A stretch of 63,913 nucleotides of DNA, the filler included, from Folioceros fuciformis (lineage: Eukaryota): the NCBI GenBank assembly GCA_049999805.1. It is 16 parts of 16 records of this genome, joined end to end, with 100 filler letters (N's around TTAATTAATTAA, not from the genome) between each part and the next. Parts side by side here need not be neighbours in the genome. Positions count along the whole stretch, not along the records: positions 41,432 to 52,627 come from JBNGIO010006733.1; 15 more parts are not named here. One strand, given 5' to 3'. Shown one piece after another: positions 1-63,913 of this stretch. The stretch's first letter is position 1, and each line of letters begins with the position of its first letter. The position numbers were made by a program, and so were the translations under genes. A model generated the notes under the pieces. The model searched no databases. It was not told where the DNA came from and saw only the letters and a program-made list of their open reading frames with translations.

Positions 1-210
1 TAATTATTAATTAGGCACCCAAATCGTTAAATGATATGAAGCGCCACCACGTTTCATACGGTCGTGACTCTAGACTAACCGTCACATTCCTCGCTTCGTG
101 AACAGGCACGAGCACGCCTTAAGAGGCCAAGGTCACGGCCAATAAATTATCCTTCCTTTTTCGTGTTCTAATCTCTCTCTCTCTCTCTCTCGATCCTTTG
201 ACTATCTTTA
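1..210 (+). repeat. 3' part of the 5' LTR of a Ty1/copia element (truncated by window edge), containing a (CT)n tract and ending ...CTTTA
   Basis: Lies immediately before the PBS; (CT)n at about 173-191; ends in TA rather than CA. Confidence 0.6.
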
Positions 211-223
211 TGGTATCAGAGCC
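211..223 (+). promoter_or_regulatory. Primer-binding site complementary to initiator tRNA-Met 3' end
   Basis: TGGTATCAGAGCC, the canonical plant copia tRNA-iMet PBS, upstream of gag-pol. Confidence 0.9.
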
Positions 224-2587
224 ATGCTCGGTTTTTGATAGAGTCCATCCGCCCTCTATCGAGGAGCAACTTTTCTGTCTCTTGGACAGGAAGCAGATGG
301 ATTGTTTTCAACACCTTGTACAATAATCAATCAGATTAGAACCAAATGGATCCAGCATCTTCCCCTAGCAGTTGCGCTGGCTGCAAAAGCACGAACTGTA
401 TTAAAAATCTGCCACACGCTCAATTCTGTAGTCTAATCACTGCATTAAAGAAAGCCCTAAGCAGATTCGGAGAGATATCAGATGCTTTTCTTGCAGATGC
501 CGTCGTGCATTATTACAGCTAGCGTCTTGCATTATGTCGAGGAGAAGAGGTAGAAGGTTGGTTGCCAGAAACTGCTGACCCGTTTGTAGGCGCACCATGA
601 GAACCAGTTGCATCACAACATCGTAGATTGAACCAATTTTTCAGTTCGCACTGTAGAAACCAGTATCAGCAGTCATGCGCACCATTCCAGGGTCAGAACT
701 TACAACAAATTAGGCCTGATCTCCTGCACAGTCTANNNNNNNNNNNNNNNNNNNNNNNNNNNNNNNNNNNNNNNNNNNNNNNNNNNNNNNNNNNNNNNNN
801 NNNNNNNNNNNNNNNNNNNNNNNNNNNNNNNNNNNCAGAACTTACAACAAATTAGGCCTGATCTCCTGCACAGTCTATGCGCACTAAGCCGTGACATTGC
901 TCGAGCACAGTTAGTTTCTGTCCAAGAACAGCAAAAACTTGCACGTAACACTCACCCACTGTGTCGCAATTGCGTAGCCAAGCAGTCTATCATTCCATCC
1001 TCTACTGACCAGCTTCTTGCAAAGGTGCATGACCAAGTCAGGTTGCAATCCCAACGCATAAAAGAAACCAACATCAAATTAGACGCACTGTTTGCACAAG
1101 GTCAGTTGAACTCGCTGGCTGTACCTGCACACCCAAGAACCAACACGCAATGTGAGAGCACCGTTTTTGGAGCATCAGCACCTGTGCAATCAAGAAACAT
1201 GAAAGCCGCCGAGATTGAGTGCAAGGATCCAGAGGCGTGTGCCGCAAGGGCTGCTCGACCTTTTAAAAAAAAAAAACAATGGCTGTACATGTCACAAGGC
1301 GGGAGAGGCAATCGCGGCCGTCGCAGACCAAATCGTGGTGCCGGATCAAGTCAAGGGACTGGCCGAGGGCGAAGCGATACAAGTGAAGAATCAGGGTTTT
1401 ATCCCCTACCGGAAGATCCCTCTTCACTGTTTCAAACACCTGACCAGATAGCCTCTCCACAATCCAGTACATCTCCCCCTCCCTCTTACTTTGTACATTT
1501 AGCACAGCTAGCACACGCTGCACAGAGTGCACAGTCAACAAGCACCGAGCGACTAGCTCAAGCCACAAGGGCTGCACTAGCCGCGCACGTAGTGAACTCC
1601 ATGGCTGGGCAACCTATCACAAATAACACAACCGTCAATAATCTGAAAATAGATTTTAAGGAAAAAGATAGGTTCAACGGATCCCAATTTGACATTTGGG
1701 CTCTCCGGGTCCAAACAATCCTAAAAGAAAATGACCTGTGGGATGTGGTTACTGGCACCACTCCCAAACCAGCTGCCACAGCTCCTCGGGCAGAACGAGA
1801 TGAATGGGCGAAAATGGATGTCCGGGCTTTGGCAGTTATCCAGTCTGCACTGGATGGTTCAATGATGCATCACACTCAGGATGCTGAATCCACGAAGGAT
1901 GTTTGGGACTCCTTGTCCCAAAAGCTACAGAGTATCAAATGGTTCGTCCATGGCTAGTGCTACTCGAGCTTTTTACAATTGCAAGATGAAAGAGCATGAA
2001 TCTGTGGAGCAACATGTTCAAAAGTTTCGAATGCTATGTTCGAAGCTTACCCCCAGTGGCACAAGGACTACTGAGATGCAGGCAGCAATTGCACTCTTGT
2101 TGTCCCTACCTAAGAGCTACAGGACGTTCGTCAGTAATCACAGCTCAAACTTGAGGAATGTGGCGCAAGCCACACCAGCAGGCCAAGTACCTGCAGTAAC
2201 ATTATCATACCTTATTAGAGCACTTCTCGAGGAGGAGTCCACAAGGCATTCCAGCAGGGGCGTTTCATCCTCCAGAGGAGAGTCGTCCAACATAGCCCTC
2301 TTTTCAAATAAAGGTCCAAAACGGCAGCAACCTCGCCAGTCATGGCAACCACAGAGCAGTGGTACACATGCAAGCAACAAGCAACGTCTTGCCTCATCTC
2401 CAGCGAAGAAAAAGGGCGAGTGCAACTGGTGCCTTATACCTGGCCATTGGGAGTTCAAATGCCGAAAAAAGAAAGCAGGAGACCCACGGCGTACAGCTCC
2501 CCCTAAAACCAATGTGGTACAGAAACGACCCAACACCCTGTTAGCTGTGTACATGGTCTCTACCCCTCTGTACAGGCATGCATGGTA

Positions 2588-2687
2588 NNNNNNNNNNNNN
2601 NNNNNNNNNNNNNNNNNNNNNNNNNNNNNNNTTAATTAATTAANNNNNNNNNNNNNNNNNNNNNNNNNNNNNNNNNNNNNNNNNNNN
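2588..2687. other. Artificial contig spacer (44 N + TTAATTAATTAA + 44 N); first of 15
   Basis: The same spacer recurs at about 5534, 10978, 24318, 26813, 31482, 33687, 38188, 39423, 41332, 52628, 54567, 55768, 57625 and 58967; the 12-mer has stops in all six frames. Confidence 0.97.
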
Positions 2688-5121
2688 TTCACATTCACAA
2701 AATTCAGTGGTAGCAGTAGGCACACCTGTCCACAACCTGTACCAGCTGGATATCTCTTACAAGCTTGGCAAGCCCTCTGTCAACTTGACTCAAGAGCAAC
2801 AGGCAGAACGAGACACCATGCTCTGGCACTGCCGCCTTGGGCATGTCAACTTTGACAAACTCAAAACCATGGTGGCCAGCAATACTTTGTATCGTGAGAA
2901 GTTCATGATCAAATTTGCCGAGAAGCAATTCTCTGAAGCTTGCGTTTTTGGCAAGCACCACTGAGCTCCCTACAAGGACAAACATCCAACCCGAGCCAAC
3001 AAGCTTCTGGAGTTAGTGCACTCAGACCTCTGTGGCGCGATGTCTACAGCTTCTTTTGGAGGTGCACGATATATATTGTCATTCATCGATGACTAGAGCA
3101 GGTACATCGTAGTTTACCTAATACGGGAGAAGAGTCAAACCTTTGACTATTTTCAGGATTACATTGCATTTGCCCAACGCCAAACTGGTGAGCTGATCAA
3201 GACCTTGCGGAGTGATAACGGTGGAGAATACTGCTCCAATGCCTTCAAAGAATTCTGCCAGAACCAGGGCATTGCTAGGCAGTATACTACCCCCCACACC
3301 TCTGCACAAAATCCAGTCACTGAGGTGAGTAACAGACACATCCAGGAACAAGCAAAAGCCATGCTGCATCAAGCATGCTTGTCAAAAGAATATTGGGGAG
3401 AGGCAGTTGCAACTGCTGCTTACATCCGTAACAGGCTCCCCACCAGTGTGTTTCCTGGAGCAACCCCATATGAACGATGGACCAATTCCAAGCCTCGTAT
3501 CAACCATCTTCGGCTATTTGGCTCACCTGCGTATGCTCATTTATCCGAAGACCAGAGGGTAAAAATGGACTACAAGGCTCGGAAGTACGTGTTTGTCGGA
3601 TATACTGAGGGCATAAAAGGATATAAGTTACTTGATCCTGACAAAAGGACCACGACACACTCCAGGAGTGTTGTCTTGAACGAGCTTTTCCTGCTCACTG
3701 CCCAAAGCCAGCAGCCAGCTGCAGCCAACCAGGCTTCGTCCAACTCCGAATACGATGATGGTGATGACACGTCAACCTCAGTCCAGTTGCACAGCTCCTC
3801 ACACACAGATCCCTTTGCTGTTCAGGCACCTGTCGACATTACAGTTAGCATCTTCCCAGAAGATGAAACTGCAGACAGTGATGAGCACGAGGACGAGGGT
3901 GCACATGAGGATGCAACAGCTGAGAGCCAGCTGGACATACCTGAGCCAAGCATACCTGAAACTGCTGCAGCCCCTGAATTTGTTGTGCACCCTCGGCGTG
4001 GAACAAACCTTGGCACACGCAGACACACTTCTTCACCCTCTGAGTGGACTAATCCCCCACTAACCTACAGCACTTTTTTGGTGCAAGAAGACTCCAATCC
4101 AAACAGCTTAGTGGAACCACTGTCCTACAAAGAAGCCATCTCTGGCCCAGAAGCTGCTAAGTGGGAGGAGGCTATTGCATCAGAATATCAGTCCCTAATT
4201 GACAATGGTACGTGGGAGTTAGCTGACCTACCACATGGCAGGAAACCTGTTACCTGCGAATGGGTATTTAAAAAGAAGTTGGCAACAGATGGCAGTGTTG
4301 CACGCTTTAAGGCACGACTTGTTGCCAGAGGTTTCAGTTAGGTCAAAGGCCTGGATTACACGGAAACTTTCTCTCTGGTTGTAAGGGCCACATCCATTTG
4401 GGCACTGTCTGCCGTGGCAGCACAATATGACTATGTCATGGAGCACATGGACATCAAAACTGCTTTCCTCAACGGAACCCTGGAAGAAACCATATACATG
4501 TGTCAGCCTCAGGGGTTCATAGACAAAACATACCCTAACAAAGCATGCAGGCTGATAAAGACAATATATGGGGTGAAACAATCTTCCCGTGCCTGGTACA
4601 ACCGGATAGACACTTACTTGAAGAAGTTTGGATTTCTGCAATGTGAGGCAAATACAAATGTATACAAACTGGTGGAGCGAGATGGCATAGTATTTTTAGC
4701 ACTGTATGTCGACGACGCAATGCTCATCTCCAGCAATCCCAAGCTCAAAGCCAAGGTTAAGTCCATCCTTACCTTAGAGTTTTTGATGTCAGACTTAGGC
4801 AAATTAACTTGGTTCCTAGGTGTCGAAATCCAGCAGAACCTGGCAACACACAAAGTGTTCATTCACCAGGCACAATACGTTAGTCGAGTCCTGGCCAGGT
4901 TTAGGATGTCAGAATGCAAACCAGCCTCAACTCCTATGGCTGTTGGAGAAAAATTGAGTATGGATCAGTCTCCCAAAACCGAACTAGAACGGCAACAGAT
5001 GGAGAAGGTACCCTACCGTTCAGCAGTGTGCTCCTTGTTTTATTGCAGAAACTGGACTCGTCCAGATTTGTCCTATGCAGTGGGAGCTACTGCCCAGTTC
5101 CTGACCTACTATGGACCTGCG

Positions 5122-5349
5122 TAAACGAAATCAGCGAGACCAGATGTGCATCACTGAGTGCGACGGGAAGAGCAAGAAGAAAACATCGATTAAGGAATGA
5201 CGTTTCGTATCAGTGTGTGTGCATATGAGCAAGAGATGCATAACCGTTTCATAACCATAATAAATATAATAAATAATTAACCAATCTACGAACTAGGTTT
5301 AAAGCTAGTAAAGGCTGTTTAATGAACCGAAAATAATTATTCCTTAATA
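5122..5349 (-). mobile_element. 228-bp insertion, probable solo LTR with TA...TA termini and 5-bp target-site duplication
   Basis: CTGCG at 5117-5121 and 5350-5354; removing the insert and one copy restores ...YYGPA-HWTCVQRIMRYLKGT. The minus strand reads TATTAAGG...TTTCGTTTA. Confidence 0.75.
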
Positions 5350-6410
5350 CTGCGCATTGGACATGCGTGCAACGAATCATGAGGTACCTAAAGGGAACGT
5401 CCAAACTTGGACTACTATACAAACAACATCCCAAAAATCAGCTACTTACATGCTTCTGCGACGCCGACTGGGCCACTAATGCTGAGACCCGCAAATCAAT
5501 CTCTGCCAACTGCCTCCTCCTTGGAACAAGTGANNNNNNNNNNNNNNNNNNNNNNNNNNNNNNNNNNNNNNNNNNNNTTAATTAATTAANNNNNNNNNNN
5601 NNNNNNNNNNNNNNNNNNNNNNNNNNNNNNNNNGGGCCGGGGCCTGAGCCTGGGCGGGACTGGGCCTGAGCCCAGTTGGCGGCTCTTTCCCCCAACCTTC
5701 CGCTTTCGTATTTTATGCTTGCTTTGCTTGTCCGCCACTGCTGAGTGTGAACCTTTTATCCCGGCGCACCAGATTGGCTGATTTGATCAAGCTGACGAAG
5801 TCTCAGGACGAGCTAGGCCTTGCACATGTTGACTGCACAGGCTTTCCTTCCTATCTGTTCCTCGAAATCGATACGGATGGAGAAGAAGCATGGCATGGTG
5901 AGTCTGGGGGATGACGGTGATGCAGGTGCTGCTTCGCGATAGCTGCGCTCGACTTGGTGGACGCCACTCTTCTGTCTGCTGCGAGTTCTGCAGCTGCTGG
6001 TCGGGTCCAAATACGCTGCAGCACCAGCAGACGTCTTGCTCGCGGCCGGCCCTCCGGTCATGGGTTCACAAGGTGGTTCGTTGTTTCGCAAGTTTAGGTC
6101 GGTATGATACCCTGTCGTGGAGGAGGGGGAGGTTTGCTTAGCGGTCTGCTCTCTTCTCGGTTTATGGAATGCAGTGGGACTCGCGTGGTTGGAGGATTGT
6201 AAGGACCGTAGGGTCCCTGGAAGTTGCGATTGGCGTACAGCAGCCGGTGGAATGCTCGTGATGTCCGTTGATGACATAGCACCAGTTTATGCATCTGTGC
6301 TTGTTGTTTTGGAAGATGGCAAGGTGTGAGCTTCTGAGCCGTGAGCTCATCGGTTAGAGGCGAGCATCCCTGACGCATGCTTCAGCGGCCCACCAGGTCG
6401 CTCAGCAAAC

Positions 6411-9400
6411 ATGAAGATCGACATGGGGACCACAGTGGATTGTGCGGATAAGGTCGCTGCCATTCTGGCCTCCATTGATGAGACGAAGAAGATTGTGAAC
6501 AGCGTGGTAATCAATAAAAACAACTTCTTGCTGTTGGCACTTCACTTGGCGGATTTGAAGCCCTTGCTGGAACTTCTGACTCAGCCGCTCTTCGAATCAT
6601 TGGACACGAGGCGTGCCCTGATTAAGCTTGCGAGTTTGGCAGACAGGGCGTATGTGGTCACGAAGCAGAGCATAGTGCGTAGTCGCATCTATCTGGTACA
6701 CCAGAGTAGTGCGGTTTTTCTACAGATCAAGAGGCTGGACAAGGATATGATGGACAGCTTAGACCTCTTTCCTTCGTCTCTTTCCGCTCCTTTGCAAGAA
6801 CATGTGAAGAACCTGAGGATTAAGTTAGAGTCGGGGGCCTTCTGTTTGGATCCCGACCTGGAGCAGTTGGCTAAAGCTATCAAAGTTGGTCTGGATCGGT
6901 GCCAGATCGATGAGCCCTATGCCACGACCTTGCTTCAATCTATTGCTGAGTTCCTCCAGGACCCCCTATCGGCAGCTGAGCTCAAGGTAGAGCTGGAGGA
7001 TGACCTAGCTGCAGCTGAACGGGAAAACGTGGTATCGGACGTACAGGTGTTGACACAGCTGTGTCAGCTCCTCAGACCTGCATCTGTTCTTGCCGACGTA
7101 CGTAGGTTAGCGTCTCAAAGATTTTTACCTTTCAGTCCTGATTGCCGGGGTCCTATCCCAAGTTCTTTTATTTGTCCAATTACCAAGCTAGTTATGGTAG
7201 ATCCCGTGATGATCTCAGAGGCAGGTTATACGTATGAAAGCTCCGCCATCCGGGAATGGTTCAGCAGAGGGAATCGCACATGTCCGGACACTGGCAAGGA
7301 ACTGGAGTCCTTGGATCTAGTGCCCAACCGAAATCTTCGGCAGGCCATGGAAGAGTTTTTTGATCTGAGGGGTCGCGAGACTCTTATTGTAGCTCTTGAG
7401 AAGATCAGATCAGATAGCCCTGCAGAACACGAAGAGGCAGTGCATATTATAAAGTCTCTGATTGATGCCGACTCGAAGTACAAGCGTCTAGTCGTTTCCA
7501 TGGATGGGCTGAAGCCACTGGTAACTGTCCTAAGGCGGGCAGCTCCAGTATTGAAGGAGAATATTCTCAGACTTTTGTGTGGTATTGCCGCTGTGGGAGA
7601 AGAGCAGAAGGTAGTTTTCGTTCGTTTCACTCTTGCAATAAGGTTGGTTTGTGTGATGTCTGGGACCACATTGAAAGGTCTGACGTGGTCTTGTCCATAT
7701 TGCTATGAAGGTTCTCCTCAAGGAAGCCGGTGCAGTGCCTGTGTTACTCCGTATCATCATCAAAAATCCAGGTGAACATGGAGGTGCCGTGCAGCTTTTG
7801 TGGGAATTGTCCAGGTGCGAGGCAGGGAAAGCAGCCATTCTTGCCGAACCTTTATCAGTTGTTACGATTGCGAGTGCTCTTAATCATTGCACTGGGGACC
7901 AAAAGAGGTTATTGAATGATCTTTGTAAAGGCAATACCAAAGTCGTTATTCAAGTGGCCAGTGCGGGAGTCTTTGGACCACTTGTAGCCATGCTACGGCC
8001 TGGTAAGATTGGTCGCAGTTGAGGCCTAGATCTCCTGCTCCACTCCAAGTATGCAGGGTCATGTCCAGTGTATGAAGTTGTGCTGAAAGGTTCCTTGAAT
8101 TGTTGCCAGGGAATGATATGGCTGTCCGAACAGAAATGGCAGCTGCAATTTGTGACTTTGGACTTAATGAGCACAGCACCGCTGCTCTTGGACAAGCCGG
8201 TGCAGTTCCACCTCTGTTGCTTCTCCTCCAGCAGGGCTATCTGGACGGGAAGATAGCAGCTGCTGAAGCATTGCTCCATCTTTCTAGTTGTGACAGCAAC
8301 AGAACAGCCATTGCCAGTGCAGATGGTGTGGCAACCCTGGTAAGTTACCTGGATTCAAGTAGTGAGGAGTTAACTGGGGTCGTGGTTGGGACCCTAGCAA
8401 ACTTGGCTGCGCATCGTGGTTGTGTAGATCAAATGGACCGACAAAGTGCTACTGCGAAGTTGGTGGATATAGTGACTTTAGGGGAGAAAACTGTCAAAGA
8501 GAACGCCATAAAGACATTGCAATGCATGGCCAAGGACAGCAGATCGGTAAGACTTGCATTGAAAGGCAACAGTGAAGTGCTCAAAATTTTTGCCCTGCTA
8601 CAAGATGAGGGCTTGTCATCAAGTGGGAGATCAAGCATCATTCGTCTTATCTGCCACCTTGCTGGAGATCGTCATTCTCGGTCGTCTGTTATTTTGAGCA
8701 GAGAACTGCTGAGGCTATTCATCAGGCTTTTGGAACAGCCTATCTCCTCAGAGGAGAAGGAGGCCATAGTGGGAATTTTATCTAGTTTGTCAAAGGAAGA
8801 AACAATGCGGGATGTTCTCCTGCAGGAACAGTCTATGCTCCCTGGGATAGTGAAGTGTCTAGACAAGTCTTGCAGCCCAAAGGTGAAAGATAGTGCTGCA
8901 GCTTGCCTTGCGAAATTGATGGACCTGACGAGTCTGCAAATACAAGTGGCATTGGCTAGGCAGGGAATGGTTGCATTGTTGTTGGATCTGATCTCCAGTG
9001 GCACTGAGGGCTCTAAACGAGACGCGGCTCACGTGTTGGGGATTCTTTCAAAACACACTCCAGAATTAACAAAACGCCAGACATTTGTGAAGAGGTCTCT
9101 AGCAGCCTTGGGCATGAAGAAGTATAGAGCTTGCAAAGTACATGCTGGGAAATGCAGTAAAGAAAGTACGATGTGTCTTATTGAGTCAGGAGCAGTGCCT
9201 TACTTGATTAAACTTGTCAGGGAAGGTGGACTATCGAGTTCTGAGGCTGCTATGGAAGCTTTATACACTCTCCTGACAAACGAACAGGATACTGAAAGGG
9301 CCATTGATTTCCTTGTGAAGAATGAGATCATATCTTCCATCTCGAGCCTTGTTGGAAAATCCAAAACATCCACAGAGCAAGCTGTTACCGTACTGGAAAA

Positions 9401-9563
9401 GATTTTCAGATTGAGGAGGTATCGGGATCAAAGGTATTTCGCGCCAGCCAAATCTGGTCTGTTGGTTACGATGACGAGTGGGTCAACTGACGCTCGTCGA
9501 ACTGCTGCAATGGCGCTTACGCATCTAGAACTTATGCCCAACAATTCGACGTGTACTCAGTGA
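6411..9563 (+). CDS. Plant U-box/ARM-repeat E3 ubiquitin ligase (SAUL1/PUB43-44-like); exons 6411-7610, 7711-8002, 8110-9563
   Basis: U-box PSSFICPITKLVMVDPV...YESSAIREWF...TCP...LVPNRNLR; multiple ARM repeats; CKVHAGKC...CLIESGAV motif typical of SAUL1-type PUBs; phase-consistent GT-AG introns. Confidence 0.9.
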
Positions 9564-12500
9564 CTTACGTGGTTGATGGCCAGCCAGATTTTCTTGACGA
9601 ACCATCTTGTATTCTATTCGAAGTAGATAGCAAGTCATCTTAAAGACAAGTTGTATTGGGTGTTGAACGGGGAGCTGGGCGATCTCTTTGCAACTTGATT
9701 GAGTTCGCCGTCTGCCTCTACTCCGTGCAGTTTTATCATTTGCAGTACAACCTGGCACCGATGAAGGCGACGAGCTTGGGACCCCAGTGGTATGTTGAGT
9801 ACATAAGTAGGTCAGTGTGGTGTAAATCAAAGCCTAGAGCTGGTCGTTGCTGGGAACGTAATTGTTAATGGGAATCCATCCATTGCTAGGGCGGGTCACC
9901 CTATGGACTGGGCTTTTGCCTTGTGCCTGTGGCTGCAGCGTCCCTGATGATGAGGAAGCGTGTTGTTGCCATGGGCATGTGAAGGTCGTCTTCTATTGCG
10001 GGAATAGCCCTCGTCGCCTGGCTTCAAGTAATTATGTGCTGGGAGCCTGTGAAGCTGGGAGGTGCATTTCCTCACTGCATGGCCGTTGAGGCTCTGGGAG
10101 CCAAGACCTTTATAGGTGTATGTTGATTGCATACGGTCCTGAAAGAGCTTGTGTTTAAGACGGCCTTTGGGTTGCCGGGGCCAAGCAATCACAGTGTGGG
10201 CATGAGTTGTGCACATTCTTATGCGACCGGTTACTGTATGCGGCTTATACCAGGTTGCACGTCTTGTTTGTTTGCAGTTGCTTAGTCAGTGAGCATGGCT
10301 GCACACAGTCTTAAAACTTTCATGTACCTGAAGGCATGTGCAAGTTTTAGAATACCAGCTCTGGAGAAAAGGAAGCAGTGTCAGGCACAGATTGGAGAAA
10401 GACGGGTTGAGGTTGACGATGTTGTCAGTGGGAGCTTGGTACACGTCAATGTTCACAGCCTAGAGGACCCTCGGATTGTGTTCGCCAGACTTACGAGACG
10501 GCCTGCCATGACAGCAGGATATGCCCGTCCGTCAGGGGGAGGCAGTGAGCTCTTGACCTTCAGTACCTGCTATGCAGAAATCAGGCTTTGTCTTGCACCC
10601 GACTCTGTGACAATTGTTGTGTACATTCGACAGGCATGATCAAGTGCGCAAGTGCCACAACGGGGATGGGGATTACGGATAAGCTTCTGAACGAGGACTC
10701 GAACCCGATGCACTTGCAGTCCGCAAGCCGACGCACAGGAGGTGGAAGCGTAGACAGGCACGGGTCCTATTTGATGACCCGAGGCAGGTGGATAGAGAAA
10801 TGTGGTGATATGAAATGTTCATGTAGGATATTCTCTATAGGGTTTGGTTTGGTCAGCGTAAGGAGATCTACATCCCACATGCATCACTTTAACCCAATGT
10901 ATTACCGGTGAGTAAAATGGTTTTCTTACGCTTCTAGACGTGAACTTAACTTGGTAATGACTAAGTCGTGAATCTTANNNNNNNNNNNNNNNNNNNNNNN
11001 NNNNNNNNNNNNNNNNNNNNNTTAATTAATTAANNNNNNNNNNNNNNNNNNNNNNNNNNNNNNNNNNNNNNNNNNNNCATAAATAAATAAATTGCCTTGT
11101 CTGTGTTATTTAGCTCATGCGCATATTCAACGGTCAAGGATTCTCTTCACACTCGCCACTCACTCCATCCCTACATACAACCATCCTTATCTCATTTTAA
11201 CTTTATTTCATATTGTATTACATTTAACTCAACAAGTATTACATAATTATTTACAATTTATAAACCTCTTCAGACCCCGGGGCTGAGTACGAGTCTTGTC
11301 ACACTAAAGGCATTAAAGGAGGAGCACCTAGGCTCTAGCTCGTGGCGCTTGTAGCCTGCAGCTACAGTACCTACCCATACCATCCTTAACCAAAGTAGAT
11401 TTTGCAACATGCACTGCAACGAAATGCACTATTGCTGCAATAGTTTATGTTTTGTTGTCCTCTCTTGTCTTGTCTGCAAAAGATGCATCTAGCCTAACCT
11501 ACTTGCAAAAGATGCACATGGCCTACCTGCTACTTGTTGCCTCCTACTACTCTTTCTCTTACTCTTACTTCCTCATATTGTTTTGTCGTAACTAACTGTG
11601 TTGAAAGCCACTGCACTCCTTGTCACTAAACTTAAACATTCTCCCCTCATATAACTCTTCCAAACTCAAATTTATGTATAGTGAACCACAAATTGTCCCT
11701 CGTTCTCTTACTCTGTCTTATTGTCATAATTGTGTTGGAACAACGTTAATTGTCACTAAAACTAAACATGTGCACTCTCGATAACTCATTCAAACCTAGG
11801 TTTATATACAATGCATTTCAAAAGGTTAATATGCTTAGCCTAATATGCACAGTACCCATGTATATAATCCACACACTATATGATGACCTCTTCAAAAGGC
11901 TGTAGTACAAAGGTAGATCTCCATGTAATCTCAATAGTCATGTTTGTCACTTGGCACCACCATACTAACTACTAACTATTGACCTTCCCTTCCTTTAAAC
12001 GGTTGACACGATTGATTGGTTCAAAGTGGAATCCATTTTCAAGCACGATGAGATTGCTTGCCTAACCTGCACTTTTGAATACCCTATTCAAACATGGATT
12101 TAGATTCGCCCTTCCCTTCGTAAGGTCAATAATTATCACACTTGTCTTGACTTGACTGGACTTAACTTGACTTGTCTTGTCTTATCTTGTCTTATTCTTG
12201 TCCTACCCCGTCCTACCCCGTCCTACCCTACCATGCCATGCATCACAACACACACCTTACAAATCAACTCTAATCGCTTGCACAGTATTGCACTAAACTA
12301 CATTGGGTTGCACTGCGCTACACTCTATTGTATTTTGAAGCATGTCCTATACATTAAACATACATGGTACATTCTATCCAAACCATTTGTGTGTAACCAC
12401 TTTTAAGCCATCCAAGCCACATACAACAAACCACTTTCACTCACAACCTATTGCCAAAGCAAACTAGTTATGAATAACATTGCCACCCACCTCGCCTTGC

Positions 12501-13569
12501 TTAATACACCCACCCTTAACATGATTGATGCATCAAGAGTTGACCCATATTTCCACCACATGTTTAATAATAACTACTTTAGCTAAACCAAACTTACCCA
12601 ATTCAAAGAATGGATGAAGACTCACAATTTAATATGCATATACAGTATGACATATGACTCTCGAGCATTGTATATACATGTATGGATGGAGTGGCTCACA
12701 CATGACTAAGTCATATGCACGCCCATAAAGTGCTTAGTTCATGCAAGATCCAATCACTTTCACTCTTTAAACTTGTTCACAATGACCCCATCACACTCAC
12801 CAAACCCACATCTTTCACCAAACCCAAATAACTTTCCTTAGATGCCTTCAAAGTCAAAGTAGTCAAAGTGGTTTGTGGGGAGGAAGGAGGACATCGGACG
12901 AAGAGTATTTTATTTAAATTTTACCTTTACATACATAACATTCGTATTTCAATCCCACTTGGCAAATCGTCCTTACATGGATGTCCAATAACATCCTCCC
13001 ACACTGGGCTGGCCGATCCATCTGTCACAACGTGGAGGGAGGGACCCGGTTCAACGCGGTTCACAGGCAACCATTCAGCGTTCACTTCAGCAGCCACCCA
13101 CAATATTTCAGGGAGAGGGATATGGGCTGGCTCTAGGACAATACATGATCATTATGGAGGTTCAACATGCGTCCCTGGCGTACTTCACCGGGGACCAGGG
13201 CACACTATAACCCTCACTCCACTCATGTGAATGAAACAGGCACATACGCTATGAGGTTGCCAGCTCTAGCCAGGAAGGCGGGAGTAGACACTAGGAACGA
13301 AGGAAGGAAGCAAGAAAGGAGGGAGGTACTCTATCTCTCATAACTCATCAACCACATCTGTAAAGTGTACCCAGTCGACTCGAAAATTTTCCCAAAAAAA
13401 CCCGTCTCCGGAACTTGTCCACGTTGTAGCAACAAAAAACAAGTGCTCGGTCTCCAACGCCTTCACTACTGCAGCAACAAAACTCATGTCAGGTTCATTC
13501 TAACCACAATCACGACTACCGTTGTACACTGCTTACGCAGAGACCAAAACAGTGTCACACCCTTGCAGA

Positions 13570-15388
13570 TCACAAGCCTATTCCATTACATCGCACACAC
13601 ACCAATACCTTCTTGCCTTTCTTCCACTTCCCTTTGTGTTTGTGGTGTTTCCGCTTATCCTTGTGAACGTGGTAATAACCATAAGAGCCAGGGCCACCTA
13701 CTCCTGCAAAGAAAGCGCAATGTCTCCTAAGAACCAGTGAACAAAACCTGAAATCTAAAGCAAAAACTCCACACTGCCTCACTCCCATTGTGGTGGGATA
13801 CATCCTTGACTTGCAATACCCACATTGAATTCACACACTTTTCACATCGAGCTGGAGTTAACTCTGCACCTGATCTTCATAAATTGCACATTCAAAATGC
13901 AACCCTTACCTGGATAGGCAGGTGGGTAACCAGCTGAAGGTGGAGTGGCGTAGTATGCAGTCCCTGACACTGCTGGGTATGGGGTTGCTGGATGTCCAGA
14001 CGTAGAAGGATAAGTAAGGGGGACATGTACAGGTGGAGGGATATGCCCAGGCTGTGGCGCAGGGTACAGGACGGGGGGTGGAGGATACGAACTAGGAGAA
14101 GGGTATACTGGACCTGCAGCTGCAGCTACAGCTACAGCAGATGGAGGTGGAGGTGGAGGTGGAGGTGTAGCATATCCAGAGTATGTCTGCTGCGGCGGTG
14201 CATAGCTGGGGTATGGCCCTGGGGGATGACTGTAACTGGGGTATGCACCTGCTGGGGACTGGAAGTGCTGATGCTTTACTTTCTCACCTTGCACCTGCTG
14301 ACGCACGATAGCAGGTTCATTACACCAACATGCAGCCAGTCACAAGGTACGCCAGGCACTACACCAAAACGTTTGTGGCACCTCATACGAACAAAAAGGT
14401 TCCCCTGCAACTCAAGCCAATTCCCTGCCATGAACCAAGCCAACGGTGGCCAAAGAGACAACAAACCTTTCCGGCGCTTGCAAAGTGCAAGATCACCCTC
14501 ACCTCACCAGCATACCTGGCCAAGGTTGAAAGCATTGTCCAAGTGAGAAACACCCTCTCACCGCACATGACACAACAGCCACATGCTTAAATATGCACCT
14601 TACTTTCCAGTCTTGGACAAAAGATTCCACCCATTGTCATCATATCCCGTCGATATGGCTTTCTCGATCAAAATTCTGCATCCACCAACAAGCCATGCAA
14701 ATACTAAGGACACATCGAGCACCAACCAACTTGGGTGACTAAAACATGATTCAAGCCTGCGTTACAGATTATCTCTTACTTGCCAGAGCCAATGAAGTCG
14801 TCGAAGGTGACATTGCTGTTCCATACTTGCACATGGATCTCTCGAAGACCCTCAATAAGCGGTATCATGAACTTATCGTTGAATGATGGATTCTTCCCTC
14901 CATCTGACATTGGGACCAGATCACAGCTCAATTAAACCCTCCCCTGTTCACGTCCATTCGACAATTGACAAACTAAACACAAGGAATCCTTCAGACCTGT
15001 ATCCGTTTTTGTTCGGAATCTGTTGCTGGCATACTCAATAATAACATACGGATCTTGCCGTGATATCCACTCTGTATCTTTGAGGTTTCTGGCTCCCACC
15101 ACTGCTCACAATCCAGCCAATCTATTTAAAACAGAAAAGAAAAAAGGAAAGAGACTCTTCGCAGTCAACTGCAGCCCTCAGCTTGTCCTGATCTTATCTC
15201 ACGCACTCGTACTGCTGATTCATATGACCTTAACAGATTCTTTTACGATGGCAACAAAGCATAACTCATTCAACAAACCAGCTAAGTGACATGGGGAGAC
15301 TGGAGCAAGCTCGCCTAGCCTAAAATACATCCCTTACAACATACCCGTGAGCTCCAGCACCTGCCCCTGTATTCCAGACGTTGCCATG
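13570..15388 (-). CDS. C2-domain protein with Pro/Tyr-rich C-terminus and His/Lys-rich tail (about 7 exons; last exon and stop uncertain)
   Basis: Spliced reading MATSGIQGQVLELT / VGARNLKDTEWISRQDPYVIIEYASNRFRTKTDT / DGGKNPSFNDKFMIPLIEGLREIHVQVWNSNVTFDDFIGSG / ILIEKAISTGYDDNGWNLLSKTG / YAGEVRVILHF, then YPPP-rich exon 13909-14292 and HKHKGKWKK. Confidence 0.85.
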
Positions 15389-16062
15389 GTCAAGACGGTG
15401 TACAAGAAGAGGAGGACAGCGCGGAGATCAACCGATGCCAGTCGGTGTTGAAAAAACTAGGGGAACGGCGCGGAATTGGTCAAGACGCAACTTCACGCAA
15501 CTTGCCTCCGTCTTGTTCAGCTACTGTATGTTTTATTTTTTTCGATGGTAAAGGACTGAAAAGTTCTTCAATAACGGCTTTACGAAAACGGGTGAACGTT
15601 CTCGAGGCTATTGTTTCAGGCTTCACGTTTGCTCTCAGCCATTCACGTTATGCACATAACCATCTACAGTATCTGGTGGAGATTCTGGTGCTCTGTAGAC
15701 AGAAAATGTGTTTGGGCTCGCAGCGACCTTCGAAATGGACGAAGGCCTGTGCCGCTAACGCTGGAAGTGCTATTGATCCCAGGGGATCGTCTCAGACCAC
15801 AAAGCCTTGATTCTATGACCCGTGGTAATTATGTACATGCCTGTTTATTAGGGTAGGGAAAACTATAACGTGGAGCAGTAGCTAACCATGCTCCCTCCTT
15901 GAAAACCATGGTAATAGGTTCAACAAAGGGCGACAACTAGTTTTCCTTCCGATACTTGTTGGGGTAGGTAGTCAGAGCGAATCAGGTTAACATGACGGTA
16001 CTCGCCTCTCTCCAGCTCAGGGTGGTGGACCTTCTCCCTGGGCCGTGAACGACCGGGGGATT

Positions 16063-18648
16063 ATGTCTCGCCGGGGGAAACGCAAGGGCGCTTCCACGGA
16101 TGACAAGGAAGAAGAAGTAGCTCCCCTCGACAGTGGGACTTCAACTCATGCGCCTGATTTCTCATGGTATTTAGCACCCACTGCCAGTCTCTATCCTCGT
16201 TCATTTTTATTCTTATGTTTCTGGACCAAAATCTGAAATTCTCGGCGATGGTTGTGTCAACCAGGAGAAAGGAGTCCCCAGCTCTTTCCATTAACAAGGC
16301 AGGTTTCGGGAACTTGTCCTCTTCCCAATCAGCCATGGCAGCTTGCAGTGCGTTCAAGAATGTCAAAGAGCTCTCTTCTGGAGCACGGTTTCCAGGTCCC
16401 AATTCCGGAGGATCCAAATTGGTGAGCTTTCAAGAAGGCATGTACCTTCCGTTTCACACTTGCAGTTGTCTGACGGATTAGAAGCTCCTGGACTGCTCCA
16501 TTGATGATAAAATCGTTTTGCCCATTATATTCTCAGAAATCCCGTGCTCTTTATCAAAGATTTTCGACTTCCATCCAAGAGGGCAGAGGGCTTCCCTTCG
16601 CGGGGATTGCGCTTCAACCTTCGGATAAGTGTCCCAGACCTAAAAGTCCCTCAACGTTTGAGATAACCTCCTCTAAAGTGCCCCTGGATTTGAGCTTGAA
16701 GAAAACTGCTCGGGTGCTTTCACTAAGCTCGCTACATTGGTGAGTTGGAATTTCAGTTTGCCAAGACTGCAACTTGGCATTGCAACTGGTGAATAACAGG
16801 GCGGACCGGGGGACTCAACTGACTTTTGCCGGCTTTTCCTGGTCTTGTTGAACAGGTGCCACCAAATTAGTAGCACAAGTCAATGTCGCGGGTTGAAGCA
16901 CTTCACAGAACTTCCTAGCTCTACTGTCGAGCTAAAACACAGCACCGCTGCTGAGTACAGACCTGATGGTTTAAACATCCCTGAACAGGTGGCAGCTGGT
17001 TTCTGGGAGGCTCTGCACTCTTGGGTTCATCCTCCATCGTCTTTACCACCTAACATCATTTCTGCTGTTCGAGGAGCAGGGCAAGGTTTTTTCTTCTGGT
17101 TCTCCTCACTGGGTTTCATGATAGAGGCCCGTCGCGATTTTGCAAGGGTATATTTCCAGGTCTGCTAACTTTCAGGGTCGTGTCTTGCAGAAACAACTTT
17201 TTATGCTGAAAGGAGCCGTATGTGGGAAGCTGCTCTGCAGTCGCTGTATTATATGTTCCGTGGAAGACAATGCAGCATCTTTTATGGTCTGCAAATTTTA
17301 AATGTGGCTTGCTGGTTACTTCAGTTCTTCATTTGGCCCCTAACACCGGACGAATGTGCGTTGCAGTCTGTAGCCAAAACTTTGTGATATTGTTTGTTGG
17401 CGGTGTAATCGGTGGAAGGTGTGAGGATGCTTGTAGTGCTTTCCTTACAAGGTCAACCCGGGGTCTCCGTGCTCTGCTCAGCGGTGAGGTAATTACATTG
17501 GAAAAGTAGTAGTATTGTTTCCGGCCGTGAGCATCTGTCATTGAACTAATAGCGGGTGTGGCCGCTGTTACAACAGGATGTGCAGTTCACCACGCCTCTT
17601 CTGAAGTCGGATGTGAGCCCAACAACGGGGCAGGAGTTGCTGGATCTGATCGAATTCGAAAAAATAAGGCCAGGGCAGGTTAGCTTCAGAATTCTTCACT
17701 AGAGGATTCGAGTGCAGGTTATCACGGCCATCTTTTCTCGCTTGGGCAACAACACTCTACTCGTTGGCTGTGCTAGACAAGGTTGGTGGATTCACTTGCA
17801 GCATTTGACAACAGTGTCTCCTCCATCTTGGCTTTTGATGGACCCAAGAATGTGCACAGCCTTTATGACTTCATTTTGAATCAGAGGTACTTCCAGCCTT
17901 GGCCTGTGGACGCCTATGACTTGTTACCGCATTGATTTGTCGACTGAGCTTTTGGGTTTGGGCAGGTTCTTGGCAGCTTCCTCAGCTACTGGTGATGTGC
18001 CCATGCTTCTTTCTCCCACTCCTTTCGAGCATGCGACTCTGACTAAGCCGGAGGTAGCACGCAATTCCTACTTTGCTGTCCCTGCTCATTGCGCCTATCG
18101 TGACGATCTGACGGAATACTGTTCGACTTGTGATCACTACAGCTCAGTTGCAAACAAATGCAGTGCTCGGCCACATTGAGCCAATCAGGGCTGGTTAGCC
18201 GTGAGGGGGATACGATGGACATGGTGTATACGTTGGACTTGAAAGGAATGGTTCTGGCACCGTGGGTGGTGAGCAGAATCTGTACCGTGCTCGACGTTGC
18301 TCAGCCTCGTGGTTTCGATATAAGGTTAAATGAATTGTCCATGCTGAACTGCATGTCCGTGGAAGCACCTAAAGAAAAGGGCGCTAACTGCTGGTTGTGT
18401 TCGAATCTGCGTTATGTGTTGGTTGCAGTTTCTCCACAGAGCCGCTTACTGAAGGCCTTAATATCGCCCAGGAACACGCAAGCGGCGAGAGGAATTTCCC
18501 CAATTTGGAGAAGGCCTCCTGCTACGCTGAAGAAATTCCTTACTCATCACCTCTTGGGCGCGCGTCAGTCGCTCAGTTGAAACGTAGTACAAACTGCTGG
18601 GTTGCCAGCGCTAGAATAAACGAGTCACGGACTTGGAAGGCAGGCTGA
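16063..18648 (+). CDS. DONSON: Downstream neighbor of SON homolog (replisome factor), multi-exon; start uncertain
   Basis: Family motifs across exons: VPLDLSLKKTARVLS, ALHSWVHP, FLTRSTRGLRALL, LAFDGPKNVHSLYDFILN, DVPMLLSPTPFEHATL, LDLKGMVLAPW, TEPLTEGLN. Confidence 0.8.
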
Positions 18649-18781
18649 GTTCGAACCGATTTATGCCTAAATTTACGTTACTTGACAAACCTTACACTCG
18701 CCCTTGGTAGACTAGGGTTCACCTACAAGCATTTGGTGTCTGGCTCACAGGGTGACAACGAAATTTCAGGAGCGCGGATCT

Positions 18782-19260
18782 ATGGCGGGGAGTGAAGTGA
18801 CGACAGCGGGAGGAACTCCCGTCACTACCTCGGCAGTGCTCTTGTCCTCTTGGAAGCATATCAACGCACGGTGCGCATCTCAGAACCGCGCGTTTTTGGA
18901 ATGCAAGCGTGTTGACGCCGACCCGGAGAAGTGTCTGCCACAGGGTCAGAAGGTTACGCGCTGCGTCGTCTCCTTGTAAGCTATCTTCCACCCTCGGTTT
19001 CTGCCATGCGGACCCTGTTAGATGACGGATCTGTCAGGGAGTGACTGAAGTGGGATATGTCGTAGTGAGTGGGTGAAGTGAAGGGTCGCTTGCTTACTGC
19101 CGTCTACATTGGTTGCAACTTTGCAAGGCTGAAGGAGCTTCACGGCAAATGTCCCAAAGCGATGGACGAGTTTACGAGGTGTATGGATTATTATTCCGGC
19201 GAGTTTAAGCTGTGTCGTGAGGAGCAGCAAGAGTTTGAGAGCGCTTGTTCAGTGGTCTGA
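18782..19260 (+). CDS. NDUFA8: Mitochondrial complex I subunit NDUFA8 (CX9C protein); exons about 18782-18975 and 19128-19260
   Basis: TSAVLLSSWKHINARCASQNRAFLECK...DPEKCLPQGQKVTRC...LKELHGKCPKAMDEFTRCMDYY...CREEQQEFESAC. Confidence 0.92.
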
Positions 19261-19443
19261 TAGGGCAGGCACTACCGGATTCAGGACGAAGTAGTAGAAG
19301 TTGTTTGTAATGGTGAACCTGTTCGAAGTATGTGCATACAGTTACAAATATTTGACCTAGAACAGATTTCCCATTTTTGTGGGTAAACATCAACGGAGAC
19401 GCAGCTCTACAATCCCATGGACATGGCCGAAGTTGTTGCTAGC

Positions 19444-20539
19444 CTAGTGCTTGTTTCCGCCTGGGGTACCTCCCTTAACAGATGCAGCAGGCCATCCAGG
19501 TCCGTTGTGGTGAGGGCCGCCCGGCGGAATAAAATCATGAGAAGGAAACTTGTCTTTGCTGTAGTGGGCCACAAGTACCGTCTCTGCTAACTTGTGACCT
19601 TCCATAGCCTCGAGGACTTCTTCTTTGGATGGCTGCACAGTGCACAAAATCGAGCGCTTGATCGTGAGTGGGAAAGCTTGTCAAGCGCAGTCGTGTTCCG
19701 GCGCGCAGGACCTGCATACCTTGTGACGAGTGTGGAGAGGGGTGTCCAAGGCGTAGAGCCTAAACTCATACCGATGAATACCCACAGGAGGATTTGGCCC
19801 GCGCCAACAGGGGAGTTTCCAATCATTCATGCCCTCCTTGATTTCAAGGTACTCCTTGTCATTCTTGTCATCCAAATCCTTGGTCGAGAACCCAGCCGGA
19901 AGCCCTGTGGAGACACCAATCAGTGACAGCGGAAGTCACTTACAGGAACAGAGCAGGAGTAACAACAAGCAGAAATGTCTTGTTCATGACTAGCCTTAGT
20001 TGGCAACCTGGCGCGTAGGGAAGGGTTACTTTATCATTCAAGTACCTTTCAGCGTTGAAGGTATATTAACCACTATCCTGCAAACAGTCAAGGCCGGAGT
20101 CTTTTCAGTGAAAAAGAATGGTGAGGAAAGTAAGGCAGGGCCTCCAGGTCTGACTCATTCTGCAATGCATCCACGGTATGAGGCAACGCAAGACAAGGCC
20201 TCCAGGAATGAGTCATTCGCCAACGCATCCACGGCATGAGGCAAGGCAGTCAAAGCAAAGGCAAGGAAAAGCTCCAGGGATGAGAGTCATTCACCAATGC
20301 ACCCACGGTGCTATAGGATCCGCGGGATCTGGCGCGTCTGGATCCTCCACAATCAGCGTCAAGCTCACGGTCCCTTCCGGCACTCCATACCACTCCAGCG
20401 GGGGAGAGATATCCTTCTGCGCTCCCTGGCCTTCCTGCGTGAACTTCCTTGGGATTCTTCCACCCTGAGCAATGGCCGATGACACCAATCTGAACTCCTG
20501 CTCCTCCCCCCGCTGAATATCAGAATCGTATTGCGACAT
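19444..20539 (-). CDS. YbhB/YbcL-type phosphatidylethanolamine-binding (Raf kinase inhibitor-like) protein, 4 exons
   Basis: DISPPLEWYGVPEGTVSLTLIVEDPDAP...PWVHW / IVVNIP / ...WRGPNPPVGIHRYEFRLYALD / EVLEAMEGHKLAETVL; 32-bp exon at 20046-20077. Confidence 0.9.
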
Positions 20540-21891
20540 TGTTCTCAAATTGCGTTAGCAACGCACTGGCAGAACACGACGAGGGACACCACAGCTGAGC
20601 GCAACTCATCGACTATGGTGTCGCCAAGGCGGCCTTATCACCTCCAAATGACACCTGGGTGCCACAAACAGCATGGGTGCCACGTTAGCGGACTTGCGAC
20701 ACGTGTACATGTCAGGCGGTGACAGCGTTACCGATAATGGGAGGGAGCTGCGGTTGCGGGTTCCAGTTCCCCTTCCCCTCAACTCCTGCGTTTACTCTCT
20801 TTGGCCTTTTCTTTCTACATACGCTTTCTCTTGCTACATACATATGTATATGTACAATGCCGGTCGCTTAGCTCTGGAGATTCCTGGGATGTACAGAGTC
20901 CTATCGAATCAGACGGGGTGTACTGCGAATCCTTGGCTGATTTGCCTGCTCTTCCAGGGAATCCAGAGACAGGTCTCTCTAAGAAAAGCCGAACATGTCT
21001 GCCCTACGCATTGGCATTCCAATCCTTGGAGATGATACTTCTGTACGCTTTTGGCAACCTTCCACATGCCCACATGGCTCCCGCGGTTTTCATCCATGCC
21101 ATCCTGTCTTCTCCACTGTTGAGGTCGGTGTGCACGGCCATGGGAGCTCAAGGATCGTACGATGCCCAGCGTACACCAAAGAATCTTGTCGTTCTTTTTT
21201 GCCCCTTTGTATCCTGCACTCTCGCTCGCTTTGCTTTCCTATTTCGATTCTCGAGGCAGCTCCTCTTGCCTTGCCACCTGGTGGCAGAGTAGCGCGCTAG
21301 GGGCCTGCTCCGTCTGTGCTACCAGGAGGTGTTGCGTTCGTTTTCCTCTCTTAAGCGCCTTCTTGTCCAGCTGCCTGAGCTCAACTACAGCCTCCGATTC
21401 TGTGGCTGGGGTCTGGCTATCATCGGGAAACGTCTGACCATGGAACTCCGGCTGCAACGTCTTCGTGCAGGTGAGCGTGGTTCGGGCGATCGCTGGCTGA
21501 GGCCCAGCGAATTTCAGTGCGCGTCAACCTGGTGACACGGTAGAAGAATGCCGACACCGTAATTTGTGTGCCACGGGACGGGCCACAACGTCTCTCACAG
21601 GAAATTCAAAGCATTCCGCCGTTCAAGACTCGCTGCTCACTTGACGGGGAATGCTGTTTTCCTAACGACTCCGGCTTTGCGATTTGATAGCAACTAACCC
21701 ACCGCATGCTTATGTGCAGACCGCTCTATGACCAAATTCCGGCAATTTGACGAGGAATGACACCCGGCAATCCTGTAGGTGCTTGCCCAGATGTCTTGTC
21801 GGTATCCGATCTGATTGGAGTGTTTCACCTCAGAGGCTCAAAAACAGTACTTTCCATGCTATTGGTGGTGCTGAGGCTCGCCCCATATGTG

Positions 21892-23637
21892 ATGACTGAC
21901 CGGGAGCTTCCAGATTTGCTATGGCTAGATGCAACAGCTGATAATGCAGGATCAGAACCTGTGCCTTCTGTGCCACTCATGTCCGATGCTCACTTTAAAG
22001 CAAACAATCATTTGTGTGAAGGTAGAGGCAACCGTTGGCAGGAGCCTCACGTCGGAGCTCAGTTCAACGAAGTAGGGGAATGCAGCAGAATCGGTGCGGA
22101 TTGCCTGCTGCAACAATTTCCCCGCTCGCAGATGGGTGTCAAACGTGTAGCGTTTGAACCACAAGAGGAACGGCTCGGGGTTGCGCCAACTTGGTCGGAT
22201 CCGACTTCACCAAGTCCCCGGGAGGTTAGCAACTGCTGTATTAGGAGCCGACAAGGTGAAAACACTCTTCCTCACCTCAGCCGTCAGCCTTTTCCAGCAT
22301 CACGATAGTCGGACTGAAATGCTTGGCATTATCTCGTGTTTATTTTACCTTTCCCTGTGCTTTCCTGACTCCATGAAGCCTACTCCTTGTCAGGTGGGGT
22401 CTTCGCGGACTCACATTCGCCACCTTCTGTACTTGTTACCAGCGGATTCTCAACGTCCCAGAATCTAGGGGCTGTTACAACTCGTGGGGCCTTGGAACAT
22501 CAACTGAAGCAGGGTACACCGAAGATGTCTGATAATAGCAGGAGAGAATTGCAGGAAAGTTCCCATGGTCCTTTTAACATCACAAGCAAGGTTGGCCATA
22601 CTTCCGACCACGACACGCATATATGGACAGAGAGGGAACGACGGAAGAAAATGAACAGCATGTTTTCTACCCTTCATTCGTTGCTTCCAAGTCATAGTGC
22701 AAAGGTATCCTGACCAAGCTTTTGTTTCCAGAGTCCTTGTATCTGCCTTGGGAATGGAAATGATCACTGATTTGATTGAGGTGCATAGGCCTCGATCTTG
22801 CGATTGGCTTTCCCCTGAAAAGACAATGGTTTCTGCTGGCCGTATTCGATTGCAAGAACAGATTCCATTTCTGAGGCATTTGTGTTCGATGTGGCAGGCT
22901 GACAAATCAACGATCGTCGATGAAGCTATTAGTTACATTCAGACTTTGAAACAAACTAGAGAGGAGCTGAACAAACGCCGGTTCGAAGCTTCAGCTGGTG
23001 CAGGTGCTCATTTGCTTGTCCGGAATCCTGTGGCTTCCCGCCAGGATAGGATGATTGTGGCTTCCTGCAAAACCCCTCTTCAGCAGGCCGCGGAACCTGT
23101 GCAACTGGGAGGGTCAGCTTCTAACCCCGTGTCGGCTGCTCCCTTGGAAGAAACCCGATGCATGCCCCGTAACTTTTCTGGCCCGGGACAGGTACAAGCT
23201 GGGGGTGGCAATCCAATCTTTCAGACGTTGTCCTCCCCCAATGTGGTCCTTAATGTCTGTGGACATGACGCGTTCATTAGTATCTGCAGCGCCCGACAGC
23301 CATGTCTACTATCACAGATCTTATTTGTGATGGAGAAACACAAGTTGTTTGTTATGAACGCACATATCAACAGCACTCACACTAGCAGCCTCTACATGAT
23401 CCATGCTCAGGTCAGTGAACGTTGATTTCGCGCTGAATGTCGCTAATGTCGAGTCCCCATTAGATGTAATACTACTAGCTGCTGCCTTTGTGGTCTTCAA
23501 AGCCACGCTGACAGCAGATCGTTGGGATGCAGCCTGTGGACGAGACTTGTGAAGACCTCGGAGATGAGCACCTGAAGACAACGCTCGAGGACTTGTCCAA
23601 CTGTTTGCTCTCAGTACACTTGCCACATCCGATTTAA
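21892..23637 (+). CDS. ZOU: ZHOUPI/RGE1/bHLH95-like bHLH transcription factor with C-terminal ACT-like domain; about 4 exons, start uncertain (alternative ATG at 21856)
   Basis: [27 protein letters not shown]...K / [17 protein letters not shown] and [23 protein letters not shown]...YMIHAQ match ZHOUPI-clade signatures. Confidence 0.82.
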
Positions 23638-24417
23638 GCCCTCAAAGACTTTGTTTGTAAGGACCAGAAAAGATGCGGGATGTGCCTACATGGCGCTGTC
23701 AAAGCTTGCACGTCAGGAAAGCTTGCCAGCGCTTGCACTTTTGCTTGGGCTGGTATGGTGCCTGATGAAAGCTCTTTCTCGACAAAGCACCTATCCAAGT
23801 CCCAGCATCCACCCAAGACCAACTGGCTGTGTCTTCAGTGCCGTATGTAGTCTACGTCAATGACCACCTCCACTCATACCCTTCCGATCACTGCGACCAA
23901 AGCTGACCTGCAAAATGTCCCTGGCAAGCAGCTTGCTTTCCGTAGCTTGTATCCCTCGCAACCATCGGGCCCAAGGAGGCTGTGTAATGCAACAGTTTTG
24001 AACATGATTTTGATGGGTCCATTGCTGCATTTGTTTTAGTCGGAGAAAGTTCTTGGAGAACTCCTGTGCACACGAGGCCACACCTCGTGCACTTTGGATA
24101 AACAAAAACATCCATTCATGAGACTTTTGTCCTGGACTGCGGAGCTAGCAAAATGTACTCGAGCAAGCGTTTTCTCTCTCAAAAGCTGTCTTACAAATGT
24201 GGAGCAAAGTGGATTCATGCCCTTGACCCACTGCACATTCAGAACGTAATACATTTTGTTGAGTTCATAGCTTGTATTGGCATGACAAAGAGACCACACA
24301 CCAACGTTGGAATGCTCNNNNNNNNNNNNNNNNNNNNNNNNNNNNNNNNNNNNNNNNNNNNTTAATTAATTAANNNNNNNNNNNNNNNNNNNNNNNNNNN
24401 NNNNNNNNNNNNNNNNN

Positions 24418-26812
24418 CAATGCTATAACGATAAAGAGGGTTTGTGTGGACCTCGCAGCACCCCCGGGTGCAATATTTTCCCCCACAGGAGGCAAGACAG
24501 AAACAGCTGGAGGAAGCCCAACAGGCCCTTGACGAAGTAAGAGCTCAAGTACAGGAAGAATTGCGCAAGGCACAGGAAGAAGTGCAAGCCATGAAGAACC
24601 AGCAAGAATTGCTTCTAACCCAAGTCAAGGAAGTGCATGAAGCAAATCAAGAAATGCAGCATGAATTGCTGCGAGCACAGGAGCAGGAGGCAGCTGTTGT
24701 GGAGAAGGTCTAGAAGCTAGCGGACCGTTACAAACGGGATAAGGCCCGGAGCCGAGTCAAGGGGAAGGGTAAAGTCAAGCGGAGTATCAGGTCCACGACC
24801 GAGGTAGCGAAAGCCGCTACTAGTAGGAGAGAAACGACGCCAATAGAGGGAAGCCCTACCGTGGTTGGGGAAGTAGCGACAGTTGTGGAACCATCATCCA
24901 AGGTTGCTGAAACCCCTACCCGCACTAGGAGGACTAGATTGGAGACAACTGCAGGCAGAGCAACATGAGGCACTCCAGCATCCTTGGTGGACAGAGAGCA
25001 GACAGTCAGGGGTAGACCACGGGAGGAGGGGGTAAGCACCACATCTGCAGCAGGAGGCTAGATTGTATTAAAGCACATGGATGAGGAGTCTTATATTCCT
25101 GGTCTCTATGTAAATGGAGATCATGTACTTAACCTTACTATCTATGTGCGTGTGGGAATAGGACGGACCGGGTCTACTGTCTGCGGATGAGGACCCAGAA
25201 TGGATGCTTCTTCTATTGTGTCCGGGTATGGAGGTTAACCCCTTGTTATTTGGAGGCAGTCCTGAAGGAGCTCACAAAAGAAGAGGCACAGTCCTTGGTG
25301 GAGAAGGAACCTGTGATGGTCCTTAGTAACAAGCGGCCAGTGGAGGAAGAGAGGACTCCAATGCGGACCCCACCTATGCCTAGCCAGGAGAGGTCAGTTA
25401 GTAGTGGGAGCGAGGTGGAGATTTTATGGGAAGACTTGCCTGACCAGCAGCGAGGAAGGAGAGCCCGAGGATTTGGTGGTAGAGGAAGGAGGGCCAACTG
25501 GCAAGCGCCACCACAGGTTTCTACCCTGGGGGCTTCCAAACTCATAGATATGGTCTTATTGGATGCTTTACACACATGCAAATGCCAAACTTTGGGAAAC
25601 AAGACCCCGCGGATCAGCCGCATTACATCCGATGACTCACCATGCTTTGTAGGTCTCTTCATCTGGCAAATGTGTCACCTTCCAACATTTCAGCATTTTA
25701 CATCTTTTTGCATTTGGTATGCCATGGTGCCTCCAAGTCGTCCAAGTGCCAAGGGCACACACATGTTTGCACACCACCCATATCATGGTGCGCACAAGTG
25801 GGCCTCGTTACATGTCCCACACCACTAAATTGTACATATTCTCCTTACATTGTATGATATGCATCATGATTGGTGATGAAGGTGGGTAAAATTCCTTTTG
25901 CTTAGGTTCGTAGATGAAGATCACTTGCATATCAATCACAAAAATACACAAAATATAGGGTTCCGAACTCCTGACCACTATGCGGACCCCCTCTTCTTCT
26001 TTTTCTTTAACATGCGGCTAGGGCTCTTGCCAAACATGTCAATGGAAGCGCCCTCATATTGCTCTCGTCCGTGTGCCCTGGAACATGTTTGCTTCGTGAT
26101 TGGACCAGACATAGATCTTTGTGGGCTTCAATCAACTCCCGTATGGGTGCCCCCGAAATCACTACCAATACATTGGTTTTCATCCGGATGATGTTGAGCA
26201 GTGGGGAGGGGTCGGTCCCTACATTCCCCCCCCCGGTTTGCGGGAGGCCTTTCTCTTCGGTGCCAATAGTCAGATGGAGTTCTCGAAGCTCATATAATTT
26301 TGTTTTAATTAGCTCTTGTGTTTGTAATTATAACATGTTGTCGCGGGTCAATGAAAATCCATATGCCAATATAAATGTTTGCAAAGTTATAAGCCGTTCT
26401 AGATTTCTAGGTTGCCGTTAGCATTGTCGTTTGGCACGACTCCCTGTTTGTTTGGAAGGATATATTTCCTCTTGTAGATACCTCCCCTCAAATGCATTAA
26501 CATTTTTCGTAACCCACCATTGTATCAGAAGGGATGGCTCCTCTACCAAGGAATCTACCTCTTCAACCTTTGCAATTCAAAAGGGCCAGTATTATATAAA
26601 CCGTATTTTATACGGTTTAGATACATATTTACTACGTACTAATAGGTATACTGTATACGTATCCCCGTATTTCTTTTCTTTTTATTTTCCTAATTTCCCC
26701 TTTTCTATTTTCATCCCTATTTTTCTGGATTTAATTCCAGAAATTCCAATTCAACTCCGTTTCACCTGCTTTCTTTTCCTCTTAGTTCAGGGCCTCCCCC
26801 AGCACCCCAGGG
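24418..26812. mobile_element. Probable decayed transposon-derived sequence; stop-interrupted coiled-coil ORF on + and a decayed ORF on -
   Basis: Q/E-rich coiled-coil frame 24444-24713 interrupted by stops; minus frame IAKVEEV...LLIQWW...FEGRY also has stops; no clean splice model found. Confidence 0.35.
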
Positions 26813-26912
26813 NNNNNNNNNNNNNNNNNNNNNNNNNNNNNNNNNNNNNNNNNNNNTTAATTAATTAANNNNNNNNNNNNNNNNNNNNNNNNNNNNNNNN
26901 NNNNNNNNNNNN

Positions 26913-27266
26913 AGAATCTGTTCTGGGGCTACGGCGCTCCCTACACTGCGGCTGATGCAGTGGCGTCATGGGTCGAGGAAGAGGCGGACTACAACTACAG
27001 CAGCAACACCTGCCGTGCAGGCAAGATGTGTGGGCACTACACCCAGGTACGATAGCTCGCGGCCCTTCCCGGACTCGCTCGTGTTGCTCTCTTGTTTGAA
27101 TTGGTCGTCGTCGTTAGCGTTTACTTACTGGTTGAACGGGCTACAGGTTGTGTGGAAATCGACCACCAAGCTGGGATGTGCCACTATCACCTGCAAAGAT
27201 TCCGCCATCTTCATCATCTGCAGCTACAACCCACCAGGGAACTACATAGGCGAGAGGCCATACTGA
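26913..27266 (+). CDS. PR1: Pathogenesis-related protein 1 (CAP superfamily), 5'-truncated by gap; exons <26913-27046, 27147-27266
   Basis: NLFWG...AVASWVEE...YNYSSNTC...CGHYTQ / [12 protein letters not shown]...[18 protein letters not shown]. Confidence 0.93.
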
Positions 27267-30200
27267 TTTCCGTGCCTCGGATTGTGGCCTGTGAGCAGAC
27301 CTGAGAAGCTTCGTAAATACTGCTTCCGGTGTGCTTCTCGTGTGCTGAGCCCTGGCGCACTGATGATTTCAAGCTAGAACATTTGGGATGTTTTTCGATT
27401 TGGGGATTTCGAATGGTCTTCGGCTGCGTGGTACCTAAAGAGTGAAGAACCTTGGTCTCAAATCCCTCCATAGGGTTTGGAATTTGTTGAGACTGGCCAG
27501 CCCATCCGGCGTGATTGATGCCCATCCTTGTAGAGTGTTGCGACCATTCAGTGCGGGTGTGCGTGGACTGATTGGAGTTGCTGCGATGGTGTATCTTCCG
27601 TGGGTGGGATCCTGATTCCAGAAATTATTGGGCTCTTCGAATAAAAGCGTGTGCCCTGTCCAGAGGAAGATTTGCATAATGACCGTTGCTGCCTGTCGCT
27701 TGCGCCATCTCCAGTCGCCAGCTCGAGATGTTCAGGTGGCGGATTAAGCAGGTTCCTCACCGATATTGGGGTCGGAAGCTGTTGAGTCCAAGTAGGGATA
27801 AGAAGAGAGGATTTTGTAGTTCACATACCGATCATCTTTGATCGGCGACTGATTCTCTCCTTCATGGCACAGAAGGCGTAGATGTATTGCTCTTGGAGGT
27901 AATATGTGATATGAGGTTGTATGTTACTGATCTTACACGTTACTGGACATCCTACACCGGTACTGCTTTCAATCTCAAACGTGCCAGCTACTTCAGCTTT
28001 AACATTTAGCCCGCCTTGCAAGGCATCAACACCTAATAAGGTGTTGTCACCAGGGTCCTCTTGTTGGAAGTTTTGGAATAAAGACTATCATCGATATCAG
28101 CCGTGGTATGTTGCAGGCAGTTGCATTCTCAGTTTGTACAAGATGCCTGCAGATGGGGAGACGCTAGTGTAGGTTTCGATGGCGATGTAAGAGGTGCAGG
28201 CGGATCTCAAACACATGTTCAACCGTCGGTTATGGTAGCCGATGCCGTTAGATGCTCTCATAAGACTTGTCCTAGAGGTGCCTGGAGACGGAGAAGCTTC
28301 TCCTAAATGATGCTCGCAGATGCCCTGATGAAGCTCGTCCTTCATCAGCCGGTGCAGTTAGATGCCTTGATGAAGCTTGCCCTTCATCTCTTTCGCTAGG
28401 ACCTTCCTCTCCACTCATCGTCTTTCCGCCTCCAGGCTTAGGCGTCAAACCTGCTCGTCAACCTGCACACAAAAGGTTCACGTTCCTCCGCAGACTTGCT
28501 TAAACCCTAAGCTGGAGGATCTCGTCCTGCTTAGCAACACACTTTTTACGGGAACCATTACAGCTGATGTCGTGTGCCTTGAAGTAGTGTGCGTAGAAGA
28601 TACATGTTGTGCCTGGCTGGTGTTGGGAGAGGCCTGAGAGGGAACGTGGGACATATCCGGTTTGGCTAGTAGGAAATATTCGTGGGATTCCATGGATATT
28701 CTATAATGTTCGAATTCCATGGAAAAGAAACCACACCGGATATGGTACAATTCCATGCCCTCCATCCTGTAGACTTGGAGCGACGATGTTGGCATTGGTT
28801 CCTTACAATCCACCCTTTGTCGAAATCCCAGTTGACTCTGGATGCGGATCATGCTGACGATGAGCGGGGAGTATGTATGTACTGTATCCAGAACAACAAC
28901 AAGCTCATCCTGTCCAACCTGAACAAGGGAGAGGAGCAAAAGGGGCAAGTGGTATCCGTGCAGTCGGGAACCAAGCAAAACACAAAATCGAATCTCAGGC
29001 TGTCCTTGATGTTCCGGATAGGATTGTGTAGGCCCTGGCAATCACATTTTGTTACTACTTCTCTTCACTTGTTCGTGCGCAGTAGCTGGACGTCGGCAAC
29101 GCCACGGGCAACATTGCACCAACTTGGAGTTCGGGGAAGGCAGTTACGGATGCTGTCCATTGACGTGAGAGGCATTTCTCCTATGTATAGGTTGCCCCGC
29201 GTATAGTGGTTATTGTAGCTCTCTGGATGTTGGTCCTTGTCCTCACCAGTGAGTTGTGTTGTGGGTTGTTTCTAGGAAGCTCTTCGTTTTTAGTCGCGAC
29301 TTTTGTTGAGGTGAGCAGTGCAGGGCCCGCAGAAGCAGAGAGTGGGTTGTTTCTAGGAAGCTTTGTGACTAGATAGTCATGGACATCAATTGAGGTGCGC
29401 AGGGCCCGCAACTGCAGAGTTCCGAAGCTGCAGTCCTCTGTTACGAAATTCTGCATCTTGTTCTGGCTGTGCGTTCCAGTGTACGATTACTCAACTTCTC
29501 CGTGATTGCATTATCCTGGCCAGCTCTCTTCAGCTTGTAGACTAAGCCAAAACGCACAGCATCTTCATAGGTGGAGCACCCTCGGAGAATATGAGGAATG
29601 TCTGCCTGTGCCGTCCTTGTGAGATTCAGTTCCACACCGAGGCAGAAAGTAAGCTTGAGTGCTGGCCCCGCGAGCCTGAAACCGACATCTCTCCTGCAAG
29701 TTAGACCTCACGAGGTCTGGCGTTGCGAGGAGCCACAAATGCTTGGCCTGCAGTTCCGACAGTGCGCAGATGAAGACTGCCATCTCCAATAACACCGGCT
29801 AGCTCTGTGGGTAGTGGAATTCACCATTGCCGTAGCTTCGAAGTCGAAGAGATGGACAAATAGCCCCAAATGCACATGGTCCCGAACAACAAAGTTGAAC
29901 TATCTTGAAGTCTCGGACTACCACCTGTGTGTCAGTAGCTACATGTAGTCCTTCAATCCCTCGGCTCAGTACGGGGTTGAGCTGTGCTCGTGTAGCCGGC
30001 CCTCGGACGTGCTTACGTACAGCTTCTGCGCAAGACCATGCAGGCCGTCCCCGCCTTCCGACTGCCCGTCGCATGTAGACATTCAATTTTGCAAACTCAT
30101 CCCACCCGCCGGCATTCCCAGCCTTCCCCAGTTGCGTCAGGAATTTGCGAGCCCAGTTCTCACCATCGGAGCCCACCCTCTCCATGATCCACCAGCACAA

Positions 30201-31581
30201 TCTTCAGCACTCGGACGGGCTTCCCACAACCGACTACGCCAGCACACGAGAGCGTGCGTGCCCCGAATTTTCGCAAAGCGCTGAAGTCTCGTCCGCAGGA
30301 CTAGGGCCACCAAGTTGGCAAACAAGCTCCCAGAAAGCTCACGAGGATGCCGCTTTCCACCCCAACCACGACTCCGTCAGCTCTCAACCAACCCTGATAA
30401 TAGTCCACACATCCGCAGCCAGGAGATCCCTATACACTCCTCCTCCAGTCACAGCAGCCCACACCGCATCACCTCTTGTCGCAGCCTGTGAACCACAGCA
30501 GCGCATTTGAAGCGAGAACCAAGGAAGACCGATCCGGACAACAAAAACACACGTCCAGCACTGGCCCCTGGTGACGAGTGGCGCTGGGAGAAGCCCCACT
30601 GACACCAGAGAGGCCGTGGCGAGATACGTGGCCGCCGGAAAGCCCTGCCAGTCACAAATGGACACAACCGGATCCTGCCTGCCGCAGCAGAAAGCAAGCA
30701 AGGAAGAAAATCAAACGCATATTTACACTACTTCATAGCTTGAAAATCAAGCAGAGCATAATCCCGTCCCGCAACCGAGCCAGAATCCAGAATCAACACC
30801 TGTATCGCATCGAACAAGATGAGCTATCACAACAAGTCCGCACGACAAACCACGCGTCCCACTCATTCCTGGATGGAACAAACCTTGCAAGCTCATCCAA
30901 ACCTCCTCATCCTGGTCACACACGCAGGCAGAAATTGTATAGAGTAAAACGGAGAGACGAGAGGGATTAGAATATGCTTAAATGTATATACTAAATGTCA
31001 GGATGAACGCACATGTACATAGTTAGGTTGAACAGAAGTGGTGGCCTCGCGTGGGGGCATGTGTCGTTGGGCCAAGGGACAGATGCATGGGGCCAAGGGA
31101 CGAGAGAGACGTGTTAATGTGGTCTAAATCCAGGTACGTACATAGAAGCGGTGTGAACGGGGCCAAAGATGGAGGGAGCTTGGTGGAGCGCAGAGTCACG
31201 AAGTGACATGTGGTGCAGCAGGCCAAAGTCCGGAGAACCGAGTCCTTGGGTGGCCGTGGTCCACAGTTGGCCTAACCACGCTCCGTCATGGCCCCTCACA
31301 CGGCCATTTCATCAGGTGCGGGACACAGGCTTTTAGTTTGGAGCTGGCCTGTTGGCTGCGCAGGCGCCTTCGTTTCCGGTCCCGGGGCCCCGCCAAAAGA
31401 GACTCTCCGAAGCTCCCTTCCAAATTCCCCGCCCAGCTGCCGTAGCCGCCCGCTCAGCCTTCCCGCCTGCTGCGGCCGAGCNNNNNNNNNNNNNNNNNNN
31501 NNNNNNNNNNNNNNNNNNNNNNNNNTTAATTAATTAANNNNNNNNNNNNNNNNNNNNNNNNNNNNNNNNNNNNNNNNNNNN

Positions 31582-32435
31582 GTTTGCAGGGGGTGTTGGC
31601 GGTGGAGGAGGGTTCTGCTCCGAAATGTAAGAAAGGGAGAGGTCGCAGAGCGGGGCAGGGAGGGGAGGATGGAGTCGTAGGAGAGAAGGCAGAGCAGCAG
31701 CTGCCCAAGAGCTGGGGCAGAGTGGACCCATCCGCCAGGCCTCCGCTCAAGGAAGTGCCGGGGCTTCCTTCCAGTTATGAGGAGCGGGTGGAGCTGATCC
31801 GCCGTGTGAGTGAGAGCATCAACTCCGAGGTGGAGTTCCGGTGCGAGGCCCTCAAGGCCACGCTGGAGATGCAGCTCCCGGCGGTGATGGCCCAGCTGAA
31901 GCTACAGCAGGCCAAGTTCTCGGCAGCCCAGCTCAGGATGCCGCTGGTGGAGTTTGTGCAGAAGTACTGCACCCATTGCGGGATCGTGGAGAGGGACGAC
32001 GGGTCCTTGGACATTAGGAAGTTCGACACAAGCATGGCTGGGGATGCCGCGAACACATGGGCGGAAGTGCAGCAGCAGGGGCAGGGGCAGGGGCAGGGAA
32101 ATGTGGTGCCCACCCCGGCCCCAGCCATGGCAGCTGCAGACTGCAGGGCGGAAAAGTGGGCCACCAGAGGCCTCAAACGGGACCGAGACAACAGAGACCT
32201 GTCGGAGATCATGTCAGTCTACATCCAGGCATCGGCGTCTCGAGACTACAGTGCCCTCACCAGTCCTACCGTGGCTACTCCCGCCATGTGGAGAAGAGGC
32301 AGCCTCTTCACAGGTCCTCCTCTCGCTGCCGGCATGCAACCTTCCCGGTGTGGAGTCACCCCGAGATCGGAGAGAAGGCCTCAGCGAGGAGAGTTGCTCA
32401 TGTCTATCAATGGCTCCCCCCTTGGACACTACTGA
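31582..32435 (+). CDS. BORR: Borealin-related chromosomal passenger complex subunit (5' end in gap)
   Basis: Borealin-N-like helix EVEFRCEALK...LRMPLVEFVQKY, Cdk-type TP sites, and C-terminal RRPQRGELLMSINGSPLG resembling the conserved plant BORR motif. Confidence 0.72.
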
Positions 32436-33088
32436 TGGACGGTCAGACAAGGCATGCACTTAGCGAGGGGGGAAGATAACCAGGGTGACGCAGCCACACA
32501 TGTGGCTCGCAGATGGGTGTCAAATGGTCTCTTTAGACTTCAGAATTCTTCACCTTTTGTTTGTATTTACATGAGGTTCCAGAGCTGGGTTGCTGAGACA
32601 AGTTTTTGAAATCTGCAATGCTTTGTCACCTGAAAAGTGGAAGTTTGTTCCACCAGCAACTACACAAGACTCCTATCCTAGCACACGGAGGAAGCCATCC
32701 TTTGACCTCGCAGATGGCTGGCTTTCAAGCACCTGTCCTTAGACTTTAAACTGCAACTCTTGTTGACATTTAAATTAAGGCACCTCAGCCCAACCCAGCA
32801 GGTTTCTAGATCCTCTGTACTTACAATCTTTTTGTGTCGCATCATAAAAGTGAACGTTGATGTTACAGAGCAATGAATACGTACAATGCTTGCGCATTCC
32901 AGAGCAAATCCTCCAGAGTCGGCAGAAGAAATTAATTTTACAAGGAAGCGAGCGAAGACAAGGCTTCCAGCCAACGACTGTATGTGCATCACAAACATTA
33001 CAGGGGCAACGCCTGCATACGCCAACCGGCTGCACACACGGCCGGTCTGCACTGCACAACACAACGATACCACCGGCTTCCCCTGCCT

Positions 33089-33686
33089 CTAAGTCGGATT
33101 CTTGAAGAAGACGCTGAGGAATACCGACAACGCAAACCAGCCAATGAAGATGTACCCCGTGATCCTGATCCCCTCCTCGTCCTTCTCAGGAGTGTAGGTC
33201 GCAGGAGCATAATCTCGCGACTGCGTGACATCAGCCTGATGCGGCCAAACGTATCGCTCCTCCCGGTTCTCCACCCGCTCCAAGCTCCAGTCATACAGCC
33301 TGCGCTCCTCCTCGGACGTGAGCAGGTCAAACGACTCCCTCAACACCCCAAGAGCACGCGCCTTCTCCTCGTCCTCGCCTTCCCCCACCATGAGCTCCCG
33401 CGCCAGCTTCCCGTAGGTGGCCCTTATCTGCTCGTCGGTGGCCCCCCGCGGCAGGCCCAGGCGCGCGTAGTGGTCCACGGCCACCGGAAGCTCGCCCGCG
33501 AGCACCTGCTTGATGGCCTGGCTGCTCAGCAGGGGAGACGGCCGCACCAGGGCCGGTGCCTCCTCCGACGAAGTGGCGTCTTCCGCAGTAGACGCCCCGG
33601 CCGAAGCTCTCACCCGCATGCTCTGCATTCTAGGGATTCTCACGACCGGGGTCCCTAGCCGGGCTTGCACTCCCGGCGCACAAGGG
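33089..33686 (-). CDS. ndhU: Chloroplast NDH complex subunit U (J-like protein CRRL); true start probably in the gap
   Basis: Transit-like N-terminus, DHYARLG...EERRLYDWSL...RYVWP, C-terminal TM GYIFIGWFALSVFLSV; no HPD motif. Confidence 0.85.
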
Positions 33687-33862
33687 NNNNNNNNNNNNNN
33701 NNNNNNNNNNNNNNNNNNNNNNNNNNNNNNTTAATTAATTAANNNNNNNNNNNNNNNNNNNNNNNNNNNNNNNNNNNNNNNNNNNNATGCCTTGCTTATA
33801 GCATTGCGCTGCTCTCAAGACTCGGCTTGACAACTGATGGAGTCTTCTTGCTCTGTTTGTAG

Positions 33863-34818
33863 CAATTGGCTTCACACGGCCTGTTTGATCTCAATGTACG
33901 CGCAAAGGGTGACATTCACATCGACGACCACCACAGCAACGAGGACATCGCCCTAGCTCTTGGGACGGTCAGCATTGTCGTCCACATGTTCTGCCAATTG
34001 CTTTGTTGCCTTCATGAGCTGATTGTGATGCAGGTGTGACTCAGGCTTTGCTAAAAGCTCTCGGAGATCGAAAGGGAATCCAGCGATTTGGAGACTTTTC
34101 GGCTCCTCTGGATGAGGCCCTCGTTCATGTCGTCCTCGTAATGCTCTCCCCTCCAGATGATAGTAGTCATCTCTCATTTTCAGCTTGAACGTGGCCCATC
34201 TTTTACCCCTGAATAACGTCGGTTGCAGGATTTGTCTGGAAGGCCGTACCTTGGGTATGGAGTAGAGATTCCAACACAGCGAGTAGGCACGTACGATACA
34301 CAGGTAGGACGCCACGCCCACAACTGGTCCTGGATGGCACTACAGTCCGTAAATTGTGTTAGGGCAACAGGTTTTGCCGTCTTCTAATGGTGAGAGTTTT
34401 GACGCTTTCTTTTTGATGGAGCAGTTGGTTGAGCATTTCTTTCAATCTGTTGTAAACACTTCAGGCATGACTCTACATATCCGACAGGTATGTGTTTGGC
34501 CACCTAACAGCCCAGCAATTTGCAGGTGGAATCGGTGTGGCTGCTGTCTACTATTTCCATCTAGTATGCGTAATCAAGTTGAAAGCGTTGGGCACAGCTC
34601 GCAGGGAAAAACTCTCATCACATAATCGAGGCAACATTCAAGGCTTTTGCGAGAGCTCTACGACAGGCAACTGAGCTCGACTCCAGGAGAGGGAGCAGCG
34701 TACCAAGGTCCAATTGTGTTGCATACTCCCTCTTTCGAACAAGTATTCCGTCTGTTGTGCGATTGTGATTGACTTGTAACTGTGTTGCAGCTCCAAAGGT
34801 GTTCTGTCTCGAGCGTGA
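33863..34818 (+). CDS. HISN5: Imidazoleglycerol-phosphate dehydratase (His biosynthesis), last six exons
   Basis: QLASHGLFD...[13 protein letters not shown] / [13 protein letters not shown] / DLSGRPYL / LVEHFFQS / [22 protein letters not shown] / SSKGVLSRA*. Confidence 0.95.
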
Positions 34819-36015
34819 AGACAGCAGTGTGGTGGAGCCCTGCACATAGACTTTTGTGTTTCTTTGTAGTCAGTGAGAGACGTGACTCCCTGTTGGGACC
34901 TTCGCGTGCATTGCTTCCCGGACCTAGTACGTGAAATGCTGGTGGAATCTAGCGTCGGAGGATGGCTGCAGAGATTTGCAGGAAAATCCTGAAGTTCGGA
35001 GATGAGGAAATCAGGAAAACTTGCGATTTGTCGTTGAGCAGTTTTGTGCTTGTTTACTTTTCAAAAAAGCACTTGTCTGTGCATTTGTCTTCTCGTGTGT
35101 CCCGATGTGAAGAGAAAGGCTAAAAGTCTCCCCTCTCCTTACAAGCCCGTCCACAGTAACCTGGTGCGGCTTCCATAGCCACACAGCTCGTTAGACGCAC
35201 ACTTCCCTGAATTTGCATGGACGTCCTTAACCGAGTCCCAGGCAGAGAACGCACTTAAAACGCGGCAAGGAATAAAACCTGATTCGGGCTTCAATAAGCT
35301 GTGGATCGCTATGATATATGCCGAGATAGCAGAAGACCTCGTGTGAGGATTTCTGCATCACATCTTCCAATCAGCTATGAAAGAAGAATGGTCCTAACAC
35401 ATGAAAGGCAAAATAAGTCCTTGACCCAAACCCCCTTTCTCACAGCAAGGACACACTTACCGCAAGTCAGATCTTGGTCTGTTTGACGTGTATTCAAAAC
35501 AGGTCAAAGATACAAATTTGTGGCATTCTCACTGCACCAGAGACACAAAACGTACCGGCTCTCGGGCTGTCCCGGAAGTGGGATTCTGGCGCTTGTCGAG
35601 CCACAGGTGCTCCTTCGAGTTCTGTGCCTGAAGTCAAGACAGCAGGTATTTATTCGCTTCACCCTGCTGACAAGACTAGAGGACGAGAGAAAAAGAGGTG
35701 TCCCCAAAGCTTCTGCTTCTCTATCCGTATTACTCTGAGGATGGAAGAGGTGCAGACATAGCACGACGGCTAGTATATATGACCACCTGGGTTTCCTGGA
35801 GTGTTGTGCACAATAATGGTCTTTTCCAGTTGCCTTGTTGTGAATCAAAAGGGTGCTCCCTCTGGGTCACGGCCTTGTCATGAAGTAAGCCGTATGCCAA
35901 CTCTCATGCGATGCATTGAGTCACAAGAGGGCAGGCCCAAACCCTTATCAAAGGAGAAGGAGATGAAATTCCCACGAGCGGAAGGTAAATTGCCCATAGG
36001 TCCTCCTGAAAGCTG

Positions 36016-38187
36016 TTAATGCCGATCCCTGCAGGAGCAAGCCCCATCCACAAATCGATGTACACGGTGTGCATCTCTCACAATTATCTCTCGATTCTCA
36101 AGTCGCGACATGATCTTCGTACTGCTGTGGCAGTCATTGCACATGCGAAGGTTTTTGGTGACCAACAAAGTTGTGCCATCTGGTGTATTCAACAGGCCAA
36201 AAGCCAACGCCAGTTTCTCCGCATGCCCACACAAAGCATCCACTTTCTCCTGGTCAGACAACGCCTTCAACACCAGATGGGTTTGTGGTACATGCCCTCC
36301 TTCCTCTTGCAACCTCATATTCAAGCTCTTCAGTTCTGAGGAGGAAATGTCAGACCTCTCTTCCCCAACTGTGAATTCATGCACCTTGGTATTCACTTCA
36401 ATGCACGCCTTTGCAGCCTTCTTTGTAGCACCTGATGACTTTCTCAGGCTTTCTATCCTGCCTACATCATCCCACCTGCCTGCACTTGCGTAGATATTTT
36501 CCAGCAGCACGTATGAGCTTGCATCCTTGGGTGCCACTTTTATCAGATGTTCAAAGCACCGACGCCCACGCTCTACATCACCAATGGTCTTGCATGCACT
36601 CAGCAGAGCGGTCCAACCTACTACATCGTTCGTAAATGACGTAGTTTGCAAGAATTGTTCAGCCTCATCCAGGTAGCCTGACCGCCCAAGAAGATCAACC
36701 ATGCAACTCTGGTGATAGTCAGTTGGCACAAGTCCATAGTCCTCGACCATCATCCTGAAGTACTGCCGGCCTTCATGCACCAGACCTGAATGACTGCAAG
36801 CCACAAGGAGACAAATGAACGTCGTCTCATCTGGCTGGACTCCTTGCTGCACCATGTCTTCAAAACACCAGATTGCCATGGCAGCTTTACTGTGTTCGGC
36901 ATAACCATTCAAAAGGGCATTCCACGTGGCCACGTCTCGTCTGGGCATACAGTCAAAGAATTTGCGAGCTTCTTCCAAACTCCCGCATCTGGCGTACATA
37001 TTCAGCAGACTGTTACCAATAATTGTATCACCTTCGAGACCACACTTGCGAATGTGTGAGTGAAGCTCCTTGCCTTGCTCAATCGCACCCACATTGGCAC
37101 ACGCTTGAAGGATGCAAACAAAAGTAACATCATCAGCTACTATGACACCACCGACTTGCATACTTGCATAGAGCGCAAGCGCTTCCCTCCCCCACCCCTG
37201 CTGGGCATATGCTGCAATCATGGCATTCCAGATCACCACATCTCCTCGAGGCACAGAGTCAAACACATCACGAGCGTCCTCCAAGCTCCCACAACTTGCA
37301 TACATGTGTACCAGTGAGCTTCCAATGAACGAATCACCTTCAAGGCCTCGGGCCCGAATCTGCGAGTGCAGGTGCTTGCCAGGCTGGAGAGCTCCAGCAC
37401 TTGCACAGGCCTGAAGAAGGCATACAAACGTAACACGGTTCGCTGGAGTGATGCCCTCCTGTTGCATATCTGCATACAGAGCGAGGGCTTCTTGCCCTCG
37501 CCCCTGCTGACCGTAGCCTGCAATCATGGCAGTCCATGTCACGACATCCCTCCTGGGCAAGCTGTCGAACACGTCACGAGCCTCGTCTAAGCAACCACAT
37601 TTTGCATACATGTCAATTAGGGAGCTGCCAATGAAGACGTCAGCCTCAAGCCCTTGGGCACGAATCTGGGAGTGAAGCTGCTTCCCCTCCTGCATTGCTC
37701 CCAAGCTCGCACATGCTTGAAGCAGGCACAGAAACGTGACTCGATCGCCTGGGGTGATGCCCTCACGTTGCATCCTAGCATACAGGGATAGGGCCTCTCC
37801 CGCAAGCCCCTGCTGAGAATACCCTGCGATCATGGCATTCCACGTGACCACATCTCTCTCAGGCAAACCGTCAAACACTCTCCGAGCATCATCCAAGCTG
37901 CCGCACTTGGCATACATATTCACCAAGCTATTACCAACAAACACATCGGCCTCCACAGAACTCTCCCTGACATCAGCATGCACCTCCTTCCCCAGACCCA
38001 AGTCCCCAGCATCCGCACACGCCTTGAGAGCTGCCACAAAAATCCTGCAATCTGGCTCAACACCCGCCTCCCGCATCCGTCTGTACAAGCGGACCCCCTC
38101 CCAGGGCTCTCCATGCCGGGCATGCGCCAGAATGATGGAAGCCCACATTTGCACGCTGGGGGTCCCCACTTCTCTGAACGCCAGCAC
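36016..38187 (-). CDS. PLS-class PPR protein with E1/E2 and DYW:KP-type (DRH) deaminase-like domain; 5'-truncated, intronless
   Basis: Four P1-L1-S1 triplets plus P2-L2-S2-E1-E2; KKAAKACIEV in place of the PG box; HAEKLALAFG...CNDCH; ends CSCRDRH. Confidence 0.95.
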   Translation of the reverse strand: MLAFREVGTPSVQMWASIILAHARHGEPWEGVRLYRRMREAGVEPDCRIFVAALKACADAGDLGLGKEVHADVRESSVEADVFVGNSLVNMYAKCGSLDDARRVFDGLPERDVVTWNAMIAGYSQQGLAGEALSLYARMQREGITPGDRVTFLCLLQACASLGAMQEGKQLHSQIRAQGLEADVFIGSSLIDMYAKCGCLDEARDVFDSLPRRDVVTWTAMIAGYGQQGRGQEALALYADMQQEGITPANRVTFVCLLQACASAGALQPGKHLHSQIRARGLEGDSFIGSSLVHMYASCGSLEDARDVFDSVPRGDVVIWNAMIAAYAQQGWGREALALYASMQVGGVIVADDVTFVCILQACANVGAIEQGKELHSHIRKCGLEGDTIIGNSLLNMYARCGSLEEARKFFDCMPRRDVATWNALLNGYAEHSKAAMAIWCFEDMVQQGVQPDETTFICLLVACSHSGLVHEGRQYFRMMVEDYGLVPTDYHQSCMVDLLGRSGYLDEAEQFLQTTSFTNDVVGWTALLSACKTIGDVERGRRCFEHLIKVAPKDASSYVLLENIYASAGRWDDVGRIESLRKSSGATKKAAKACIEVNTKVHEFTVGEERSDISSSELKSLNMRLQEEGGHVPQTHLVLKALSDQEKVDALCGHAEKLALAFGLLNTPDGTTLLVTKNLRMCNDCHSSTKIMSRLENREIIVRDAHRVHRFVDGACSCRDRH

Positions 38188-38287
38188 NNNNNNNNNNNNN
38201 NNNNNNNNNNNNNNNNNNNNNNNNNNNNNNNTTAATTAATTAANNNNNNNNNNNNNNNNNNNNNNNNNNNNNNNNNNNNNNNNNNNN

Positions 38288-39422
38288 AGAGGGGTCTAGA
38301 TCTGTACTTTCATCCTTATCATACACATGTGGGTCAAAATCGTCCATGACAGATGCACAAGTTCTGGAATAAGTGTTCAGACTCTTCCGTGGTGACAAAA
38401 GCTCATCAAAGGTAATACTACGAGCTAACACCACTTTCCTGGTTGCTGGCTCGTATAGCTTATACGCCTTAGACACCTCAGAGTAACCAAGAAACAATAA
38501 GGGCCTCGCCCTATCATCAAGCTTACGTCGTTTCTGTTTAAGTATGTACGCATAGGCTATGGATCCAAATACTCGCAAGTGAGGAAGACTCAGAATCTTC
38601 TTCCAAAAGGCTTCGTGAGGAGTTTTACCAGGTATGCTAGTTGTCAACACTCTATTCAGTATATAAGCAGCTGTTGTAAGGGCCTCTACCCAATAGTGTT
38701 TAGGCAGTCCTGCCCATCCTAGCATACTTCTTGTCATGCCCATTAATGTCTGATTCTTACGCTCGGCTACCCCGTTCTATTGTTGTGTATAAGGAATCGA
38801 GAGTTGTCTCATAATTCCATGTGCTTCAAACAGCTCATCATACTGGAGTCCAACAAACTCACCTCTGTTGTCAGTGCAAAAGCACTTCACCAGGTTTCCA
38901 GTCTGTCTTTGTACCATAGCAATCCAGTTCTCGACACATTCAAAGGCATCACTCTTGAGGCGAGGTGTGTATACCCAAGCGTAATGTGAATACTCTGCCC
39001 CTCCTAGTGACTTAACTTGCAGTTTGCCTGCAATATCAGCATGGACAAGTTCTAACACTGCATTTGCCCTCTGTGCCTGTTTATTTTTGAAGGGAAGTTC
39101 CTTCTGCTTCGACATAACACAAGACTGACAAACAGGGAGATGCTTAAAATAGGAGGGAAGTTTTTCCCTAAAGCAATCTAAGGAAGCCATCAGATTCAGC
39201 TTCTCTTTGTTAACATGTCCAAGCCTTGCATGTCTAAACCCTAAACCCTTGCATGCCACAAGTTTGCTTCAGATACGGTGGAGGTAACATATGCTTTTGG
39301 TTCAGCAGAATTATGTAGCTAGTACAACTCGTTAACTAGTTGTCCTCTAGCTATGCACCTACCAGGTCTGGAGAGATCATAGAGACAACAATGACCTTGC
39401 TCAAACGTAAAGCCATATTTAC
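38288..39422 (-). mobile_element. Ty1/copia fragment (GAG-pre-integrase and integrase), degenerate
   Basis: HARLGHVN, CQSC, LELVHADIAG, TDNRGEF, PYTQQ*NGVAER (stop), WVEALTTAAYILNR, LRVFGS, FLGY. Confidence 0.92.
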
Positions 39423-39522
39423 NNNNNNNNNNNNNNNNNNNNNNNNNNNNNNNNNNNNNNNNNNNNTTAATTAATTAANNNNNNNNNNNNNNNNNNNNNN
39501 NNNNNNNNNNNNNNNNNNNNNN

Positions 39523-41204
39523 GCGTAAGGCGGCGCTGGAACGTAGCCAGGCGGGCCTCAGGCTGATCCATGCCGTGCTGGCCTGCAGGCGAGGCCCAGA
39601 CACGCGCACTGGACGGAAGGGGGGTTGTTTGCCGGGTCGGCTGGCAGCAGCAGCTCAGGCAGCCTGGCCGTCAGTATGTGGGCCAGCTTGGCGGCGGCCA
39701 GCCCAGCAGATTGGGCTGCAGGCAACCAGTGGACCGGCCAGGTGGGTGTTGTCGCCCCAGCAGGACGTTGGAGAGGGGCTGTAGGTAGGGTGCTCCGGGC
39801 ATGGCAGGCTCGGGCAGTACTAAGGCAGGCAGTGGGGCGGCGGGTTAACTGGACCTGCAGGGGTAGTAGGCTGGGAGCCTTTTGGGCTGCGGCAGCGGGC
39901 CAAAGGATTCAGGTGGCCCCTTGGCTGGAGCAGGCGGTAGGGAGCTGGCTTGTGGGCGGCTTGGCTGGTCGGCGAGTAGACCAGCTGCAGGGAAATTCAG
40001 CCAGATAGCCGGGCCGATCCGGTTGGCTGGCAAACGAATTCAAGCCCGGCCGGATCGCTAAGACTGGACGGGGCTGGGATGGCATGATCCAGGCAATCAT
40101 GGCAGGCTAGCCTAAAGCTAGCTGGCACCAAGCGCGGTGAATCCGCTAGGCAGGCAGGCGCGGCTAGCTAGCTCGCTAGATTCGGAAGGCTGGACATGGG
40201 CAGCCAAGGCCGGATCGGGAGGCCGGTAGGCGGCCCAGCAGCAGTCGGAGCCAGGCCAGGTGGGTAGCGACTGGATTGTGGCAAGTCAAAGTGGATCAAG
40301 GGAGGCGTGCATAGGAGGAGGCCGGATCGCCAAGGCAAGTAGTAGCCGGTCCGGTCAAGATCCGGGCCGCGCAGCCGAGCAGGCGGTGGGATCCGGACCA
40401 GTTGGTGAGGTGGGGCTGGGTTGGATCCTAGCAAACCGCTAGTCGGTGGCAGGGGCTGCAGCAAGCAGGCGGGCCTGTGGACCTAGGCAGCCAGGCAGAC
40501 TGGCTGGACCATGGCCAATCGGCGAGATAGCTGAATCATGGCCGAAGCAGCCAGGCTACAGGTAGGCGCTGCCACCGGGCCGGTTGCGGATGGGGCTGGA
40601 GCGGACCCAGGCAGGCTGCGGGCTGGATCCAGCAAGCCGGAGCGGATCAGGCAAGGCGTGTGCTACTGGAGACCGGCGATGCGAGACGTAGGCGACATGG
40701 CTGGGCGGACGGTTGGTCGGCGGCAGGGTCTCAAGCGGGTTGCCTGCGGAATCTAGGCTAGTAGGCGGAGCTAGGACGCGAAGAATCGGGCTCAGCGGGA
40801 TTGAGGCAGGCAAGAGGCAAGCTGGGGCGGCCCAGTCGTGACTAGATTAGCGGCTGATGGCAACCATAGAGCTTGCTGGGGGGAGCCAAGCAGGTCGGGG
40901 AACGGAGGATTCAGCCAGCCAAGCCGACTGGCTGGACCATGGCCAGTCGGCGAGCTGGCTGAGTTGTGGCCGAGGTTGTGGCTGCAGGGGGCGGATTCGG
41001 CCGGAATGGTAGGCCGACTAAAGGTGGCCTTACAGTAGCAGGCTGGCGGGCAGTCAGATGGTAGGCAGATCTGAGTGCTGGCTGGGTCACGGCTGGTAGA
41101 TTAGTCGGGGGGGGGCAAGAAGTTGCTCTTGCAACTCGGGTGGAATCATGGGCCGGATCAGGGTGGAACACCAACCGGGGTGCAGCAAGGAAGGAGGACT
41201 GGCC
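39523..41204. repeat. GC-rich low-complexity repetitive region, probably transposon-derived
   Basis: Dense GGCAG/GCCGG/GGCTGG motifs; diverged ~55-bp duplication (about 40492-40547 and 40920-40975); no credible protein. Confidence 0.4.
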
Positions 41205-41331
41205 GGATGAGTAAGGGCCAGGCACGGGATGAGTAAGGGCAAGGCACGGGATGAGTAAGGGCCAGGCATGGGATGAGTAAGGGTCAGGCACGGGATGAGT
41301 AAGGGCCAGGCACGGGATGAGTAAGGGCCAG
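41205..41331 (+). repeat. 22-bp tandem minisatellite (GGATGAGTAAGGGCCAGGCACG), about 6 copies, running into a gap
   Basis: Head-to-tail units with single substitutions and no spacers. Confidence 0.92.
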
Positions 41332-42764
41332 NNNNNNNNNNNNNNNNNNNNNNNNNNNNNNNNNNNNNNNNNNNNTTAATTAATTAANNNNNNNNNNNNN
41401 NNNNNNNNNNNNNNNNNNNNNNNNNNNNNNNGCCCAACCCTCACCCTGCCCGTTGCCACGCTCTCGCAAAGCCCGCCTTCCACACCGCGCGCTTTCCCTT
41501 TCCTTGCGCTGCGTTTGCACTCGCAGCCGAGCGAGTCGTCTCGGGTCTAGTCTAGGCAAGCCGATAGAGTCCGAGCTGAGTACAGCGTTCTGCCCGAAAC
41601 GAAAGAGCTTATTTCGCAGCTTTCCTCCCCCTTTTGAGCTCCTCCCGTTGCATGGCCCAGCTTGTTAATTTAATACTGGGCAAGCAAGGGTGAGTGATTG
41701 AAACGGAAACCGACTCAAATGCAGCAAAATTGGCTTCTAGCCTGTGCGGCGCTCATCCACGATCCACAACTGTCGCAAAGGTTCCTCTTTCGCCTCCGCC
41801 GTCGATCCCACCACGGATAGGATCGCGCATTTCTAGAGCCTTCGGCGGAAGTTAGGGCGCAGCTTCAGTAACTCGAGGTCCAGTAACTCCGCAAAACCCT
41901 AGGCTGCCTCTTGTGAGCGGAAGCAAAGTGACTTAGGGCACCGATACCCCGACTTTGGGGTCTGGTGACCTCCGCTGTACGACCTAACTAACGTAGGGCT
42001 CGCGGTTGCACGGAACATAACGACCATATCGCTGCCACTGGTTTCGCGCTTCGGGACCGTCGAAGATGAAAAAAAGTCGCTTCCCGGGAATCTGCGCCAC
42101 CGGAATCTCAATTTCACACATTTCATTTGTGCCGCTCAGTCATCTCCGCTGGCCTAACCTGGAGGCGTATGATGTCGTCGTCTGCCAGGCACAGCATACT
42201 ACCTTGTACTAACGTCGGAGTCGTCTCTCACACCTTATCCTCATGATATCATAGCCTTTGCCGCTCCTCCACTTGAGCTTTGCCTTCGCACCAGCCGAGC
42301 ACGCATCACATGCCAGTGCAGGCCGGCCCCACCGTCTGGAATGGACCTTCAAAATGGCAGGGGGGGTCACTCCCTCTTTCTACACCAGGTCTTCCGGTGT
42401 CAAACTAAATTTTCTGGGTGACAGAGTGACACTATCAGATGCTCAGTATGGGCATCTTCACCAAATTGCTCCTGCGGACCGTACAGCTCTGCTGATGGGA
42501 CCCTGGCTGTCATTGCAGCTGGGGAGACTCCCCAGACAACGTCATGTACACTAGATAGATTGCACAAGGCACAACCAGCCACCCACTCATGTATACAGAA
42601 GAGAGTGCACGCGGTACCTGAGCAGTAGTGGACACCATGTCTCGAGTGAGAGGAATAGGAGTTCGAAGTTTCAACAGGAAGCGACATGCACCCACACAAT
42701 CTACGACGTTTTCCGGTTCGTTTGGAGCAAATCATTCGTCTAACCGTTGTTCGCTTCGCATAGT

Positions 42765-45058
<2,294 letters not shown>

Positions 45059-45662
45059 TTTGTGATGAATGACAGAATCGAAGCCGATTGAAGCATCTGC
45101 GCCGTCTCCTCAGCTGATCTTGATAGGTGCGCAGCCACCACAGCGACAAAATCTGAGATTGGAAATTTCGTTCACGAGAAGTGAAAACTTCGCAACATCG
45201 GTTCACGGCAGTCCCATACCTCAAATCCGTTCGTTAACAGGTCCGTTGATTCGTGAGTCGTCCTTCCTTCGATTCCCGCCCACCGTGGCCTTGAGCGATC
45301 CGACGGCAACTTCTACAATTTCGAAACCCCGCGGGTAAACGATTTAGTACGCTGCCGCGAGAACGGGCTTCTGGTCCCATTGGCACGTCAGTTGACCTAC
45401 CCGTCTCCCGACGTCCGCGCAAAAATTATCTATGTGCATACAAACCGGTGTGCAACTTACGTAACTCAACATATTTTACACAAGTCCTCCAGTATGGAGT
45501 GATATCACACACTGGAAAAGCACAATTCCGCGAAGTGGAAGAGACGGCTCGGCCAAAATTGATTCCATAGACATGGACGACGGGTTGCAACCAACTTCTC
45601 CAGTGGGGAAGTGCAGGCCGGATCGAGACTGATCGGGAATTTCAGAAAGTGGAAGCTATAAT

Positions 45663-47905
45663 CTAGGACAGATTGATATCGTGCATGACAACTCCATTCC
45701 GAAGACCCTGGATATAGCCCCATCTACCAAGCCGTGGCTCCTGTTGCAGGAAACCGACGCTCCGTGAGATAAGTTCCTTGGGGAGCAAGGAATGCAAGAA
45801 CTGAAAATGGGAGGTGCATACCTGGCCAACTCCAGCAAGCAGGAAGCGGCCACTGTGCGCGAACTTCAGAGAGTTGACGAACCCTTTCTGCTTGACAAAG
45901 TCATTTCGGTGAGGATATGGTGTCACATCACAGGACCCACAGTGGATGAGGCTGAGAGCTGATACTTACAACGGGGAGACCGTGCAGTCGTCGAATACTC
46001 TTGTTCCCGTCTTCCAAAGCCCAGAGTTGTACTATCCCATCACCTGCGCCTGATGCAACCAGGTCGCTTCCGCGGCAAACAGCAACCGCACCCACCCACT
46101 GTGCCGCAGCTCCCTGGGGAGCTGGTGGGGTTTGTGAATGTAATGGCTCGCCGTCGCTTGCATCTGATCAGCATTGCCACATTAGTAACTTGGAAGAGTT
46201 GAAGTTGGCTGTGACCCGTGGACCGGCGACCGTAAGGTACGCTTACATGTTTGCCCGTTCGCAGAGCCATTTGCCATCGCCTTCGAGGATGCTGCAATGA
46301 GAGGTTTCTCGGAGCCGTCTAACTCTGCAGAACTGTGATCGGCAGGCCCAGCACTGCCATGTGCATTGCGCACAATGAATGCAGGCTTCTTCCGCAACGC
46401 ACTCCACAGAGCAATAGAGCCATCATCGGACCCTGACAAGAATTCCCCATTTGACAGGAAGCAACAACTTTCCATTGAAGGACCATGACCTCTGAAGACA
46501 AGCTGCGTCTCTTCTGGAACCTGCAAAGATTTCAACATCCATCTTAGCCAGCAACTCATGACAAAGGATAGTCGACCAGAACGACTGTATAACGACTATG
46601 TGTTCACGGCAGTCTGTAGAAGTGTTAACTTGCCCCCTCCAAACTGAACACCGGAAAACGGGTGCTCCTCACCTTCCACAGTCGTAAAGTTCGATCCCGA
46701 CCTGCAGAAAACACCCTCTCCTGAAGAAGGCAATCTATCGACACAACTTCACTTTGATGTCCATACAGAGTGTCTATATAAGCCCTGTCGTCCACACTCC
46801 ACAACTTAATAGTCCTATCAAACGCCCCCGATATCAATTGTTGTGTCCCCAGTCTGAAGGCCAAACTAGACACAGCTCCTTTATGACCAGGGAAGGCCTG
46901 CGAAGTCCCAACAACACCTCCAAATCAAGCTCTGCCCATAGACACCACACTCCCCTAAGATGCACCCTTAACCTCACCAGCCAAGTAAGCTGCAGAACAA
47001 ACCCACTTACTACCTGAATATGCTCTCGAGTTCTGGTGTCCCAAACGTGTACGGTACGATCGAGACCACCGGAGGCCAGATACCTTCCATCCGAGCTAAC
47101 AGCTATAGTCAACACATGTCGACTGCTACCCTTCTTCCTTCCTTGATTTCCATGAGACTGTGCCCCAGAATTTTTCCCTGAAGTTGAAGCTTCACCACTA
47201 GGCCACTCATACTTCTCACTCTTCCCCGACTCTACATCCCAATGAACAATGAGGCCGTCCTTCGACGCCGAAAAACCCCTAGAATCATCTTCTGTCAACG
47301 CCACTGCCGTAACTGTCCGTCTATGCCGCCGACCGACATACCTTCCCTCCCCTGTTTCCGAAGGTTCCACAACCCTAGATTCAGAAATGCCAACAGCAAA
47401 CAAGCAGCACAGCACTCAGTGCTCGCATCAACTTATACAAAATTTCGATGAATCTAGCCCCAACGCAGCCAATCAACTAGCTGTACCTGGCAGCTATCTT
47501 CCGCTGCACTCGGCCGCTCTCCTCCAGCTGCTGCTGCTTCAGCAAGTCAGCTACTAGGGAGTCCCTATTCCCTGCATTGCTTTTCTCCCTGTCAGCTTCA
47601 TCCCCGCCGTCCTCAGCAGCCGCAGCTACAGCCTGCCGCACCTTGTCCAAATAAACCGAGGCCAATCTCAATTTCTTCTCCTCTGCAGTCTCTTCCCTCT
47701 CCTTCGCTCGCTGCTCCTCCTCCTCATCGTCTTGAACTTCATCATCCCCCCGCTCACTCCCCTCCTCATGATCGCTAGCCAGCTCCTCGTCTCCATTTTG
47801 CTGGAAAAATTCATCTTTCCGCTGCCCGCCTGAGGACGATCCTCTTCGCTTCTTCCGCTTGGAAATGTCCTGCGTCCACTCTTTTCTCTTTCTCGCCTTC
47901 GCCAT
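45663..47905 (-). CDS. RRP9: U3 snoRNP-associated WD40 protein U3-55K/RRP9 (YAO-like), multi-exon
   Basis: Acidic N-terminus, ETAEEKKLRLA, WD repeats (GFSASKDG, YLASGGLDRTVHVWD, LWKVPEETQLVFRG), VGQEPRLGRW. Confidence 0.93.
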
Positions 47906-48349
47906 GGCCACAGCCTCAGGAACTAAGCAGACCTCACCAGGCCAAGGTTTTGGGTTTAACAATAGGGCATTGGTAGGATACACATGTAGAACTGTTAAAA
48001 GGCCTCAAATAGTACGTAACAGCTACATTCCCATTAGTCATTAGTAATTAACTAAGCTTAACTGAATCAGGTCACAAAAGGCATGCGTAGATAGATAACA
48101 GTGTGAATGTCATGGGCAATTTCACATTTCCAGCTTGGGGCCTCCCATGCGGACCGTGATGGGAGGAACCCATTCTTCCACGATCTGTGACGACTCTGAG
48201 AGTCGTTGCGAGTCTCATCTGCAATGTTTCAAGCAGTTCCCCCCTGGCTGTGGACTGAAATAGTTTTTGGAATTGAAATTCCAGGACTCATGGCTGTGTT
48301 CAGCAACCTCAAGGCTTTGTCTCTGTAACTGCGTGAAGGGAGATCCAGT

Positions 48350-51215
48350 ATGTGGCCTCTGAGCAAGCCATCTCTGGCACCACATTTGCCCACTTCTGCC
48401 CACTGTTTCAGCAAGGTGCACCGGAAGATGAGGACTTGTATCCAATCAGAAGCCAGGAGTTCAGCGTGCAAGCATGTGGATGTCTCTGTCCTCCGATCCT
48501 CGTCTAGACATGAACGCGTTGGCCTTCTCAGACGGTTGAGGATGGTGGGGATTACCTCTTCAGTCACTGGAAGAGAGTCGTTGCTGTACATCGATGTCAA
48601 AGCACATGGCATACCTCTGCTGGACAGTTATATTTTAGCTGAGCTTGTTCCTCCTATGATTCTCGGAGTTGCTGCAGCTACTGCATTGGGGATTTTCATG
48701 GGTAAGATAACGCCTGTTCATGTACAGGTGTGGCGGTCTGAATGAAATGACTGGTTTACAGATGGTATCCTGGGATGTGGTATCAGGTGCGGGGCCTGAA
48801 CTTGGCACGTTGGTGGGAGGTTATGGAGTTTCATGGCCAAGCGTGCTGCTTGCTGTGCGGTTTTTCGTTTTGCGAGTTCCTGTGAGTGTTGGGAAAAACT
48901 TTGTTTAGCCGTTGGAGAGCGCCTGGACAGCTTGGTAACTGTGGCTGGTTTGGTTGCAGGTGTACGTTGGATTTGCCCTTCCGATCGCATCTCTGCTAGC
49001 CCCATTGCTTGCCTTTGGACGCATGGAGGCAGACAATGAGATTTTAGGTGGAGCCAGCCTTCAACTTCCTTGCTTAGTCCTGCCGCATTTCGGGTCGGCG
49101 AGAATCTCATCTTACGTGTCCATGGGACTATTGTTTTACGGGCATGCACGACCAAAAATGCAGCTCTCAGATCCTTTGGAGTGACGGCCTGCAGACTGGT
49201 TCGGCCAGTGCTTGTGATGTTTGCTGGAGTTACCATTTTTCATCTCTTCCTCACCGAGGTGCTAGTTTTGTGGTTCATCGGGGATAGAGTTGATTGGCAA
49301 GTCACTGAACCGCGTATCTGAAAGAAGCGGCAGTGCATGTTCGCAGGGTGTGATTCCTAAAGCAAACAGATACGCACGACATTTGAAATCAGAATCTACT
49401 GAGGTCTACGTCCAGGGAAAGGACGCATCTCAGGTATGTTCAGACTTGAGATGCCATGTTGGAGTAGCTAAGTAAACTATCTGCGATGACAGTGTAGGCC
49501 GAAGTGAGGATTTGTGATCAATGTTCCTTGGCAGAGCCGCTTATAGTTTTGTCCAATGTCCACAGGTGAAGTTGAAGATACCTCCACAACCAATTATCTA
49601 CTTGAATTACAGGTATCCCAACGGGGATGGCATAGACTCTGCGCTCTTCTTGAACAACAACAGTCCTTTATCTATGCCTTATTTTTTGTGTTGAGTATAT
49701 GAGCTTATGCAGTTCGTTAGAAGCTGTGGCTCGTATGGCTGCAGGAAGGGCAGCCTGTGGCACTTGTTCTATGCACATAGGCTTGCTGGTGGGCTGTTGC
49801 TGAAGGCAACTCTTGTGGAAATGCAGGTACTGCCCCTGCTGCAGGCATTGTGTTGTGTTGTATATGACACGCTTCATGACCAAAGTTTGAGTGGATGTCG
49901 TTTCTGTATGGCTGAAACAAAAAAAAGCTGTCTGAATGCTTTCTAACAAGTGGAATTATCAGGCGGAAGATTGTCCAAGCGTCTCCTCATTGCCTTCCAA
50001 ATCTTGCGACTGCAAATCAGGTTGGCTTGATTCGTCTTTTAAATTTCTGTTGCGAATGCTCAGAAAGACATTGTTGGCAAAGCTGGAATCAACTATTTTG
50101 CTCAGTGCAAACTGTCTGATTTACAGGCATCAGATTACGTAGAGTGGTGGTCGCCGAGTCCTCGACGTGGGATGCAAGTAGGAATGCCTGGATGTTTAAG
50201 AATGGTGCAGAATATGATATTCGATGGGGTGGCCGTATTAAAGGGATAACTGAGTCAGGTGCACCTTTCAAAGATGACATGCCTGCCTCGCACTCTCTAC
50301 CTACTCCGGCCACATACACTCTGCAGTCTGTGTGCCAGTTCGACCTAAGATGTGAGTCAGACACTGAAAGTTCTCCTGTCCCAGTGCATTCGTACAATTC
50401 CCTTCTGCTCATCGTACTTCTTTACTTCGAATTGCAGACTTCCAGGGACTGACGTCGGCACCTTTGGAACTTGCCAAACTACAGAATGGACGAAATTTTG
50501 ATGACATGACCTTCGAAGAGGTGGGTCCACGGGTATTTCTGGTTTCTTTGAACGGTCGGTCAAAAAATGCTCATTTCACAATTTGGAAGTCGTGCAAATT
50601 GCAGGTGATCAAATTGCAGCAGCTACTGGATGCAAGTAGGAACTTCAGTGAAAGTAGAAAGCTGAAGGTTCGAGACAAACGCGTGTTACTTCTTGTTGAC
50701 TGCAATGAGATGTGATAGTGAGATATCAATTCATACATACAAGTAAGAAGTGTTTGGCGCAGGTGAAGCTTCATCAGAGGATGGCCCTTCCCTTCTCTTG
50801 CCTAGTGTTTGGAGTGGTTGGATCTCTGATCAGCCTGAGCTTACCACGGAAGCTGCACGTGGTGCTTCCCAGAATCGCTTACCCCTTGGGTGCAACGCAC
50901 TTTTTCCTGAGGCAGACCAAAAGCAATCTCTTGCCCTCTCACCCCCATTATTCTGTTGGGGTGCAGGCCGGATTTGTGTGGATGCTTGCTATAGTCTTCA
51001 CTTACTATGTTGTGAATGTTTGGGGATCCCTTCTCGGTCAGGTATGCTTTTTGCAGTTCTAATTCTTGGAGAACCTTTGTATCTTGCTTGACTGGTGTTA
51101 CATCAAGGCTATCGTTCTGCAGTTAAATCTGGTCAACCCATTCATCGGAGCTTGGATGCCCAACTTAGGAGGACTTCTTGCAATTCTGATTCTGCTCCAG
51201 AAGGCACAGACCTAA
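48350..51215 (+). CDS. LptF/LptG (YjgP/YjgQ, Ycf84-like) permease with putative plastid transit peptide; 14 exons, about 481 aa
   Basis: Phase-consistent GT-AG model: 48350-48701, 48787-48881, 48960-49047, 49164-49258, 49347-49433, 49566-49612, 49745-49826, 49963-50020, 50127-50258, 50438-50520, 50605-50667, 50763-50858, 50967-51041, 51123-51215. Motifs LDSYILAELVPP, ALPIASLLAPLLAFGRMEADNEILALRSFGV...RLVRP, LFYA, AESSTWD...AWMFKNG, KLHQRMALPFSCLVFGVVG, PFIGAWMPN. Confidence 0.87.
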
Positions 51216-51258
51216 TCAACTGGAACAACTGCTCAGCCGGGCAAGGCCACTGTTCCTC

Positions 51259-52343
51259 CTAAAGCAGCACCCTAGGATCCTTGACAGCAATTTCGACATG
51301 CATTTTCCTGATTTCCGAGATGGCCCTCCCAGGGTTCAAGCGCTTGGGACAAGCATGAGAACAATTCATGATGGTGTGGCAACGGTAAAGCTTGCCACCC
51401 TTCATCAAAGCCAGAGCCCGCTCCTTGCCGTAGTCGTCCCGCCTGCGTGAACGTGTTCCACAAAACCAAATGTGAGACGTCAAAGTGAGTACAAACCGAC
51501 AAATCTCTGTCTTGCTGGAGGGAAACATACGAATCACCACCGTCTTGCATGCAAAAGCGCACCGGGCCCAAGAAACTGTCAGCCTTCCACCAGTACGAGG
51601 GACAGGCACTGCTACAACAAGCGCACAAGATACACTCGTACATTCCATTCAGCTTCCTTCCTCCTTCCCTTCCGAGACTGGCGGTACTCTCGTCCTTCCG
51701 GAGGACGTCGCTTGGACTTCAACCACGACTCCACTGTCCTGCAACACACATCCGGTGAGAACCACTCCAACCCATCCACACACAAATGTTCTCCTTAGCC
51801 ATCCGAACACCTCACTTGTACTGGTTGTAGAAGTTGGTGAGATCCACCGCCAGATCCTTGACCACGAACATGTGGGACAACGGGGTGATGGTCGTCACCG
51901 CTTTGGGGTCAGGATCCACGGGACAGAGGCAAGCAATGGTGGTCGTGCCATTGATATTCACGGAACACGAACCATACACACCCTCCCGACATGACCGGTA
52001 CACGAGAGTCGAGTCCTGCTCGCCCTTGATCTTCTGCAGCACATCCAGCACGTGGCAAACCCAAGACCCACAACCTCCACTATCAGCAACAAAAATCCTC
52101 CTTCCTGCCACCCAAATCCCACCACACCTCTCACATACCATGGGCCTGCAGTCATCGAAATCCACCTTGTAAGACTGCATGTAAGACCTGCCTCATCTCC
52201 GGATTCCACCGATAGACCTGAAACTCCTTCACGCTCCCACCAGATTTGTGACCACTCTGAAGTCCAGAAGAGACAGCGAAGGCCCTCCACAGGCCCTTGC
52301 AGAAGACCATCTCCAGCGCCCTGCTCCCCAACTTGCAAGCCAT
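51259..52343 (-). pseudogene. SDH2: Succinate dehydrogenase iron-sulfur subunit (SDH2) pseudogene retaining introns
   Basis: [57 protein letters not shown]...CPK; frameshifts near 52195 and 51660; consensus RRSCREGICGSC reads YRSCREGVYGSC. Confidence 0.85.
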
Positions 52344-55300
52344 GCCAACCCAGATCCTCCACACAGGAACCCAGGCTATGCGTCCGGATCCATGACACCC
52401 ACAGCTCGCTCTAGACGCGGAGCCAAGTGGCAAGTACTGCCACGTCCACACCTAGAACTAGAACGTGGCATCCCTCCCATTTTCATACTTGGTTCTTCGA
52501 GCTGTGTCCAGAGAACAACGCTCGCAGCTTTTCTCCGGAATCCAGATGTCTCGCTCCCAACCGACGTGATGATGGGCAGCGGGCATGGGCAGGCGCGGGC
52601 GCGGCGAGGACCGGCAGCCCCGGCTGGNNNNNNNNNNNNNNNNNNNNNNNNNNNNNNNNNNNNNNNNNNNNTTAATTAATTAANNNNNNNNNNNNNNNNN
52701 NNNNNNNNNNNNNNNNNNNNNNNNNNNGACATGGGTGGGGGCCGAGCTCTGGGGTCGCGCCATTCTGCAAGGCAGGAGACGTGTGATCCAGACGAATCGT
52801 GACGAGTGCTTGCACCAGTCTGTGTATATCGGAAACTGGACACCACTAGGTCGTCTCCCACTTTGTGATTCGCGAAACATCAATTTACAAAGAGAGAAGA
52901 CGCCTGGACGCAGGAATCGCCACGTCTGGAGAGGAGTAGGAAGCAAAAATTCATGACTCACCTGACTGCTGTAGGTGATCCGGGGGAAGGGCCGGGCCGT
53001 CGAGCTGCAAGTGTGTCACTTTGGGACGCTGCGCGCCACCTTTTGTAGGTGATCGGGAGGTGTGTTGAGTGCCCGGTGCTTGCATTATTGAGGCGCTATG
53101 GCGGAGATAAGGTAGGCTGTTCTGGCTCCACACCCTGTGGCCCAAACCTCAATGCATGAAAAGTTGGCGCCACTCAGCAGCCTTCAGCTCAGAGAGATGT
53201 GACGACTGCCCTTTCCAGTCGGTTGACGCAATCGGCTATGCACGACCGGCCTCTCAAATCACGCGCGCAAGCGTGGCAAAATCTGCGGACCGGTGTTGGC
53301 TACTTTTTGAGCCTCCACTCTGGCAGGAGCGAAGCTTGATCGAGATCTGTTGGCTGCAGTTGAAGGAAATCACAGATTTCGCAACTTGTAGATGATCTGG
53401 ATTGATGTGCACCTTGCTTGCATGTCCTGGTCACTGCATTCGGTTTTCTGGGAGGTGTCCGTTGCCTTTTTCCAGAACAAGGAGTACTATTTTATTGTGT
53501 GGGCTCCCTCGGGTAGTCTGAGAAGAAAGCGGAAAAAAAGGGGGGCCAGGCCAAGATGGAGAGTGCTTGAGTTCTCCATTGCGAGGAACAAATTCGTTCT
53601 CTGTTATGACGTTGCTATCCCCGGGCCCCCATTCATTTACAATGTAGAGAAAGCGCATACAGAATTTGCTTTGCGTCAAGAAGAAAAGAGGGACGGAAGC
53701 AGCGAGCCGTCATTCCCTCCTTGCCCTCCACCAAACAAAGTTTTAAATTCCTTCTGCGCCAAGCAAAGACCAGGATCGATCCCATCGGTCTTGTGAAGAA
53801 AAAAAGTGTACCAAAATTCCTTCCTCTTTTGCCGGCCTAAACACAAGCCAGCAGGATCAAGGCGTACGTACGTAGCTGTTTCTGTTTGCAGCTGAAGAAA
53901 AGGAAGGTCTTTGTCAGGCCAGCTTGAATCCGCCAAACCGCTCTGTGCTGCCTTTCTCTTCCCTGCTGCGGGACTTCAGACCCGAGCCAGACAAGCCGAG
54001 CTTTTTTCAGATACGACGCACCTAGCAAGCTTAAAAAACACAAAGAAAAAGCCTGTAAAACTGGCGCAGCTTAATCCGGCCAGAATCCACCAACTGTGTG
54101 CGCGAGCACTGCAGCCCTTGGAGTAACTCGTTCTTGGAGTGACGGAGCGATTGATCCATTTGTGAGCCTCTGACAATTTTGGCTCCCTGTCATGTTTGAA
54201 AAGAGTCGAAGTCATTGAGTTGGAATCAGCAACCCATCCAAGGGCTTCGAGTTGGGAGGATGACCCCAAGAGAGTAGTATGGCAATCCTTTGTCAGGTGG
54301 CTTGTTTGTGAGGATATAAAATAAAATATTAGAAAATAAAACAAATACATGGTGAGACCACATCGAATCTATTAGCACGCACAACATTGAAAGATGGCAG
54401 TACAAGGATAGGAGCATAACAGCAGGCCAAAAGACTTCAGTGTGGCATTATCCTGGAGAACAACGACGCACTTGGGACAACAGGGCATTAAGCACAGGAG
54501 GCGGTTGGAATCGAAGGGGGCGGTTGAAATCCCGGGAAGAGAAACGGTCAGGTTTGTTCTAGGCAGNNNNNNNNNNNNNNNNNNNNNNNNNNNNNNNNNN
54601 NNNNNNNNNNTTAATTAATTAANNNNNNNNNNNNNNNNNNNNNNNNNNNNNNNNNNNNNNNNNNNNTGTCGAAAGTTTGTAAGCATGCGTCGTTTAGATA
54701 CCATACTCACCATCTTTCCTCTCTGACTACCACCTCCATCTTTCACTACTCCACCAAATTTAGGACCTACACTAGGACTTATGTCAGCTGCTCTGCCTTG
54801 GTCTTGCTATTGGTGTAGTCTAAGCAAGCCTTTGACTCCTTTAGAAGGTCAATAGTACTTATGGCACCTCTCGTAGCCACCATCCAAGCTAGGTCTCCTT
54901 TTAAGTAAACTGGGCATGGTGACATGTTCATTGGACACTTGCAGATCTTATGTCTTGTCTCGGGGGAGAGCTAGAAGATGTCGTGCAAGGCACACAGCAA
55001 ACGGGCACACTTGTGATTAGTGTGGTAGCCCTCCAGCCATGAGCATTAGCTAAACAACATAACACATACCCTAAGGACAGTAGTAAGGAGGTTAGCAGCA
55101 CGCAATATGTTGAGCACTAGGAAAATGTGGAACTCCCATTGACATGAAATCTGCTCACATGTAGGTTTCTTGAAGTCGTGGGAACGACTTGGTTGACAGG
55201 TTGCCTATGCCAGGCAGCTTGGAGTCGGGTAAGTCACACTGGGTGCCGCAACGAGACACATAAACATCAATTCTTGCAACCCTTGAGCCCAAATATGGCT

Positions 55301-56969
55301 GGAATAGCAAAAGCACTTGAGTTTCTAAGATAGCGGCAAGCACTTTCCCTTGGCGCGACTTCAATGACTAACTGCCTCCATCTCCATCTCCAGGGTTTAG
55401 CATGGTGGCCATGGCTGGCGTTGGCGATTCTAGTGTAGGGTTTGCCGCTCTGAGTCATGATCGTTTGGTTGAGCTCACAATCTTGGTGTGAGCCCACGGG
55501 CTTTAACAAGGCAGCTGCAAGCGTGCCCTGATTCATATTCTCTAGTTGTCATTTAGTGTTTACTAATTAAAGGAAATCATGTTAGTAAGTAGGTTAGTTT
55601 TATAATTAGGTTATATACTTAATTAAATACCTAGTTATATATATACACTTTCTTGTGAAATGAAACATAACCGTTTGTTTGCTTGCTTGCCCTTACGCTC
55701 TCTCGTTCCCGTGCCCGTTGTGAACCTCCAAAGTTTGGGGTAGTAGTTTGTTTTGGTTGAAAAAGGGNNNNNNNNNNNNNNNNNNNNNNNNNNNNNNNNN
55801 NNNNNNNNNNNTTAATTAATTAANNNNNNNNNNNNNNNNNNNNNNNNNNNNNNNNNNNNNNNNNNNNAGGCCCCCCGGACTCGAGACCGGGCTCGCACCC
55901 GCACCCCCAGGGGCCCCGGCTGGCCCTGCGGCCAGACGCTAACCCGCAATCACATCTCCCCTGCGCTCTCCGTCAGGGCAGCCATGCCGATCTTGCTGCC
56001 GGCCCTAGCCCGATCTTGCGCCACACCGCCGCTCCTGCCTGACCGCCTTCCGCTCCCAGATCAAGCTCCCTTCCCTTCCCGGCAATGCCAACCTCCACGA
56101 TCCGATCCCTTCCCCTCCCGTCTCCTTCTCTCCGCCTTCCTTCTCCACCACTCCGCCGCTTTTCGCCCCACGCTGCACGCAATGTGGAGAAAGCCTAGCA
56201 GAGCGCTCGGCGCGGTTCGCTGTCCAGCTTCATCTGGCAACCATAGCCGCGATCGGAAGGAGCCCGGGCGGGGCGGGGCGGGGCGGGGCCGAGCCTGTCA
56301 GCGCCGAGCAGAGACAAGCACGAAGGCGAGGAGGTCGGGGAGCAGCCGAGCGAGACGAGCCAAGCCAAGTCCGAGCGAGGCGCGCTCTCTAGAACCTGGA
56401 GGGGCAGCAGCCCTAGCGCTCTCACCTCACTCTCGGACCGGGCTCTCTCGTCCTCGACTAATACAACCAACGCTTTGTTGCTCCCCCTTCCGCACACCAG
56501 CCCCATGCCAATGCCATTTTCGACGATGCCAATGCTCAATTTGTGATGCGCTCCAGTGTCAGTCATGTCATGTGCCCAGATGGAGATCCATCTTCTCTAG
56601 CGTTTTCGCAGGCCTGCCACATCCGCCATCATGCATGCATGACATACATACAAGGTGGTAGGTTAACTCGTTTGCTGGGTTAACTTAACCATGTAGGAAC
56701 TCCCACTTACTGATCAACTCCTCCCTTCTCCTATCCTTGTATTTTGCAGCGTTCAACTTCTTTCCCCTTAGCCCCTGCCCTGCTAGCTCTTTCATGGAAT
56801 TCCACTTCGTCCATTTTGCATTTTGCAAATGGCTAGTGTATCTTCAAGTTTGCCCATAAAATATTATGATAATTAATAGTGGTCTAGAAATCACACCTTT
56901 AAGCGGTGAATCACACTCTTCTAACAAGATTACAGGAAACACAATATGAAAGATTCCATGTCAAGAGCC

Positions 56970-57220
56970 CAACGTGCTCCAATAAGTTTCTAGGGTTTCA
57001 CAACGTGCTCCAATACTTTCTAGGGTTTCACAATGTGCTCCAATAGTTTTTAGGGTTTCACAATGGTCTTCAATAGTTTATAGGGTTTCACAATGTGTTC
57101 CATTAGTTTCTAGGGTTTCACAATGTTCTTCAATAGTTTCTGGGGTTTCACAATGTTCTTCAATAGTTTCTAGAGTTTCACAACATTCTCCAATAGTTTC
57201 TAGGGTTTTACAACGTTTTC
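56970..57220 (+). repeat. 30-bp tandem repeat, about 8 copies, with a TAGGGTTT core
   Basis: Consensus approximately CAATGTKCTCCAATAGTTTCTAGGGTTTCA in register every 30 bp. Confidence 0.92.
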
Positions 57221-57724
57221 TAACGTGACTTCAACAATTGACTTGGAACCAATAGTACATATTGGTTCCAAGTCACACACATACAATCTATAGTTCTCTC
57301 CATGTTTTGATACTCATCTTTTTTTAATTCATGTTCTGATACTCATTCTTTTTTTTCAATATATATATAACTATAGCCTTTAGTTCTATCCATATTCTAA
57401 TATTCATCTCTCTTTTTTCAATATATATATAACTAATCTAAGGACTATATATATATATATATACAAGGTGGGTTTCCTCAACTAAGGCTTCTGCGCTTAA
57501 GAGGGTGGTGCTTGGTGGCCCTTCGGCCTCGGTGCTACATCGCCTTGGTCTCCATGACCGTAAGCTCTCATCATTTCTCACCCAACTTCGGACTGGGCAT
57601 ATGGCTATTGGGGCTTACTTTAGGNNNNNNNNNNNNNNNNNNNNNNNNNNNNNNNNNNNNNNNNNNNNTTAATTAATTAANNNNNNNNNNNNNNNNNNNN
57701 NNNNNNNNNNNNNNNNNNNNNNNN

Positions 57725-58327
57725 GAAGGCGTACATGTCATTCAAGTCCCCGACGCTGTCCATTCCCGTTCCATTCAGATTACCCGCCAAGTTCCCGCCA
57801 TACAGCCTCCCCGGGATGGCTCGCCCGAGCTCGAAGTGCGCGATATCCACCTCGTGACCAGCGCAGGACACGCTGTTGCAAGGCAGCTCCGAGCATCCTC
57901 CCATGGAAGAATACGTCGCGTCGTCGCCTACCCCGAACATGAGCGCCACGGATGGCCATCCATGCGCGTCCCCGACCGCGTAGGCGTACGCTCCCGTAAC
58001 CTCCACCAAGAAGTAAACCAGGCTCCCGTCGTGTGCCACCCTGATGTACACCGTGCCGTCGCCCTGCGCGTACTCCTGGCCTGCGTCCTCCGTCAGGGCC
58101 GGCAGCAAGGAGAAGGCCTGCCCGGCAACCTCGTTCCAGTCGTCCGATCTGCCGTCCACCGTCACGGTGCCTGGGAGGAAGTAGGCGTCCAGCTTCAGCC
58201 CCTCCCCGCGATTGCACGGCGCCTTCGGGCCTGAGTTGTGCGCAGCCGCGGAGAAGAGAAAGAGCAGCAACGGCAGGAGCCGGATCGTGAAGGCGCCACA
58301 CACACACCAGGCCGGACAGGTTGCCAT
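57725..58327 (-). CDS. Secreted heme-binding DOMON-like (ethylbenzene dehydrogenase-like) protein, 3'-truncated by gap
   Basis: Hydrophobic signal peptide, PGTVTVDGRSDDW, FSLLPAL, AHDG, SVALMF, MGGC...SCAGHEVDIAHF...AIPGRLYGGN, recognised as a conserved plant heme-binding family. Confidence 0.8.
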
Positions 58328-59066
58328 CCGATTGTGATGACACCTTACCAGTAATTCGGGATTCCGATCTCCTGCAGGGCTCACTGCATCTCCGATCGCC
58401 AGCATTAGAATTCCATACCTCCGACAACTACCCCACTCACTCGCTGTGGAGCGGCAACCTCAACAAAATGTCGGAGTAGTTACTTCATTCCAACTTCGCC
58501 GGATCAAGTCTCGGATTGCGTTGTAAGAACCTCGGCGCAATATTATTATCAACAACTCATGAATAAAATTTCTATATACAGATATGAAATTCTTCAATTT
58601 TCACAAGCTACCTAAATGCCGCTCCTTTACGGCATGCTGATGGAGATTCTCAGGAAAATCGTCCGGGTATTCCAAGAAATCAACGATTTTTCATATTCAA
58701 CTAATCAGTCACTAATGGGTAGGTTATGTTTTTTGAGAAATAAGATAAGAAAGAGGATAAGTATCGTTCAACTAATCTTCTTCCTTCTACTACGGAATTC
58801 AAGAAACCTAAATCAACGTACACAAACCAATGTAGAGGCGTTGAAAAAGTACAAATGGATTTGCTCTAACAACACTTAACACATTGAAAGCAATCGTGTC
58901 TAGTGACCAATTTGAAAACATTCATGTCTCAATTTGAGGACTTGATCCACTCCACCTTGATCTATANNNNNNNNNNNNNNNNNNNNNNNNNNNNNNNNNN
59001 NNNNNNNNNNTTAATTAATTAANNNNNNNNNNNNNNNNNNNNNNNNNNNNNNNNNNNNNNNNNNNN

Positions 59067-60977
59067 GGGTGCTCTGATGAGGATGCAGGGGATTCAAGGG
59101 CCTCCGACCGGGTTCAGACACCTGCTCAACGGGCATTCCAATGAGGTGGCCAGGGAGAAAGAGAAGGCCACGCGGGTTGATCTGCCGTCCATCACGCATG
59201 ACATTTCATACAGGGTGCTCCCGTTTCAGACGAGATGCAGGAAGGACTACGGTACACACTGTTCTTCCCCTGCCCAGTGCAAAGGATGCGGCAAGGTGAT
59301 CAGGTAGGTGATTGCAGCGGTGCGTGTGAGCTGGGTGTTGCAGGAGACAAGTTCTTCTATTGGTGGGGGGAGGATCTGGTGCTCATGACAACTGACGCTC
59401 AGCTGGTGAAGGCAATTCTGGTGAACAAGTTCGGGCACTATGAGAAGCCTTCACGGGTAAGACGGGCTTTCCATGCTCTGCTTGGCGACGGGCTGGTCAT
59501 GGCAGAGGGCGAGGACTGGGCATACCAGAGGAGGGTGATCAACCCTGTGTTTTATCAGGAAAAGCTTAAGGTGAGCTTCAGCGTACCTGAAATTCGGTGT
59601 CAAGTGTTGACGATGTTGGAGTTGTGTGTATGAGATGACGTTTGGCAGATGCTGCTGGTGTTGGCAGAGGATGGTTGGAACCATGACGGGCAGCACAACT
59701 GCCATGCTCAGCCGGTGGCAGCACATGATAGAGGAGGAAGGAGGCCCGATCGAGCTTCAAATGGATAAGGAAATGTACAACCTGGCCGCGGAAATCATCT
59801 CCCACACTGCATTTGGCACCAACTATGAGAGGGGGACGCACCTATTCGAAGACATCATGAAACTCGCGACAATGCTGTCCACCCGCAACGTCTACAAAGC
59901 AACCATCCCCTTCTACTCGTAAGTCCAGGCAATGTACTAGTTCTGAATCCACATGCTTTCACGACTGAAACGAACCTCGTGATCCGAGCAATTCGGTGGT
60001 CGTGCATGACATGGTGCCCCCTCCAGGTATCTGCCCACAGAGACGAACAAACAGATCTCCCAGACCACACGCCGACTGGAAACAGCCATACAGGACATCA
60101 TGGCAGAACGAAACAGGCGGGTAAAGGCCGGGGACGCTTCCATGGGCTACGATTTGCTGGGGACGGTGATGAAGGCCAGCGAGAACCTTCCCAATACAAA
60201 CAGGCAACGAGACGCAGTACGGTTCGTACTGGACCAGTGCAAGACCTTCTACTTCGCTGGCCTGGACACCACCAGCTCGGCTCTCCAATGGGTCATCCTG
60301 CTCCTGGCCCTCCATCCCGAGTGGCAGGAGAAAGCCAGGGCTGAAGTGGACGAAGTCACGCACAACCACATCCCCACCGCCGACATGCTCGCCAGCTTGA
60401 AGATCGTAATCTCCTCACCACTCTTGCGCTTTGCACCATCCTTGCTTCCCGAAACCCTAACCCTACCCATTTCTCACAATCCCATGCATGATTTGCCAAA
60501 CCGCAGGTAGGCATGGTCGTGAACGAGTCTCTCCGGCTCTACCCGCCAGCTCCAGCCGTGATAAAGCAGGCCACCAAGGACATCAAGGTGGGAAACATCT
60601 TCATCCCCAAGGGCGTCACCCTGCTCATCTCGATTGTAGACATGCACCGGGACCCGGACAAGTGGGGCCCCGATGCACTGGAGTTCAACCCCGACAGATT
60701 CCGCGACGGCATGTCCAAGGCCTGCAAAGACCCCGCATCCTACATCCCCTTCAGCCTGGGCCCGCGCAACTGCGTCGGCCAAGTGTTCGCCACCTTCGAG
60801 ATCAAGCAGGCCGTGGCCATGGTCCTCCAGCGATTTCAAATCCGCGTCTCCCCGGCCTACAGACACGCGCCTACGGAGCGGGTGTCTATCGTTCCTCAGC
60901 ACGGCTTGCCTCTCCTCGTCTCTCTCAGGCCGTCGGGTGACCTTACCAAGTGTCAGGGCGTTCCTCATCAACATTAG
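59067..60977 (+). CDS. Cytochrome P450, CYP72 clan, 5'-truncated; 5 exons
   Basis: QGIQGP, LLGDGLVMAEGEDW, IISHTAFG, CKTFYFAGLDTT, ESLRLYPP, FNPDRF, heme motif FSLGPRNCVG. Confidence 0.95.
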
Positions 60978-61746
60978 CGGTGGATTAGAGTACGAGAAAG
61001 CTGGACGCCATCTCCCAGCTCGATCCGATCCCAAGGCAGTCTCTTCCGACACGCGATTTTCCCCACCCGCAATCTGAGCGTGGTGAATTCCCCTAGGACT
61101 GTGAGTTGAGAGGAGTGAGACTACTTGACCATGGATGGATCGACAGACCCGTTGTCACCCTTCCCAGCTACATCAGCTGTCCTCAGGGTGTGCACCGACA
61201 GCAGACGTTCAGTCCAATTGCGACCGCTGAAATCGGATTGGCATCTGGAATCAGACATGGAACTAGCCGGTCCGTGCGGGCCTCATGGCTGCTAGCTACA
61301 GACAGTACCATGGTTTCTAGAAGCTTCTAAAACTGACGCGATGGCGGATCATGTGGCCTCCTTGGGTACAGATCATGCGGTCTGTGCCGCCCTTTCGGAT
61401 TTTCCAGATGGCGAAGTGGCTGTAAAGATCAGTCAAGGAGCGGGTATTACCGATGGATAAATCCTTGGAAAGCGATGTACGACCCATCCCACAGCGAAGA
61501 GGCCGCAGACGCCGGACAACGCTGGAGTTTACTGGACTTGCTGTCATGTAATGAGCCAGATGTCCGACTCCTTCTGAGCCAGGTACTCCGCAGTCAGGGT
61601 TGGTGTATGGTACTGAGATTGTGACATGACTTGCACTGGCAGGAGGATGTGTGGCTTACAAGAAGGGGGTGTGGAGTCAGATCACCTGGAACCGGTGGGA
61701 GCAGCGGGCATTTCAGTTCCATACAGAGAGTGCGAGGATAGAAACT

Positions 61747-63730
61747 ATGGCGGCTCTACTACTTGCTCTGATCATCTTACTGGTCGTGTTCAGGTTTGTG
61801 AAACAGAAGTGGTGGGACAGATGGAGGATTGCTGCGCTGATGAGGAGGCAGGGGATCCAGGGGCCTCCCATCAAGCTGGAGAATCTGCTCAGTGGGCACT
61901 CCAAGGAGATGAGTGAGAGACTGGACTTGGCCCGTCTCGTGGACATGCCCTCCATTTCTCATGACATTTCATCCAGAGTCCTGCCTTTCCATTCACATTA
62001 CAGCAAAATATACGGTACTGGTTTGCACGAAGCACTGTTGTCTTGGGAGCAGAGCGCTTTGGTTTTGTGGGTTGGGTTGGGTTGGGTTGCCGGATGGTGC
62101 AATTTGAGGTGTGTTTGTTACTCGTTGCAGGGAACTGCTTTTTGTACTGGTGGGGAGAGGATGCTACCATCAGTATAAAGGACGTTGAGATCGTGAAGGA
62201 GGCACTGGTGAACAAGTTCGGGCATTACAGCAGATCCGAACAGCAAAGGAGAAGTCTCCAAGCCTTGCTTGGGGAAGGGTTGGTCATGGCAGTGGGAGAG
62301 GACTGGGCTCATCAGAGAAGACTCATCAACCCCGCATTTCGTCAGCAGAAACTGAAGGTGAGATCCCTTTCCTGAAGAGAGCGGGAGCTGTGAGAAATGA
62401 CGGCTGCTTGGCTGAGCTCGGACTGTTGGATGACAGGCCATGCTGGGAACCATGACAACCAGCACAGCTGCCATGCTCAGCCGATGGGGGCAGCAGGTGC
62501 AGGAGGCAGGAGGTGAACTGGAGATGCAGATGGAGAGGGAAATGAGCAACCTTGCTGCAGACATAATCTCTCGGACAGCATTTGGAAGTAGCTACGAAGA
62601 GGGCGAGAACATTTTCGACGACATGAGGAAACTGTCACAGCTGATGACGAAAAGCCCCTACTACACCACGATCCCCTTCTATTCGTGAGTCAGCAGTGAA
62701 ATCTAGGCGTCTGAGATCCTTGACCACCAGCAGCCCAACTGTGACTTACAAAAGCGTACGTCCCGATGCTGCTGCAGATCTGACGTTGCCGTCTCTGTGG
62801 CGTGTCCCTCCCAGGTACTTCCCCACCAAGTGGAACAAACAGATGGCTCAAACCACGGCAAGGCTGGAGAAGGCCATAGAAAAAATCACACAAGAACGGT
62901 ACAGACTCGCCGAGTCCGGCGAGGCATCCGACCTAGGGAACGATCTCCTCGGAATGGTGATGCACGCAAGCGAGAAGATCCCCAAGACCAACGTGTCCCG
63001 CAATGCTCTTCGATTCGTGCTCGACGAGTGCAAGACATTCTACTTCGCAGGCCTGGACACCACGAGCACCACCCTCCAGTGGGCCTTACTCCTCCTGGCT
63101 CTCCACCCCGAGTGGCAAGAGAAAGCTCGGGCTGAAACGGACGACGTCACCCAGCACAAGGTCCCCACAGCCGAGATGCTTCAAGGACTGAGAACCGTAA
63201 GTCCCTTCCATCCTTGCCTCGGGCTTCCACATTCTCTTCCATTCCAGTCCAGTAACGTCCCATTCAAGCTCCATCCATCTCACTCCCACCAACTGCTGCA
63301 GGTGAGTATGATTCTCTACGAAACTCTCCGGCTCTACCCACCAGCCCCAGCCCTCCAGAGGCAGGCGTCCAAGGACATCCAGGTGGGCAACCTCATTATC
63401 CCGAAACGCACCTGCCTCCACCTCTCGATACTGGACATCCACCGCGACCCGGAACTGTGGGGGCCCGACGCACTGGAGTTCAACCCAGACCGCTTCCGGG
63501 ACGGCATTCCCAGGGCTTGCAAACACCCGGCTGCGTTTCTCCCCTTCGGCCTGGGCCCGCGCACCTGCATCGGCCAGACCTTCGCCACTTTGGAGATGAA
63601 GCAGACTTTGACCATGATCCTGCAGCGATTCCAGCTCCGTCTGTCCAAGTCATACCGACACGCTCCTCACACCATGCTGACAACCAAACCACAGCATGGG
63701 CTGCCTCTCGTCGTTGCCCCACGATCCTGA
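61747..63730 (+). CDS. Cytochrome P450, CYP72 clan, tandem paralog; exons about 61747-62014, 62131-62357, 62437-62684, 62815-63196, 63302-63730
   Basis: N-terminal membrane anchor, QGIQGPP, IISRTAFGSSY, ECKTFYFAGLDTT, ETLRLYPP, PDRF, FGLGPRTCIG. Confidence 0.96.
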
Positions 63731-63779
63731 TTCACGTCTCAGGTCCCGTGGCATGGCATGCCCCAGTCTTTTCAGGGCA

Positions 63780-63913
63780 GATGTATCATCCTTTCCTCCC
63801 CCTCTGTGCTGTTAGCAATGTATCATCCTTTCCTCCCCCTCTGTGCTGTCAACAATGCATCATCCTTCCCCTCCCCCTCTGTGCTGTTAGCAATGTATCA
63901 TCGTTCCCTCCCT
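63780..63913 (+). repeat. About 37-bp tandem repeat (AATGTATCATCCTTTCCTCCCCTCTGTGCTGTTAGC), at least 3.5 copies, runs off the window
   Basis: Directly visible tandem units starting 50 bp after the P450 stop. Confidence 0.9.

Follow-up and report, generated by a model that had tools for sequence, protein, structure and literature searches.

A hornwort gene of the DRH subgroup of DYW:KP proteins, a candidate organellar U-to-C RNA editing factor

We propose that a gene located on the minus strand at positions 36016..38187 of the window (the whole stretch of 63,913 nucleotides that was analysed) specifies a nuclear-encoded, site-specific organellar editing factor, which would most likely convert one U into C, a reading that we hold with moderate confidence. 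The protein is a further member of the named, and already known, DRH subgroup of the DYW:KP proteins. It has a PLS-PPR-E1-E2-DYW:KP (DRH) architecture and intact active-site residues, and it belongs to a large family. In the proposed mechanism, the protein, the N-terminus of which is missing, would be imported into the plastid or the mitochondrion; its PLS array would bind upstream of the target base, as the PPR code predicts; E1-E2, together with the zinc-containing domain, would hold the base, judging from the predicted fold and the geometry of a PG-type structure; and Lys88 would attack the C4 of the uridine, to form an adduct resolving into cytidine, as modelled from the synthetic KP2, KP3 and KP6 proteins. 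Such a lysine attack on uridine is the model proposed in the accessible part of PMC11332814.

The gene is intronless and lies on a contig of 4401 bases (G000:C6730), where it is 5'-truncated by an assembly gap. Its translation yields a 722-amino-acid stop-free frame (36016-38184, minus strand), which ends with ...CSCRDRH*. From a hand-set motif parse and Pfam, this frame comprises, all on the minus strand, four P1-L1-S1 triplets that form the RNA-binding array and the first motif of which is degenerate (36934..38154, Pfam PPR); a P2-L2-S2 triplet (36625..36933, parse); the E1 and E2 motifs (36421..36624, parse and Pfam), the last E2 residue being a lysine aligned with the RNA-contacting K474 of consPPR-DYW; and a DYW:KP domain of 134 amino acids, of the DRH subgroup (36019..36420; Pfam, alignment, trees and modelling). 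The Pfam DYW_deaminase match (E 2.5e-36) is preceded by the E motif and PPR repeats, and both the order (P1L1S1)n-P2L2S2-E1E2-DYW (Pfam and parse) and the HxE...CxxC zinc deaminase signature, with its fold, are those of the PLS-class PPR-DYW proteins. The sequence-only reading had confined the feature to 36016..36430, where it placed the motifs rightly; it had omitted the PPR array upstream (to 38187) and the 100-base gap with an artificial spacer (38188..38287), at which the contig ends and beyond which lies another contig, the start of the gene, further repeats and any transit peptide being missing. The window contains 16 such gaps (100-base N, for example 33687-33786 and 38188-38287), 15 of them with the TTAATTAATTAA spacer; because it thus consists of short contigs joined by gaps, neighbours across gaps need not be true neighbours. 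A pseudogene was ruled out by the open frame and the invariant active site. Furthermore, the run X1 contains 0.99 of the 310 words sampled from window positions 35200-38187, which suggests that the gene is transcribed, a DNA carry-over in X1 being possible at the gene.

Inside the DYW domain, the motifs named by the sequence-only reading were all found where it had placed them, namely KKAAKACIEV without a PG box, HAEKLA, CxxC and the DRH end. On the minus strand, the KP box, read here as KA (KAAKACIEV, 36394..36420; Ala codon GCT at 36415-36417), lies in a loop before the first strand of the model; HAEKLA (36208..36225) aligns as the zinc ligand His65, Ala66, the catalytic Glu67 and Lys68; Lys88 (36154..36156) aligns with the lysine essential for U-to-C editing in KP2, KP3 and KP6; the CxxC motif, CNDC, provides zinc ligands (36130..36141); and the DRH terminus with the stop codon occupies 36016..36027. 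The N-terminal segment of the domain is indeed shortened, with 134 amino acids in all versus 136 in the PG type and 133 in most host KP domains: it has the KP-type deletion (no xHP segment, a gap relative to 9kfx and OTP86) and one extra Ser. The domain carries Ala66, Met92, Lys101 and Asp131, the last two positions being mostly Glu101 and Gly131 in GRP domains, and none of the five lysines probed in KP6 (1, 51, 58, 68 and 88) is missing from it. The active-site columns are invariant among 104 aligned host domains. PG domains, too, have Lys88 without exception (72/72), so this lysine does not set the direction of editing. Modelling of the 219 C-terminal residues with AlphaFold2 (pLDDT 90.5) gave a structure whose best Foldseek match is consPPR-DYW (9kfx, TM 0.78).

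To assign the class, we used 113 distinct domains parsed from the 30 best loci and 80 further stretches of the 87-Mb own genome, a sample biased toward the query, from a search with the query domain in which 150 of 550 candidates were scored, all 150 being matches; L010 (a duplicate of L006), L062 (internal stop) and about 35 lower-ranking matches were left out. Ninety-one of the 113 termini are DRH-like and 22 are GRP-like, and at 88.5% of positions the query carries the majority residue of the host DRH domains. These host domains agree with the numbering published for KP6 (Lys88, Met92 and Lys101, the latter mostly Glu in GRP). Both the DYW:KP class and the DRH subgroup, as put forward by the sequence-only reading, are upheld by the following lines of evidence. 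First, a FastTree tree of 172 rows gave a support of 99 to each of the KP versus PG split, the fern-like KP group and the GRP group, the query falling with KP, inside an 80-row DRH set (support 95); GRP nests among the DRH-like rows, and DRH is therefore not one clade. Second, a quick IQ-TREE tree of 43 rows, six of them being PG domains of the host, also separated KP, with the query, from PG with a support of 99. Third, the PG or PG/WW class was ruled out by the lack of a PG box, HAE instead of HSE, a DRH rather than DYW end and a length of 134 instead of 136 amino acids. Fourth, the GRP subgroup is disfavoured by the DRH terminus, with Asp131 kept and Lys101 not replaced by Glu. AU tests rejected neither a grouping of the query with PG (p 0.085) nor one with GRP (p 0.36), so that the assignment to a class depends on the unconstrained trees and on diagnostic residues.

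Of the features of DYW:KP domains, the query has HAE (HCE being the other KP form) in place of HSE, a residue pattern that is not exclusive to KP, as HAE also occurs in a host PG-clade domain, L157; and it is short, with 134 amino acids for about 133 and no xHP segment. The Lys-Pro dipeptide is literally replaced by Lys-Ala, the rest of the box, AKACIEV, being of the KP type; as Pro is absent in 25 of the 113 host KP-clade domains, this dipeptide is a consensus and not a strict criterion. The domain L157 itself (G000:C6303:72525-73049, minus strand) has, besides HAE, no PG dipeptide, a DQW end and a long branch.

Among known systems, the DRH subgroup (Gerke 2020, as cited in the accessible part of PMC9478123) and the corresponding KP1 share with the query the KP-type box, HAE, the domain of about 133 amino acids, the DRH end and the PLS-E1-E2 arrangement, and the published 133-residue KP consensus, as far as accessible, equals the query at 28 of 35 checked residues. 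The query differs from them by Ala for Pro at position 2 (as in 19 other host DRH domains) and by one extra Ser, and it is a natural DRH protein, known here from its sequence, whereas KP1 is a designer protein. The GRP subgroup, with KP2 and KP3, belongs to the same clade and shares Gly64, Ala66, Lys88, Val113 and Val119, but the Lys101, Asp131, His117, His133, Ala116, Cys6 and Thr17 of the query stand against Glu/Gln101, Gly131, Tyr/Phe117, Pro133 and Gly116 in GRP. The fern DYW:KP proteins, with KP6, KP6u and KP6c, have HAE, Lys88 and the deaminase core in common with the query, which unites the full KP6u set (C6, A116, V119) and the full KP6c set (G64, V113, H133), a combination absent from the accessible part of PMC11845758. 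The DYW:PG cytidine deaminases (OTP86, 7o4e/7o4f; DYW1, 7w86; consPPR-DYW, 9kfx) share the fold, the zinc ligands, the Glu, the Lys88 equivalent and the Asp-Lys pair, whereas the query lacks the PG box, has HAE for HSE and Arg-His for Tyr-Trp, and has a shorter gating region.

The Pro-to-Ala change, which had been presented as a notable variant, turned out to be ordinary: it is common among the paralogues, recurrent, and accompanied by no loss of conserved residues. Ala occupies position 2 in 23 of the 113 host domains (20/91 DRH and 3/22 GRP), more often in those of the 30 best loci (15/32) than in the others (8/81), as well as in two of the 45 database homologs of the KP type; its codon is GCT in 20 of the 23 cases, one base away from the usual CCT. 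That KA would define a functionally distinct variant, with a changed direction, rate or specificity, is in our view very improbable. It is true that KA is clustered on the tree beyond chance (15 changes versus 21.1 when shuffled, none of 300 shuffles being as low), that in the accessible part of PMC11713852 the K626A mutation of KP6, at the neighbouring Lys1, lowers U-to-C editing, and that position 2 is absent among the KP6 single mutants listed in the accessible part of PMC11845758. However, the change recurs in both DRH and GRP, mostly as a one-base substitution; AU tests rejected a single origin, whether overall (p 6e-74) or among DRH domains alone (p 0.007); KA domains resemble the DRH consensus no less (0.854) than KP domains do (0.823); the aligned Pro is conserved in only 42 of 72 PG homologs; and that Pro is unnamed in the main text of the PPR-DYW-RNA structure paper. 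The flanking lysines, implicated in the accessible parts of PMC13324415 (K474), PMC7611903 (K823) and PMC11713852 (K626), are kept in the query. We thus regard KA as an apparently tolerated exchange of CCT for GCT that has recurred in a linker loop, located between E2 and the first strand in the AlphaFold2 model.

The point of interest is instead the direction of editing, a question general to the DRH subgroup, to which the KA change adds little. The U-to-C activity of synthetic DYW:KP proteins, invoked by the sequence-only reading, holds for the GRP (KP2, KP3) and fern (KP6) designs and fails for the DRH design. Indeed, in the accessible part of PMC9478123, KP2 and KP3 are essentially U-to-C editors and KP6 is a single KP domain working both ways, U-to-C and C-to-U, while KP1, mainly DRH-based, gave 0% in all twelve listed rows of Figures 3a and 4a, in both directions and in both E. 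coli and HEK293T cells, and was inactive with or without MORF2/9. This inactivity disfavours the U-to-C reading, and it would fit a query that binds RNA and performs no editing alone, either needing a hornwort cofactor or partner, or being an orphan with a lost target. We consider such a situation quite improbable: the bacterial U-to-C reaction does stall as a crosslink (PMC11332814, accessible part) and the large family does contain some broken copies (a stop inside C3357), but four of the seven KP designs failed in PMC9478123, as far as accessible, so that the failure of a consensus is weak evidence, and the active site is invariant in the host domains, the query having an open and apparently transcribed frame.

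As to the residues, the accessible part of PMC11845758 describes KP6 mutants made toward a consensus, and shows that Lys88 is needed for U-to-C editing. Of the five residues by which KP6 is shifted toward U-to-C, the query has four (C6, T17, A116, which is the strongest, and V119). It also has all four that shift KP6 toward C-to-U (G64, V113, H117 and H133), which disfavours the U-to-C reading; KP6 with C117H alone, or with both E64G and F133H, showed 0% U-to-C in the same accessible part. The DRH proteins, including the query, might be C-to-U or bidirectional editors, GRP being a dedicated U-to-C branch, which we find possible though rather unlikely. First, the consensus used for these mutations, as far as accessible, coincides with the majority residue of the host DRH domains at 34 of the 35 positions compared. 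Second, His117 (83/91 DRH versus 1/22 GRP) and His133 (58/91 versus 0/22) are DRH-specific, and all four C-to-U-shifting residues occur together in 51 of 91 DRH and 0 of 22 GRP domains. Third, the Asp131/Lys101 pair of PG domains is kept in DRH and lost in GRP. Fourth, KP6 sets a precedent for one KP domain working both ways, and GRP is numerous by itself (179 exact termini). On the other hand, KP1 gave no C-to-U editing either; the U-to-C-shifting Cys6, Thr17 and Ala116 are equally DRH-specific (57, 60 and 72 of 91 DRH, and 0/22 GRP each); Gly64 and Val113 occur in all 22 GRP domains, the designs of which essentially edit U-to-C, so that the KP6 effects do not transfer simply; and E+ genes that would serve C-to-U editing are numerous in the host. 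The residue evidence on DRH direction is thus balanced and not decisive. Were DRH proteins C-to-U or two-way editors, the GRP U-to-C clade would have arisen by loss of His117, His133 and the Asp131-Lys101 pair, and the natural DRH/GRP pairs of one genome would map the direction-setting residues, the query being a suitable test case.

We nevertheless favour the U-to-C reading, because of the 88.5% match to DRH, the KP versus PG split with a support of 99, the five KP6 lysines and four of the five U-to-C-shifting residues; because the host edits U-to-C and has a separate C-to-U kit; and because, according to Ichinose 2022 (accessible part, citing Gerke 2020), the PPR code pairs KP proteins with U-to-C sites. 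As late as 2025, what activity natural DYW:KP proteins have was described as unknown (PMC11845758, accessible part), and our literature search turned up no subsequent assay of a DYW:KP protein that is natural or of the DRH type. Intact natural DYW:KP members are possible test subjects; the query, 5'-truncated in the assembly, belongs to a set of at least 55 host genes that end in DRH.

The hornwort nature of the host, anticipated by the sequence-only reading, is supported by the 55 DRH-stop and 179 GRP-stop genes detected with exact-terminus patterns (0 in the controls) and by a hornwort-type cox1 intron. DRH and GRP are hornwort variants of DYW:KP in the accessible part of PMC9478123. The second cox1 intron is placed at 1298 by its distance of 60 codons and 2 bases from the intron taken as 1116; in the accessible parts of the sources, cox1i1298g2 is listed for the hornwort only among six plants (PMC5654404), and the presence of cox1i1116g1 in Anthoceros is reported (PMC10012718).

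That the host edits U-to-C, as also anticipated, was shown at one cox1 site, with a nuclear copy of the unedited mitochondrial exon and of part of its upstream intron (L031:1502-1699, minus strand) as bait. The run X1, which bears the species label of the DNA run X2, behaves as RNA, as its cox1 contigs are spliced at both exon ends, show C-to-U changes at codon-restoring places and leave the nuclear flanks uncovered. Just beyond the cox1 insertion, in loose ends read by eye, X2 has TCA and, shortly after, the GTGCG intron start, and both X1 and X11 (another organism) have CCA with the intron removed. This TCA-to-CCA difference is a U-to-C change, from Ser to a Pro that we take to be conserved, X1 and X2 being different samples with a possible strain difference. 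In addition, a contig of X2 (depth 6232) equals the L031 copy except for one base, and the mitochondrial DNA accordingly has a Tyr codon (TAT) at a cox1 position where His is conserved in solved COX1 structures; this TAT is likely a U-to-C site. The corresponding edit is not listed by letter, probably due to its nearness to the alignment end, and the difference counts (3 in record 4 of X1, and 8 in X11) fit it. At L031:1540-1542, cox1 reads CTA (Leu) versus Gln in the plant COX1 structure; this codon is present in the mitochondrial DNA and unlisted as edited. The other mitochondrial insertion in the nuclear genome, now decayed, corresponds to a nad2-like segment (L121:1470-1670, minus strand) and reads TAA where Gln would be expected, hence a possible U-to-C stop-removal site.

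Regarding the C-to-U kit, a PG search of the host gave about six complete PG-type DYW domains at the top, and truncated E+ genes make up 26 of the best 30 matches to an E2-PG-box query. By analogy with the CRR4-DYW1 system (PMC11897456, accessible part), these E+ genes would serve C-to-U editing, with the six complete PG-type genes as candidate trans-acting deaminase donors. An E+ enrichment in hornworts is reported in the accessible part of PMC13386178. This set of genes speaks for a division of labour. One E2/PG-box match (G000:C5874:11794-11985, minus strand) lies in a 6045-amino-acid open frame, and others in frames of 2126 (C6283) and 2007 (C6348) amino acids; such frames may represent PPR arrays that are giant or fused, or else artefacts of the assembly.

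With the PPR code, taken in part from PMC12733224 (accessible part), the predicted target of the query is about 5'-UUnGAnGUnUUnGnnn-[edited base], and the predicted binding motif about UUnGAnGUnUUnG, at -16 to -4. In the assembly (G000), rbcL, cob and psaA/B were sought without success, no organelle genome was found, and the ATP-synthase matches were rejected as exon-like nuclear matches; the mitochondrial insertions found amount to the two short ones in L031 and L121. Scanning metagenome sequence for a cox1 pattern yielded 0 matches. At the candidate U-to-C sites of these two insertions, the predicted motif matches at 2/9 and 4/9 positions. An 8/9 match at L031:1541 was rejected, as it counts three C of second choice and as the RNA contigs covering the position list no edit.

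Elsewhere in the genome, six tail-to-tail pairs of DRH-type genes have their domains about 0.5-1 kb apart (L005, L006, L021, L023/L029, L056 and L060). The window also contains Copia-like retrotransposon fragments (632-5124, plus strand; 38240-39268, minus strand), with gag, integrase and RT recognized by eye and a retroviral SH3 domain by Pfam. It further encodes a U-box/ARM protein (6345-9563, plus strand), a DnaJ-domain protein that we assume to be NdhT/U-like (33089-33686, minus strand), a presumably gamma-like tubulin (43952-44494, minus strand), a WD40 protein (46834-48004, minus strand), a protein with a weak EB_dh domain (57725-58459, minus strand) and two tandem cytochrome P450 genes (60010-63730, plus strand).

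Follow-up and report, generated by a model that had tools for sequence, protein, structure and literature searches.

A transcribed nuclear gene of Folioceros fuciformis for an LptF/LptG-family permease of cyanobacterial type

The gene, its splicing and its neighbours

The stretch of DNA that was analysed (the window; 63,913 nucleotides, filler included) comes from the Folioceros fuciformis assembly GCA_049999805.1. Its plus strand carries a gene at positions 48350-51215 that is divided into 14 exons by 13 introns of 78-179 nt, all of which begin with GT and end with AG. The exon phases are consistent, and the frame of 1542 nt is free of in-frame stops over all 14 exons and encodes 513 amino acids. 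An in-frame stop (48326-48328) lies directly upstream of the ATG, and the stop-to-stop open reading frame begins at 48329.

The splicing pattern was compared with assembled contigs of two public runs. The first (X1) is from the same organism, with contigs at least 99% alike to the window, and the second (X2) is from a relative at 90-95%; for both, the run type is given as "RNA?", which is a tool's guess. Two further runs, X3 and X4, contributed no contigs here. A continuous X1 contig (48142 to 48700) places the 5′ UTR, at its minimum extent, at 48142-48349. Among the joints listed, at least 12 of the 13 introns are removed as GT..AG joints in X1 contigs, and six of these 12 joints also occur in X2. 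A seventh skip in X2 has equal length but is shifted by 6 nt (49436 to 49569). Intron 2 is absent among the joints listed, which leave out three. An X1 contig extends 88 letters past 48881, which is the length of exon 3. In X2, nine letters hang loose after 48883 at the end of a contig, and all but one of them agree with the first letters of exon 3. X1 also contains pieces, at lower depth, in which introns 3, 11 and 13 are retained.

Exon 1 (48350-48701) contains the start codon, a leader of about 88 amino acids (48350-48613) and the first transmembrane helix (TM1); both runs join its end to the next exon (48701/48787). Exon 2 (48787-48881) has GT-AG borders and is covered by an X1 contig (48786-48881). 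TM2 and the start of the coupling helix, including Glu176 (49038-49040), are encoded by exon 3 (48960-49047), which is joined at 49047/49164 to exon 4 (49164-49258), where the remainder of the coupling helix and TM3 follow. The soluble, beta-jellyroll domain begins in exon 5 (49347-49433), connected on both sides by X1 joints (49258/49347 and 49433/49566). X1 joints also delimit exons 6 (49566-49612), 7 (49745-49826) and 8 (49963-50020), the last of which accounts, by alignment, for most of a stretch at aa 285-302 that is discussed below.

Exon 9 (50127-50351) is the longest internal exon and holds both conserved jellyroll core and a fast-changing region at about aa 334-366, within which lies aa 340-357, a further stretch taken up below. 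Joints in the run contigs support exons 10 (50438-50520), 11 (50605-50667) and 12 (50763-50861), and exon 12 encodes TM4. The borders of exon 12 also match those of a single-exon open reading frame of a relative (P0007). Exon 13 (50967-51041; TM5) is supported by an X1 joint (50861/50967) and by a fragment, P0006; the intron upstream of it is in frame and stop-free. Exon 14 (51123-51215) encodes TM6 and the TAA stop (51213-51215), and its joint to exon 13 (51041/51123) is found in X1 and X2.

An earlier note on this DNA had proposed 14 GT-AG exons with consistent phases and a stop-free frame, and the spliced model and the run contigs bear this out. The protein length of about 481 amino acids given there was 32 too short. 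It corresponds to a shorter exon 9 with a donor at 50258 (a 482-aa model), which is ruled out: both runs join 50351 to 50438, and no joint at 50258 is among those listed for their contigs. Because of the joint at 50351, exon 9 is 93 nt longer and the protein has 513 amino acids. In this plant, the nuclear gene at this locus is expressed from 14 exons, and its product is an LptF/LptG-family permease of 513 amino acids.

On the same contig, Pfam matches on the minus strand mark a Tubulin domain (43955-44494) and WD40 repeats (46185-47415) on one side of the gene, and an SDHB-type Fer2_3 domain (51815-52192) on the other. For the first two, the gamma-tubulin and RRP9 named in the note are putative identities. 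Further matches in the window include a PPR+E+DYW protein (36019-38178, minus strand), a plant U-box ARM protein, a P450 and a copia-type element.

Family membership and protein architecture

Four of ten exon stretches match the LptF/LptG profile PF03739 in colinear order: exon 3 (22.8 bits, profile positions 55-81), exon 4 (18.0 bits, 84-114), exon 12 (18.7 bits, 270-298) and exon 14 (12.7 bits, 329-352). Each single match is below the Pfam cut-off of 27.9 bits. Against a small LptF/G profile that we built from five relatives, the full spliced product reaches 339.2 bits (E 1.6e-105, aa 90-511), and two of its eukaryotic relatives, P0003 and P0001, exceed the Pfam cut-off with 152.6 and 137 bits. 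The identification as an LptF/LptG permease, already made from the unannotated sequence, is therefore upheld by the profile comparison. In an ESM Atlas search with P0003, the nearest clusters were all bacterial LptF_LptG.

The fold was assessed with P0003 as a proxy. In its AF2 model (pLDDT 81.3, pTM 0.75), long strands form a block between flanking helices. With this model as query, Foldseek gave 21 PDB matches at E<=1e-3; 12 of the 14 listed are named LptB2FG(C) entries, and the best is 6mit_G (E 1.1e-13, target-normalised TM 0.75). The arrangement of three plus three helices around a jellyroll is thus seen for the window protein by hydropathy, and for the fold through the model of P0003. 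The hydrophobic segments of the window protein lie at about aa 94-118, 143-171, 188-210, 431-454, 456-482 and 489-509, and a soluble stretch of about 220 amino acids (aa 211-430) separates the two helix triplets.

Glu176 shares an alignment column with E84 of E. coli LptF and E88 of E. coli LptG, which we take to be the coupling-helix glutamate that contacts the ATPase LptB. All seven aligned sequences have a glutamate here, and the position is at least 90% conserved in a larger alignment (A2, 76 sequences). Across the alignment, the window protein and the E. coli proteins have this glutamate and the conserved transmembrane core in common, and the jellyroll core can still be aligned with the cyanobacterial proteins.

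Not all of the soluble domain is shared in this way. Residues 285-302 and 340-357 are without counterpart in the two aligned cyanobacterial sequences; P0001 and P0003, like the window protein, have residues at 285-302 and 340-357.

The leader (aa 1-88) is without counterpart in the aligned bacterial sequences. Its first 85 residues include 14 serines, 10 arginines, 15 basic residues (K/R) and 5 acidic ones (D/E), and it contains an Arg/Leu-rich stretch. The Ser/Arg-rich leader of about 85 residues and the order of three helices, soluble domain and three helices had been noted before; both hold, with a leader of about 88 residues. Exon 1 as a protein query returned 797 candidates, none of which was a significant match.

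Divergence between the window and X2 is fastest in the leader region, with 40 differing letters in 324 bases (48187-48510, which partly includes the 5′ UTR). An in-frame gap of 36 nt (48511-48546) also lies in the leader. Among the changed codons listed, 17 of 22 are non-synonymous, mostly at aa 334-366 and in the C-terminal tail, and exon 9 contributes 12 non-synonymous changes among its 15; beyond these codons there are 74 further rows of differences. Judged from these codons, the protein shows at least one region that appears weakly constrained.

A pseudogene that is still transcribed, or a relic on which selection has relaxed, might also accumulate such a share of non-synonymous changes, and the unspliced pieces over introns 3, 11 and 13 in X1 would fit a decaying gene. 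However, the 1542-nt frame is open over 14 exons, the 36-nt gap in the leader is the sole length change seen in the coding part of X2, and exon 2 has only 2 differing letters among 98. Moreover, the differences listed, which are part of a larger number, are concentrated in one loop and the tail. We consider decay very unlikely.

Cyanobacterial ancestry and distribution

Three phylogenetic analyses place the eukaryotic sequences with Cyanobacteriota. The three eukaryotic rows (the window protein, P0001 and P0003) form one clade with support of 100. This clade groups with 19 Cyanobacteriota rows in a FastTree analysis of 177 rows (support 98), with 19 in a quick IQ-TREE analysis of 101 rows (99), and with 15 in a careful IQ-TREE analysis of 80 rows (100/100), whose bootstrap was not fully settled (correlation 0.987). 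A branch with support 100/99 places the eukaryotic and cyanobacterial group on the side of E. coli LptG and separates it from E. coli LptF. Sampling in these trees is uneven: Pseudomonadota are represented by two E. coli rows on long branches, the rows include no alphaproteobacteria or chlamydiae, and in the cyanobacterial sister clade an organism name is attached to a single row.

Database searches agree with the trees. The top named relative of P0003 is a cyanobacterial permease with an E-value of 6e-37, against 2e-18 for the next match, and in a search of a genome collection the corresponding values are 2e-41 and 6e-20. PF03739 matches occur in all 61 Cyanobacteriota genomes, with exactly one match in 20 of them. 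Among the genomes from which the sister clade stems, 13 of 14 have a single match, and for this reason a pair of F and G proteins is not expected. The Coleofasciculus gene has an LptD_N/LptA-like gene, an ABC ATPase and a HAD hydrolase as its neighbours in one row.

These results trace the window protein to a single-copy, LptG-side permease of cyanobacteria, to which an N-terminal leader of about 88 amino acids has been added. They bear out the "cyanobacterial-type" assignment of the earlier note, which had left open whether the gene is endosymbiont-derived or was acquired horizontally. Endosymbiont descent fits the sequence data better than a recent horizontal transfer, because a zygnematophyte alga, a lycophyte and another eukaryote have relatives and because the three sequences in the trees are one clade.

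Contamination of the assembly with bacterial DNA, or a transfer in the very recent past, might be suspected in view of the fact that the family is otherwise bacterial, as are all the nearest ESM Atlas clusters. However, the gene has 13 spliceosomal-type GT-AG introns that are spliced out in contigs of two runs, and plant-type genes flank it on both sides within one contig. In addition, its identity to the nearest named cyanobacterial protein is only 33%, and it forms a clade with other eukaryotic sequences. We regard this explanation as practically dismissed, as the note had also argued with regard to contamination.

The searches say little about how widely the gene occurs. A HMMER search of 1.84 billion representatives with a 93-aa query (exon 12, the in-frame intron and exon 13) gave seven matches at E<=1e-3, but the query is too short for this search to be informative on absence from seed plants. 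One of the seven, P0004, is unrelated. Homologue searches with P0003 and with a eukaryote-only alignment gave 11 and 10 matches, with no further plant proteins among them; they also missed the known relatives P0001 and P0005, and are therefore uninformative on distribution.

In the full-text literature searched, we found no description of a plant LptF/G or of a plant Lpt inner-membrane component, and the name ycf84 did not occur. One apparent mention of LptG in connection with plastids proved to be a misspelt LTPG20. Our verdict is that the gene encodes an uncharacterised eukaryotic member of the known LptF/LptG family.

Possible function and relation to known systems

Plastid envelopes derive from the envelope of a diderm cell, and the way in which lipids cross between the two envelope membranes is only partly understood. 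We are inclined, with some reservation, to regard the window protein as a plastid inner-envelope half-transporter of LptG type and cyanobacterial descent, which passes a lipid or glycolipid towards the outer envelope. In the proposed mechanism, the leader would import the protein into the plastid, with the inner envelope as its predicted location. The six helices would form the membrane half of an ABC transporter, probably as a homodimer, because the cyanobacterial sister clade stems from genomes with one such gene. On the stromal side, an LptB-like ATPase would dock at the conserved coupling-helix glutamate. Facing the intermembrane space, the beta-jellyroll domain would take up a lipid or glycolipid that has been drawn out of the inner envelope's outer leaflet. 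It would then pass this molecule towards the outer envelope, the site of LptD-like barrels (TGD4 and LPTD1, known in Arabidopsis).

A bolder proposal is that a functional Lpt-like route across the plastid envelope persists in streptophyte algae and in land plants without seeds. Its core would be a homodimer of the LptG-type permease in the inner envelope, driven by an LptB-like ATPase. A jellyroll bridge would connect this core to LptD-like barrels of the TGD4/LPTD1 family, and the cargo brought to the outer envelope would be a glycolipid, lipid A-like or other. We hold this to be unlikely as a whole. Seed-free plants and streptophyte algae are said to keep a plastid peptidoglycan layer, and a route of this kind was perhaps retained along with it.

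The basis for the ancestral function is family membership and gene neighbourhood. According to passages of PMC7133116, homology has identified none of the lipopolysaccharide transport proteins even of Synechocystis, except a possible LptB.

The LptF/G fold may instead have been kept while the role in an Lpt-type bridge was lost, leaving an orphan or re-purposed permease that works with another ATPase, on another organellar lipid or outside transport altogether. No Lpt inner-membrane component of plants turned up in the full-text literature searched. Parts of the soluble domain are lacking in the two aligned cyanobacterial sequences, and one part of this domain changes fast (12 of 15 changed codons in exon 9, among those listed, are non-synonymous). 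On the other hand, conservation between E. coli and the window protein extends to the coupling-helix glutamate and the transmembrane core, the conserved jellyroll core aligns with cyanobacterial proteins, and two related organisms both splice the gene into an intact frame. Re-purposing is a possibility that we rate as rather low, although real.

The location also bears discussion. The leader is Ser/Arg-rich with an Arg/Leu stretch, and its composition could equally be that of a mitochondrial presequence. The permease would then be at the mitochondrial inner membrane, together with a lipid A-like (Lpx) pathway. Excerpts from PMC3355754, citing Li et al. 2011, assign Arabidopsis homologues of lpxA, B, C, D, K and kdtA to a mitochondrial lipid pathway, and the basic character of the leader (15 K/R to 5 D/E in 85 amino acids) is consistent with this location. 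Yet the trees give the gene a cyanobacterial ancestry, whereas passages of PMC3087551 argue that the plant lpx genes are not cyanobacterial and come from other bacteria. To the extent that these sources show a mitochondrial and non-cyanobacterial lpx pathway, the permease and this pathway therefore need not meet. Moreover, lipid A-affinity staining was reported in green algae and pea chloroplasts (Armstrong et al. 2006, as cited in the same passages of PMC3087551). We consider a mitochondrial permease improbable, and continue with the plastid inner-envelope reading.

If that reading is true, this LptF/G-type permease, whose nuclear gene is expressed and derives from cyanobacteria, would supply the inner-membrane end that is missing from an Lpt-type route in at least some green lineages. 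The gene hints that some plants may keep part of the lipopolysaccharide-export machine in an organelle. It makes testable whether plastids or mitochondria extract a lipid A-like or other glycolipid, which ATPase and bridge proteins take part, and whether the system was lost in seed plants. Even as an orphan, the permease would be a clean example of a bacterial envelope transporter retained for other work.

The LptB2FG(C) complexes of Gammaproteobacteria (e.g. 6mit, 6mhu) share with the window protein PF03739, the glutamate in the E84/E88 column and, by window hydropathy and the P0003 model, the architecture of 3+3 helices and a jellyroll. The window protein is on the LptG side of the F/G split, with 20% identity to E. 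coli LptG and 15% to LptF. Unlike the gammaproteobacterial genes, the window gene is eukaryotic and nuclear with 13 introns, and its product has a leader of about 88 amino acids and a soluble domain of about 220 amino acids with extra stretches.

The nearest named bacterial relative is the permease of Coleofasciculus sp. (P0008, L001:2959-4122), which is 33% identical over 374 columns and belongs to the sister clade (100/100). It has 387 amino acids and lacks the leader and the residues corresponding to aa 234-244, 285-302 and 340-357. Its gene is in a row with LptA-like, ABC-ATPase and HAD genes. As far as PMC7133116 shows, the cyanobacterial LptF/G system has itself not been described experimentally.

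The eukaryotic homologues, named here as in their sources, are 37-46% identical to the window protein, and none carries a functional name. The zygnematophyte EukProt entry jgi/Mesen1 ME000376S06495 (P0001, which is without its N-terminus) and the transcript-derived P0003 are in the same clade as the window protein. Three "hypothetical proteins" of the lycophyte Diphasiastrum complanatum (KAJ7527500.1, KAJ7528056.1 and KAJ7528058.1) are further homologues; these models are partial (136-266 amino acids) and were left out of the trees.

Plastid lipid transport in Arabidopsis is known to include an Mla-like TGD system, and two LptD-like barrels are on record there. Passages of PMC12096540 and bioRxiv 10.64898/2026.07.15.738633 present TGD1/2/3, TGD4 and LPTD1 as bacterial envelope lipid-transport parts, including LptD-like barrels, that persist in plastid envelopes; their passages describe no link to an LptF/G-type permease. 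The TGD and LPTD1 proteins belong to other families than the window permease, and the TGD system, as studied in Arabidopsis, moves ER-derived lipid into the plastid. These proteins could form the outer-envelope end of a route into which the window permease feeds.

Gene structure and nuclear setting

Positions 48350-51215 (plus strand) hold what our analysis shows to be a spliced nuclear gene for an LptF/LptG-family permease of the LptG side, of cyanobacterial descent and with an added leader. We built its model by three-frame reading, with borders set by coordinates. As the earlier note described, it has 14 exons, and each of the 13 introns (78-179 nt) runs from GT to AG, with phases that agree and no in-frame stop. 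Our first model ended exon 9 at 50258 and gave 482 aa, close to the ~481 aa claimed in that note. Contigs from two public sequencing runs, X1 (same organism) and X2 (a relative), both join 50351 to 50438. This donor at 50258 was therefore rejected, exon 9 is 93 nt longer and the protein, called the window protein here, has 513 aa. With this one border corrected, the observation is confirmed.

Of the words sampled from the stretch, 57% occur in run X1, and all 10 of its contig pieces aligned to the window are at least 99% alike; X2 is mostly 90-95% alike. Both are typed "RNA?", which is the tool's guess, and their contigs report joins, expression level, transcript ends and strand being beyond such data. 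Twelve of the 13 predicted exon joins appear as GT..AG skips in X1 contigs, and X2 contigs have six of these twelve, plus one same-length skip shifted by 6 nt. Among the joints listed for X1 and X2 contigs, none crosses intron 2. At this intron, X1 record 1 extends 88 letters past 48881, precisely as many as exon 3 has, and a loose X2 end beyond 48883 agrees with the first letters of exon 3 at all but one position. The start ATG at 48350 is preceded by an in-frame stop (48326-48328) within an X1 contig that begins at 48142. The 5′ UTR covered by an X1 contig (48160-48330) also has ATGs near 48160, 48225 and 48291; each is out of frame with the start codon and might begin a short upstream ORF.

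Unspliced X1 contigs at 49018-49191, 50640-50790 and 51012-51149 span introns 3, 11 and 13 at a depth of 4-4.7, versus 9-17 for spliced contigs; they could stem from pre-mRNA, carried-over DNA or retained introns. Retention of the intron that separates exons 12 and 13 (50862-50966) would add 35 aa, as it is in frame and free of stops.

Plant nuclear genes flank the permease gene on both sides, and bacterial contamination, also dismissed in the earlier note, is therefore excluded. Neighbors in the window are genes for a PPR-E-DYW protein, a tubulin, a WD40 protein, an SDHB-type iron-sulfur subunit, a plant U-box ARM protein and P450s (more than one), together with a copia-type element. Lying on the minus strand, the SDHB-type gene is convergent with the permease gene (51120-51648). 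One X1 contig (51120-51503) connects the last permease exon, by way of the 3′ region, with the terminal SDHB exon (ORF 51259-51648, minus strand); the two genes may have overlapping 3′ ends, or two transcripts may have been merged in this contig. The PPR ORF (36016-38235, minus strand) is intronless, its 5′ end is truncated by one of several runs of N that break the window, and its 739 aa include an E motif and a DYW deaminase domain (PF01535, PF20431, PF14432). PPR proteins of this composition are of the organellar RNA editing type in land plants. The copia-type retroelement pieces (632-5124, plus strand, and 38240-39268, minus strand) comprise gag-like, integrase core, SH3-like and RVT_2 domains; on the minus strand, beside the PPR gene, is a second integrase-like fragment.

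Membership in the LptF/LptG family

Sequence, architecture and coupling residue place the window protein in the LptF/LptG family, an identity that is well supported and that the earlier note had proposed. In a Pfam scan run per exon stretch, four of the ten stretches matched LptF_LptG (PF03739) in colinear order, each alone below the cut-off of 27.9 bits: exon 3 (22.8 bits, profile positions 55-81), exon 4 (18.0 bits, 84-114), exon 12 (18.7 bits, 270-298) and exon 14 (12.7 bits, 329-352). Against a profile of five relatives, the spliced protein scored 339.2 bits (E 1.6e-105, aa 90-511). Two eukaryotic relatives also match PF03739: P0003 (502 aa) end to end with 152.6 bits, and P0001 (438 aa), from a zygnematophyte alga, with 137 bits.

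The expected arrangement of three transmembrane helices, a soluble domain and three further helices is borne out by hydropathy, which places segments at about 94-118, 143-171, 188-210, 431-454, 456-482 and 489-509, with a soluble stretch, aa 211-430, between the third and the fourth. An AlphaFold2 model of P0003 (76-sequence alignment, pLDDT 81.3, pTM 0.75) has a block of long strands flanked by helices. Foldseek gave 21 PDB matches to this model at E<=1e-3, the best being 6mit_G (E 1.1e-13); 12 of the 14 matches listed are LptB2FG(C) entries by name, with LptG chains first. Identity to E. coli LptF is 15%, and to LptG 20%. Glu176 shares a column with LptF E84 and LptG E88, a glutamate that we take to couple the permease to LptB, and all seven aligned sequences have E there.

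Relatives and cyanobacterial descent

Homologs are already in public databases, where they are nameless (P0003, P0006, P0007) or "hypothetical". Their distribution across plants is sampled here by one sensitive search (word-based searches overlooked even known relatives): a HMMER search of 1.84 billion representatives with a 93-aa query (exon 12, the in-frame intron and exon 13) gave seven matches at E<=1e-3, including P0003 and P0001 (source name jgi/Mesen1 ME000376S06495). P0002, P0005 and P0018 are partial proteins from the lycophyte Diphasiastrum complanatum, labelled "hypothetical" at the source. P0006 and P0007 come from a closer relative; both are single-exon ORFs, and their ends coincide with the exon 12 and exon 13 borders. 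Full-text literature searches yielded no described plant or algal LptF/G, and the papers covered do not contain the word "ycf84", the earlier note's name for a homolog encoded in red-algal plastids.

A cyanobacterial origin, as the earlier note's term "cyanobacterial-type" implied, is well supported. The top named relative of P0003 is a Coleofasciculus "LptF/LptG family permease" (E 6e-37; next match 2e-18). Against one genome per prokaryote species the best value was 2e-41 and the next 6e-20, in a list that is biased because the scan relied on one narrow peptide pattern. We made three trees from profile matches covering >300 profile positions, taken from every fetched locus and excluding the partial Diphasiastrum proteins: FastTree on all 177 rows; IQ-TREE (LG+C20+F+G4) on 101 rows, with Acidobacteriota randomly thinned from 75 to 8 and Thermodesulfobacteriota from 15 to 6; and a careful IQ-TREE on 80 rows, without 22 near-duplicates and with E. 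coli LptG. In all three, the window protein, P0001 and P0003 form one clade (support 100), whose sister group consists of 19, 19 and 15 Cyanobacteriota rows, respectively, with support of 98, 99 and 100/100, values that are rough because the bootstrap correlation was 0.987. Coleofasciculus falls in this sister clade; of the 14 genomes that contribute rows to the clade, 13 have one PF03739 match each. E. coli LptG, all Cyanobacteriota rows and the eukaryotes fall on one side of a 100/99 branch, with E. coli LptF and the "first" genes or domains of other phyla on the other, the E. coli rows being long branches.

PF03739 was found in all 61 genomes sampled from the cyanobacterium's GTDB phylum, with exactly one match in 20. 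Copy number varies with genome type: it is one in most genomes of 4.7-8.4 Mb, two in those of ~1.6-2.2 Mb and 3-5 in a third set. The sister to the plant clade includes the one-copy type only, plus both copies from one further genome (G024). Upstream of the Coleofasciculus permease gene are genes for an LptD_N/LptA-like protein, an ABC ATPase and a HAD hydrolase. At this locus (L001:540-2738), the HAD-family hydrolase gene sits between the ATPase and the permease.

The leader and a possible plastid Lpt system

The N-terminal leader, put at ~85 aa in the earlier note, comprises ~88 aa with no counterpart among the bacterial sequences of our alignment. As a targeting signal, this basic leader is ambiguous from its sequence. 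The soluble-domain stretches aa 234-244, 285-302 and 340-357 are missing in the alignment's two cyanobacterial sequences; the latter two are occupied by residues in the other eukaryotic sequences as well. Divergence between the window and X2 is highest in the leader region, with differences at 40 of 324 letters in the 5′ UTR and leader start, 8 of 154 at the end of exon 1 and 2 of 98 in exon 2. Within the leader, the X2 relative lacks 36 nt (12 codons, in frame) at 48511-48546. Among the 22 changed codons listed for X2 against the window, there are 17 non-synonymous ones, which cluster in aa 334-366 and in the C-terminal tail; 74 further difference rows lie outside that listing.

It may reasonably be inferred that the window protein belongs to a plastid Lpt system. 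The protein would be imported into the plastid, would insert in the inner envelope and, because the ancestral lineage has one gene, would act as a homodimer. Its conserved coupling helix could dock an LptB-like ATPase, and its jellyroll would hand a lipid or glycolipid on towards the outer envelope. The bolder reading, that streptophyte algae and seed-free plants retained a trans-envelope Lpt route, is, in our estimate, unlikely.

Enzymes of the lipid A type in Arabidopsis are described as mitochondrial (PMC3355754) and plant lpx genes as non-cyanobacterial (PMC3087551), both of which weigh against the plastid reading. Lipid A staining in green algae and pea chloroplasts is cited in PMC3087551, and for Synechocystis, cyanobacterial LPS transport is itself described as unresolved (PMC7133116). 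In the bacterial bridge model, as outlined in PMC8667587, the jellyrolls of LptF, LptC, LptA and LptD stand in line and LptB hydrolyses ATP. Plastids have LptD-like barrels, given as TGD4 and LPTD1 (PMC12096540; bioRxiv 10.64898/2026.07.15.738633). We regard the window protein as a new eukaryotic, uncharacterised member of the LptF/LptG family.
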